A stretch of 39,705 bases of DNA, from the IMG/VR virus record IMGVR_UViG_3300048080_000499, positions 1 to 39,705 of that record. One strand, 5' to 3'. The notes beneath the pieces are model-generated. The model ran no database searches and had not been told where the DNA came from. It saw only the letters and a list, made by a program, of their open reading frames with translations. This document shows, in pieces, positions 1-39,705 of this stretch. Positions within the stretch are counted from its first letter, which is position 1; the number at the start of each line of letters is the position of its first letter. This DNA is from a virus (taxonomy: Duplodnaviria; Caudoviricetes). Both the position numbers and the translations under genes were made by a program.

Positions 1-429
1 CGCTGAGGCCCGCAGGGAAGAGTCGAGCATCAGCGTCAGGATCGCCAGGTCGCGCGTCCCGCCGTGCGTGGCCGTGTCGCAGACCGACACCACCGCCATC
101 GCCGAGCGCCAGTCCAGCACCCGCTGCTTGCGCTTCGTCAGCTTCGGGTAGGGCAGCGCGGAGGCCGGTGAGGCCTCGCCCAGCGTGTGCCCGAAGAACG
201 AGCGGAAGCTCGCCACCGCGCGCTTCACCGCCGAGGCCCCCACCCCCGCCGCCCGCCGCCCGGCCAGGTAGGCCAAGAGCTGCTCGGCGGTAACATCCCC
301 GACGGCCACCCCCGCGAAGGCGGGGGCCCGCGCCAGCGCGCCCACGTCCCAGACGTAGGCCTCCACCGTGGTCGCGCTCTTGCCCGACACCACCAGCCAG
401 TCCCGCCAGGCTGCCATCGCCGCCAACAT
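1..429 (-). CDS. Tyrosine recombinase/integrase (XerC/D-like), N-terminal part, runs off the left end
   Basis: Not in ORF track (no stop in window). Manual translation MLAAMAAWRDWLVVSGKSATTVEAYVWDV...SAVKRAVASFRSFF...RDLAILTLMLDSSLRASA shows the SAM-like domain and box I catalytic Arg; GGAGAGG RBS upstream. Confidence 0.85.
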   Translation of the reverse strand, partial: MLAAMAAWRDWLVVSGKSATTVEAYVWDVGALARAPAFAGVAVGDVTAEQLLAYLAGRRAAGVGASAVKRAVASFRSFFGHTLGEASPASALPYPKLTKRKQRVLDWRSAMAVVSVCDTATHGGTRDLAILTLMLDSSLRASA

Positions 430-473
430 GTCACCACCTCCTCCGGCGCCACTTTAAATAAAAGCGGCCCGGT

Positions 474-502
474 GTAGAGACGACCCGCCGGGTCGTCTGT
501 AC
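474..502. repeat. GTAG-headed REP-like palindrome
   Basis: gtagagacgacccg-c-cgggtcgtctgtac. Confidence 0.55.
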
Positions 503-531
503 TCCGCGCCGCACGCTGGCGCCCTCGTCGC

Positions 532-554
532 GACTCACAGGGTCTCTGTGAGTC
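532..554. promoter_or_regulatory. Perfect inverted repeat, operator-like, between int and the early operon
   Basis: GACTCACAG-ggtct-CTGTGAGTC. Confidence 0.4.
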
Positions 555-559
555 TTAAC

Positions 560-588
560 GGGCGGGGGTGTCTTCCGCACCCCCGCCC
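560..588. terminator. GC-rich hairpin, possible terminator
   Basis: GGGCGGGGGTG-tcttccg-CACCCCCGCCC; weak U tracts on both sides. Confidence 0.4.
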
Positions 589-626
589 ATTCTTCCTATC
601 CCCCATTCTATAACGGAGTGTCAACC

Positions 627-995
627 ATGCCGGAATTTCGCAAACTCACCCACCTGCTCGACCACCTGCTCAACGCCGCCTACCAGCAGCGCAACGTCCA
701 CCAGAAAGAGACGCTCCCGGGCGGCCTGACCATCGAGCTCTACATCACCGCGCACACCGCGCAGCCGGCCGTCATCCACCTGAAGCTGAGCCGCACCGGC
801 ATCCCGCCCTCCGCCAAAGAAGCGGAGACGGTCTTCAAGCACTGGCCGTGGGAATTAGAGGGCGGCGCGCCTGCGTGGAACTCCTTCAAGACCGCCAAGG
901 TGTACTCCATGACCACGCACTTTGACCTGCCCGACGTGCGCAACCACTTCGCCGGATTGAAGAAGCCGCTGCCGGAGGCCGACGATGAAGACTGA
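627..995 (+). CDS. Hypothetical protein
   Basis: GGAG RBS, GC3-rich codons, overlaps next gene. Confidence 0.75.
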   Translation: MPEFRKLTHLLDHLLNAAYQQRNVHQKETLPGGLTIELYITAHTAQPAVIHLKLSRTGIPPSAKEAETVFKHWPWELEGGAPAWNSFKTAKVYSMTTHFDLPDVRNHFAGLKKPLPEADDED

Positions 996-1236
996 AGGCC
1001 TGCGCTACTCGTTTCACGAAGTCCGGCCCCCACGCTGGGCCGATGATGCTGACCTGTGCTTTCGCATCCTCGACGGCCAGCGCACCCTGGCCCGCGCCAC
1101 TGCGCGCGCCGACGCCCTCAAGATCACCCGCGCCCTCAACCGCGAAGACCTGCGCCTCTTCGCGCAGCGCGCGAAGGTAGGGACGACCGCCCGCCCCACG
1201 CCCAAGCGCCGCTACCGCTCCAAGCGCCAGATCTAG
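985..1236 (+). CDS. Hypothetical protein, basic C-terminus
   Basis: Operon continuity and codon bias. Confidence 0.65.
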   Translation: MKTEGLRYSFHEVRPPRWADDADLCFRILDGQRTLARATARADALKITRALNREDLRLFAQRAKVGTTARPTPKRRYRSKRQI

Positions 1237-1268
1237 CCTGTCCTGAGCGAAGTCGAAGGAGAATCCCC

Positions 1269-1571
1269 ATGCACATCAAAGCCGAGAAGACCACCACGTT
1301 CGTCATCCGCCTCACCCTCGGCGAGGCACTCGCCGTGCTCACCGACCCGGCCCCGCTCCAGAAGGAGATCCGCGCGCTGCTCCCCGCAGAGTCGAAACAC
1401 CCTCGCGTCGGGGCGACCCGGCGCGTCGCCCGACCGGAACCCGCCCGCCCCCCAAAAGCGCGCAAGACCATGCGCCGCGTCACCTGCCCGGAGTGCGGCA
1501 AGGAGATGGGGGCCAGCGGCCTGGGCAACCACCGGAAGAAGCTGCACGGGGTTGCCCCCGCTGCGGCCTGA
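1269..1571 (+). CDS. C2H2-type zinc-finger protein
   Basis: Start MHIKAEK after GAAGGAG; C-terminal CPECGKEMGASGLGNHRKKLH. Confidence 0.7.
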   Translation: MHIKAEKTTTFVIRLTLGEALAVLTDPAPLQKEIRALLPAESKHPRVGATRRVARPEPARPPKARKTMRRVTCPECGKEMGASGLGNHRKKLHGVAPAAA

Positions 1572-1579
1572 TCGCGCCC

Positions 1580-1699
1580 ATGGCCACCGACACCCTGAGC
1601 CAGTCGAAGGGCCACTGCATCCACTGTGAGTGGGAGCTCACCGTCCCGCTCGCCGAGCGCCTGCGCCAGAGGGCCGAGGGCGAGGCCCCGCGCCTATGA
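1580..1699 (+). CDS. Small CxxC protein (39 aa)
   Basis: MATDTLSQSKGHCIHCEWEL...; fills the gap between neighbours. Confidence 0.5.
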   Translation: MATDTLSQSKGHCIHCEWELTVPLAERLRQRAEGEAPRL

Positions 1700-1703
1700 C
1701 CCT

Positions 1704-2501
1704 ATGACCGCCTACACCCACGTCCCCAACAGCTACCAGAAGCCCAACGTCTTCGTGGACGAGATCATGCGCCTCCTGTCCCCCACCCAGAACATGGTGC
1801 TCGACGCCGCCTGCCGCCAGATCATGGGCTGGGAGACCAAGCGCGCCGCCCGCCGCGACCGCATCGCCCTCTCCCAGTTCGAGACACTCACCGGCCTGAG
1901 CCGCCATACGATCCTGGCCGCCCTCGCCCACCTGGCGACGGCCAATCTCCTGACCCCCATCGGCACGCCCACCGGCCGCACGCCCCAGGAGTACGAGCTC
2001 AACCTCGGCCAGCGCGGCGATTACCGCTGGGACTTCCTGCGCGACCATCCCCCCTATCGGCACAACCCGAGCCTATATGTGGCGGGTAGTAGCGGTGCAG
2101 CCACTGAACCGCTAACGGAGGAGTACCGGTGCTTAAATCCCCCCCTTAGCGGTGCAGTCACTGACGAGTTAGCGGTGCAGTCACTGCACACACCAAACTC
2201 ATTAAACTCAAAAAGGGATAAAGATATTGATTCTATCTGCAAGCAGGCCCTAGCCCTGGCCCGCAACCTGCTGCCGCGCGCGACCTTCGACGCCCACCTG
2301 CTCGACGCCCGCCTCACCTCCGGCGACACCCCGGGCGCGTTCCGGCTCTACCTGGCCCGCCCGGAAAGCCCCAACGCCCGCGTCTGGCTGAAGAGCCACC
2401 TCGAACGCCACCTGCTCTTCGCCTTATCCCAATTCACGGAGCCCGTCGTCGCGCTCGACTACGACTTCGCGCTTCCCCCAGGAGACCCCCATGCACCCTA
2501 A
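1704..2501 (+). CDS. Phage replication initiator (lambda O-like N-terminus, DnaA N-terminal-like C-terminus)
   Basis: PN..VDEIMRLLS...RQIMGW...DRIALSQFETLTGLSRHTI wHTH; internal iterons; C-terminal LPRATFDAHL...ARVWLKSHL. Confidence 0.8.
   Translation: MTAYTHVPNSYQKPNVFVDEIMRLLSPTQNMVLDAACRQIMGWETKRAARRDRIALSQFETLTGLSRHTILAALAHLATANLLTPIGTPTGRTPQEYELNLGQRGDYRWDFLRDHPPYRHNPSLYVAGSSGAATEPLTEEYRCLNPPLSGAVTDELAVQSLHTPNSLNSKRDKDIDSICKQALALARNLLPRATFDAHLLDARLTSGDTPGAFRLYLARPESPNARVWLKSHLERHLLFALSQFTEPVVALDYDFALPPGDPHAP
2090..2240. promoter_or_regulatory. Putative replication origin: three 17-bp iterons plus AT-rich tract inside the initiator gene
   Basis: TAGCGGTGCAG(C/T)CACTG at 2090, 2147, 2170, followed by A-rich 2190-2240. 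Confidence 0.75.
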
Positions 2502-2704
2502 CCCGCTCGTCCCCCGCCTGGTCGTCATCAGCCTGACCTGCGGCCACACCGTCACCCTGGGCATCCCGCCCGAGGTGGACCCCGACCCCCGGCGACCCGC
2601 TCCACTGCTACACCTGCGACGCCGACGTGCAGGTGGTGGGCGTCGTCACGCACACCGACTACGCCGCGCAGACCCCGATTCTCCACGGCGGAGATCAGCC
2701 ATGA
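2491..2704 (+). pseudogene. Zn-ribbon protein split by a +1 frameshift
   Basis: LTCGH in frame 0, then PGDPLHCYTC...GGDQP* in the +1 frame after the C5 run at 2586-2590; stop overlaps next ATG (ATGA). Confidence 0.6.
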
Positions 2705-2940
2705 ACCCTCTCAGGACGGATCTGACCCCCACCTATCCCCAGCCCCTCACCCTCGCCGACCTGCCGCCCCGGCGCCCCTACCGCCTGCTGGCCTCGCCGC
2801 GCCTCACCGGCCCGCAGACCTGCGTCTTCGAGACCGGCGAGCGCGAGGCGGCCGTGCTGCGCATGGCCAGCCCGGGTTTCTGCTGGGCAATGCTCGACCT
2901 CGGCTTCCGCTACCTCGAGCTCAGCTATGAATTTGCTTAG
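2701..2940 (+). CDS. Hypothetical protein
   Basis: MNPLRTDL start with GGAG RBS and ATGA coupling. Confidence 0.6.
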   Translation: MNPLRTDLTPTYPQPLTLADLPPRRPYRLLASPRLTGPQTCVFETGEREAAVLRMASPGFCWAMLDLGFRYLELSYEFA

Positions 2941-2965
2941 CAAATTCACCTATGGAGAAAATCTA

Positions 2966-3223
2966 ATGTTCAACCGCCGCCATTCGTCGACACCCGACTC
3001 CCCCCTCCCGCCCGCCTTCTGGAAACCCGCCCGGCTGCTCTTCCGCTGCGTCCTCCCCGCCGCCGCGACGGGCTGGTACGTGGTCCTCTTCGGCGGGCCG
3101 CACCTGCTCGCCTTCGTCGGCCCGTTCCTGGGCCTGGCCGCGCTCCAGGAGAGTCTGCTGTGGCTCTTCCGCTTTGCCCGCCGCATGGGCGCGACCGACT
3201 ACGAGATCTTGAGAAAGGAGTGA
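2966..3223 (+). CDS. Small membrane protein
   Basis: GGAG RBS; two hydrophobic segments. Confidence 0.6.
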   Translation: MFNRRHSSTPDSPLPPAFWKPARLLFRCVLPAAATGWYVVLFGGPHLLAFVGPFLGLAALQESLLWLFRFARRMGATDYEILRKE

Positions 3224-3225
3224 CC

Positions 3226-3453
3226 ATGACGCCTGAAGAAATCCAGGCCCTCACCGAAGAGCGCCTGCGCCGCTGGACGGCGAGGCTCGTCGCCGAGCAC
3301 GCCACGCCGATGGTGCTGGTCGCCGTCGGCCACGACCACGCCAGCGGGAAGATCGTGATCTGCGCCCTGGAGGACGGACCGATGTCCGAAGACGAGGCGA
3401 TCCGCGCGCTGCTGCGTTACGCCCTCCACCACCTGCGCGACGGCGTCTGCTGA
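3226..3453 (+). CDS. Hypothetical protein
   Basis: AAGGAG RBS, MTPEEIQAL start. Confidence 0.7.
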   Translation: MTPEEIQALTEERLRRWTARLVAEHATPMVLVAVGHDHASGKIVICALEDGPMSEDEAIRALLRYALHHLRDGVC

Positions 3454-3492
3454 CTCATGTCCGCAGACAACAGACAACCTTAGGAGACCCCC

Positions 3493-5082
3493 ATGACCAC
3501 CCTGACCCCCCTCCCGCTCAAACAGCTCTCCAACAACCCCTATCAGCTCTGGCCGCTGGACCCCGCCCACGTCGCCGACCTGGCCGCCGAGTACACCCTC
3601 GGCGCGCCCCTGCCCCCCATCGTCGTCCGCAGCAGCCCGACCCCCGCGAAGGGCTACGAGATCGCCGTCGGCCACCACCGCGTCGCCGCCCGCCTGCAGC
3701 TGCATCTGGCCGACGTGGACGCCGAGGTGCGCGACCTGACCGACCTGGAGATGGCCCGCCTGGCGGTCGTCGAGAACTTCAAGCGCCGCCTCCCCTCCGC
3801 CCTCGACAAGGCCCACGCCCTCCAGCGCCTCACCACTCCCCCCTTCAACCTCTCCCAGGCCGACGCCGCCCAGCAGCTCGGCTACGTCAACAAAGCCACC
3901 GTCTCCCACCTGCTGCGCCTCTTGACTCTGCCCGCCCCCATCCAGGCCCACGTCCACACCGGCGCCCTGCCCGAGCGCCTGGCGCGCGGCCTGGTCTCCG
4001 TGGCGCGCTCGCTCCCGCAGGTCGCCCTGGCCGTCGCCGACCAGGTCGCCAAGAGCGACGACAAAGAGTCCACCTTCGACGACGCCCTCGGCGACGCGGT
4101 GGCTAAGTATGGCCGCCCGATGTGGGACGCGCCCTGGTTGCCGAAGGGCACGTGGACCGGCCCGGTCACCTACGTCGCCGCCCTGGCCGCCACGCTCGGC
4201 CTGACGGTGCTCCCGCCCTGCACGGGCTGCGAGTTTCACCTGACCGTCCACGGCGAGCAGTGCGCCCGCCCGGCCTGCTTCGACGCCAAGGTCACCGCCT
4301 GGCGCTGGGCCGAGGCCGCGAAGGCCGCCAAGACTCTGGGCCTGGCCGTCGCCGCGCCCGGCGAGCAGGTGAAGCTCCTCTTCGACGGCAACCCCACCGA
4401 CAAGCGACTGGCCGAGGCTGCGCTCAAACTCAAACATGTTAGCCTGCGCCTGGTCCCCACCGCCCGCGCCATCCGCGACTACGAGAGCGAGACGCGCGTG
4501 CGCGCCGACCTGCTCGGCTCGCCGTTCGCCGCCCTGGCCACCACCGACTGGCCCGCGCTCAAGAAGGCCCTGCCCGAGTCAGTCACGGCGAAGCCCGCCG
4601 AGAAGGCCGCGCCCAAAACCAAGACGCCCGCCGACTACGCCCGCCAGTTTAAAGCACAGGAGGCCGAGCACAAAGCCAAGGAGGCCGAGTTGACGCGTCT
4701 GGTCACGGTCGCCGCCGAGGTCCTCGCCCCGCTTCTGCCCGACCACGAGCGCCTGCTGCAGTTGCTGCTCGAGGGTTGGGACTGGGTGCACGGGGCGGCG
4801 AAGGCGAAGAGCCTGAAAGCGAAGAAGATCGCCGTGATGGCAAGTCTGATCGAAAGTCACGCCCAGGATCTGCTCGACGGCGACAACGACTGGGACACGC
4901 CCGACGGTCTCCGCGCCGCCCTGGTCGCACTCCTCGGCCTGTTCAAGCGGCCCGTCCCTGCGGCCCTCGCCGCGCCGCCCGAACCGAAGACGCCGACGGT
5001 TCGGCACGCTCACCGGGCGAAGCCCGCCCGCCCGGCGAAGAAGGCCAAAGCCGCCAAACGTGGACGAAGGGCGAAGCGATGA
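3493..5082 (+). CDS. ParB/Spo0J-family protein with long C-terminal extension
   Basis: NPYQ...LPPIVVR...YEIAVGHHRVAA...AVVENFKR, HTH SQADAAQQLGYVNKATVSHLLRLL; later CxxC..C cluster and Lys/Ala tail. Confidence 0.85.
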   Translation: MTTLTPLPLKQLSNNPYQLWPLDPAHVADLAAEYTLGAPLPPIVVRSSPTPAKGYEIAVGHHRVAARLQLHLADVDAEVRDLTDLEMARLAVVENFKRRLPSALDKAHALQRLTTPPFNLSQADAAQQLGYVNKATVSHLLRLLTLPAPIQAHVHTGALPERLARGLVSVARSLPQVALAVADQVAKSDDKESTFDDALGDAVAKYGRPMWDAPWLPKGTWTGPVTYVAALAATLGLTVLPPCTGCEFHLTVHGEQCARPACFDAKVTAWRWAEAAKAAKTLGLAVAAPGEQVKLLFDGNPTDKRLAEAALKLKHVSLRLVPTARAIRDYESETRVRADLLGSPFAALATTDWPALKKALPESVTAKPAEKAAPKTKTPADYARQFKAQEAEHKAKEAELTRLVTVAAEVLAPLLPDHERLLQLLLEGWDWVHGAAKAKSLKAKKIAVMASLIESHAQDLLDGDNDWDTPDGLRAALVALLGLFKRPVPAALAAPPEPKTPTVRHAHRAKPARPAKKAKAAKRGRRAKR

Positions 5083-5363
5083 TTCCCTTCTGGCCGATCA
5101 TCTGGTTGCAGGGGCCGTGCCTCGTGGAAAGCCCGGCCCTGACCCTCACCGTCGTCGAGCGCGTCCCGCGCCCCTGGCGCGAGCGCCTGCTCACCTGGCC
5201 CTGGCGCCCCTGGCAGGCGGTGCGCCTCGTGTCGCACACCGTCCCGGACCCCCATGTCTACCGGTTCGGGCCCGCCTGCCTCGTCGGCCATCCGCTCACG
5301 CTCACCCGGATCCGCAACGCCCGCTATCGCGCGCAGTTGCGCGCCGAAGGGAGACTCAACTAA
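5079..5363 (+). CDS. Hypothetical protein
   Basis: ATGA overlap with the ParB stop. Confidence 0.6.
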   Translation: MIPFWPIIWLQGPCLVESPALTLTVVERVPRPWRERLLTWPWRPWQAVRLVSHTVPDPHVYRFGPACLVGHPLTLTRIRNARYRAQLRAEGRLN

Positions 5364-5506
5364 TGCGCAAATTTCTGATCGGCATTGAGCTGTTGATCGT
5401 GGGGGTGGAACTCGCCCTTCTCGCGGCGAGACGTCACTGGGCCCTGCTGCCGCTGCTCATGGCGCTCGTCCTCGCCGGGCTGGTGTTCCTCAGCCTGGCG
5501 CGATGA
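5363..5506 (+). CDS. Small two-helix membrane protein
   Basis: TAATG overlap; MRKFLIGIELLIV... Confidence 0.6.
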   Translation: MRKFLIGIELLIVGVELALLAARRHWALLPLLMALVLAGLVFLSLAR

Positions 5507-5572
5507 AGGATGAAGGATGAGGGATAAAGGATGGATCAGATCTCATCCTTCATCCTTCTGCCTTCAGCCTTT
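5502..5572. repeat. Inverted arrays of heptamer repeats (GATGAAG / CATCCTT)
   Basis: gatgaaggatgaaggatgagggataaagg...tcatccttcatccttctgccttcagcc. Confidence 0.8.
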
Positions 5573-5576
5573 CACA

Positions 5577-5927
5577 ATGACGAAGCCCTGCAAGCCCTGC
5601 CCCTGCCAGCGCCTGGGCCACGTCCGCCCGCAGTGCGTGCGCGGCCTCACCGGCTGGCTCGACGCCGACGGCCAGCGCCGCTTCGACTCGCTCCACTGTG
5701 ACCTGGACAGCCGCCTGTTCCTCGACCCCGTGCCCGCGCCCCCGCCCACCCCGGCGCGCTACCGCCAGGGCAAGCGCTGCGCCGACTGCGGCCGCCCCGT
5801 CACCGATGGCTCGCGCGGCCGCTGCCGCTCATGCTCCGCTAAGCTCAACGGCGCGAAGTCCAAGGGCGGCCCGCGCAACGAAGCCTGGGCGCGCCGGTCG
5901 CTGGTCGCGAAAAGGCGGGCGCGATGA
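5577..5927 (+). CDS. Cys-rich Zn-finger protein
   Basis: CKPCPC and CADC...CRSC motifs. Confidence 0.65.
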   Translation: MTKPCKPCPCQRLGHVRPQCVRGLTGWLDADGQRRFDSLHCDLDSRLFLDPVPAPPPTPARYRQGKRCADCGRPVTDGSRGRCRSCSAKLNGAKSKGGPRNEAWARRSLVAKRRAR

Positions 5928-6118
5928 ACTACATCCTGAGCGGAGCCGAAGGAGGGCGCGATGTCCTGCTCGCCATCCTGTTGCTCTGGTTCTGCTTCAC
6001 CTGGCTGGCCTTCGGGCTGCTGTGGGCGGTGTGGGCGGCGCTGCGCGCGCGCCACGGGCCGGTCGAGGAGACCACCGGGATCGGCGACAAGATCGTGATC
6101 GTCTCACGCTTTGAGTAA
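5924..6118 (+). CDS. Small membrane protein
   Basis: ATGA overlap; long hydrophobic stretch. Confidence 0.6.
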   Translation: MNYILSGAEGGRDVLLAILLLWFCFTWLAFGLLWAVWAALRARHGPVEETTGIGDKIVIVSRFE

Positions 6119-6180
6119 AGGATGAAGGATGAAGGCGGAAGGAAGCATTTCATCCTTCATCCTTCTGATTTCATCCTTTA
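6117..6180. repeat. Heptamer inverted-repeat hairpin at the convergence of early and late transcription
   Basis: aaggatgaaggatgaagg...ttcatccttcatcctt...tcatcctt. Confidence 0.7.
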
Positions 6181-6662
6181 ATTGCGGCGATGAGCGCGTC
6201 CTGCTCGTCTGGCGTGAGCGGCAGGTCTTCGACGTCGGGGCCGACGTAGGCGGCCTGGCGCGCGGCGGGGGAGGCGGCCATGTCGGCCAGCCCGGCGCGT
6301 GTGACCACGGCCCAAAAGTCTGCGCCGAAGACGGCCCGGAAGAGGTCGATGACCTTCTGGTTGATGCGCGGGGCGAAGTTGTGAGGCGTTGCCGGAGGTG
6401 GCTCAGGCGGGCCGGTGTAGATCGTGACGTTGATGTTCACGGCGGCGCGGTGGCCCTCCAGGCTGGCGATGAGATCGGACAGGTTCATGTCCGGCGTCTC
6501 CTCGATGTAGGCTTCCAGCCGGCTGCCGCCGAACGATACGGGCAGATCGTAGACGCCGTTGACCTTGAGGCCCATGCTCTCCAGCAACTGGCGCAGTTGG
6601 TCTTTGGCGGGCCGCCAGTTGGCGAATGCAAAGCCCGCGTTGCCGTAGAGTTTGCTGGTCAT
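6171..6662 (-). CDS. Hypothetical protein, last gene of the late operon
   Basis: Start MTSKLYG after GAGGAG; codon bias. Confidence 0.7.
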   Translation of the reverse strand: MTSKLYGNAGFAFANWRPAKDQLRQLLESMGLKVNGVYDLPVSFGGSRLEAYIEETPDMNLSDLIASLEGHRAAVNINVTIYTGPPEPPPATPHNFAPRINQKVIDLFRAVFGADFWAVVTRAGLADMAASPAARQAAYVGPDVEDLPLTPDEQDALIAAIKG

Positions 6663-6684
6663 CGGTGCTCCTCGTCCAGACAGG

Positions 6685-7116
6685 TCATCCGACCTCGTAC
6701 ACCATCCCGATCTCGACGTCGCTATTCGTGGCCCCCCAGGTGGGCGGGTAAGCGCTGATCCCCACGATTTGTCCAACGCCACCGCCGCCGTTCACGCCGA
6801 CGACCGCGTGCAAGACGTCCAGGTGCAGCGACCTGAACGGCAGATTGTTGATGACGGTTGCGCCATACGTGCTGGCGGTCGTGTTCGCACCGCCCGCCGT
6901 GATGACCACGCTGACCTTGACCAGCCGGTCAATGCGTGTGAAATAACCCACGTAGGTCGGTGTCCCCACCACCGTCAGCCCCGTCCAGGCCGGCACCCAC
7001 ACCCCGCGCTCGACCCGCCATTCGTTGACACCCGCCAGCCCGTCCAGCAGCCGCCCCAGCTCCCGCCGCGCCCCCGCGTCAGCCAGTCGCTCGATCAGCT
7101 CCGAAGGTAATGGCAT
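6685..7116 (-). CDS. Tail fibre C-terminal-like beta domain protein
   Basis: GVWVP...GYFTRIDRLVKV...NLPF pattern typical of fibre head domains. Confidence 0.55.
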   Translation of the reverse strand: MPLPSELIERLADAGARRELGRLLDGLAGVNEWRVERGVWVPAWTGLTVVGTPTYVGYFTRIDRLVKVSVVITAGGANTTASTYGATVINNLPFRSLHLDVLHAVVGVNGGGGVGQIVGISAYPPTWGATNSDVEIGMVYEVG

Positions 7117-7155
7117 CCGCTTTCATCCTTCATCCCTCATCCCTCATCCTTCCGT

Positions 7156-7689
7156 CTATCCCCCCCGCCCCACCCCGGCCCGCAGCCGGCGGTAGGCCAT
7201 CTCGTCGTCCAGCAGGTCCCCCGAGTTCAGCTTCAGGAACGTATACGGCCGCCCCGGGAAGGCGCGCTCCACCGCCGCCTGATCCGCCCGGTCGCGCTCG
7301 CGCTGCTGCAGCGTGCGGTTGTGCCAGTAGTCCCCGTCCACCGCCACGATCACCATCCGCCCGAAGGCCGTCAGCACGAAGTCCAGCACCTGCCCGCCCG
7401 GCTGAAAACCCCCAAAGATCGGGAACTGGAAATCGATCTCGCTGTCGTCCCAGCCCAGCCGCCGCAGCGTGCGGTAGACCCGCTCTTCCAGGTCGCTCGC
7501 CGATTGCCCCTGCACCACGAACGGCCCCACCGCCTGCGTTGACATCGTTGACCGCTCGCGCAAAATGCTCGGCCCGTGCGGCAGCGGCCGCCGCTTCGCC
7601 GCCACGACGCGCGGCCGGTCGAACGGCCCCTTCCCATACCCCGGCGTCTTCCGCTTCCCTGCCTTCCCATAGAGAATCATTCGTGTCAA
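7156..7689 (-). CDS. Vsr/DUF559-like PD-(D/E)xK nuclease-fold protein
   Basis: SDLEERVY...FQFPI...LDFV...VAVDGDYWH...RDR. Confidence 0.7.
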   Translation of the reverse strand: MTRMILYGKAGKRKTPGYGKGPFDRPRVVAAKRRPLPHGPSILRERSTMSTQAVGPFVVQGQSASDLEERVYRTLRRLGWDDSEIDFQFPIFGGFQPGGQVLDFVLTAFGRMVIVAVDGDYWHNRTLQQRERDRADQAAVERAFPGRPYTFLKLNSGDLLDDEMAYRRLRAGVGRGG

Positions 7690-7723
7690 TTCGTCTAATT
7701 CGTGTAATTCGTGGCAAAGCTTT

Positions 7724-10700
7724 TCATGTCTGCTTGAAGGTCAGGCTCCCCTGATAGCCGACCTCCTCCGGGTTCCACTTCATCGGCACCAGCGCCACCG
7801 GGTCGATGTGTCCGCGGACATTGTCAAAGGCCGCGTACTTCGAGCGCATCAGCAGCGGCGTGGCGTCCTCCTGCCAGGCCTGCAGCTGCGCGATCACGCT
7901 CTGCGCCCGCGCCGCGCTCTCCCCGCCCGACAGCCGCATCGGCTTGTCCAGCAGGCGCAGGTCGATCACGTAGTCGTAGAGCACCTCGTTCATCTGGTTC
8001 ACGCGCGCCTCCCACTCGTTCAGCACCGCCGGCGTCTTGAGGTCCTCGGTCAGCAGCCGCAGCCGGAAGCGCAGCCGCCGCCCGGTCACGTTCCCGTCCC
8101 CCACCGCCAGCAGTTGGTAGGGGCTGGTCGTCGCGTCCACCGCGAAGCGCACCCACGGGCTGGTGAGCTCGGCTCCGTCCACCTGGTAGTCCACCTCCAC
8201 CCAGCGCCGCGGGCTGGTCGCCGTCAGGTTCCGGGTGAAGAGCCGCAGCTCGTCGAAGTAGTGATCCAGCTCGGGCGTGTCCAGGTCCACCCAGGCCGTC
8301 GTCACGTAGCCCTCCCAGGTGTAGCGCATCTGGTCGTCGTTGAGCGGGTTCTGCGCCGAGTTGGGCATCACCAGGTACAGGATCTCGTCGCACTCGCTGA
8401 ACCACAGCTTGTTCGCGATCAGCGGGATAGACTGGTAGAACAGCGACAAGATCCGCCGGCTTTTCCAGTCCGGCCGGTAGAGCTCGTGCCAGTCCCCGCC
8501 CGGCGCCGTCGTGGCCAGCAGCGCCGAGAAGCGCCCCACCGCCTGGCTCTCCGTGTTCTCCCAGCCCGCGTCCCAGGCCAGAAAGCCGTACTGCAGCACC
8601 GGCAGGAAGTCCGCCACCCGCCCCCGCCGGCTGGTCGGCATCCCCTCCTCGCGGTTCGGGCCGATGTCGTCCACCGTCCGCCCGTACAGCCGCTCGAACC
8701 CGTCCAGGAAGGGGAAATAGAGCTGCGTGTTCCAGCCGCGCAGCCCGACCCCGTTGTTCAGGTCGCGCGCCGTGTTGATCGGCACCGGCACGAGCGTGGC
8801 GATGGAGTTCTTCACCACGTAGAGCGCGTCCTCCTTGGCCAGGTACACGCTGTCGTCATAGATCGTCATGCCCGTCACGAGCATGCCCGGGTCCCCCGCC
8901 GGCTTGGCCGTCTCGAAGGTCAGGTTCGTGCCCCAGCCCACCTTGGGCGCGCGCGAAAATTCCACCGTCCCGTTGAAGGCCCGGTACAGGTAGACGATCT
9001 CGCCCTCCTGGAGGACCTCCACGAAGTGCGCCTTGTTCGCGCCGTCGTCGGCGCTCTCCAGGGTCCAGACGCCGGCGTTGTTGTACTCGCGCATGCGCTT
9101 GATATTGTAGTTGCCGGAGGCGAAGTAAACGACGTCGTTCATCACCGCCACGTCGCTCACCTGGCCGTTCAGGGTCGGTGCCAGCGCCGTCCACTCGTCG
9201 CTCCCCAGGATCACGTACTCCGTCGTGGCCGCCACCGGCGTCGAAGGCCAGTTGCCCTGCAACACGAGTTCCGTGGCCGTGTTGCTGGTGATCTTGCGCG
9301 CCTGCCCCTGCAGGTCGCCGTTGAGACACTGCGCCACGCACCCCGCCCACTGGTCCGTCGCCCAGGCCTTGGAGGTGTCCACGATCTTCCCGGCCGCCTG
9401 CGTGCCCGTGCACACCCCCCGGTCGCCGTTGCGGAAGACCCCCGTGGTCGAGGCAAAATAGAGCTGGCGCTTGTACTCGAAGAAAAAGCGCTTGACATCG
9501 GCCGTGCCGGTCTGCGACCCGCCCTGGATCGCGTTCGTCACGCGCATGAAAAGCGCCGGCTTGTCGCCCGTCACGCCCGTCCACGCGCTCCCATCCGGGG
9601 ACTGGTAGGCGGTCGGCGCGCTGCCCGAGACCATCAGCCCCCACAGCACCTCCCAGTGGTTGGCCTCCGTCCCCGTCCCGTTCTTGTCGCCGATCGAGAT
9701 CCAGTATTTTGTCCCGTCCACCAGCGTCTGCGTGCCGGCCGCGAACTTGAAGGGGAAGACGCGCGTCAGCCAGTCGTACACGTACTGGCTGGCGAGTTCC
9801 GGGAAGGCCCCCGCCGGCAGTTCGCCCGAGGCGATCACGCTCCCCGGCGTGCCCGCGCTGTCCGCGCGCAGCGACATGATCAGCGGCCCGGCCGGCGTCC
9901 CCACCCGCCGCACGATCAGCCGCACGGCGAAGATCTGCGTGAAGGTCGCGATGGCCGTGAAGTCGTCGGCCACGAAGCGCGTCCCGCCCGTGAGCGTCAC
10001 CCAGCGCATGCTCGTGATCGGGTTGCGCCCGGAGTCCAAGTCGCCCGGCCAGATCCCATACTTTCTAAAATTTCCGGCCGGCCCGTTCCCGAAGCGCGCC
10101 AGCGGCGCCGGGATGAACTGCCCGGGCGTCATCGTCCAGGCAAACCCCGAATCGTAAAAGCGGCTCTTGTCCGCCGCGAAGCGCGCGCTCCCGCGCCCGC
10201 CCCCCCACTCGTTCTGCTGCGCGATCTTGCGCTCGACCCCCGGCCCGCGCGGCAGCCGCCGGATCGCCCCCGGCGCCGGCCCGCCCGCGCCCCCGGCCAG
10301 CAGTCCCAGCGGCGGGTTGACCCCGTCCTCGAGCGTCAGGTCGTAGCCCGGCTGGTCGCCCAGGGCGCTGGCCAGCGGCTCGCCGAGCGTGTAGGTGATC
10401 ACCAGCTTGGGGCGCAGCGCTGGCACGGTCACGTAGTCGCCCGACCACCAGAAGTGCAGGTCGTCCGTCTCGGTGTCCGCCTTGAGCAGCAGCCCGTTGT
10501 TCGCCAGGACGCCGCTCAGCCACTCCTGCACCTTGGCCGCCGTCAGCGTGAAGGCGTGCGCCGTCCCCGGCGCGTCCGCCGCCGGGATGGAAAGCGAGCC
10601 GATGTCCGTCTGCTCGCAGTCGTTCGCCCCGAAGCCGCCCGCCGTCTGCCAGGCCTGCCCGCTCGCCCAGTTGTTCCAGGTCGCCTGGGCCGCCACCCAG

Positions 10701-10978
10701 GCGCGCTTGAGCCGGAAGACCCGGAAGGTGCGCGCGTTGGAAGCCAGGTTCGATTGCAGGGAGAGCGAGAGCACCGCCGAGACGATCTGCACATTGGGTG
10801 CCAGCCCGCTCAGGCTAAACTTCAGCATCGTGCGGTAGGTGGACACCGCCAGGCTGGTTTCGCCCGCGCCAAACGACTCGCTCCCCTCGGAGTTCACGTC
10901 CGGCACGCTCGAGACCAGGGCCATGTCCAGAGCCGCCCCCGGCCCCGGTTGCAGCGTCAGCGTATAGATCGTCGGCAT
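7724..10978 (-). CDS. Tail nozzle (tubular protein B-like) with N-terminal DNRLRE-type domain
   Basis: 1084 aa, beta-rich, follows adaptor; N-terminal LKFSLS..IVSAVLSL..ATWNN..NNGLLLK..RPKLVITY; C-terminal GRRLRFRLRL. Confidence 0.65.
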   Translation of the reverse strand: MPTIYTLTLQPGPGAALDMALVSSVPDVNSEGSESFGAGETSLAVSTYRTMLKFSLSGLAPNVQIVSAVLSLSLQSNLASNARTFRVFRLKRAWVAAQATWNNWASGQAWQTAGGFGANDCEQTDIGSLSIPAADAPGTAHAFTLTAAKVQEWLSGVLANNGLLLKADTETDDLHFWWSGDYVTVPALRPKLVITYTLGEPLASALGDQPGYDLTLEDGVNPPLGLLAGGAGGPAPGAIRRLPRGPGVERKIAQQNEWGGGRGSARFAADKSRFYDSGFAWTMTPGQFIPAPLARFGNGPAGNFRKYGIWPGDLDSGRNPITSMRWVTLTGGTRFVADDFTAIATFTQIFAVRLIVRRVGTPAGPLIMSLRADSAGTPGSVIASGELPAGAFPELASQYVYDWLTRVFPFKFAAGTQTLVDGTKYWISIGDKNGTGTEANHWEVLWGLMVSGSAPTAYQSPDGSAWTGVTGDKPALFMRVTNAIQGGSQTGTADVKRFFFEYKRQLYFASTTGVFRNGDRGVCTGTQAAGKIVDTSKAWATDQWAGCVAQCLNGDLQGQARKITSNTATELVLQGNWPSTPVAATTEYVILGSDEWTALAPTLNGQVSDVAVMNDVVYFASGNYNIKRMREYNNAGVWTLESADDGANKAHFVEVLQEGEIVYLYRAFNGTVEFSRAPKVGWGTNLTFETAKPAGDPGMLVTGMTIYDDSVYLAKEDALYVVKNSIATLVPVPINTARDLNNGVGLRGWNTQLYFPFLDGFERLYGRTVDDIGPNREEGMPTSRRGRVADFLPVLQYGFLAWDAGWENTESQAVGRFSALLATTAPGGDWHELYRPDWKSRRILSLFYQSIPLIANKLWFSECDEILYLVMPNSAQNPLNDDQMRYTWEGYVTTAWVDLDTPELDHYFDELRLFTRNLTATSPRRWVEVDYQVDGAELTSPWVRFAVDATTSPYQLLAVGDGNVTGRRLRFRLRLLTEDLKTPAVLNEWEARVNQMNEVLYDYVIDLRLLDKPMRLSGGESAARAQSVIAQLQAWQEDATPLLMRSKYAAFDNVRGHIDPVALVPMKWNPEEVGYQGSLTFKQT
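10574..10708. repeat. Direct repeat copy 1 (copy 2 at 15163-15297), DNRLRE-domain core
   Basis: 88 bp identical, about 4 mismatches over 135 bp. Confidence 0.9.
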
Positions 10979-11045
10979 GGGGCAGGTTTTTCTGCGAAAA
11001 TCTGCGTCATCTGCGGAGTGGCTTTGCCCCCGACTGGATCGGGGG

Positions 11046-11873
11046 TCACGGCAGCACCGGGAAACTCTGCGGCATGGCCACCGGGTGCCGCCGCCGCGCC
11101 TGCGCCAGGCGCAGCGTCAGGTTGTTGAGCAACGCCGTCAGGTCGCGCTCGTCCGCCCCCGGCCCCTCCAGCCGCCACCTGGCCAGCTTCTCTGCCGCCG
11201 CCAGAGAGAGCCAGTCCACCGAGACGTAGTCGCTGACGAGGTCCGCGTCCGCCCCCACCAGCGGGTGCGGCGCCAGGTAGATGAGCTTGATCTTGTGGGG
11301 CGCACGCGGCTGCTCGGGGAAGAGCAGCACCCCCACCGCGCCCAGGCCCGTGCCCGGCTCCGTGCGCACCCTCAGCTGCCGCTCCCACTCCCAGGGCGCC
11401 GCCAGCTGGCGCGCCAGCCACACCTGGCGCAGGTCGCGCTTGGCCGCCACGGGCAGGTTGTACTCGAGCTGGTCCGTGGCCGTGGTGAGCGAGGCCGTGT
11501 CCACCGTCGGCACGTCGCCCAGCTCGACCTGCGCCTCGTTGACCTTCGCGACCATCATCTCGCGTGGGTAGCGCCGCGTCATCACCCCATAGCGCGCCCC
11601 CAGCGCGGGCGTCTCCGCCAGCGCCGACTCGAGCGTGATCACCCCCGTGGCGCCCGTGTAGTCGCTCACCCGCCGCGAGGCGCGGTTGGCGGCCGTGGCG
11701 CTCTGGTACAGCAGCGTCCCGCCGTTGAACCAGTCGTCGTCCGCGAACCCGCGCACCACCAGCTGCGCGTCGGTCAGCGTCGTCGCGCCGCCCGAGGCGG
11801 CCGAGGCCACGCCCTCCTGTAAGGCCTCCAGCGCCCGCGCCGTCTGCAGCAGAATGTCGAAGAGCGTCGTCAT
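11046..11873 (-). CDS. Head-tail adaptor (tail tubular protein A-like)
   Basis: Size, position upstream of nozzle, helical termini with EYNLP motif. Confidence 0.6.
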   Translation of the reverse strand: MTTLFDILLQTARALEALQEGVASAASGGATTLTDAQLVVRGFADDDWFNGGTLLYQSATAANRASRRVSDYTGATGVITLESALAETPALGARYGVMTRRYPREMMVAKVNEAQVELGDVPTVDTASLTTATDQLEYNLPVAAKRDLRQVWLARQLAAPWEWERQLRVRTEPGTGLGAVGVLLFPEQPRAPHKIKLIYLAPHPLVGADADLVSDYVSVDWLSLAAAEKLARWRLEGPGADERDLTALLNNLTLRLAQARRRHPVAMPQSFPVLP

Positions 11874-11874
11874 C

Positions 11875-13131
11875 TCAGCCGACTCCTAGCACCGGCATCC
11901 GGCTCGCCACCGGGCCGCCGCCCACGGGCGCGTCCCCGACCAGCAGGTAGCCCACGAAACTTTGCGCAGGGTCGGCGTCATCCATGATGAACGTCACCCC
12001 GCCCGCGTCCACGCTCTTCACGTCCATCAGCCCCTCGATGGCACTGGCCGTCGAAATATTGGCGTACACGGCATCAAACTCCAGCGCCGTCGAAACCTCG
12101 GCGTCGGCCACGCTGTGCTCGTCGAGCAGGGCCTGCGCGTTGCGCTGCGACGCCGACGAGAAAGCGCCCACGCTCAGCTCGTTGTGATCCTGCACCGTGT
12201 CCTGCGTGCTCTCCGCCTTGCAGTGCGAGACCAGCAGCCCGCCACGCGGCTGGAACGCCAGACCCGAGACCACGATGTCGGTCACGGTGTCCATCTGCGT
12301 CAGCACGCTCCCGGCCGCGTAGCGCCCACCCTTGATTGCCAGATAGTGAAAGCGGCGACCGACCGCGGTCTGCTCCAGGCGGTTGATGGTGAATCCGGTG
12401 GAAATCATCCCCACAAAAGAGCTGCGATGGCTCAGACCTCCGCCAGCCAGCGCCGCCATGGCCAGGCACTCCAGGTCGTTACAATACGACTCGGTGTCCA
12501 TCGTGGCCGAGCCATCATCGGACAGCCCCTCCCAAACGAACTGTTGAGACGCTGAGACCGCGAGGCCAAAGCAGCCGCTTGCGTCCACACCCCCGGCGGG
12601 CGGGTCGGTGTTGAGGCCGATGCCAAAGAAAAACACCACGTCCGGCTGGAAACCCACGGTGATGTCCAGGTTGCCGGTGGGCGTACCCACATTGATCAAG
12701 CCGGTCGCCGCATTCGTGATGTCGTCACCCCCCAGCGCCAGGAAGCCCACGCGCTGGTCGCGCGGGAAGGCGTCGTCAATGACCAGCGTGAATCCGTCCG
12801 TGTCGAAGGATTGCAGGTCGAGTGCGCCATCGATGGCCCCGGCGTTGTCGCAGGAGACGATGGCCGCCGCATCGGTGTGGTAATGGCTGGCGTCACCCGC
12901 CGCGGCGGCGTCAATGCTGTTGAAGCAACAGGCTCGCCGGTCGGCCGTGCCCGCGCAAAAGCCAAACCCGCTGAAGTGGCTGGCGCGCCCCACGGCGTCC
13001 ACCGCGCCAGAGCGTCCAACATAGTAGAAGATGACGACCTTCGGCTGGAATCCCAACCCGGAAACGACCACGGTATTGCCCGCCGCCGCCGTCGTCGTGG
13101 TCAGATGACCGGCATAAGCGCTGAGAGCCAT
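11875..13131 (-). CDS. Virion structural or fibre-like protein with three internal repeats
   Basis: Three (G/A)FQP-led ~130-aa repeats; codon usage less GC3-biased than neighbours. Confidence 0.65.
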   Translation of the reverse strand: MALSAYAGHLTTTTAAAGNTVVVSGLGFQPKVVIFYYVGRSGAVDAVGRASHFSGFGFCAGTADRRACCFNSIDAAAAGDASHYHTDAAAIVSCDNAGAIDGALDLQSFDTDGFTLVIDDAFPRDQRVGFLALGGDDITNAATGLINVGTPTGNLDITVGFQPDVVFFFGIGLNTDPPAGGVDASGCFGLAVSASQQFVWEGLSDDGSATMDTESYCNDLECLAMAALAGGGLSHRSSFVGMISTGFTINRLEQTAVGRRFHYLAIKGGRYAAGSVLTQMDTVTDIVVSGLAFQPRGGLLVSHCKAESTQDTVQDHNELSVGAFSSASQRNAQALLDEHSVADAEVSTALEFDAVYANISTASAIEGLMDVKSVDAGGVTFIMDDADPAQSFVGYLLVGDAPVGGGPVASRMPVLGVG

Positions 13132-13135
13132 CGCG

Positions 13136-13441
13136 TCAGATCCCCAACCGCGCCCGCACCAGCGCCGGGGTGTCGTAGAACGGCGCGCCGTGCTCGGCCA
13201 GGATCAGGATCTGCTCGAACTGAAAGATTTGGCGGTGCTTGACCGCATCCGTGCCTGAAACCTGCGCCACCAGCAGGTCGAACTCAGCCGCGTCGGCGGC
13301 CTCCATTGCGTAGTACGCCTTGATCTGCGCCACCGTGCGCGGCCCAAAGGCGATCTCGTAGCAGGCGGCCGTGAACTCGTGTACCGGAATCTTCCGCCGG
13401 GGTTCGGGGAGAATGCCCATCAGACGCTCAATGAGTGCCAT
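13136..13441 (-). CDS. Hypothetical protein
   Basis: Operon continuity, GAGGG RBS. Confidence 0.7.
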   Translation of the reverse strand: MALIERLMGILPEPRRKIPVHEFTAACYEIAFGPRTVAQIKAYYAMEAADAAEFDLLVAQVSGTDAVKHRQIFQFEQILILAEHGAPFYDTPALVRARLGI

Positions 13442-13447
13442 AGACCC

Positions 13448-14287
13448 TCACTTGAACAGAACCGTGCAAACAATTTCGTTCGCCGCCACCGCGCCCGTGT
13501 CGGCGTCGGCCACGCCCGTGGTCAGCGCCAGCGCGATGCCTGTCGCGAACGCGATCCCCATCCCGCCTGTGTCCAGCACAAAGCCCGCCCCGGCTGTGTT
13601 GGCGGGAATGGGCAGGGTCAGCACGGGCACGTCCGTCCCCACGGTTGGCGCAGAGGCCTTGTTGTACAGTTTCAGGTAGCGCACGGCGGCATTGATGTTG
13701 TGAGCATAGATGGAGTAGACCTGCCCGGCGCTGGCCTTCACGCTCGTGGCGTTCGTCGTCGCCGCCGAGATCAGCGAGCGCCCCGACCCCGGCCCGATCG
13801 TCAGCCCGTCCGCCGTCTGCGGCTCCGGGTTCACGCGCCCGATCAGGTTCGCGCCAGTGGGGAGCGCGCCCACCGTCACCGTCGCCGGGGCCGCCCCCAG
13901 GTTCACGTCCAGCCGCCCGCCCACCAGCGCCGCGGGCAAACCCCCATTGAGCAACGTGGTCAATCTCTGGGCAATACGCTGAAGCCGCCCGTTCAGCCCG
14001 CTCGAGGCCGTGTCCGTCGCCGGCGCCGTCTCGGTCAGCGCACCCGTCTTTGTGTCGAAGTCCGCCTCGGTCAGGCGCGTTCCCAGCGTGGTCTCCGTCG
14101 CTGCACCCGTGGGTAGAGTCGACGACACCACGTCCACGTCCCCAATGTTGGCCGTGCCCGCCACGAGCGCCGGCAGCGGCGCATCCACCACCACGTGCGC
14201 GATGTGCGGATCCGCGTCCGACCCGACACCGTCCGTCTTGAACGACTTGGTGGCCGCCGCAGCATCTTTCACGATCACATTAGCCAT
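13448..14287 (-). CDS. Ala/Thr/Gly-rich virion structural protein
   Basis: C-terminal VKASAGQVYSI...YLKLYNKASAPTVGTDVP beta domain. Confidence 0.7.
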   Translation of the reverse strand: MANVIVKDAAAATKSFKTDGVGSDADPHIAHVVVDAPLPALVAGTANIGDVDVVSSTLPTGAATETTLGTRLTEADFDTKTGALTETAPATDTASSGLNGRLQRIAQRLTTLLNGGLPAALVGGRLDVNLGAAPATVTVGALPTGANLIGRVNPEPQTADGLTIGPGSGRSLISAATTNATSVKASAGQVYSIYAHNINAAVRYLKLYNKASAPTVGTDVPVLTLPIPANTAGAGFVLDTGGMGIAFATGIALALTTGVADADTGAVAANEIVCTVLFK

Positions 14288-14453
14288 CTGCTACCAACCC
14301 TTCCTCGACCTTCACGTCGAGCCGCAGCGGTCCGAGCGTGAACTGCCCGGGCTGCCGGGCCCACCAGTAGCGGCGCTTGAGCGCAGACGCGCGGAAGAAG
14401 CGCGCCCACTGCGGGTCGAACCACACGGCCACGGTGAACTTGATGAGTCTCAT
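14280..14453 (-). CDS. Small hypothetical protein (57 aa)
   Basis: MRLIKFTVAVWFDPQW...; ATGA overlap upstream; below the ORF-track cutoff. Confidence 0.55.
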   Translation of the reverse strand: MRLIKFTVAVWFDPQWARFFRASALKRRYWWARQPGQFTLGPLRLDVKVEEGLVADG

Positions 14454-14950
14454 AGGAGTTGCGTCAGGTAGTGCACGCCGTCGCTGATCTCGTCGAAGCG
14501 CAGGTGCTCGCCCACGCGGTTGTCCGCCGCCGCCGGCGCCACGTCGCCCAGCTGATTCCCGGCCAGGTCGGCGATGTCCCCGACCACGTCGCTGTACTCG
14601 AACGTGATCGCGTCGTTGGCATCCGCAAACGGCGTGATCACGTAATGCACCACGCTTGGGTCGCCCTGCCGCACGCCGCTCGAGATCGTCGCCGTCACCG
14701 CGTTGATCTTGATCGTCACGCCCGTGACGTAGTCCGACGTGGCCGAGTTCACTGGCTCGGAGAACTGCACCGCCAGCGTCGGGTCGGTCACGTCCCCCTC
14801 CTCGCTCGCGCTGTACGTCGGCGGCGTCACGTCGACCCCTTCGGCCAGCACGCCGCCGCGCCGCAGCCGGTAGATGAGTCGCAGACTGTGTCCTGAGCTT
14901 GTCGAAGGACCGCGTCCTGAGCTTTCCGAAGGGCGGTTTCGGCGTGGCAT
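14450..14950 (-). CDS. Ig-like (SwmB/Big-like) domain protein, possible capsid decoration
   Basis: DVTPPT...LAVQFSEPV...IADLAGNQL. Confidence 0.6.
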   Translation of the reverse strand: MPRRNRPSESSGRGPSTSSGHSLRLIYRLRRGGVLAEGVDVTPPTYSASEEGDVTDPTLAVQFSEPVNSATSDYVTGVTIKINAVTATISSGVRQGDPSVVHYVITPFADANDAITFEYSDVVGDIADLAGNQLGDVAPAAADNRVGEHLRFDEISDGVHYLTQLL

Positions 14951-14961
14951 CCGTCTCCCCG

Positions 14962-15675
14962 TTACAAATTCTGTGGCAGCGTGTACACGATCACCAGCTT
15001 CGGGCGCGCCGCGGCGTTCGCGCCGTCGGAAGAATCCCACAAGTGCTCGTCGTTCGATTCGGTGTCCGCCTTCAGCAGCAGCCCGTTGTTCGCAAAATCG
15101 CCGCTGTACCAGTTCTGGATCGCCGAGGGCGTGAGCGCCCAGGCGTGTTCCGTCCCAATGGAGTCCGCCGCCGGGATGGAAAGCGAGCCGATGTCCGTCT
15201 GCTCGCAGTCGTTCGCCCCGAAGCCGCCCGCCGTCTGCCAGGCCTGCCCGGCCGCCCAGTTGTTCCAGGTCGCCTGGGCCTCGACCCAGGCGCGCTTCTG
15301 CCGGTACCACCGGAAAGTCCGGATGACGCCGGCGAAGTTGCCGAACAACGTCAGGCTGAGCGTGGCGGAGACGATCTGAGCGTTGGGCGGCAGCGCCGAC
15401 AAATCAAATTTGACCAGCGCGCGCGTCAACTCGCCGTTCGCGGTGCGGTGCCCGCCAGATAAAACGGTCGCCACGCCGTAATTGTTGGAGGGCGTGGCCT
15501 GATCGAGATAGGTGTCCAGCCCTTCGGCGCCGGGCTGGAGCGTCAGCGGGGGCTGCAGGGTCGTCCGCGTGCCTCCCCGCATCCCGAACACGCTCCGGAG
15601 ACGCGGCCGCGGTCGCCGCTGCGGGCTACTCCCGCGTGGCGGTCGTCTTATGCGCGGCCGCGGCCGGCGCTTCAT
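14962..15675 (-). CDS. DNRLRE-type (CBM96-like) domain protein with Arg/Pro-rich leader
   Basis: DTYL..ATPSNNYG...RALVKFDLS..IVSATLSL...NNGLLLK...RPKLVIVY. Confidence 0.75.
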   Translation of the reverse strand: MKRRPRPRIRRPPRGSSPQRRPRPRLRSVFGMRGGTRTTLQPPLTLQPGAEGLDTYLDQATPSNNYGVATVLSGGHRTANGELTRALVKFDLSALPPNAQIVSATLSLTLFGNFAGVIRTFRWYRQKRAWVEAQATWNNWAAGQAWQTAGGFGANDCEQTDIGSLSIPAADSIGTEHAWALTPSAIQNWYSGDFANNGLLLKADTESNDEHLWDSSDGANAAARPKLVIVYTLPQNL

Positions 15676-15682
15676 GCAACGC

Positions 15683-15967
15683 CTACCTTGCCCCAGGTTT
15701 GTGCTTCGGCCCATCCTGAGCCTGTCGAAGGACCGGCTCGGCCAGCACCGCCTGCGCCTCCTCGTCCATGGGCGTCAGCGTGTAGCCCGTGAACTCCTGG
15801 CGGATCGCGCGCGCGATCTCGGGCACCGTGCGCTTGATCTGCTTCGAGATCGTCTCCGCCGACAGGATGCCCTGCCCCTCGCGGATCTTCACCCCGAAAA
15901 TCTCGCCCTCCATCTCCGGGTTTTGTGGCGTGGTAATCATAAACTGCATGGTCGTGCCTTCGTTCAT
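15683..15967 (-). CDS. Hypothetical protein
   Basis: Operon continuity. Confidence 0.65.
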   Translation of the reverse strand: MNEGTTMQFMITTPQNPEMEGEIFGVKIREGQGILSAETISKQIKRTVPEIARAIRQEFTGYTLTPMDEEAQAVLAEPVLRQAQDGPKHKPGAR

Positions 15968-16037
15968 CTTTCCGCTGTCGTCCGCAGATTACGCAGACGC
16001 GCCCTCTGCGCAATCTGCGCAATCTGCGGATCGATCC

Positions 16038-16400
16038 TTAGGCGGTTTGGTCCTTGATGTTCCCGCTGACGATCCCGGCCGTCACGGTGAACGACGCGCC
16101 CGTGCCCGTGCCCACCACCCGGTTCAGGCGCAGGTAGCGTTTCTTCGACTGCACCCGGCGCGTCACGCGCCCGGTCGCGCTGAGCTGCGCGAACGTCGTG
16201 TTGTTGTTGTAGGCCGAGTCGTCGTCCGACTCCTGCACGATGAAGTCGATCGTGCGCCCGGTCGTCGAGCCGGCCAGCGCCGTCACCGCGATCTCGACCA
16301 CCGCCCCCTCGGCGGCCGTCTTGCGGATGTCCAGGCTGGCCGAGTTCCCGCTCGTGGTCAGGGCGGCCGCGTTGTGGAAAAGCAGGTTCGTGTCAAACAT
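16038..16400 (-). CDS. Capsid cement/minor capsid protein (Bbp16-like)
   Basis: Directly after MCP; MFDTNLLF...SASLDI...QESDD...KRYLRL. Confidence 0.65.
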   Translation of the reverse strand: MFDTNLLFHNAAALTTSGNSASLDIRKTAAEGAVVEIAVTALAGSTTGRTIDFIVQESDDDSAYNNNTTFAQLSATGRVTRRVQSKKRYLRLNRVVGTGTGASFTVTAGIVSGNIKDQTA

Positions 16401-16436
16401 GGTTTGTCTCCTTCAGCCTTTTGCCTTCTGCCTTGA

Positions 16437-17453
16437 CTACGCCGCCGCCATCTTGAAGCCCTTGATGCGGCAGATGGAGTAGGAGCCTTTTTGCTGCAGG
16501 CCCACCACCCAGTCGATCCGGCGCAGCTTGCTGGGGATCGTTTCCTGCTCCCCGCCGTTCAGCGGGTCGTAGGGCGTCGGCGTGGTGCCGCCCAACTGGA
16601 TGCAGTACAGCCCGTCGTCGCCGCTCTCCATCTGCTCCTGGATGTTGGCCGGGTCGGCCTCGGCGTCGGACGTGCCGAAGCGCACGGCGTAGATCGAGGA
16701 GCTGTCGTTGCCCGCGTCGCCCGGGTCCTCGGTGTCGGTGATGATCTCGGTCGCCTGGTCGGACTGCAGCCCCACGTCCACGAGCTTGCCCCGCTTGAAC
16801 ATATCCCACACCCGCTCGTAGTTGTCCTGGGCCGTGTCCATCAGCCCCAGCCGCCGCAGCACCTTGCCGAAGCCCAGGTACGACGTCTCGTTCATCAACC
16901 AGGCGTTCGCCCCGCCCACGCGCTTGTCGGCGTCGTGCATCGCGTCCAGGAACGTGTTCTCGGTCGCCGCCGAGGCCAGCACCTTGAGCGAGTCGCTGCC
17001 CAGGTCGATCGTCATGCGCGCCGGCAGGTTCGTGAGGCGCTTTTTCAGGCCCTCGTACCCGTCCGGGTCCACGCCGTGGTCGCCGTTGATGAAGTCGAGC
17101 GTGAACTTCGTCGCCATCGCCTTGACCTTCATCTGCGTGTGCGTGATGAAGGGGTCCTCGATGACGGTCTTGTCCAGCCCGAGCACGCGGTCGATCTGGA
17201 TGTCGCCGCCGTAGATGTGCAGCGTTTCCTCGACCTGCTCGAGCTTGCCTTCGTTGGCGGTGTAGCCCGCGCCGATCTTGCGGGTGGCCACCGTCGGGAG
17301 TGTCTGCCAGCGTGTCGCCCGCACCTTCAGGCCCGGCACGGTCTTGACCGGCAGGATCTTGAAAAGGTCCGACTGGCGCAGCAGGTCCACCAGCACCGCT
17401 TTCTCGAGCGGGTCTTGGGACACCTTCGCCAGTTCGTTGAGTGTCAGTGCCAT
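16437..17453 (-). CDS. Major capsid protein
   Basis: 338 aa; MALTLNE..., GGDIQIDR, FINGD...YEGLKKRL, RIDWVVGL; follows scaffold. Confidence 0.85.
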   Translation of the reverse strand: MALTLNELAKVSQDPLEKAVLVDLLRQSDLFKILPVKTVPGLKVRATRWQTLPTVATRKIGAGYTANEGKLEQVEETLHIYGGDIQIDRVLGLDKTVIEDPFITHTQMKVKAMATKFTLDFINGDHGVDPDGYEGLKKRLTNLPARMTIDLGSDSLKVLASAATENTFLDAMHDADKRVGGANAWLMNETSYLGFGKVLRRLGLMDTAQDNYERVWDMFKRGKLVDVGLQSDQATEIITDTEDPGDAGNDSSSIYAVRFGTSDAEADPANIQEQMESGDDGLYCIQLGGTTPTPYDPLNGGEQETIPSKLRRIDWVVGLQQKGSYSICRIKGFKMAAA

Positions 17454-17462
17454 TGGAATCTC

Positions 17463-18218
17463 CTAACGCTTCCCGGCGCGCTGCTTCGCCTCTTTCGCCG
17501 CGAGGCCGTAGAGCGTCCCCGGGGAGCTGATCTTTGCAAGTGGGTTTCGTCCCGGGGCCGGCCCCCCGCCCGGCCCGAGGCCCGGCATCGCCGCCGGGTT
17601 GGGGTTTTGTGCGCGCGCCAGGCGCGCCAGCTTCTTCTGCCCGGCCAGCACGATGGAGGCCAGATACCCCTGCGCCGAGTCGTTCCGGATCTCGGCTGCT
17701 TCGGGGTCCTCGCCCGTCAGCCCGTACATCTCGGCCAGCGCGTACCCCTGCGCCGTCACCGGGTCGGTCTCTTCGCCATCCGACTGACGACTGAGGACTG
17801 ACGACTGAGGACTGCCCTCATCCTGCCCGTTGCCCCCCAGCAATTCCTGCTCGGTCAGCGCTTTGAGAAAGGCGGCCTGCCGGTCGGGCGGGATCACCAC
17901 CCCGCTCGCCTGGGCCACTTCCAGAATGCGCCTGTCCCGATCCTGGGCTTGCTGTTGCGCCAGCAGCTTCTGCAGGTTGCGGTCGCGCTTGTCCAGCGAG
18001 GACTGTATCCGGCGACCCTGCTCATCCAGGATCGCCAGCAAATCCTCGCGCGTCACAAACGCGGGCACCGCCATCTGCGCAGCCGCCGCTCCCGGGATCT
18101 CGCCAGCCTGATCGGCCGGGAGACCTGAAGCAGCCTCAGCGCTCGCATCCGCCGGGACGGTGTCGCCCTGGCCGACCAGCGCCGCCGCGTCAAACGGCTT
18201 CAGACTCTTGTCGCTCAT
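17463..18218 (-). CDS. Capsid scaffolding protein
   Basis: Acidic and coiled-coil, immediately upstream of MCP. Confidence 0.65.
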   Translation of the reverse strand: MSDKSLKPFDAAALVGQGDTVPADASAEAASGLPADQAGEIPGAAAAQMAVPAFVTREDLLAILDEQGRRIQSSLDKRDRNLQKLLAQQQAQDRDRRILEVAQASGVVIPPDRQAAFLKALTEQELLGGNGQDEGSPQSSVLSRQSDGEETDPVTAQGYALAEMYGLTGEDPEAAEIRNDSAQGYLASIVLAGQKKLARLARAQNPNPAAMPGLGPGGGPAPGRNPLAKISSPGTLYGLAAKEAKQRAGKR

Positions 18219-18255
18219 CTCGTGCTCCCTGCCAGGCTCCACATGGAAGCCGGGC

Positions 18256-18320
18256 AAAAATAAAACCGGGGCCGCTCATCCTCAAGGATGTGCGACCCCG
18301 GTCTCATCGACTCTAACGGG
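18256..18320 (-). terminator. Leader terminator with conserved upstream motif (site B)
   Basis: CCCGTTAGAGTCGATGAG-ACCGGGG...CCCCGGT-TTTATTTTT. Confidence 0.75.
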
Positions 18321-18484
18321 TCAGTCTATTCAGTTTGGGGCCGGCCCCACGCCTGGCACAGGGGTTTGGCGGGTAACCCCGCTACGCCCCTGCACCAGGC
18401 TTTGCGGTGGCTGGCGTCAAAACTCCACCTACCGATACGCCACACCCCGGCGAGGGTGAGGGGGGCACCCTCCCCGGGGCTGTC
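18321..18484 (-). ncRNA. Structured leader or small RNA (hairpins and possible pseudoknot)
   Basis: Lies between a sigma70-like promoter and a terminator; four consecutive helical elements. Confidence 0.5.
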
Positions 18485-18487
18485 CTT

Positions 18488-18515
18488 ATGATAGCCCGAT
18501 TCCTCCGGGCGTCAA
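18488..18515 (-). promoter_or_regulatory. sigma70-type promoter for the capsid unit
   Basis: TTGACG-N16-TATCAT. Confidence 0.6.
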
Positions 18516-18547
18516 CTCTTCATCCTTCCGCCTTCATCCTTCTGCCT

Positions 18548-19240
18548 TTAATCGTCCCGCCACGTCGCCCAGCGGAACCAGTGCTGCTGATCCAGGTTGA
18601 AGGGCAGCCGCGTGTAGGGCGTTCCCCGCTTCCACAGCACGTACGGCAGGCTCAGTTGGTCGGCGTACGTCCAGCGCCGGCACTCCTCCCACCAGGCCTC
18701 GTCCAGCGCCACCACCCCCCGGTCGTTGTGCCGCCGCACGATGCACGTGCACTCCAGCAGGGGCACTTGGTCAGCATAGCCCTCCGCGAAATAGCTCGCC
18801 ACCTGCTCCCGGATCGGCAATCCCGCGTACTTGCGCAGCGGCAGGTGCGCCGCCAGCTCCTCCGCCAGCGTCGTGCGCCAGCGATGCGGGAAGAACGCCA
18901 CCGCCGACTCCTTAACATAGCGCGCCAGGTCGCGCACCAGGTGCGGCGAGTGCACGCGCAGCGAGGCGTCCACCCACACGCTCAGGTCGTAATCCCTCAG
19001 GCACTCGTGCGGGTTGAGCTTGAAATACTTGGCCTGCATCCGGGGGTGGCTCTCCGGCCCCAGGCCGGTCCCCGCGTAGGCGGGGATCACCTGCCAGCCC
19101 TCGGCGTGCCCTGAGCCGGCCGAAGGGGCGCGGTCGGTGAACGCGATGCAATCCGCGTGCCCGCCCTCCCACGCCTGCGGGATCACCGGCCGGAGTTCAT
19201 CTCGATCGCCGAAACAAGAAGTATAGAGCACAACGCGCAT
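18548..19240 (-). CDS. DUF616 (TOD1/MUCI70-like) glycosyltransferase-domain protein
   Basis: VLYTSCFG..DEL, CIAFTD, AKYFKLNPH..L.DYD.SVWVDAS, DQLSLPYVLWK. Confidence 0.75.
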   Translation of the reverse strand: MRVVLYTSCFGDRDELRPVIPQAWEGGHADCIAFTDRAPSAGSGHAEGWQVIPAYAGTGLGPESHPRMQAKYFKLNPHECLRDYDLSVWVDASLRVHSPHLVRDLARYVKESAVAFFPHRWRTTLAEELAAHLPLRKYAGLPIREQVASYFAEGYADQVPLLECTCIVRRHNDRGVVALDEAWWEECRRWTYADQLSLPYVLWKRGTPYTRLPFNLDQQHWFRWATWRDD

Positions 19241-19247
19241 TCTGCCT

Positions 19248-19889
19248 TCAGCCTTCAGCCTTCAGCCTTCTGGATAGCACCCCCAGCCCGAACTGCGCCT
19301 CCGGAAAGACCGGCGGCTCGCAGATCATCCCCTGCCACTCCGGATGCGCCGCCAGCCATTCGTGGATCGCCTGCTTGACCCCGCCCTTTCCCTCCACGTC
19401 CAGGCTGCGCGCGTGCTCGCTCGCGTCGTGCAGCAGCACGAGCGTCCCCGGGTCGGCCACACGTCCGCAGTAGATCTCCAGCTCCCTCACCGTCTGCTGA
19501 TAGTGGTGCGTGGTGTCAATATAGATCGCGTCCCAGGGACCTAACTTCGCCCTGGCGACCACGTGCCCGTCGTGGGAGAAGCCCTTCAGGAAGCTGATGT
19601 TGTTGTCCAACCCCGCCAGGCGCGCGTAGTGCTTGGCCTGCTGCAAATAGCCATCGTCCGGGTCCACGCTGACCACCAGGCCCCTGGGGAAAACCAGGTC
19701 GGCCAGCACCAGCGCCGACCAGCCCAGGTAGGTGCCCAGTTGCAGCACGTTCGTCGCGCCCTGGGCGGCCAGCAGTCCGACCAGGATGTTCAGCTCTCCC
19801 TCCGGCGTCGAGCCGCGCACATCCTGCTCCTGCGCCATGCGCGCCAGCGCCGCCCGCGTCTGCGGTCGCAACGCATCTTGATAACTCAT
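19248..19889 (-). CDS. Class I SAM-dependent methyltransferase (Methyltransf_24-like)
   Basis: VLQLGTYLGWS...SVD...WDAIYIDTTHHY...LLHD...GV. Confidence 0.8.
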   Translation of the reverse strand: MSYQDALRPQTRAALARMAQEQDVRGSTPEGELNILVGLLAAQGATNVLQLGTYLGWSALVLADLVFPRGLVVSVDPDDGYLQQAKHYARLAGLDNNISFLKGFSHDGHVVARAKLGPWDAIYIDTTHHYQQTVRELEIYCGRVADPGTLVLLHDASEHARSLDVEGKGGVKQAIHEWLAAHPEWQGMICEPPVFPEAQFGLGVLSRRLKAEG

Positions 19890-20467
19890 CTCGACACCAC
19901 CAGCACATTGCGCGTCAGCCAGCCCACCCGCTGGCACTCGGGATCCGCCTGGATCGCCGCGCGGATCATCGCGTCGAACGGGTCGCGCCAGTAGCCCCTC
20001 TCCCGGAACAGCGCCTCCCAATACTCCACCGGCTGCTCGTTGTGGTGGTGCTGCCCGCCCTGCCCCGGCGTCGCCGCCGACCACACCACCACCCGCCCGC
20101 ACAGCGTCGCCGAGAAGACCAGGTTGTGCGCGTACTCCGGGTACAGGTGCTCGCCCACCTCGATGCACAGACAGATATCCGCGAAGAACGGCGGCCCCAC
20201 CGGCTGGCGCAGGTCGGCGCGCCGGAACTCCAGTTGCGCCAGCGCCTGCCCGGCCGCCGGGTCGGCGTCCACCCCCAGCACGGCGCACCCCGCCGCGCGG
20301 AAGGGCAGCAGGTAGATCCCCGGCCCGCAGCCCAGGTCGATCACCGCCCGCGGCTTGTAGGTCTTCAGCAGCAGCGCGCCCAGAAACTGCGCCTGGCCCG
20401 CCTCCCAGGTCGTGATGAAGTCCATCGCCTCCTGGCCGTAGTCGTCCAGCGGTGGCAGCCCGGTCAT
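19886..20467 (-). CDS. SAM-dependent methyltransferase
   Basis: VIDLGCGPG...DICLCIEVGEHL...SAATPGQGGQHHHNEQP..YW. Confidence 0.85.
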   Translation of the reverse strand: MTGLPPLDDYGQEAMDFITTWEAGQAQFLGALLLKTYKPRAVIDLGCGPGIYLLPFRAAGCAVLGVDADPAAGQALAQLEFRRADLRQPVGPPFFADICLCIEVGEHLYPEYAHNLVFSATLCGRVVVWSAATPGQGGQHHHNEQPVEYWEALFRERGYWRDPFDAMIRAAIQADPECQRVGWLTRNVLVVSR

Positions 20468-20583
20468 ACCGGCGCCAGCATCACAAGTATGACCAGCGCT
20501 GCCACAGCCGCGGCCACGAGGAGCAGGTGCGTGGCGAAAGAAAGCAGGCGATCGATGATGAGTGTGCGATCCCCAGCGGTCAT
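20464..20583 (-). CDS. Small membrane peptide (39 aa)
   Basis: MTAGDRTLIIDRLLSFATHLLLVAAAVAALVILVMLAPV; ATGA overlaps at both ends. Confidence 0.55.
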   Translation of the reverse strand: MTAGDRTLIIDRLLSFATHLLLVAAAVAALVILVMLAPV

Positions 20584-21311
20584 ACGTTAATCCCCATCTC
20601 GGCCAGCCTCTCCGCCCCCCACTTCTCTACGAACTTCTGCCGGTTGGTCGTGAGTAGGGACCCAATAACTTGTGGCCCGTCCAGCCGCTCCATCGTCGCG
20701 TGCATTTGGTGGTGCAGCCACACGCTCTCGGCCACCCTCAGCGTGTACCCCGCGCGCCGCAGCCGCACCGAATAGTCGAAGTCCTCGTAGTTGCCCGGGT
20801 CGAAGCGCTCGTCCAGGAAGCCGATCTGCTTGAAAGCGCTCTTGCGCACCATCAGCGCGAAGCCGATCAGCACCGGCACAGTCTTGAACACCGAGACGCC
20901 CATCCCCTCCGCCCGGCGTTGAAAGCCGAACACCCGGTCCGTCACCGCGCCCACCGCGCCCACGCGTGGGTCATCAAAGTGCATCCCCCACCTGCGCAGC
21001 CAGCCGTCGTCGCCCGTGGGCACGGCCACGTCGTTGTTCAGCCACAGCACGAACTCCGCTTTGCCAAACAGCGCCACGCCCAGCCCGCAGTTCATCGCCC
21101 GGCAGAAGCCCCGGTTCTCGGTGAGCAACACCATGGTCACGTCCGGGTAATCGCGCACCAGCGCCTCGACTCCCGCGCGCGCGCTCCCGCCATCCACGTA
21201 GATCAGGCGGTAGCCCACGCCCGGCTGCTTGACCCTGATAGAGTCAAGACACCGGCGCGTCAGCTCGAAGTTGTCCCAGCCGGGGATGATGATGTCTACC
21301 ATGTTGCTCAT
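20580..21311 (-). CDS. Glycosyltransferase family 2
   Basis: IIIP..., VDGGS, NRGF...N.G, WLNND, IGFLDERF..GNYEDFDYSVR. Confidence 0.9.
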   Translation of the reverse strand: MSNMVDIIIPGWDNFELTRRCLDSIRVKQPGVGYRLIYVDGGSARAGVEALVRDYPDVTMVLLTENRGFCRAMNCGLGVALFGKAEFVLWLNNDVAVPTGDDGWLRRWGMHFDDPRVGAVGAVTDRVFGFQRRAEGMGVSVFKTVPVLIGFALMVRKSAFKQIGFLDERFDPGNYEDFDYSVRLRRAGYTLRVAESVWLHHQMHATMERLDGPQVIGSLLTTNRQKFVEKWGAERLAEMGINV

Positions 21312-22120
21312 GCTTCCCCTCCCATCGGCGGGATCGCCGGCGTGTCCCCCGCCCCATCTGCGTCCATCTGCGAAATCTGCGGATCACTCTCCAACCTGAG
21401 CGCCGAGGGCGGCACGGCCGGCGGGTGGTCGGCCCAGTAATCCAGGTGCGTCTGCTGGTCCACAAACCCCAGCGTGACGTGGGGCGACTCGAAGAACAGG
21501 TCCACGTAGTGTTTGATCCCGGCCTTGCGGCACAGTTCCCCAAAGTGCATGTCTTCGCTGGGCATGTGCAGCTCACCCTGCGGCCCCACCCGGTAGTCGT
21601 AGCGGAAATACCATGGCCCCAGCCCGCGCCGGTCCAGCTCGTCGAACACCCAGCGCTGGATCGCGATCGCCCCCGTCCCCACCTGCGCCATCTCGAAGAG
21701 CCCCGGCGGGAACGTCGCCAGGTGGTGGATGTCCCCATTCACCCCGGCCCGGAAGGCACACGCCTCGTACGGCTCGCCGCGCCGGAACATCAGCGGCGCC
21801 ACCACCCCCACATCGTGCGCCACCAGCCGCGCGATGATGTTCGCGGGGTGGTCGTGGTCCACGTCGAGCATGACCAGCGTGTCCGTGGGCTGCGTGGACA
21901 CTGCCTTGAACGCCAGCGCCAGCCCCATGCGCGCGACGTCGGTCCGCCCATACTCGCACGCGATGCGCAGGTAGCCGCGCTTCCCCGCCTGGTAAGCCAC
22001 CCGCTCGCGCACCTGCCCCGCCAGGTCGTACTCGCAGCGCTCGCTCAGGAACGCGTACCAGACCCGCTTGGCCCTTGGCCCTTCTTCCCTTGGCCCTTGG
22101 CCCTTGCTCTCGTCTGTCAT
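21308..22120 (-). CDS. GT-A fold glycosyltransferase-like protein
   Basis: LVMLDVDH, GTGAIAIQRWVF, SEDMHF...GIKHYVD. Confidence 0.75.
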   Translation of the reverse strand: MTDESKGQGPREEGPRAKRVWYAFLSERCEYDLAGQVRERVAYQAGKRGYLRIACEYGRTDVARMGLALAFKAVSTQPTDTLVMLDVDHDHPANIIARLVAHDVGVVAPLMFRRGEPYEACAFRAGVNGDIHHLATFPPGLFEMAQVGTGAIAIQRWVFDELDRRGLGPWYFRYDYRVGPQGELHMPSEDMHFGELCRKAGIKHYVDLFFESPHVTLGFVDQQTHLDYWADHPPAVPPSALRLESDPQISQMDADGAGDTPAIPPMGGEA

Positions 22121-22208
22121 ATAGACATCCTTCTATGTTACAATGTCGGGGCGCGCGGTGGGGAGTCCCCCGGCTGCCCGGGACAAGGCTCGCCGCTGGA
22201 CTCCCCGG

Positions 22209-22634
22209 TCACAGTAGCCCCAGCGCTTGCGCTCTTCGCCCAAACCGCGCGACCATCCGCCCCAGCGCGTAGCAGTACTGTTCCTCAACCGGCATCGTGT
22301 TGCTCGCCTCCAGCCACTTCCGCGTCAGCCCTTTGCGCTCCCCATACGCAAACATCGCGTGGGCGAACTCGTGCGTCACAGCCTCGTTCCATAAACCCCT
22401 GCAATACAGGCTCACACACCCGATGCACCCCGGACGTTTTGAACTCTTGAAAGTCTGCATCGCTCCACCTGTGCTGTTTGAGAAGCCCCCGGTCCCCCAC
22501 GCTTTTCCCTCTGCCCTCAATGCCTCCAGCATCTCTCGCTTCGTCACAAAAACTCGCACGTACACAAACAGACCATGCCCCTCGCGCGGCCCACAATACA
22601 CGCGCAGCTGCCGATAGCCCGTACGGGCCTTCAC
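22209..22634 (-). CDS. HExxH-motif (zincin-like) small protein
   Basis: GTGA overlap with the giant gene stop; AVTHEFAH...EEQYCY. Confidence 0.65.
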   Translation of the reverse strand: MKARTGYRQLRVYCGPREGHGLFVYVRVFVTKREMLEALRAEGKAWGTGGFSNSTGGAMQTFKSSKRPGCIGCVSLYCRGLWNEAVTHEFAHAMFAYGERKGLTRKWLEASNTMPVEEQYCYALGRMVARFGRRAQALGLL

Positions 22635-25600
22635 CTTGCTCCCGTGATCTGATCGTACGCCACCCCATACCTCGGCACCGCCGCCGCCGCCGGGCGCTCC
22701 GCCTGCTGCCCCACGAACATCGCCAGCTCCCGCCCGCTCAGCCCCTTGGCCACTCCCGCGTTGTACGCCGCCGCAATGCGCGGCATCATCAGGCTGAACT
22801 GCAGCGCCGGGTCGTAGCGCTGCTCGACCGTGTACCCATAGCCCACTCCCCGGTCGTGCAGTTGGAAGAGACCCACGCTGTGGCCGGCGTCTCCCACCGC
22901 GCGCGCGTTGCCGTTCGACTCTGCCTTGATGAGAGCGAGAATGAACTCCGGCGGCACGCCCGCCTCGCCCCCGTACTGCGCCGCCATCTCCGCCCAGGCC
23001 ATTACCCCCTCGGTGCCCCCCTGCGGCGTCGTCGCATACGGGTTCGGCGCAATATTGTTGCCGCTCGGCGCAACATTTCCACTCGGCGCCGCTGACGACT
23101 TCGGACTGGCGACTTCGGACTGACGACTTCGGACTGGCGACTGACTGGGCGGTGTTCCCGGATACGTCCACGCCGCCCCGGCTGAGCCGGTCGAAGCCCC
23201 GTAGCTCAGCGCCTCTCCGCCCAGGTTCCCACCATAGGCTAACACGTTCACGAGCCAGGCGTCAAAGTTGCCGCGCCCCCGCCCCCCGGTGGGGAGATCG
23301 GGGGCCCGCCCGGGGCGGTTCCCCTGCCGCTCAAACTCCTGTTGCAGGATCAGGCGCGCCGCCGAGGGCAGCGGCTCGTCCGCGAAGAGATAGGCTGTCA
23401 CCAGCAATTGAATCTCCGGGCTGCCCAACACCTGGCGTCCCTGCTCCGGCTGACTCTCCGGGGTTGGGGCCCCGGCGGCCGTCTCTGGCTGCCCCTGTTC
23501 GGTAATATAGGGCGCCGAAACCGGGTGCGCCGCCAGCCACCCGCGCCGCCAGTCCCAATACTCCCCCAGCTCCGGGTGCTGCTGCACGAAGGCCGTGCGC
23601 GCGCTCACGTCCGTCTCGTCCAGGTAGCCCGCCTCGCGCGGGTGCTGCGCCTTCCACGTGTCGCGCCAGTCCCAGTAGCGCTCCAGCTCCGGGAAGCGCG
23701 CGCGGAACCCCTTGCGCAGCTGCTCCTCCGGGTGCTCGGCCTTGTACGTCCGGTTCCACTCCCAGTAGGCCACCAGCTCCGGGTGCGCCTCGCGATAGGC
23801 CTTGCGCTCTTTGCCCCGCTCCGGCAGCGCGAAGTAGGCGTCCTGCGTGCCGAAGATGCCGGGGTAGAGTCGGTCGCGCTCGGCCGTCTGCAACACCTCC
23901 GGCAGGTTGAAGTACATCTCCTGCAGATCCCCGATCGTCGGGAACAGGCGGTCCTTGGCCGTGTAGAACTCTTCCACCGCCGGGGGATAGGGCGTGTCCG
24001 TCGCGCGCGCGTGCTCCGGGATCTGGAAGTAAGCGCTCTGCAGCGCCCGCACCCAGTCCATGTCGAAGCGCTCGCGCTGGGCGTAGAACTGCTGCGCCTC
24101 CTGCGCCACCTCCGGCGGGGCGAACTCGATCCGCTGCGGGTCGCCCTCCACCGCGCGCGGCACGTACTGCCCCAGCGTGCGCGCCCAGGCCGCCAGCACC
24201 TCGACCGGGATCGCGTCGTACGAGCGCGTTTCTTTGGACAGGAACCCCTCCGTGAAGTCGTCCCCAAAGGCCTGCGTCACCTGCCGCCGGTAGAGCGCTG
24301 GCAGCGCGTCGTAGCCCGTCCACACCTGGTCAATCAAAAAGTTCCGGACTCTTTCCTCGGGCTTGTCGTACAGCGCCAGGCGCGCCTCGTACTCCGGGTG
24401 CTGCTCGAAGAAGCGGCTCAAGGCCTCCGGGTCGCCGTCGTCCTGCGCCCGGTAAGCGGCCGAGAACAGCTCGCCCAGCAGCCGCTGGCGCTGCTCGCCC
24501 TCCGGGAAGACCCCCGACGTCGTCCCGAAGATCATCCCCGTCAGCGTCCCGAACCCGCCCACCTGCGCCGCCCGCCGCTGCGCTGTTTCAAAGACCGGCC
24601 CCGCCCGGTCAATCATCGCCGCGCTCGCCTGCTTCGGGGTGATCAGCCCCTCCGCCGCCATGTTGGCCAGCTCGCGATCCACGCGGTAGTCCTCCCACTG
24701 GTCGAAGAGCGGCAGCCCGAAGTGCCGCCGCAGCCCGGCCTCCACGTTCACGCCCCCGGCCGGCCCGATCCCCAGCGCGGCCGTCAGCGCCTTGAGCTGG
24801 CGCGTCCCCGGCAGCGGCGCGATGCGCTCGGGCGTCCCGCGCGCCGCGTTCCAGGCCCAGGTCAGCGGCAGGTGCGGCCCCACCACCAGGCTCGCCAGGT
24901 CCACCCCGTCGAACTTCAGGTTCGCGTCGTCCGCCTGCGCCAGCTGCACCGCCCGCGCCCAGGCCGTCCCGGACTGCGTCTGCAGCGCCTCGGCGTACTC
25001 CGCCTGGCTGATCTGCCCGCCCGCCACCAAGTCCTCGAGCTTGCGCGCCGCCCGGCTCTCGAGCTTCGTGGTCGCCATCTGCAGCTGCTCCCACGGCTGG
25101 AAGAACTGGTTGATCGGCAGCCCGAACTGCATCGGGTCCACCCACATCCCGCCCCCCATCCACTCCGGCAGGAACGGCAGCGGGATCTTCACCCGCCCCT
25201 CCAGCCGGCTGGGAAAGCCCGGCTTCGTGACCTCCGCGCTCAGGAACTTCTGCACCCGGTAGTAGTTCGCCAGCAGCGCCGGCTTCTCGATCGCCCTCAG
25301 CGCCCACTGCAGCATCGAGTGCGTCATCCAGAATTCGTAGGGAAATACGAGACCTAAGAAGTTGTTGAACTGGTAACGGCGGCTGTAGTTCAGCAGCGCC
25401 GCGTCGCGCTTGAACTGCCCCCACTTCAGCGCGAAGAGCTTCGCCTCCGACATGCGCCCGCCCACGTCGTTCAGCCAGGCGCGCACCCCCGCCTGCACCT
25501 CCGGCGGCAGCGACGCATGTCCGCGGACAACGCCCTGCGCCACCGAGCGCTCGACTCTCCCCTGCAGGTCGTCCAGCACCGGCAGCATCCGGTCGTACCA

Positions 25601-28600
25601 GGCCTCCTCGCGCGCCGCCGCGTGCGGCAGCGGCCCGCCGCCCGTCAGGTCGTCCAGCGTCCCCGGCGGCAGGAACGCGCTCTGCCCCGTGCGCGCCGGC
25701 ACCCGCTGTACAATCCCCGTCTCGATCTCGCGCACCAGCCAGGCCCCGTCCTCGGCCTGCCCGAGCAGCACCCCGCGCTTCCCGTCCGGGAGTGTGAACT
25801 CCTCACCGCCGCCCGCCTGCGCACGGATGGACGAGTCGAGGGCTTCGGTCTGGAATAGAGTCCCCTGCCCCTTCGCGCGCTCCCAGGCCACGGCCCCGTC
25901 CACGCCCGGCTCGCGCTGCGCGATCTCCGCGTAGTTTCGCAGCCACGTGCTCACCTCGTCGGCGCTCGGCGCGCTGCCCAGGTCCGCCAGCAGACTCTTC
26001 TGGAAGGGCGTCAGCGGCGGCGACTGCGCCAGGTAGTCGCTCACCGTATACATCCCCTCCGCCTTCAGCGCGGCTAGTTCCTCGACCGCCACGGTCAGGT
26101 CATCGGCCAACGCTCGGGCCGCCTCGCCCGCCATGGCGATCCCCGTCCGCGCTGCGCGCACGCTTGGGTCCACGTCCGGCAGGGGCGGGACTTCGGCCGT
26201 CATCGCCTGCGCCGCCTGTGTCTCGGACGCCGCCTCCTGCCGCAGCTGGTTCATCTCGCGCAAGAGCACGCCCGCGGGATCCGCCCGCTGCTCCTTGAAG
26301 AGCTGCCGGTAGAGCTTGTTGGCTTTGCGCTGTTTCTTCTTCGCGGAGGCCAGCAGCTTCGTCGCCTCGTCCCGCGCCGCGTTCAGCGCCGCCTGCGCCT
26401 CGGGCGGCAACGGCGCACCCCGCACCGCCTCGGCCGGCACCGGCTCGGCCCTCCCCTCCGGCACCTCCGCGTGCGAGATCAGGTCGCGGCTGAGCGTGTA
26501 CTCCTCCCCGCCCGGCAGCCGTACCCGCACCGCCCCCGGGAAGTCGGCCAGCACCTCCGCCCCCGCCACGCTTGTCTTGGCCGCCCACACCCGCCCGCCC
26601 ACGAGCGCCTGGTCGTAGTTCAGTGTGATCTCCATCCCGGGCGTCAGCGCCGGTGGCCTGAAGGGCTGGATCGCCGCCGCGCCCTGAGCTTGTCGAAGGG
26701 TCTCCCCTCCCAGCAGCCGGTCGAACACCCCCGCCATCTCGTCCTCGACCGGGTGGATGAAGTTCGCCGCCGCCGCGTAGATCTCCCGCAGCCAGTCGCG
26801 CAGCCGCTCGAACACCCGCACCAGCGCCGGGGTCGGGGCCTGCGCCGTCGCCAGATAGCGCTCGAAGTCTCCGGCAAAAGACTCTTCGTGCCCCACTTCC
26901 CAAAGGCCATCGCGCACGCCGTAGTGCTGCTCGGCCACGCGCAGGTCCGCCTCGGGCAGGTCGCGCCGGAAGACGTGCCCGACCTCGTGCACCAGAGTCG
27001 AAACGTCCGGCCCCTCCAGCGCGCGGATGATCGCCCGCCCATCCGCCAGGAACTCCACCGCCCCCTTGTGCCGGAACGCCAGCGCGTCGGCCTGGTACAG
27101 GTTCAACGCTTCGGGGTGCAGCCGCTGCGCCTCGGCCAGCGCCGCGCGGTACCGGGTCGCCAGCGTGTGCTCGCGCGCGCTGAGTCCCTCGGGCAGCGTC
27201 TCGGCGCGCAGCCCGGTCAGCCGCGCCTCCATCGCCGACTCGCGCACGCCCTGCTCGCGCCACAGCAGATACAGGTCGGCCTCCGCCCGGCTCAGGCGCT
27301 TGATCTCGGCCGTCTGGAATAGCGCTGCTTCGCCCGCCCCGCCCTTCCTCACGCCCCGCAGGTGCGTCTCGTACCACTCCTGCCAGGGCCGCCCCGTGTC
27401 GCGCGCCCATGTGCGCGCGCGCGCATCCGTCAGCGCCAGCGTCGTGTCAATCTGCGAGGCCGTCACCTCGGGGAAAGAGTCCACCAGCTGCGCCCGGAAG
27501 CCTGCCCGGTTGAGCGTCACCCCCGGCGCGCCAATGAGATCCGGCTGCAGCGCCGCCGCCTTCTCCGCCTCGTCCAGCGCCGCCGTCACCGTCTCCACGA
27601 CCCGCGCAACTTCAGGAGCCGTCTCCACCGTAGGCCGTCCGGTGATCTCGATCCCATTCGCCGTCAGATAATCGGCCACCCGCTCCGCCGTCACCTGCCC
27701 GGACGTGACTGCGTAATACCCTTGCAATTCGCGATAGGGAACCGACCTCTGTTTCGTTCCGATGAGGATGTTGTGCAGCGCCTCTTCGCCCGCCGGAACC
27801 GTGGTGAGCGCCGCCACTTCGGGGGCGACCGCCGCGGGTGGAGCCGCTGCCACCGGCGGGGCCGCCGCTGCCGCAGCTTCAGGCGCAATCGCTGCGGGAA
27901 TGGGTTGGGGCTGCGCCGCCCCGCCTTCCGCCTCGCTCCGCGGCCTTCCGCCTTCCGCCCCAATCCCCCGCCGCACCTGGATCAGTTCCTGCATCGCCTC
28001 CCACCGCCGCCGCAATCTCTCGTCGTGGAACTCCGTCCAGGCCTTCGCCTGCGCCACCTCCGGCAGCGTGCGCACCTCCTGCCGGAAGGCCCGCACCCGC
28101 CCCATGTCCTCGGCGTTGAACTTCCGCACCGCCTCGCGCCAGGCTGCCACGCGCTCGGCGATCTCCGGCCCGGCGCGCCCGCGGTAAGCGGCCACCAGGT
28201 ACTCGTCCAGCCGCGCCGCGCGGGAGTCGAGCGCCTGCGCCAGGTCGAAATAGGCCGCGTCAATCGCGCGCGTCGTCTCGTTCCAGGCCGCCGTCCTCGT
28301 CCCGGGCGGGTGCTCCGTGTCGAAGAATGCGCGCAAGAGCCGCGTGCGCGTGTCGTTGAAGGCGCGGATGTCGGCCTGCTTCCCGCGCACGGCCGGCATG
28401 AACTCGTCCGCCAATCCTAAATTCGCCTTCCCCATCCCATCCGCCAGCCCCTGGTAGGCGGCCACCTCGCGCGCCTGGTAGTTCGTCCAGACCTCGTCCG
28501 CCTCGGCGAACAGCGCCCGCATCACCGCGCCCTTGGGCTTGCCCTCCCGGTAGACCTCCGCCCAGCGCCGGTCGAGGTTTTGCGCGTGGCGCGTGAACGT

Positions 28601-31555
28601 GTTGAACAGGTCCGTCTCGATCTCGTCCGTGATGTTCAGCACCCCCAGCGCGCCCTCCACCCCGGGCACGTTCGCCGCGCGCTCGGTCATCACCGCCGTC
28701 TCCGCCCGCACCTGCTCGGCGATGGACTTCGCCGCCTCTCGGCGCACGTTCCCGAAGATGCGCCGCACGTCGGAGGGCCTGGCCTTCGCCCCGAGCTTCG
28801 CCAGCTCCGCGTTGAGCGTGTCGCCCACCCCGTCCAGCGCCATCAGCCGCGCCACGTCCGCCTCGCCGATCCCCACCGCCCGCGCCGCCTCGCCGTAGAA
28901 CTGGTGCACCAGCGGGGCCGGGGCCTGGGCCAGCACCGCCGCCGCGATCTCGGCCGGGTTGTAGCCGGCCTGCGCCGCCGCCATCAGGTAGTCCGGCAGG
29001 CGCGGGTCCACGCCGCGCAGCGCGCCCTCCAGCGTCTGCGGCAGGCGCGGGATCGAGACGTCCTTGCGCCAGCTCTGCGACCACATCTGGCGGAAGCCCT
29101 CGAAGTAGGCGCGCGCCCCCTGCCAGCGCTCGATCTTCTGCGCCACGTGCGTGGGCGGCAGCTTGTCGGCGATCGCGCTCGTCGCCCTCCGGATCTCCGC
29201 GAGTATCCCCGTCGTCTCGGCCGCCTTCTGGATCGGCGCCAGCCCGGCCTGCACCGCCCGCGCCCCGATCTGCGTGGCGGCGATGTCGTCCCCCAGGTCC
29301 GCCAGCCCCATCCCCGCCACCGCCCGCGCCGGCAGCACCCCCAGCCGCTCCCACTCCTGCTGGATCCCGGCAATGCCCCGCAGCCCCCACACCCCGTCCA
29401 CGATCGTGGTCAGCTCCCCGTTCCACAGGTTGCGGATCGGGTAGGAGATGTTCAGCCCCAAGAGCGCCACCGACTCCACGCCCTTCACCGCCTGCGCCAG
29501 GCGCGTCACGAAGTCCTGGCCCTTCACCCCGAACGTGCGCGCCGCCCACTCGCCCGCGCCCTCGATCAGCCCCTCCATCGCCGCCGCCTTCAGCATCTCC
29601 GGGGAGTAGGGGATCAGGTCCTCGCGAAACGTCTTGTGCATCTGGGTCAGCACTTCGGCGTTGAGCGACCCGTCGTCCAGCTTCGCCAGCAGCGCCGCGC
29701 CCGACTCTCCCGCCGCCGCCGCTTTCGTACGCAGCTCGCGCAGCAGCACGTCGGCCTCGCCTTGCCCCAGCCGGTCGAGCACGCTCTTGATGTCGGTGCC
29801 CGTCACCGCCGCCAGGTCGCCGAGCAGCTGCTGCTCCGGCGCCGTCATCTGGTAGGCCCGCACCCGGTCGAGCACCGCGTCGGTGTTGATCGAGCGCTTG
29901 ACGATCCGCCCCTCGAGGGCCGCCCCCAGCCGCGCCGCCTCGGGGAAGTCCGCCGGCAGCGCGTCCGGGTCGGCGTTCTTGAACCCGGTCAGCATGCGCG
30001 TCAAGCTGTCCGGCAGGGTGTCGTCGTTGGGCAGCCGCGAGATCAGCGTGCCGAGCGTGTCGTGTGCCCGGAAGACGTGCTCGCTCGCCATGCTCTGCGG
30101 CGTGAGGCGAAACAGATCCCACCACTTCGGCGGCGTGTACTTCCCCGTCGCCGCCAGCGAGAGCAGCTCCTTGCCGATCGTGAAGCGCTGCAAGGCCGTG
30201 AACTCGCGCCCGGCCTGGAAACCCTCCCGCACCGGCTTCATCAGCAGCAGGTTGCGGTAAGCCTCGCGCGTCGCAAAGAGTCCCGGCCGCCCGCGCGTCA
30301 GCTCGGCCGCCTTGAGCAACTCGGTGTCGCCCAGCACCCGCCCGAGCACCCCCAGCCCGCGCGTCTCGACGATGTTGGTGAAGTTCAGGGGGTCGGCGAC
30401 AAAGCCCGAGATCAGCTCGCGGACCTGCCCCGGCACGCCGTACTGCGCCGCCGTCTCGTAGTACACGAGCGCCGGGTCCTCGCCCGCCGCGATCCGCCGC
30501 CGCGCCGCCACCAGCGCCGTCAGCCCGCCGTTTGCCTGCGGCAGGTCGTAGTCCACGAACGTCTGCTGCCCGCCGAACTGACCCGGCCACACCGGCAGCG
30601 CCTCGTACGTCAGCCGCGCCGCCTTCCAGGTTGCGCCCAGGTTGCCGACGACTTCTTCCGGCGTCCCGAATTTCTCCGGCTCGGTCAGCGCCCCGCCGAT
30701 CTGCCCGGCTGTCCCCAGCGTCTGCTCCAGCGCCTGCCTTGGCCAGTCCAGCCAGTGCAGCGCCTGGCCCACCACGTTCTCCTCGTCGAAGCGCCGCTGC
30801 GCCTCCGCCCAGCCGTAGGCCGCCGCCAGTTTCTCCGTCTCCCGTTGCTGATAGCCCGGCAGCAAGTATCCTCCGACTCCGCCCACCGCAAAGCCAATCG
30901 CTCCCCCCACCGGTCCGCCGAGGCCCAACCCCACGATCCCGCCCGTCAGCGCCAGCGGCCCGGCCTGCGTCACCTTCCCCAGCGGGCTGCCCATGAAGGC
31001 CGCAAACCTTCCGCGCAGCGTGCCCGGCGGGCCCGGCGGCAGCCCGAACTCCTGCCCCTGCTGCTCCGGCGGCAGCCCGGCCGCCAGCCCGATGCCCTTC
31101 TGCATGACTGTCCCGCGCTTCGGCTCCTGATAGGTCGAGACCAGCGCGTCGTACTCCGCGCGCGTGATCCCCCTCGTCACCGGCCAGCTGTCCGACGGCA
31201 CCATCAGCTTGCCGTCCTTCACGTAGTAGTCCAGCCCCGTCTCGGCCTGCGTGCCCTGGTACTGGGCGGCTTGCTCCCCGCCCGGCGCGTAGAACTGGCC
31301 CGACTCTCCTGCCGGAGTCGGAGGGGCGAAGCGTTGAATGGGTCTCTGTTCGGGGGGCAGCGGCGCCGTGGGGACGCGCGCCTGCACTACGCGCGCCTGG
31401 CCCGCGCCCGGCAGGCGTTGCCGCGGCAGCCGCGCGATCTGCGTCTCCCGCTCTTGCGGAGTCAGACGAGCCGCGGGGGCCGGGGGCAGGCTGCGTCCTG
31501 AGCCTGTCGAAGGGGGCCTGGTCCGGTAGCGTTTGACGGGGACGCCAGGGGGCAT
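22631..31555 (-). CDS. Giant internal virion/DNA-ejection protein with zincin-like domain and C-terminal lytic transglycosylase (SLT)
   Basis: 2974 aa; STLVHEVGH...EESFA..FERYL; ILALIKAESNGN...SVGLFQL; helical HPEL..YW.W repeats. Confidence 0.8.
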   Translation of the reverse strand: MPPGVPVKRYRTRPPSTGSGRSLPPAPAARLTPQERETQIARLPRQRLPGAGQARVVQARVPTAPLPPEQRPIQRFAPPTPAGESGQFYAPGGEQAAQYQGTQAETGLDYYVKDGKLMVPSDSWPVTRGITRAEYDALVSTYQEPKRGTVMQKGIGLAAGLPPEQQGQEFGLPPGPPGTLRGRFAAFMGSPLGKVTQAGPLALTGGIVGLGLGGPVGGAIGFAVGGVGGYLLPGYQQRETEKLAAAYGWAEAQRRFDEENVVGQALHWLDWPRQALEQTLGTAGQIGGALTEPEKFGTPEEVVGNLGATWKAARLTYEALPVWPGQFGGQQTFVDYDLPQANGGLTALVAARRRIAAGEDPALVYYETAAQYGVPGQVRELISGFVADPLNFTNIVETRGLGVLGRVLGDTELLKAAELTRGRPGLFATREAYRNLLLMKPVREGFQAGREFTALQRFTIGKELLSLAATGKYTPPKWWDLFRLTPQSMASEHVFRAHDTLGTLISRLPNDDTLPDSLTRMLTGFKNADPDALPADFPEAARLGAALEGRIVKRSINTDAVLDRVRAYQMTAPEQQLLGDLAAVTGTDIKSVLDRLGQGEADVLLRELRTKAAAAGESGAALLAKLDDGSLNAEVLTQMHKTFREDLIPYSPEMLKAAAMEGLIEGAGEWAARTFGVKGQDFVTRLAQAVKGVESVALLGLNISYPIRNLWNGELTTIVDGVWGLRGIAGIQQEWERLGVLPARAVAGMGLADLGDDIAATQIGARAVQAGLAPIQKAAETTGILAEIRRATSAIADKLPPTHVAQKIERWQGARAYFEGFRQMWSQSWRKDVSIPRLPQTLEGALRGVDPRLPDYLMAAAQAGYNPAEIAAAVLAQAPAPLVHQFYGEAARAVGIGEADVARLMALDGVGDTLNAELAKLGAKARPSDVRRIFGNVRREAAKSIAEQVRAETAVMTERAANVPGVEGALGVLNITDEIETDLFNTFTRHAQNLDRRWAEVYREGKPKGAVMRALFAEADEVWTNYQAREVAAYQGLADGMGKANLGLADEFMPAVRGKQADIRAFNDTRTRLLRAFFDTEHPPGTRTAAWNETTRAIDAAYFDLAQALDSRAARLDEYLVAAYRGRAGPEIAERVAAWREAVRKFNAEDMGRVRAFRQEVRTLPEVAQAKAWTEFHDERLRRRWEAMQELIQVRRGIGAEGGRPRSEAEGGAAQPQPIPAAIAPEAAAAAAPPVAAAPPAAVAPEVAALTTVPAGEEALHNILIGTKQRSVPYRELQGYYAVTSGQVTAERVADYLTANGIEITGRPTVETAPEVARVVETVTAALDEAEKAAALQPDLIGAPGVTLNRAGFRAQLVDSFPEVTASQIDTTLALTDARARTWARDTGRPWQEWYETHLRGVRKGGAGEAALFQTAEIKRLSRAEADLYLLWREQGVRESAMEARLTGLRAETLPEGLSAREHTLATRYRAALAEAQRLHPEALNLYQADALAFRHKGAVEFLADGRAIIRALEGPDVSTLVHEVGHVFRRDLPEADLRVAEQHYGVRDGLWEVGHEESFAGDFERYLATAQAPTPALVRVFERLRDWLREIYAAAANFIHPVEDEMAGVFDRLLGGETLRQAQGAAAIQPFRPPALTPGMEITLNYDQALVGGRVWAAKTSVAGAEVLADFPGAVRVRLPGGEEYTLSRDLISHAEVPEGRAEPVPAEAVRGAPLPPEAQAALNAARDEATKLLASAKKKQRKANKLYRQLFKEQRADPAGVLLREMNQLRQEAASETQAAQAMTAEVPPLPDVDPSVRAARTGIAMAGEAARALADDLTVAVEELAALKAEGMYTVSDYLAQSPPLTPFQKSLLADLGSAPSADEVSTWLRNYAEIAQREPGVDGAVAWERAKGQGTLFQTEALDSSIRAQAGGGEEFTLPDGKRGVLLGQAEDGAWLVREIETGIVQRVPARTGQSAFLPPGTLDDLTGGGPLPHAAAREEAWYDRMLPVLDDLQGRVERSVAQGVVRGHASLPPEVQAGVRAWLNDVGGRMSEAKLFALKWGQFKRDAALLNYSRRYQFNNFLGLVFPYEFWMTHSMLQWALRAIEKPALLANYYRVQKFLSAEVTKPGFPSRLEGRVKIPLPFLPEWMGGGMWVDPMQFGLPINQFFQPWEQLQMATTKLESRAARKLEDLVAGGQISQAEYAEALQTQSGTAWARAVQLAQADDANLKFDGVDLASLVVGPHLPLTWAWNAARGTPERIAPLPGTRQLKALTAALGIGPAGGVNVEAGLRRHFGLPLFDQWEDYRVDRELANMAAEGLITPKQASAAMIDRAGPVFETAQRRAAQVGGFGTLTGMIFGTTSGVFPEGEQRQRLLGELFSAAYRAQDDGDPEALSRFFEQHPEYEARLALYDKPEERVRNFLIDQVWTGYDALPALYRRQVTQAFGDDFTEGFLSKETRSYDAIPVEVLAAWARTLGQYVPRAVEGDPQRIEFAPPEVAQEAQQFYAQRERFDMDWVRALQSAYFQIPEHARATDTPYPPAVEEFYTAKDRLFPTIGDLQEMYFNLPEVLQTAERDRLYPGIFGTQDAYFALPERGKERKAYREAHPELVAYWEWNRTYKAEHPEEQLRKGFRARFPELERYWDWRDTWKAQHPREAGYLDETDVSARTAFVQQHPELGEYWDWRRGWLAAHPVSAPYITEQGQPETAAGAPTPESQPEQGRQVLGSPEIQLLVTAYLFADEPLPSAARLILQQEFERQGNRPGRAPDLPTGGRGRGNFDAWLVNVLAYGGNLGGEALSYGASTGSAGAAWTYPGTPPSQSPVRSRQSEVASPKSSAAPSGNVAPSGNNIAPNPYATTPQGGTEGVMAWAEMAAQYGGEAGVPPEFILALIKAESNGNARAVGDAGHSVGLFQLHDRGVGYGYTVEQRYDPALQFSLMMPRIAAAYNAGVAKGLSGRELAMFVGQQAERPAAAAVPRYGVAYDQITGAR

Positions 31556-31592
31556 GTCAGTCCACTCTGCGAAAATCTGCGCAATCTGCGGA

Positions 31593-32372
31593 TCAGAACC
31601 GCCAGCTCACCAGCCCGTAATACCACGGCGGCACTTCGCGCGGCGCGCCCCCGCCTCCGCCGCCATCCCCATAGCCGCCGTAGCCTCCGCCCGTGTCGCC
31701 GCCCCCGCCACCGTAATCCGGGTACGGGTAGAACGGCTCGGGCCCCAGCCCCGTGTCGCCCGCCATCTCTTCCGCGGGCGGCTCGAGCTGCACGTACGGC
31801 CTGGCCGTCACCGGCGCGCGCGCCTTCGTCATCGTCCCCCGGCGCACCGGTGGATTCTCCAGCGACCTGAACTGGGAGGGCGAAAAACCGTAGCGCGGAC
31901 CGCCATAATTTGGATACACGTCTTCCCAAGCCGGCTTGACAAAGGGCGGGTTAGCCGCGTTGTACGCGGCCAGTCCCTCGGGTGTGCGGAAGGGACTATA
32001 GCCGGGGATCAGAGGGCGATTAGGGTCATAGGCCGCGTGCCCCTCGGGTGTGCGAAAAGGGCTATACGCCGTAAAAGGGGGAACGCGAGCGTTGAACGCG
32101 CTCAGTCCCTCCGGTGTGCGGAAGGGACTGTAGCTGGGGATCGTGGCCGCGGTTGGCGCCGCGTAGCTGGGGAAATTCGGGTTCGGGACCGCGGCCACGC
32201 CCCGGCCACGCGCCGCGTAGCTGGGGATCTTGGCCGCCGGCTTTGCGGGGGTCGCCGCCCGCCCGGCCTCCCGTCTCTGCGTCGCCTGCTCGCGCGCCGC
32301 CGCCCCCGCCCGGCTCGGCGCGGGGGCTGGCTTCGGCTTGGGTTCGTAGCGTCTCACGGGTCTCTTCGCCAT
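31593..32372 (-). CDS. Pro/Gly-rich putative internal virion protein
   Basis: Three 22-aa YSPFRTPEG repeats; lies between portal and giant gene. Confidence 0.65.
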   Translation of the reverse strand: MAKRPVRRYEPKPKPAPAPSRAGAAAREQATQRREAGRAATPAKPAAKIPSYAARGRGVAAVPNPNFPSYAAPTAATIPSYSPFRTPEGLSAFNARVPPFTAYSPFRTPEGHAAYDPNRPLIPGYSPFRTPEGLAAYNAANPPFVKPAWEDVYPNYGGPRYGFSPSQFRSLENPPVRRGTMTKARAPVTARPYVQLEPPAEEMAGDTGLGPEPFYPYPDYGGGGGDTGGGYGGYGDGGGGGGAPREVPPWYYGLVSWRF

Positions 32373-32373
32373 C

Positions 32374-32634
32374 TCAACCTCCTGGCGGGGTCTGCCCGCC
32401 CATCATGCCGGGCTGCATCCCGAAGGCCTGCATCCTCTGCGCGTGCTCGCCCATCCTCGCCTGCTCGTCGGGCGCCATCTGCGCGCGCTCTTCCGGCGCC
32501 ATCGCCAGGAACGCCTGCACCTGCTCGGCCAACGCCAGCGGCCCAAAGAAGCCCGCCTGGAACTCCGCCTCCCACTCCGCCGCCCGCAGCTGTGCCTCCA
32601 CGAACGCCCCCAGCACGTCGGTGATCTTGATCAT
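32374..32634 (-). CDS. Hypothetical protein
   Basis: ATGA overlap with the portal stop. Confidence 0.65.
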   Translation of the reverse strand: MIKITDVLGAFVEAQLRAAEWEAEFQAGFFGPLALAEQVQAFLAMAPEERAQMAPDEQARMGEHAQRMQAFGMQPGMMGGQTPPGG

Positions 32635-34451
32635 CGTGCCTGCCCCCTCGCCGGCAGCGGCCCGCTCAGCGGCTGCCCTTCACCCACCCCGCCAGCCGGA
32701 TAGGCCGATACCGGCTGACCTCCGCCGCCGGGTTGCCCGCCCGACGCGGCCTGCGGTGGGCCTTGCATGGGCCCCGCTTGAGTTGGGGGAGCAGATGTCT
32801 CGCGGCGAGACATCGCCGCCGCCTGTTCGGCCTGGGCTTGCATGGCCTGTGCCTGCGCCGCCTGCTGCACCTTCAGCTGATCCTGCGCGCTGAGTTGGTT
32901 GAAGATGCGCTGGATCTCGAAGGCCACGCGCTTCTCCATCCAGACCTCCTTCGCCATCGCCTCGTGCTGCCCCATGCTCAGGATGTTCTCTTGCAGCCAG
33001 CGGTCGCTCGCCAGCCCGGCCTGCTTGAGCGCCAGCGCCGTGTTCGCCAGCTGCAGCTTGTCCGTGGGCAGGTCCGGCTCAAGGCTCACCCGCAGCGCCA
33101 GCCGCTCGGGCAGGTCGGCCGGCGAGAGCTCGATCTCGCTCCCCGATCCGGTGTCGTAGAACTTCCCACCCTCGGGCGGGTCCGCCTTGTACCAGGCCAG
33201 CGCCGCCAGCAGCAGGTTCGCGATCGCCTCCCCGCCCAGCTGCTTCGTCGCCGTCAGCGGCAGCCGCCCCGCCTGCACCAGCAGCGAGATTGCGCTGAAG
33301 GCCATCACCTGCTGCGGCGGCGCGCCCAGCGCCATCTTTGGGATCGTCGACTCTTCGTTCAGCCGCGCCGCCAGCTCCAGCCCCTTGTACTGCTCCGGGT
33401 CCACCACCTTCTCCAGCAGCGCCGAGGGGCGCTCGCCCTTCGGCACCTTCATGATCCCGCCCGGCGTCGTGCGGTCCACCGTCGTCGGCGCCTCCATGTC
33501 ATCCGTCTCCTGCACCATGAGCGGGTTCGACCCCAGCGCGTGGATCAGCGAGTAGACCGTGGTCAGCCCCAAATTCTCGCGCTTCCACAATCCCGACTTC
33601 GCCATCGCGTACAGCATCGGGAAGCGCTGCAGCTCCGGGCGCGCGAACAGCATCGTCCCGTCCACGATCTGGTCCACCACCGGTAAGAACGACAGCCCGT
33701 GCTCGTCGAACCAGACCCACTCGCTCGTGTCGTCCAGCCACACCGCCCGGTATTGCCAGTCGTACCAGTCGTTCAGCGTGACCTGGTCGTACGTGCGCCA
33801 GGTGAGCGCCTTCGCTCCAGCCGCGTCCTCGGCCGCCTGCCCCCACGTGGCCACCACCTCGCCCCACGTGACCGCCGTCCGGCGCAGCATCCCCCTCAGC
33901 CCGAAGGCATCGAAGTCGCCGTAACACGTCGCCGGCGAATAGACCTGGAAGAAGTACGGCGTGCGCGAGGCCACGTGCTGCATGCGCGCCACCAGCACTT
34001 TGTTCTTTGTCTTCTCCGCCTGCTTGAGCAGGTCGGCCGTGCGCGTCACGCTCGCGCAGATCTCGGCGAACATCAGCGCCGAGAACACCGCCTCGTAGTG
34101 CACCGGGCGCTGGGCCACGCGCCCGCTCCCCGCCCACATCGCCTTGCAGGCCTGCTCGATCTTCCCGCTCGCCTGCTTGGCCTGCGCCTGCGCCTCGTCG
34201 AAGGGCACGTTGATCTGCGGTTCCGTGCTCACCATCAGCCGCACCGCCCCCATCAGCGCGTTGTAGGCGGAGGGCGACATCGTCGCCTTGATCCAGTCGC
34301 CCGTGGGCGGATCCGTCCACTCCATGTGCACCATCTGGCGCAGCTCCTCGTACAGGGAGTCGCGCGCGCCATAGAGCATGCGCAGGTTCGCCGCCCGGTC
34401 ACGGATGCGCTCGAACTCGGCGCGGAGATTGGAGTCGGTTTGATCAGCCAT
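32631..34451 (-). CDS. Portal (head-tail connector) protein
   Basis: 606 aa, downstream of TerL, Gln/Pro-rich tail. Confidence 0.78.
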   Translation of the reverse strand: MADQTDSNLRAEFERIRDRAANLRMLYGARDSLYEELRQMVHMEWTDPPTGDWIKATMSPSAYNALMGAVRLMVSTEPQINVPFDEAQAQAKQASGKIEQACKAMWAGSGRVAQRPVHYEAVFSALMFAEICASVTRTADLLKQAEKTKNKVLVARMQHVASRTPYFFQVYSPATCYGDFDAFGLRGMLRRTAVTWGEVVATWGQAAEDAAGAKALTWRTYDQVTLNDWYDWQYRAVWLDDTSEWVWFDEHGLSFLPVVDQIVDGTMLFARPELQRFPMLYAMAKSGLWKRENLGLTTVYSLIHALGSNPLMVQETDDMEAPTTVDRTTPGGIMKVPKGERPSALLEKVVDPEQYKGLELAARLNEESTIPKMALGAPPQQVMAFSAISLLVQAGRLPLTATKQLGGEAIANLLLAALAWYKADPPEGGKFYDTGSGSEIELSPADLPERLALRVSLEPDLPTDKLQLANTALALKQAGLASDRWLQENILSMGQHEAMAKEVWMEKRVAFEIQRIFNQLSAQDQLKVQQAAQAQAMQAQAEQAAAMSRRETSAPPTQAGPMQGPPQAASGGQPGGGGQPVSAYPAGGVGEGQPLSGPLPARGQAR

Positions 34452-34641
34452 GCTTCATCCGCCTTCTGATTTGGCCGGTGGCCCGGTTATCGCGCCAGCC
34501 GCGCATGGTCAGCACGCCGCGCTTCACGTTGAAGCGGAAACGGTGCACCAGCCCGCAATCACAACAAGCCATCTTCAAGTCCTTCCGTCTCCATCGCACG
34601 CGCACGCGCTGGCCCGCCTCAATCTTCGGATAGCGGCTCAT
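34444..34641 (-). CDS. Small CCDCGLVH-motif protein
   Basis: MSRYPKIEAG...MACCDCGLVH...RDNRAT; overlaps both neighbours. Confidence 0.7.
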   Translation of the reverse strand: MSRYPKIEAGQRVRVRWRRKDLKMACCDCGLVHRFRFNVKRGVLTMRGWRDNRATGQIRRRMKHG

Positions 34642-36062
34642 AAGTCCTTGCTCCCCAGTCCGCTCCCCATCAACTGCCGCGCGCGCCTGACCACGGGGTC
34701 GGCGACCAGTTGCCGGATCACACGCGCCGGGGCGGGAGGCTTGACGTTGGTCAAGCCGTAGCGCAGCATGTCGTAGTCGTGATCGTCCCCCTTCGTGTCC
34801 ACGTCCTCCACGTGCACCGGGTCGCGCACCAGCGCCGGCAGCGTGCGCACCAGGTCCGTGCAGGTGTTGAAGATCTGCAATCCCGGCAGCCCGTCCGGCA
34901 GGTCGGCCAGCAGCGTCTTGACCTTGCGCACGCCCGTGAGGCGGTCGTTGTCTCCCTCGACCAGCGGCACGCCCTCCGCCCGGTATTCGTCGGCCGTCGA
35001 GAAGGTGCGCTCCTCGTGACTCTTCTTCGTCCACATGCTCGGGTCGGCGTAGGTGATGTGCACCTTCTCCGACGGCGGCGAGTTCGCCACGATCAGCCGC
35101 GCCTGCTGCCGGTCGGTCAGCCCGGTCTCGTGCACCTGCCGGTAGACGTACACCCGCCCGCTGTCCGGGTTGCGGCAGAACCACCCGCACACGAACGGCG
35201 CCACGCTCCCCCAGTCCACCGCCCGCCACCTCGGCCAGCCCAGCGGCAGCTCGATCGGGTCGATGAAATGCCGCTCCCGGCGCAGGTCGAACACCTGCCC
35301 GACGAACACGTCCCAATCCCCCCAGCGCCAGGCGCGCGCCAGATCCGGCGGGAGCGAGTCGAGCATGTCCCAGTAGGCTTTGTCCAGGTAGGGGTTGTCG
35401 TCCGGCAGCGCGCGCACGAACGCAAATTGATCGGCCAGCTTCTGCATCTCCGGCGGCAGCGCCTGCGGCTTATCAACCCCCCAGTAATCGCGCACCCACA
35501 GGTGCCCGATCCCATCTGGGTTGCTGCCCGCCACGAACTTGCAATCGGAGTTGGGCAGACCTGGCCAGCGCAGCGAGCCGCGCAGGGTGTCGAAGACCGT
35601 GACCGGGTTCATCGTCAGTTCGTCCACCCCGATGTCGGCAAACTCCGCGCTCTTGTACTTCGAGAGCTTATCCAAATTTCTCAGCGCCAGCACCCCGCCG
35701 CCGTACTCCGGCCGCAGGTGGTAGCCCAGCCCGTGCGCCTGGCTCTCCTTCAGCTCGCCCAGCCAGTCGGGGAACTCGCGCTCGATCTTCCCGATCTGCC
35801 GGTCCTTGAGCACCGGGTAGTCCTCGCAGAAGAGCGCCGAGACCACGCCCAGCACGCCGCGCGCCGCGCGCTGCAGGATGCGCTTCAGCAGATACCAGCG
35901 CAGCCAGTGCGACTTCATGCAGCCGCGGCTCCCACCGTAGAGCGTGAACTTGTGCTCCGCGGCCGCGCGCGCCGCCGCCACCTGCTTCGGCTCGAAGTGG
36001 CACAGGTCGTCGAACTGCACGCGCTCGACCTCAGGACTCGTCATCGCGCCCCGCGTCGTCAT
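34638..36062 (-). CDS. terL: Terminase large subunit
   Basis: Walker A-like YGGSRGCMKS, Walker B IGVDE, SNPDG, DNPYL, nuclease AVDWG, ADPS, DDHDYDMLRY. Confidence 0.93.
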   Translation of the reverse strand: MTTRGAMTSPEVERVQFDDLCHFEPKQVAAARAAAEHKFTLYGGSRGCMKSHWLRWYLLKRILQRAARGVLGVVSALFCEDYPVLKDRQIGKIEREFPDWLGELKESQAHGLGYHLRPEYGGGVLALRNLDKLSKYKSAEFADIGVDELTMNPVTVFDTLRGSLRWPGLPNSDCKFVAGSNPDGIGHLWVRDYWGVDKPQALPPEMQKLADQFAFVRALPDDNPYLDKAYWDMLDSLPPDLARAWRWGDWDVFVGQVFDLRRERHFIDPIELPLGWPRWRAVDWGSVAPFVCGWFCRNPDSGRVYVYRQVHETGLTDRQQARLIVANSPPSEKVHITYADPSMWTKKSHEERTFSTADEYRAEGVPLVEGDNDRLTGVRKVKTLLADLPDGLPGLQIFNTCTDLVRTLPALVRDPVHVEDVDTKGDDHDYDMLRYGLTNVKPPAPARVIRQLVADPVVRRARQLMGSGLGSKDL

Positions 36063-36426
36063 CGCCCATCACCAGCAGCTTCACGCTGCCCGACTGCTCG
36101 ACTCTCTGCATCGGCTTGCCCAGCACCTGATCCAGCACGCGCTGCGCGCACGCCGCCCGGAACTCCGACGCCGCCATCGTCTCGGGCTGGCCGCGTGGTG
36201 GGGCTGAACGCATGTACTTGCACAGCAGCGTGAAGGCATAGTCCGCCTCCGTGATCCGCCGGTCGGCCAGCTTCCGCTTGAGCAGCGTCGCCGCCTGCGG
36301 CTTGCGTCCCGCGCCCGCGCGCTTCCCGCCCCGCGCGCGTGGATTCCCGTGTTTCAAGGCCGCGCCCTGAGCCGGCTGAGCCGCCTGAGCCTGTCGAAGG
36401 CGAAGCCGAAGGGCCTTTGATTTCAT
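36031..36426 (-). CDS. Terminase small subunit (putative)
   Basis: RGGKRAGAGRKP and RVLDQVLGKPMQRVE motifs; directly upstream of TerL. Confidence 0.7.
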   Translation of the reverse strand: MKSKALRLRLRQAQAAQPAQGAALKHGNPRARGGKRAGAGRKPQAATLLKRKLADRRITEADYAFTLLCKYMRSAPPRGQPETMAASEFRAACAQRVLDQVLGKPMQRVEQSGSVKLLVMGDDDAGRDDES

Positions 36427-36456
36427 CTGTGAAAAACGACATTTCAAAGTGTCGTA

Positions 36457-36729
36457 TTACGTTTGGCCATGGGGATTCTCCTGCTTCGCCAGCTCCTGCA
36501 CCGGCGTGATGTCCGCCGAGAGCGTCACGCGCAGTCGGCGCGTGTGCCCCTTCTCCATCACGATCGCCACCTCCCCGAAGCCGCCGCCCGTCAGCACCCG
36601 GTCGAGGTGATCCACCAGCATCTGGCACTGCCACAGCGTCAGGTGCGCCAGCAGCCGATGCATAATCACCTCGGTCTGATGCGGCAGCGGCAGCGCCGCC
36701 GTCTGGGCGTGCGCCGAGTCAGTTGCCAT
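36457..36729 (-). CDS. Small protein resembling YezD/DUF2292
   Basis: GFGEVAIVMEKGHTRRL beta-hairpin pattern. Confidence 0.5.
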   Translation of the reverse strand: MATDSAHAQTAALPLPHQTEVIMHRLLAHLTLWQCQMLVDHLDRVLTGGGFGEVAIVMEKGHTRRLRVTLSADITPVQELAKQENPHGQT

Positions 36730-37087
36730 CCCGCCTTCCGCCTTCCGCCTTCTGCCTTCTGCCTTCCGCCTTGCTCCCTCCGACCACATCGCCGGTCACG
36801 GTCACGTCGCCCGCCGCCTCGATGATCAGCGCGCCCGCCTGGTACCGGCGGAAGAGCGTGTGAATCGACTCCACCAACTCGTCCAGGTCGTGCTGCCCAT
36901 CCAGGGGTTGGCCGTCGCGCACGATGGCCACCAGACGCAGCAAGCGCAGCCCCAGCGCCGCGTTGAGCGACTCGAGCTGGTGCACCCGGCGCACCAGTTC
37001 CTGCCGGCGCGTATAGACCACGTAGTGCAGCACCAGCAGCAGCACCACGATCACCGCCAGCAGCCCGTCCTGCAGGGTGATCGTCAC
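36719..37087 (-). CDS. Membrane-anchored coiled-coil protein (lysis-associated?)
   Basis: GTGA overlap with holin; N-terminal TM helix then heptads. Confidence 0.6.
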   Translation of the reverse strand: MTITLQDGLLAVIVVLLLVLHYVVYTRRQELVRRVHQLESLNAALGLRLLRLVAIVRDGQPLDGQHDLDELVESIHTLFRRYQAGALIIEAAGDVTVTGDVVGGSKAEGRRQKAEGGRRDGN

Positions 37088-37269
37088 CGGGCGCGGGCGC
37101 GCAGCCCGTCCTCGAGCGCCGTGCCGAGGATGTAGCTGACGACCACGGCCACGCCGGCGACGAGCTGGTCGAGCGGGATGCCCGCGCGTTCGCCGAGCAG
37201 CACGAAGGCCAGGCCGACCACGGCCGCCCAGAACTTGCGCGACTTGAGAAGCTGTCCGATCTTGGTCAT
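37084..37269 (-). CDS. Holin-like protein
   Basis: 61 aa, KSRKFWAAVVG, two TM helices, YILG...D. Confidence 0.7.
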   Translation of the reverse strand: MTKIGQLLKSRKFWAAVVGLAFVLLGERAGIPLDQLVAGVAVVVSYILGTALEDGLRARAR

Positions 37270-37285
37270 GAGGGGGATCCTTTCT

Positions 37286-37335
37286 AAAAGACCGGGGCGC
37301 GCATCGCCTGCGCGCCCCGGTCTCGTCGACTCTAA
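37286..37335 (-). terminator. Leader terminator with conserved upstream motif (site A)
   Basis: TTAGAGTCGACG-AGACCGGGGCGCGCA...TGCGCGCCCCGGTCT-TTT. Confidence 0.75.
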
Positions 37336-37345
37336 GGCGGAGGAA

Positions 37346-37374
37346 AGTGTACGCCCTTGCGGGCGGGGAGTCAA
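37346..37374 (-). promoter_or_regulatory. sigma70-type late promoter
   Basis: TTGACT-N17-TACACT. Confidence 0.75.
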
Positions 37375-37385
37375 TCCGGGGGAAC

Positions 37386-37412
37386 AAAAAGCCCCGGCGT
37401 GTGAGCCGGGGC
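37386..37412 (-). terminator. Intrinsic terminator
   Basis: GCCCCGGC-tcacac-GCCGGGGC-TTTTTG. Confidence 0.8.
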
Positions 37413-37449
37413 AGGTGGGGCGATATGCGGTTGTGGGGGGGGGACGTGG

Positions 37450-37656
37450 TTACTCGTCTTCGTTCGGCAATCCCCAGCCGGTCGTCTCTGTTTGATTGGC
37501 GTTGCTATTGGCCAACCGCACCGCACCGCATTTGCCGCACGTCTCGATGATCGTGATGTTGCCGGTGGCGACCGGGTTGGGATCGCGCGCCACGATGGGG
37601 CGATAGCCCTCGGTGCGTTCTGTGACTTGGGCCTTCGGGTGTTTGCAGGTGCTCAT
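37450..37656 (-). CDS. Small Zn-ribbon protein
   Basis: GGAGG RBS; CKH...CGKCG. Confidence 0.65.
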   Translation of the reverse strand: MSTCKHPKAQVTERTEGYRPIVARDPNPVATGNITIIETCGKCGAVRLANSNANQTETTGWGLPNEDE

Positions 37657-37738
37657 GGTGTCCTCCAGTGTGATGGTGTGAAAAGTGTAGCACGGTCGCG
37701 GGTCGAAACCCGCAAATTGTTGGTTAGAGTTCCCGACT

Positions 37739-38128
37739 CTAGAACGGCTCCTCCTCCGCCTCGGGCTGCGGCTGCTTCATCGCCGCCGGCGGCTCGCTCA
37801 CCCCGTGAGTCGCCTTGCGGAAGCGCACCACCACGTGCTGCCCCCCGAAGGCCGTCACGCTCTCCGCGTACAGGCTGATCTTCTGGCCCGTCCACGTGCC
37901 CACCTCGTCCGACCCGAGCGCCGCCGCGATCTGCTCCGCCATCGTGCGGTTCAGGATCACCCCCTTGTGCGCGCGCTCGAAGTAGATCACGTACTTGTCC
38001 ACGCGCTTCTTTGCGCGCCCGTCAAACATCGGCTCGGCGACCACCTCGCGGATCGCCAGCGTCCACGCCTTGCCGTTCAGGTCTGCGCCGCTGATGTAGC
38101 GGCTGGGGAACATCTCGTTCACGTTCAT
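37739..38128 (-). CDS. Putative OB-fold ssDNA-binding protein
   Basis: MFPSRYISGADL...VIYFE...LNRT...WTGQKISLY; SSB-like acidic tail EAEEEPF. Confidence 0.6.
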   Translation of the reverse strand: MNVNEMFPSRYISGADLNGKAWTLAIREVVAEPMFDGRAKKRVDKYVIYFERAHKGVILNRTMAEQIAAALGSDEVGTWTGQKISLYAESVTAFGGQHVVVRFRKATHGVSEPPAAMKQPQPEAEEEPF

Positions 38129-38307
38129 CGTTTCGTCTCCTTCACCGGGTGGAGGCCACTGTGAGGATGGCCCCCACCCGGAAGCAAAACAGGCGACCCT
38201 GAGCCCGTCGAAGGGGCAGGTCGCCTGTGTATGCTACAATCTCGGCAACCCTGCCACCGCTCACAACGATGGTTGGGGTCAGGCTCTGGGTGGTGTGTCA
38301 ACACCAC
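38125..38307 (-). CDS. Possible small Cys-containing protein
   Basis: ATGA overlap with the SSB-like gene; weak start context. Confidence 0.35.
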   Translation of the reverse strand: MVLTHHPEPDPNHRCERWQGCRDCSIHRRPAPSTGSGSPVLLPGGGHPHSGLHPVKETKR

Positions 38308-38318
38308 TCAAGGCCGGG

Positions 38319-38348
38319 GCGGGTGGCCGGTGGGCCGCCCGCTTTTTG
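38319..38348 (+). terminator. Intrinsic terminator on the plus (antisense) strand
   Basis: GCGGGTGGCC-ggtg-GGCCGCCCGC-TTTTTG. Confidence 0.6.
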
Positions 38349-38367
38349 TTGTAAATGTTTACTACTT

Positions 38368-38395
38368 ATAATACACCCGCTCCCGGAAGAGTCAA
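38368..38395 (-). promoter_or_regulatory. sigma70-type promoter
   Basis: TTGACT-N16-TATTAT in an AT-rich patch. Confidence 0.6.
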
Positions 38396-38410
38396 GTTAT
38401 AATTGCGTTG

Positions 38411-38482
38411 TGCCCCCGCTCAGAGTCGAACTGAGATCTCCACCTTAGCAGAGCGGCGCTCTATCCTTTGAGCTACAGGGGC
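38411..38482 (-). tRNA. tRNA with anticodon GCT (Ser), short variable loop, Arg-type body; CCA not encoded
   Basis: GCCCCTG TA GCTC AAAGGATA GAGC G CCGCT CT GCT AA GGTGG AGAT CTCAG TTCGACT CTGAG CGGGGGC A. Confidence 0.88.
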
Positions 38483-38487
38483 ATGCC

Positions 38488-38562
38488 TGGTGCCGCCGCT
38501 CAGAGTCGAACTGAGATCGTGGCCTTAGCGGGACCGTGCTCTATCCTTTGAGCTACGGCGGC
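38488..38562 (-). tRNA. tRNA with anticodon GCT (Ser), short variable loop, Arg-type body, C33; CCA encoded
   Basis: GCCGCCG TA GCTC AAAGGATA GAGC A CGGTC CC GCT AA GGCCA CGAT CTCAG TTCGACT CTGAG CGGCGGC A CCA. Confidence 0.85.
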
Positions 38563-38563
38563 A

Positions 38564-38638
38564 TGGTGCCCCTGGTCGGAGTCGAACCGACATGCTCTCC
38601 GTGCGACGGGAGTGCTCGATCCATTGAGCGACAGGGGC
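38564..38638 (-). tRNA. tRNA-like gene, Arg-type body, irregular anticodon arm (CGC in canonical register)
   Basis: GCCCCTG TC GCTC AATGGATC GAGC A CTCCC GT CGC AC GGAGA GCAT GTCGG TTCGACT CCGAC CAGGGGC A CCA. Confidence 0.75.
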
Positions 38639-38641
38639 ATT

Positions 38642-38698
38642 AAAAAGCACGGGGCGATCCGTGGTTCGGACCGCCCCGTGCTCATCGCATCTAACGGG
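38642..38698 (-). terminator. Terminator with conserved upstream motif (site C), directly before the tRNA array
   Basis: CCCGTTAGATGCGATG-AGCACGGGGCG...CGCCCCGTGCT-TTTT. Confidence 0.75.
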
Positions 38699-38706
38699 CT
38701 AGTTCT

Positions 38707-39213
38707 TCAGGGACACAGACTCAAGTCGAACGACACGTAATCGCCGTGCACCCAGGCGCGCACTCCGAAGGCCTCCACCTCCAGCCAGTCTCCCTGCTCG
38801 CCGATCACATCCAGCCGGTCGCACCGCCGCAGATCGCCAATGTCCTGGTAATCCGCACCGGGTCCGGACCGCAGGTTCAACCCTTTCGAGACGACCACGG
38901 CGGGCGTGCCGGCGTTCATCGGCGGGGGGATCGCTTGCCTTTGAAAGTTCGGCCCGGGAACCTTCGGCGTCTCGCCGCGAGGTGGCGCCGCGGGAGTCGG
39001 CTCGGTAAGTCCTTGCGTGAAACCGGATCCCAAGCCGCCGGCCGCCGGTCCCAGAAGCGCCGCCGTGACAAACACAGCGAAGCACAGGTAGCCGCTCCCC
39101 AGGCCAACCCCAATCCCTGCCACTCGGCAGACCCAATCACGCCAGTGATAGTGTCGCTTGAAGTAGCCGCTGAGGGGAAACATCAGGATGGCTCCGATCA
39201 CCAGGGGAATCAT
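38707..39213 (-). CDS. Membrane-anchored SH3b-domain protein
   Basis: AAGGAGG RBS; two TM helices, Pro linker, LNLRSGPG.DY...GDWLEV...AWVHGDYV. Confidence 0.85.
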   Translation of the reverse strand: MIPLVIGAILMFPLSGYFKRHYHWRDWVCRVAGIGVGLGSGYLCFAVFVTAALLGPAAGGLGSGFTQGLTEPTPAAPPRGETPKVPGPNFQRQAIPPPMNAGTPAVVVSKGLNLRSGPGADYQDIGDLRRCDRLDVIGEQGDWLEVEAFGVRAWVHGDYVSFDLSLCP

Positions 39214-39244
39214 CGCGACCTCCTTAATTCAAACAATTTTCCAA

Positions 39245-39274
39245 TTGACACGCCACCCCCGCTGGGTGTACGCT
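39245..39274 (+). promoter_or_regulatory. sigma70-type promoter giving a leaderless mRNA
   Basis: TTGACA-N18-TACGCT ending 7 nt before ATG 39282; no SD. Confidence 0.6.
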
Positions 39275-39281
39275 GTTCGCA

Positions 39282-39494
39282 ATGTCGAACTTTGCCTATA
39301 TCACCGTTCCCCAAGCGGCTCAACTTCTAGGCGTGACCACGCGCCGTGTTCAGCGCATGATCACCGAGGAGGGTAAGTTCCCCGGGGCGCGCAAGCTCAA
39401 CCCCGACGTGCCGACTTCGGACTACCTCATCCCCCGCAAGGAAGTTGAAGCTGAAATCAAAAGGCGCGCCCAGTCGCCCAGCCAGGACGGCTGA
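39282..39494 (+). CDS. Excisionase-like/HTH_17 DNA-binding protein
   Basis: YITVPQAAQLLGVTTRRVQRMI..GKFPGARK...YLIP..EVE. Confidence 0.8.
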   Translation: MSNFAYITVPQAAQLLGVTTRRVQRMITEEGKFPGARKLNPDVPTSDYLIPRKEVEAEIKRRAQSPSQDG

Positions 39495-39615
39495 GCGCGC
39501 AAGTCGCACTACTCTGTCCACCGGACAGATCGAGTCGTTTGCTTGCACAGCTCCGACCCGAACTGCACTTTTACAACAGAATAGCACGACTTCAGCGGAT
39601 CACGTGATCCGCCTA

Positions 39616-39649
39616 TGACCCTGTTGGGTCTCGAACCCAAAACCTAACG
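39616..39649 (-). other. tRNA 3'-half-like sequence, candidate att core
   Basis: Minus strand CGTTAGGT TTGGG TTCGAGA CCCAA CAGGGTC A gives a T arm plus 3' acceptor strand with no 5' half. Confidence 0.4.
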
Positions 39650-39705
39650 TTGGCGTCGGGGGGGGCCCAAAAAACCCGGTTGAGGGTTGGTGGTTTTAAA
39701 ATAAC

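Follow-up and report, generated by a model that had tools for sequence, protein, structure and literature searches.

Here we describe phage tRNA genes that join a body of arginine type, as judged from its identity elements, to the serine anticodon GCU, together with the family of 150 distinct Arg-bodied GCU/ACU tRNAs, drawn from viral contigs and GTDB genomes, to which they belong. We favour, tentatively and somewhat short of an even chance, the reading that these are damped Ser-to-Arg missense tRNAs that serve in genetic conflict, which would act as a conditional RNA poison, because a purine at position 34 (R34) keeps the determinants of arginyl-tRNA synthetase (ArgRS) and because A20 is retained.

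The tRNA cassette of the window phage

The window, meaning the whole stretch of DNA analysed here (39,705 nt), is a 39.7-kb phage contig with matches to a terminase, a major head protein, a holin, a replication O-like protein and ParB; the one phage protein compared with 401 Chloroflexota genomes matched none of them (0/401). Its minus strand also encodes a protein of 2974 aa whose C-terminal domain is lytic transglycosylase-like (22631-31555), probably an internal virion or ejection protein, and, between the portal region and the head genes, a cluster of glycosyltransferase and methyltransferase genes (18548-22120) that possibly serves virion glycosylation.

ARAGORN and Rfam place three tandem minus-strand tRNAs at 38411-38638 (Table 1). 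The two GCT cloverleaves described in an earlier, sequence-only reading are both present, recovered by the two programs and by direct inspection, while the third tRNA-like gene had been overlooked there. Copy 1, also an ARAGORN call, scores 61.5 bits in Rfam (E 4e-11), and copy 2, called at 38491-38562 by both programs, scores 54.5 bits (E 4e-9). Both have complete acceptor (7/7) and T-stem (5/5) pairing, G18-G19-A20 in the D-loop, an A15:U48 pair, a 4-nt variable loop, A73, and GCT followed by AA in the anticodon loop. In copy 2 a C27.A43 mismatch leaves the terminal anticodon-stem pair open, whereas the stem of copy 1 is not shortened to 4 bp and contains two G.U pairs. Minimum-free-energy folding of the whole molecule yields no cloverleaf for copy 1 or the third gene; the covariance model does. 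The anticodon of the third gene can be read as CGC in a 7-nt loop or as UCG within an 8-nt loop, and this gene also has C9 and C21.

Table 1. Features of the tRNA cassette and its transcriptional surroundings in the window
Feature	Position	Strand	Details
Arg-bodied tRNA, copy 1	38411..38482	-	anticodon GCT 38449-38447; U33; A73; no encoded CCA
Arg-bodied tRNA, copy 2	38488..38562	-	anticodon GCT 38529-38527; C33; 4-bp anticodon stem; encoded CCA
Third tRNA-like gene	38564..38638	-	A20; A73; encoded CCA; irregular anticodon arm
Intrinsic terminator	38641..38682	-	17-bp hairpin and U run; z -6.7; ends 3 nt before the first cassette tRNA
Motif TTAGA-NNN-GAYGA-NNN	38679..38697	-	3-bp stem and pentaloop; overlaps 5' arm of the cassette terminator
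Motif, copy 2	37320..37335	-	between a sigma-70-like promoter and the terminator preceding the holin/terminase/portal genes
Motif, copy 3	18301..18316	-	at the terminator that lies upstream of the head genes
Variable upstream gene	38707..39213	-	SH3 domain; hydrophobic N-terminus; a different gene in L402
Sigma-70-like promoter	38368..38395	-	downstream of the cassette; also in relatives without tRNAs

In bacteria, arginine identity rests on A20, C35, U/G36 and A/G73, with position 34 not among the determinants, and serine identity rests on the long variable arm required by SerRS (as set out in part of PMC9976931). Both window copies carry the complete arginine set (A20, C35, U36, A73), with the minor pair C3-G70 present and G2-C71 absent, and they lack both the long variable arm and the discriminator base G73 of tRNA-Ser(GCU). 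Their anticodon reads no arginine codon, since GCU pairs with AGC/AGU. The best annotated phage match is a tRNA-Arg (E 3e-7). Because the arginine set is present and the arm on which serine identity rests is absent, the body appears to be of Arg type, as the earlier reading had proposed. With position 34 outside the listed determinants and the long arm required by SerRS, it also follows that a purine at position 34 is the one anticodon change predicted to keep arginine charging yet alter the amino acid decoded.

The cassette varies among related phages. Three close relatives (L361, L364 and L374, with terminases 84-88% identical) align on both sides of the slot and have no tRNAs in it. Another relative, L402, has both GCU genes, each of them with C33, and the anticodon arms are swapped; its terminator and third gene are nearly unchanged, and the third-gene body is identical. 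A contig from an independent run (X2) shows the same arm swap, with both GCT anticodons unchanged on differing anticodon stems and the third gene unchanged; run X1, possibly the source run, has no differences from the window and is not independent. Recombination of the third gene with copy 1 gave single hybrid copies in X5 and X9, copy 2 is skipped in X13, and another X9 contig lacks 38404-38701 altogether. Copy number thus runs from 0 to 3 among relatives, and GCU is retained in every copy read. As relatives either keep GCU despite arm swaps or do without the cassette, we regard the cassette, on this comparative evidence, as a genuine accessory module. The earlier judgement that a base-call error is unlikely is borne out by L402 and X2, and the random anticodon decay in homologs that had been named as a possible refutation is not seen.

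The genetic code of the phage is unaltered. AGC is the commonest serine codon in 18 chosen phage genes (158/390), where AGY accounts for 180 codons against 53 for AGR (AGA and AGG, out of 639 arginine codons). Across the 28 AGY sites compared in three proteins, the relatives have mostly Ser (often TCG/TCC) or Thr, with Arg in close relatives at one site only, itself variable. AGC does occupy the conserved serine site in the GSNP motif of TerL, as first noted; the one ORF tried for a claimed DUF616 domain (DQLS) gave no Pfam match. In transposases adjacent to odd tRNAs, 1/76 AGY codons falls in a column with consensus Arg, versus 5/294 in controls. A private code or AGY reassignment was therefore ruled out, since AGY codons do not lie at conserved arginine positions in phage proteins or adjacent transposases, and AGC still means serine in the window phage, in agreement with the sequence-only reading. 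The same reading's suggestion of host-proteome sabotage is disfavoured for the phage's own lytic growth, because AGC is the commonest serine codon in its genes.

A dispersed family with recurrent structural defects

The census used a pattern for short-armed A20 bodies. In viral contigs, the search for short-arm GCT tRNAs that had been proposed at the outset returned 24 GCT loci, along with 24 ACT loci. The same pattern with GCT or ACT matched about 200 stretches in GTDB, of which 120 were fetched and 118 parsed (75 GCT and 43 ACT). By record title the hosts include Proteobacteria, Acidobacteriota, Bacteroidota, Actinomycetota, Chloroflexota, Planctomycetota, Bacillota, Patescibacteria and others, as well as two archaea. 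For comparison, canonical YCT bodies number about 12,000 viral stretches, an estimate from 1 of 64 parts. No family member was found among cultured phages and plasmids, the two matches opened being canonical tRNA-Arg; in a one-mismatch survey of Chloroflexota, canonical tRNAs predominated among the 150 matches listed of 486.

A purine at position 34 is far commoner than the matched control: purine-34 bodies occupy 48 viral loci versus 3 for a purine at position 33 (R33), or about 30 versus 3 after duplicates are collapsed. When A34 anticodons with G36 are set aside, ACT makes up 24/34 of the remaining A34 loci (16/24 distinct). A metagenome scan for window-like bodies that was blind to the anticodon gave Arg anticodons in 117/120 matches and GCT in 3/120, and no other anticodon occurred. 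When positions 20/20a were left free, 59 viral loci were recovered and 6 dropped as non-tRNA matches; A20 was present in 52/53 of the remainder (34/35 distinct bodies), in a sample confined to bodies without a shortened D-loop. In 5/5 isolate genomes the odd tRNA is additional to the host set: a long-armed match read as Ser-GCT is also present, all four Arg types occur in 4/5 and three in the fifth, and the odd gene lies 19-29 nt from them.

The nearest neighbour of 157 bodies is another GCT/ACT body in 109 cases, a canonical one in 31 and a tie in 17, and in 61/157 the nearest R34 neighbour carries the other purine at position 34. Tree labels change 54 times versus 125 when shuffled, so the family is, as far as these distances indicate, clustered but with many origins, and its counts are not phylogenetically independent. 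A few members are probably plain point mutants. A scan of the CAAG clade gave 8/8 ACT, but from near-identical copies, which makes it uninformative.

Structural defects are a further hallmark. An open acceptor top (unpaired 1-72 or 2-71), an anticodon-stem mismatch or C33 is found in 122/150 members, leaving 28/150 defect-free, as opposed to 9/114 canonical tRNAs with any such defect. The acceptor top is open in 58/150 and closed in 92/150. At most 5 of 7 acceptor pairs form in 33/116 genome and 15/35 viral bodies but in 0/114 canonical ones, and the top three pairs are nearly always those lost. Mismatches at acceptor pairs 1-3 recall protist 5' tRNA editing. The anticodon arm is perfect in 39/58 open-top versus 28/92 closed-top members (Fisher p 1e-5, for counts that are not independent). 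C33 occurs in 24/90 GCT, 2/61 ACT and 1/114 canonical bodies, and a full viral C33 scan gave 5 GCT, 0 ACT and 37 YCT. Most members have one structural defect and seldom two kinds, a pattern suggestive of a single brake in each copy, and the open and closed acceptor classes may differ in role. In an open-acceptor subclass (L538-L545, L001/L006-type gut phages, L086, L108, L129, L151 and L156) only acceptor pairs 4-7 form while the other arms are perfect, and these genes often stand beside defence genes or have a terminator directly 3'. An origin of the open-acceptor class as integration-site remnants was rejected: no duplicated 3' fragment lies within 5 kb at 33/33 loci, and no tyrosine integrase was found among the nearest neighbours.

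Some members lie within mobile elements or beside defence genes. Among 80 genome loci with long flanks, 15 lie between IS inverted repeats, as does one viral locus; the elements are IS1-like, IS1595, IS4-type and IS6-type, several of these loci have 7-10-bp target duplications, and the tRNA usually sits just upstream of the transposase. Among 49 IS1-like elements of Alphaproteobacteria drawn by transposase alone (one of them, from the unpublished genome G245, negative), one had an Arg-bodied ACT tRNA that was new, irregular tRNA-like genes of another sort occurred in three, and a canonical tRNA-Arg in none. Irregular tRNA-like genes lie near IS1-like transposases at L600:1377-1449, L614:2341-2412 and L618:2214-2285, which suggests that the cargo of IS1-like elements includes odd tRNAs of several kinds. 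Other members adjoin CBASS, Gabija, type I RM, NACHT, FRG, HNH and NucC-like genes. Defence adjacency was seen at 11/79 loci (open-acceptor 9/33, closed 2/46), as labelled by hand from 67 neighbours chosen after Pfam results, with one duplicate pair and without a background rate. Panacea (2 loci) and RelB (1 locus) also occur near family members, so that a link with transposons and toxin-antitoxin systems like that of the allo-tRNAs exists for the family and not for the window. No conserved partner protein emerged among family neighbours, where recurrence is confined to transposases and a few small families; nor did any synthetase, editing enzyme, nuclease or toxin recur among the neighbours scanned. 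In three unrelated genomes (L133, L153, L162) an SPFH/Band 7 gene lies directly 3' of the odd tRNA, and in L100 (5000-5060 and 8194-8254) a second, inverted tRNA-like copy lies 3 kb from the GCT gene.

Proposed gating of the cassette and readings of its function

The motif-gated terminator noticed in the sequence-only reading is confirmed: three terminators in the window have a 16-nt motif overlapping the 5' arm (3 copies, where shuffles give 0.03). The 3-bp stem of the motif shows covariation (GTC/GAC versus TGC/GCA), and L361, L362 and L402 retain the holin copy. The shared motif is likely a phage antiterminator site not described before, as predicted from these features. Like lambdoid nut/boxB, this candidate site combines a short stem with a GA-rich pentaloop and recurs at terminators within a single phage, but unlike them it overlaps the terminator arm itself. 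Read-through transcription into the cassette likely comes from the variable upstream gene. The promoter at 38395 was ruled out as driver of the tRNAs by its downstream position and its presence in tRNA-less relatives. Upstream terminators are uncommon in the family (7/137). A leader of about 230 nt (38130-38360, minus strand), with several strong hairpins and a terminator, separates the conserved promoter from the phrog_21613 gene; it is conserved in relatives, with hairpin insertions.

Under the missense reading, host ArgRS is predicted to charge these accessory tRNAs with arginine, which they would insert at AGC/AGU serine codons at a damped rate, likely serving as an RNA-only poison where phages, transposons and hosts are in conflict, with the structural defects acting as brakes that would hold toxicity tolerable. 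In the window its terminator would likely keep the cassette silent until RNA polymerase is let past by an antiterminator that acts on the shared motif. More speculatively, in a carrier cell a related incoming phage could supply that antiterminator, and the resulting Ser-to-Arg errors might then spoil its many-subunit virions or arrest the cell.

The excess of R34 over R33, the interchange of G and A at position 34, the mobile context and the anti-correlated defects all speak for this reading. Recognition by ArgRS seems to be wanted, because A20 is kept while other brakes are used, and its retention is telling, since loss of A20 would be the simplest way to stop arginine charging. There is also precedent: parts of PMC10404621 and PMC5389517 describe tRNA-ProX and allo-tRNAs, respectively, as mistranslating and toxic in E. 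coli. On the other side, the open-acceptor members (58/150) are probably poor ArgRS and EF-Tu substrates. The phage's own antiterminator could also trigger the cassette in lytic growth and harm the phage, given its AGC-rich genes and the presence of the gating motif at its late operons; neither an integrase nor a repressor was found in the window phage, so a lysogenic state is not indicated. Furthermore, adjacent transposases do not clearly avoid AGY (77/222 serine codons versus 295/707), the neighbourhoods hold no conserved partner gene, and one defect per copy also fits selection for harmlessness.

The main and serious rival, which we consider possible though distinctly less likely, is that the RNAs are non-decoding tRNA mimics that retain the surface facing ArgRS, either binding ArgRS or titrating or inhibiting a tRNA-targeting defence nuclease or toxin. 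A purine at position 34 would then avoid pyrimidine-34-dependent cleavage or copy the tRNA-Ser(GCU) loop, each defect would remove mistranslation, and in the window phage the tRNAs would serve as RNAs of counter-defence, turned on together with the lytic genes. The co-gating of the cassette with the late operons and the AGC-rich phage genes agree with such a role, as do the open-acceptor members with perfect D, T and anticodon arms, 9/33 of which adjoin defence genes. Many allo-tRNA(UAU) are moreover translation-inactive and tied to transposons and toxin-antitoxin systems (Mukai et al., in part of PMC5389517). However, 28 of the 150 members are defect-free and 92 have closed acceptor tops, A20 would be needless for a loop decoy and is nevertheless retained, and no nuclease or toxin partner recurs. 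ACU, the anticodon of about 40% of the family, is to our knowledge that of no natural bacterial Ser tRNA and would thus copy none. Nor does the C33 of copy 2, taken earlier as a hint of a non-decoding role, imply one by itself: C33 barely impairs yeast tRNA-Leu(GAG) in the part of PMC13492127 that treats it, and a non-U33 base is described as a damper of natural mistranslating tRNAs in part of PMC11415595.

Improbable, and disfavoured for the family as a whole, is drift, in which the genes would be pseudogenes of an acquired tRNA-Arg with a still recognisable body. The absence of the cassette from three close relatives, its variable copy number and the many origins of the family would be expected of drift, and L098, L185, L092 and L181, which differ from canonical tRNA-Arg by 3-7 nt, may have arisen by point mutation or through errors of assembly. 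Yet R34 lies far above R33, other mutant anticodons are rare, the D and T stems remain 94-99% paired although bodies differ by a median of 13 nt, the anticodon is kept through arm swaps, and the defects are anti-correlated, where cumulative decay would pile them up together.

Still harder to sustain is the view of the genes as spare arginine decoders, which would read AGA/AGG by relaxed wobble from A34, I34 or G34, aided by 4-bp stems or C33, and escape attack on tRNA-Arg(UCU/CCU), the misreading of AGY being a cost that is tolerated. The arginine identity is intact and tRNA-Arg(YCU) is very common viral cargo (the 12,000 or so stretches above); 4-bp anticodon stems have been proposed to widen wobble (in part of PMC13092985), and the AGR share is higher in transposases beside odd tRNAs (43/231 versus 65/951), a difference confounded by host GC. 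Against this, Watson-Crick pairing with AGY should dominate, the phage itself has 180 AGY versus 53 AGR codons, and the hosts checked keep their own Arg tRNAs. Least probable of all, a serine tRNA charged by an unusual route, or an edit of position 34 to a pyrimidine, would suit an AGC-rich phage in the former case but conflicts with the missing long arm and G73 and with the lack of a recurring synthetase or editing enzyme nearby, and editing, one of the earlier suggestions, is unlikely because G34 and A34 versions are both common.

Significance and comparison with known systems

A bolder extension of the missense reading, which we think rather unlikely, is that these 75-nt tRNAs form a cross-phylum class of stand-alone, brake-tuned RNA weapons, with a phage version that is a trap sprung by related phages. 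Such weapons would exploit the free position 34 to hijack host ArgRS and turn serine AGY codons into arginine, carried by IS elements, defence islands and phages; if true, the cassette behind a late-gene motif would be a natural counterpart of synthetic genetic firewalls. We know of only a few, narrow cases of natural missense tRNAs. The Arg-bodied GCU/ACU class would do without a partner protein, passes in annotation for ordinary tRNA-Ser, and with a single narrow pattern already yields about 200 GTDB stretches; its more than 100 natural variants with separable defects offer material for asking whether controlled mistranslation is a weapon of bacteria and phages. The alternative at stake is that of tRNA mimics as stand-alone defence or counter-defence RNAs, and whichever role holds, a function would be added to the tRNA cargo of transposons and phages. 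The terms searched in PMC13092985 and PMC8007984 brought up no mention of such tRNAs in those texts, and no description of the class was found in the full-text literature as far as its main texts reach; supplementary isotype-mismatch tables or the tRNA lists of Mukai et al. might include members.

Phage tRNA-Arg(UCU/CCU), including tRNAs that counter anticodon nucleases such as PARIS, are likewise phage cargo with the same body. Those countering tRNAs keep the cognate anticodon and restore decoding; unlike them, the Arg-bodied GCU/ACU tRNAs change the codon read. The codon-changing tRNA-Ser(CAG) of Candida, with G33 (as cited in parts of PMC11415595 and PMC13492127), is similar in having a non-U33 base and damped decoding, but belongs to a fungal, genome-wide reassignment, whereas here AGC is still serine and the base is C33. 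Closer parallels are found in allo-tRNAs and irregular tRNA polycistrons (in part of PMC5389517), in which missense or inactive tRNAs with stem-destabilising changes lie near transposons and toxin-antitoxin systems, with tandem arrays of odd tRNAs. Allo-tRNAs, however, have an 8/4 or 9/3 fold, mostly serine identity and diverse anticodons, while the present family has the canonical 7/5 fold (as in both window copies), a short arm and GCU/ACU only, and would work in the reverse direction, placing Arg at Ser codons. Like tRNA-ProX of Streptomyces and Kitasatospora (ProA, ProN, ProT; described in part of PMC10404621), the family couples the body of one amino acid to the anticodon of another, is mis-annotated by anticodon and is additional to the canonical set. 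Unlike tRNA-ProX, with its Pro body and co-encoded ProRSx, it has an Arg body and no synthetase nearby, would use the housekeeping ArgRS, and occurs across many phyla, where phages, IS elements and defence regions carry it. By analogy, then, Arg-bodied GCU/ACU tRNAs would work like the dual-identity tRNA-ProX and share the context of allo-tRNAs, while departing from the defining features of both.
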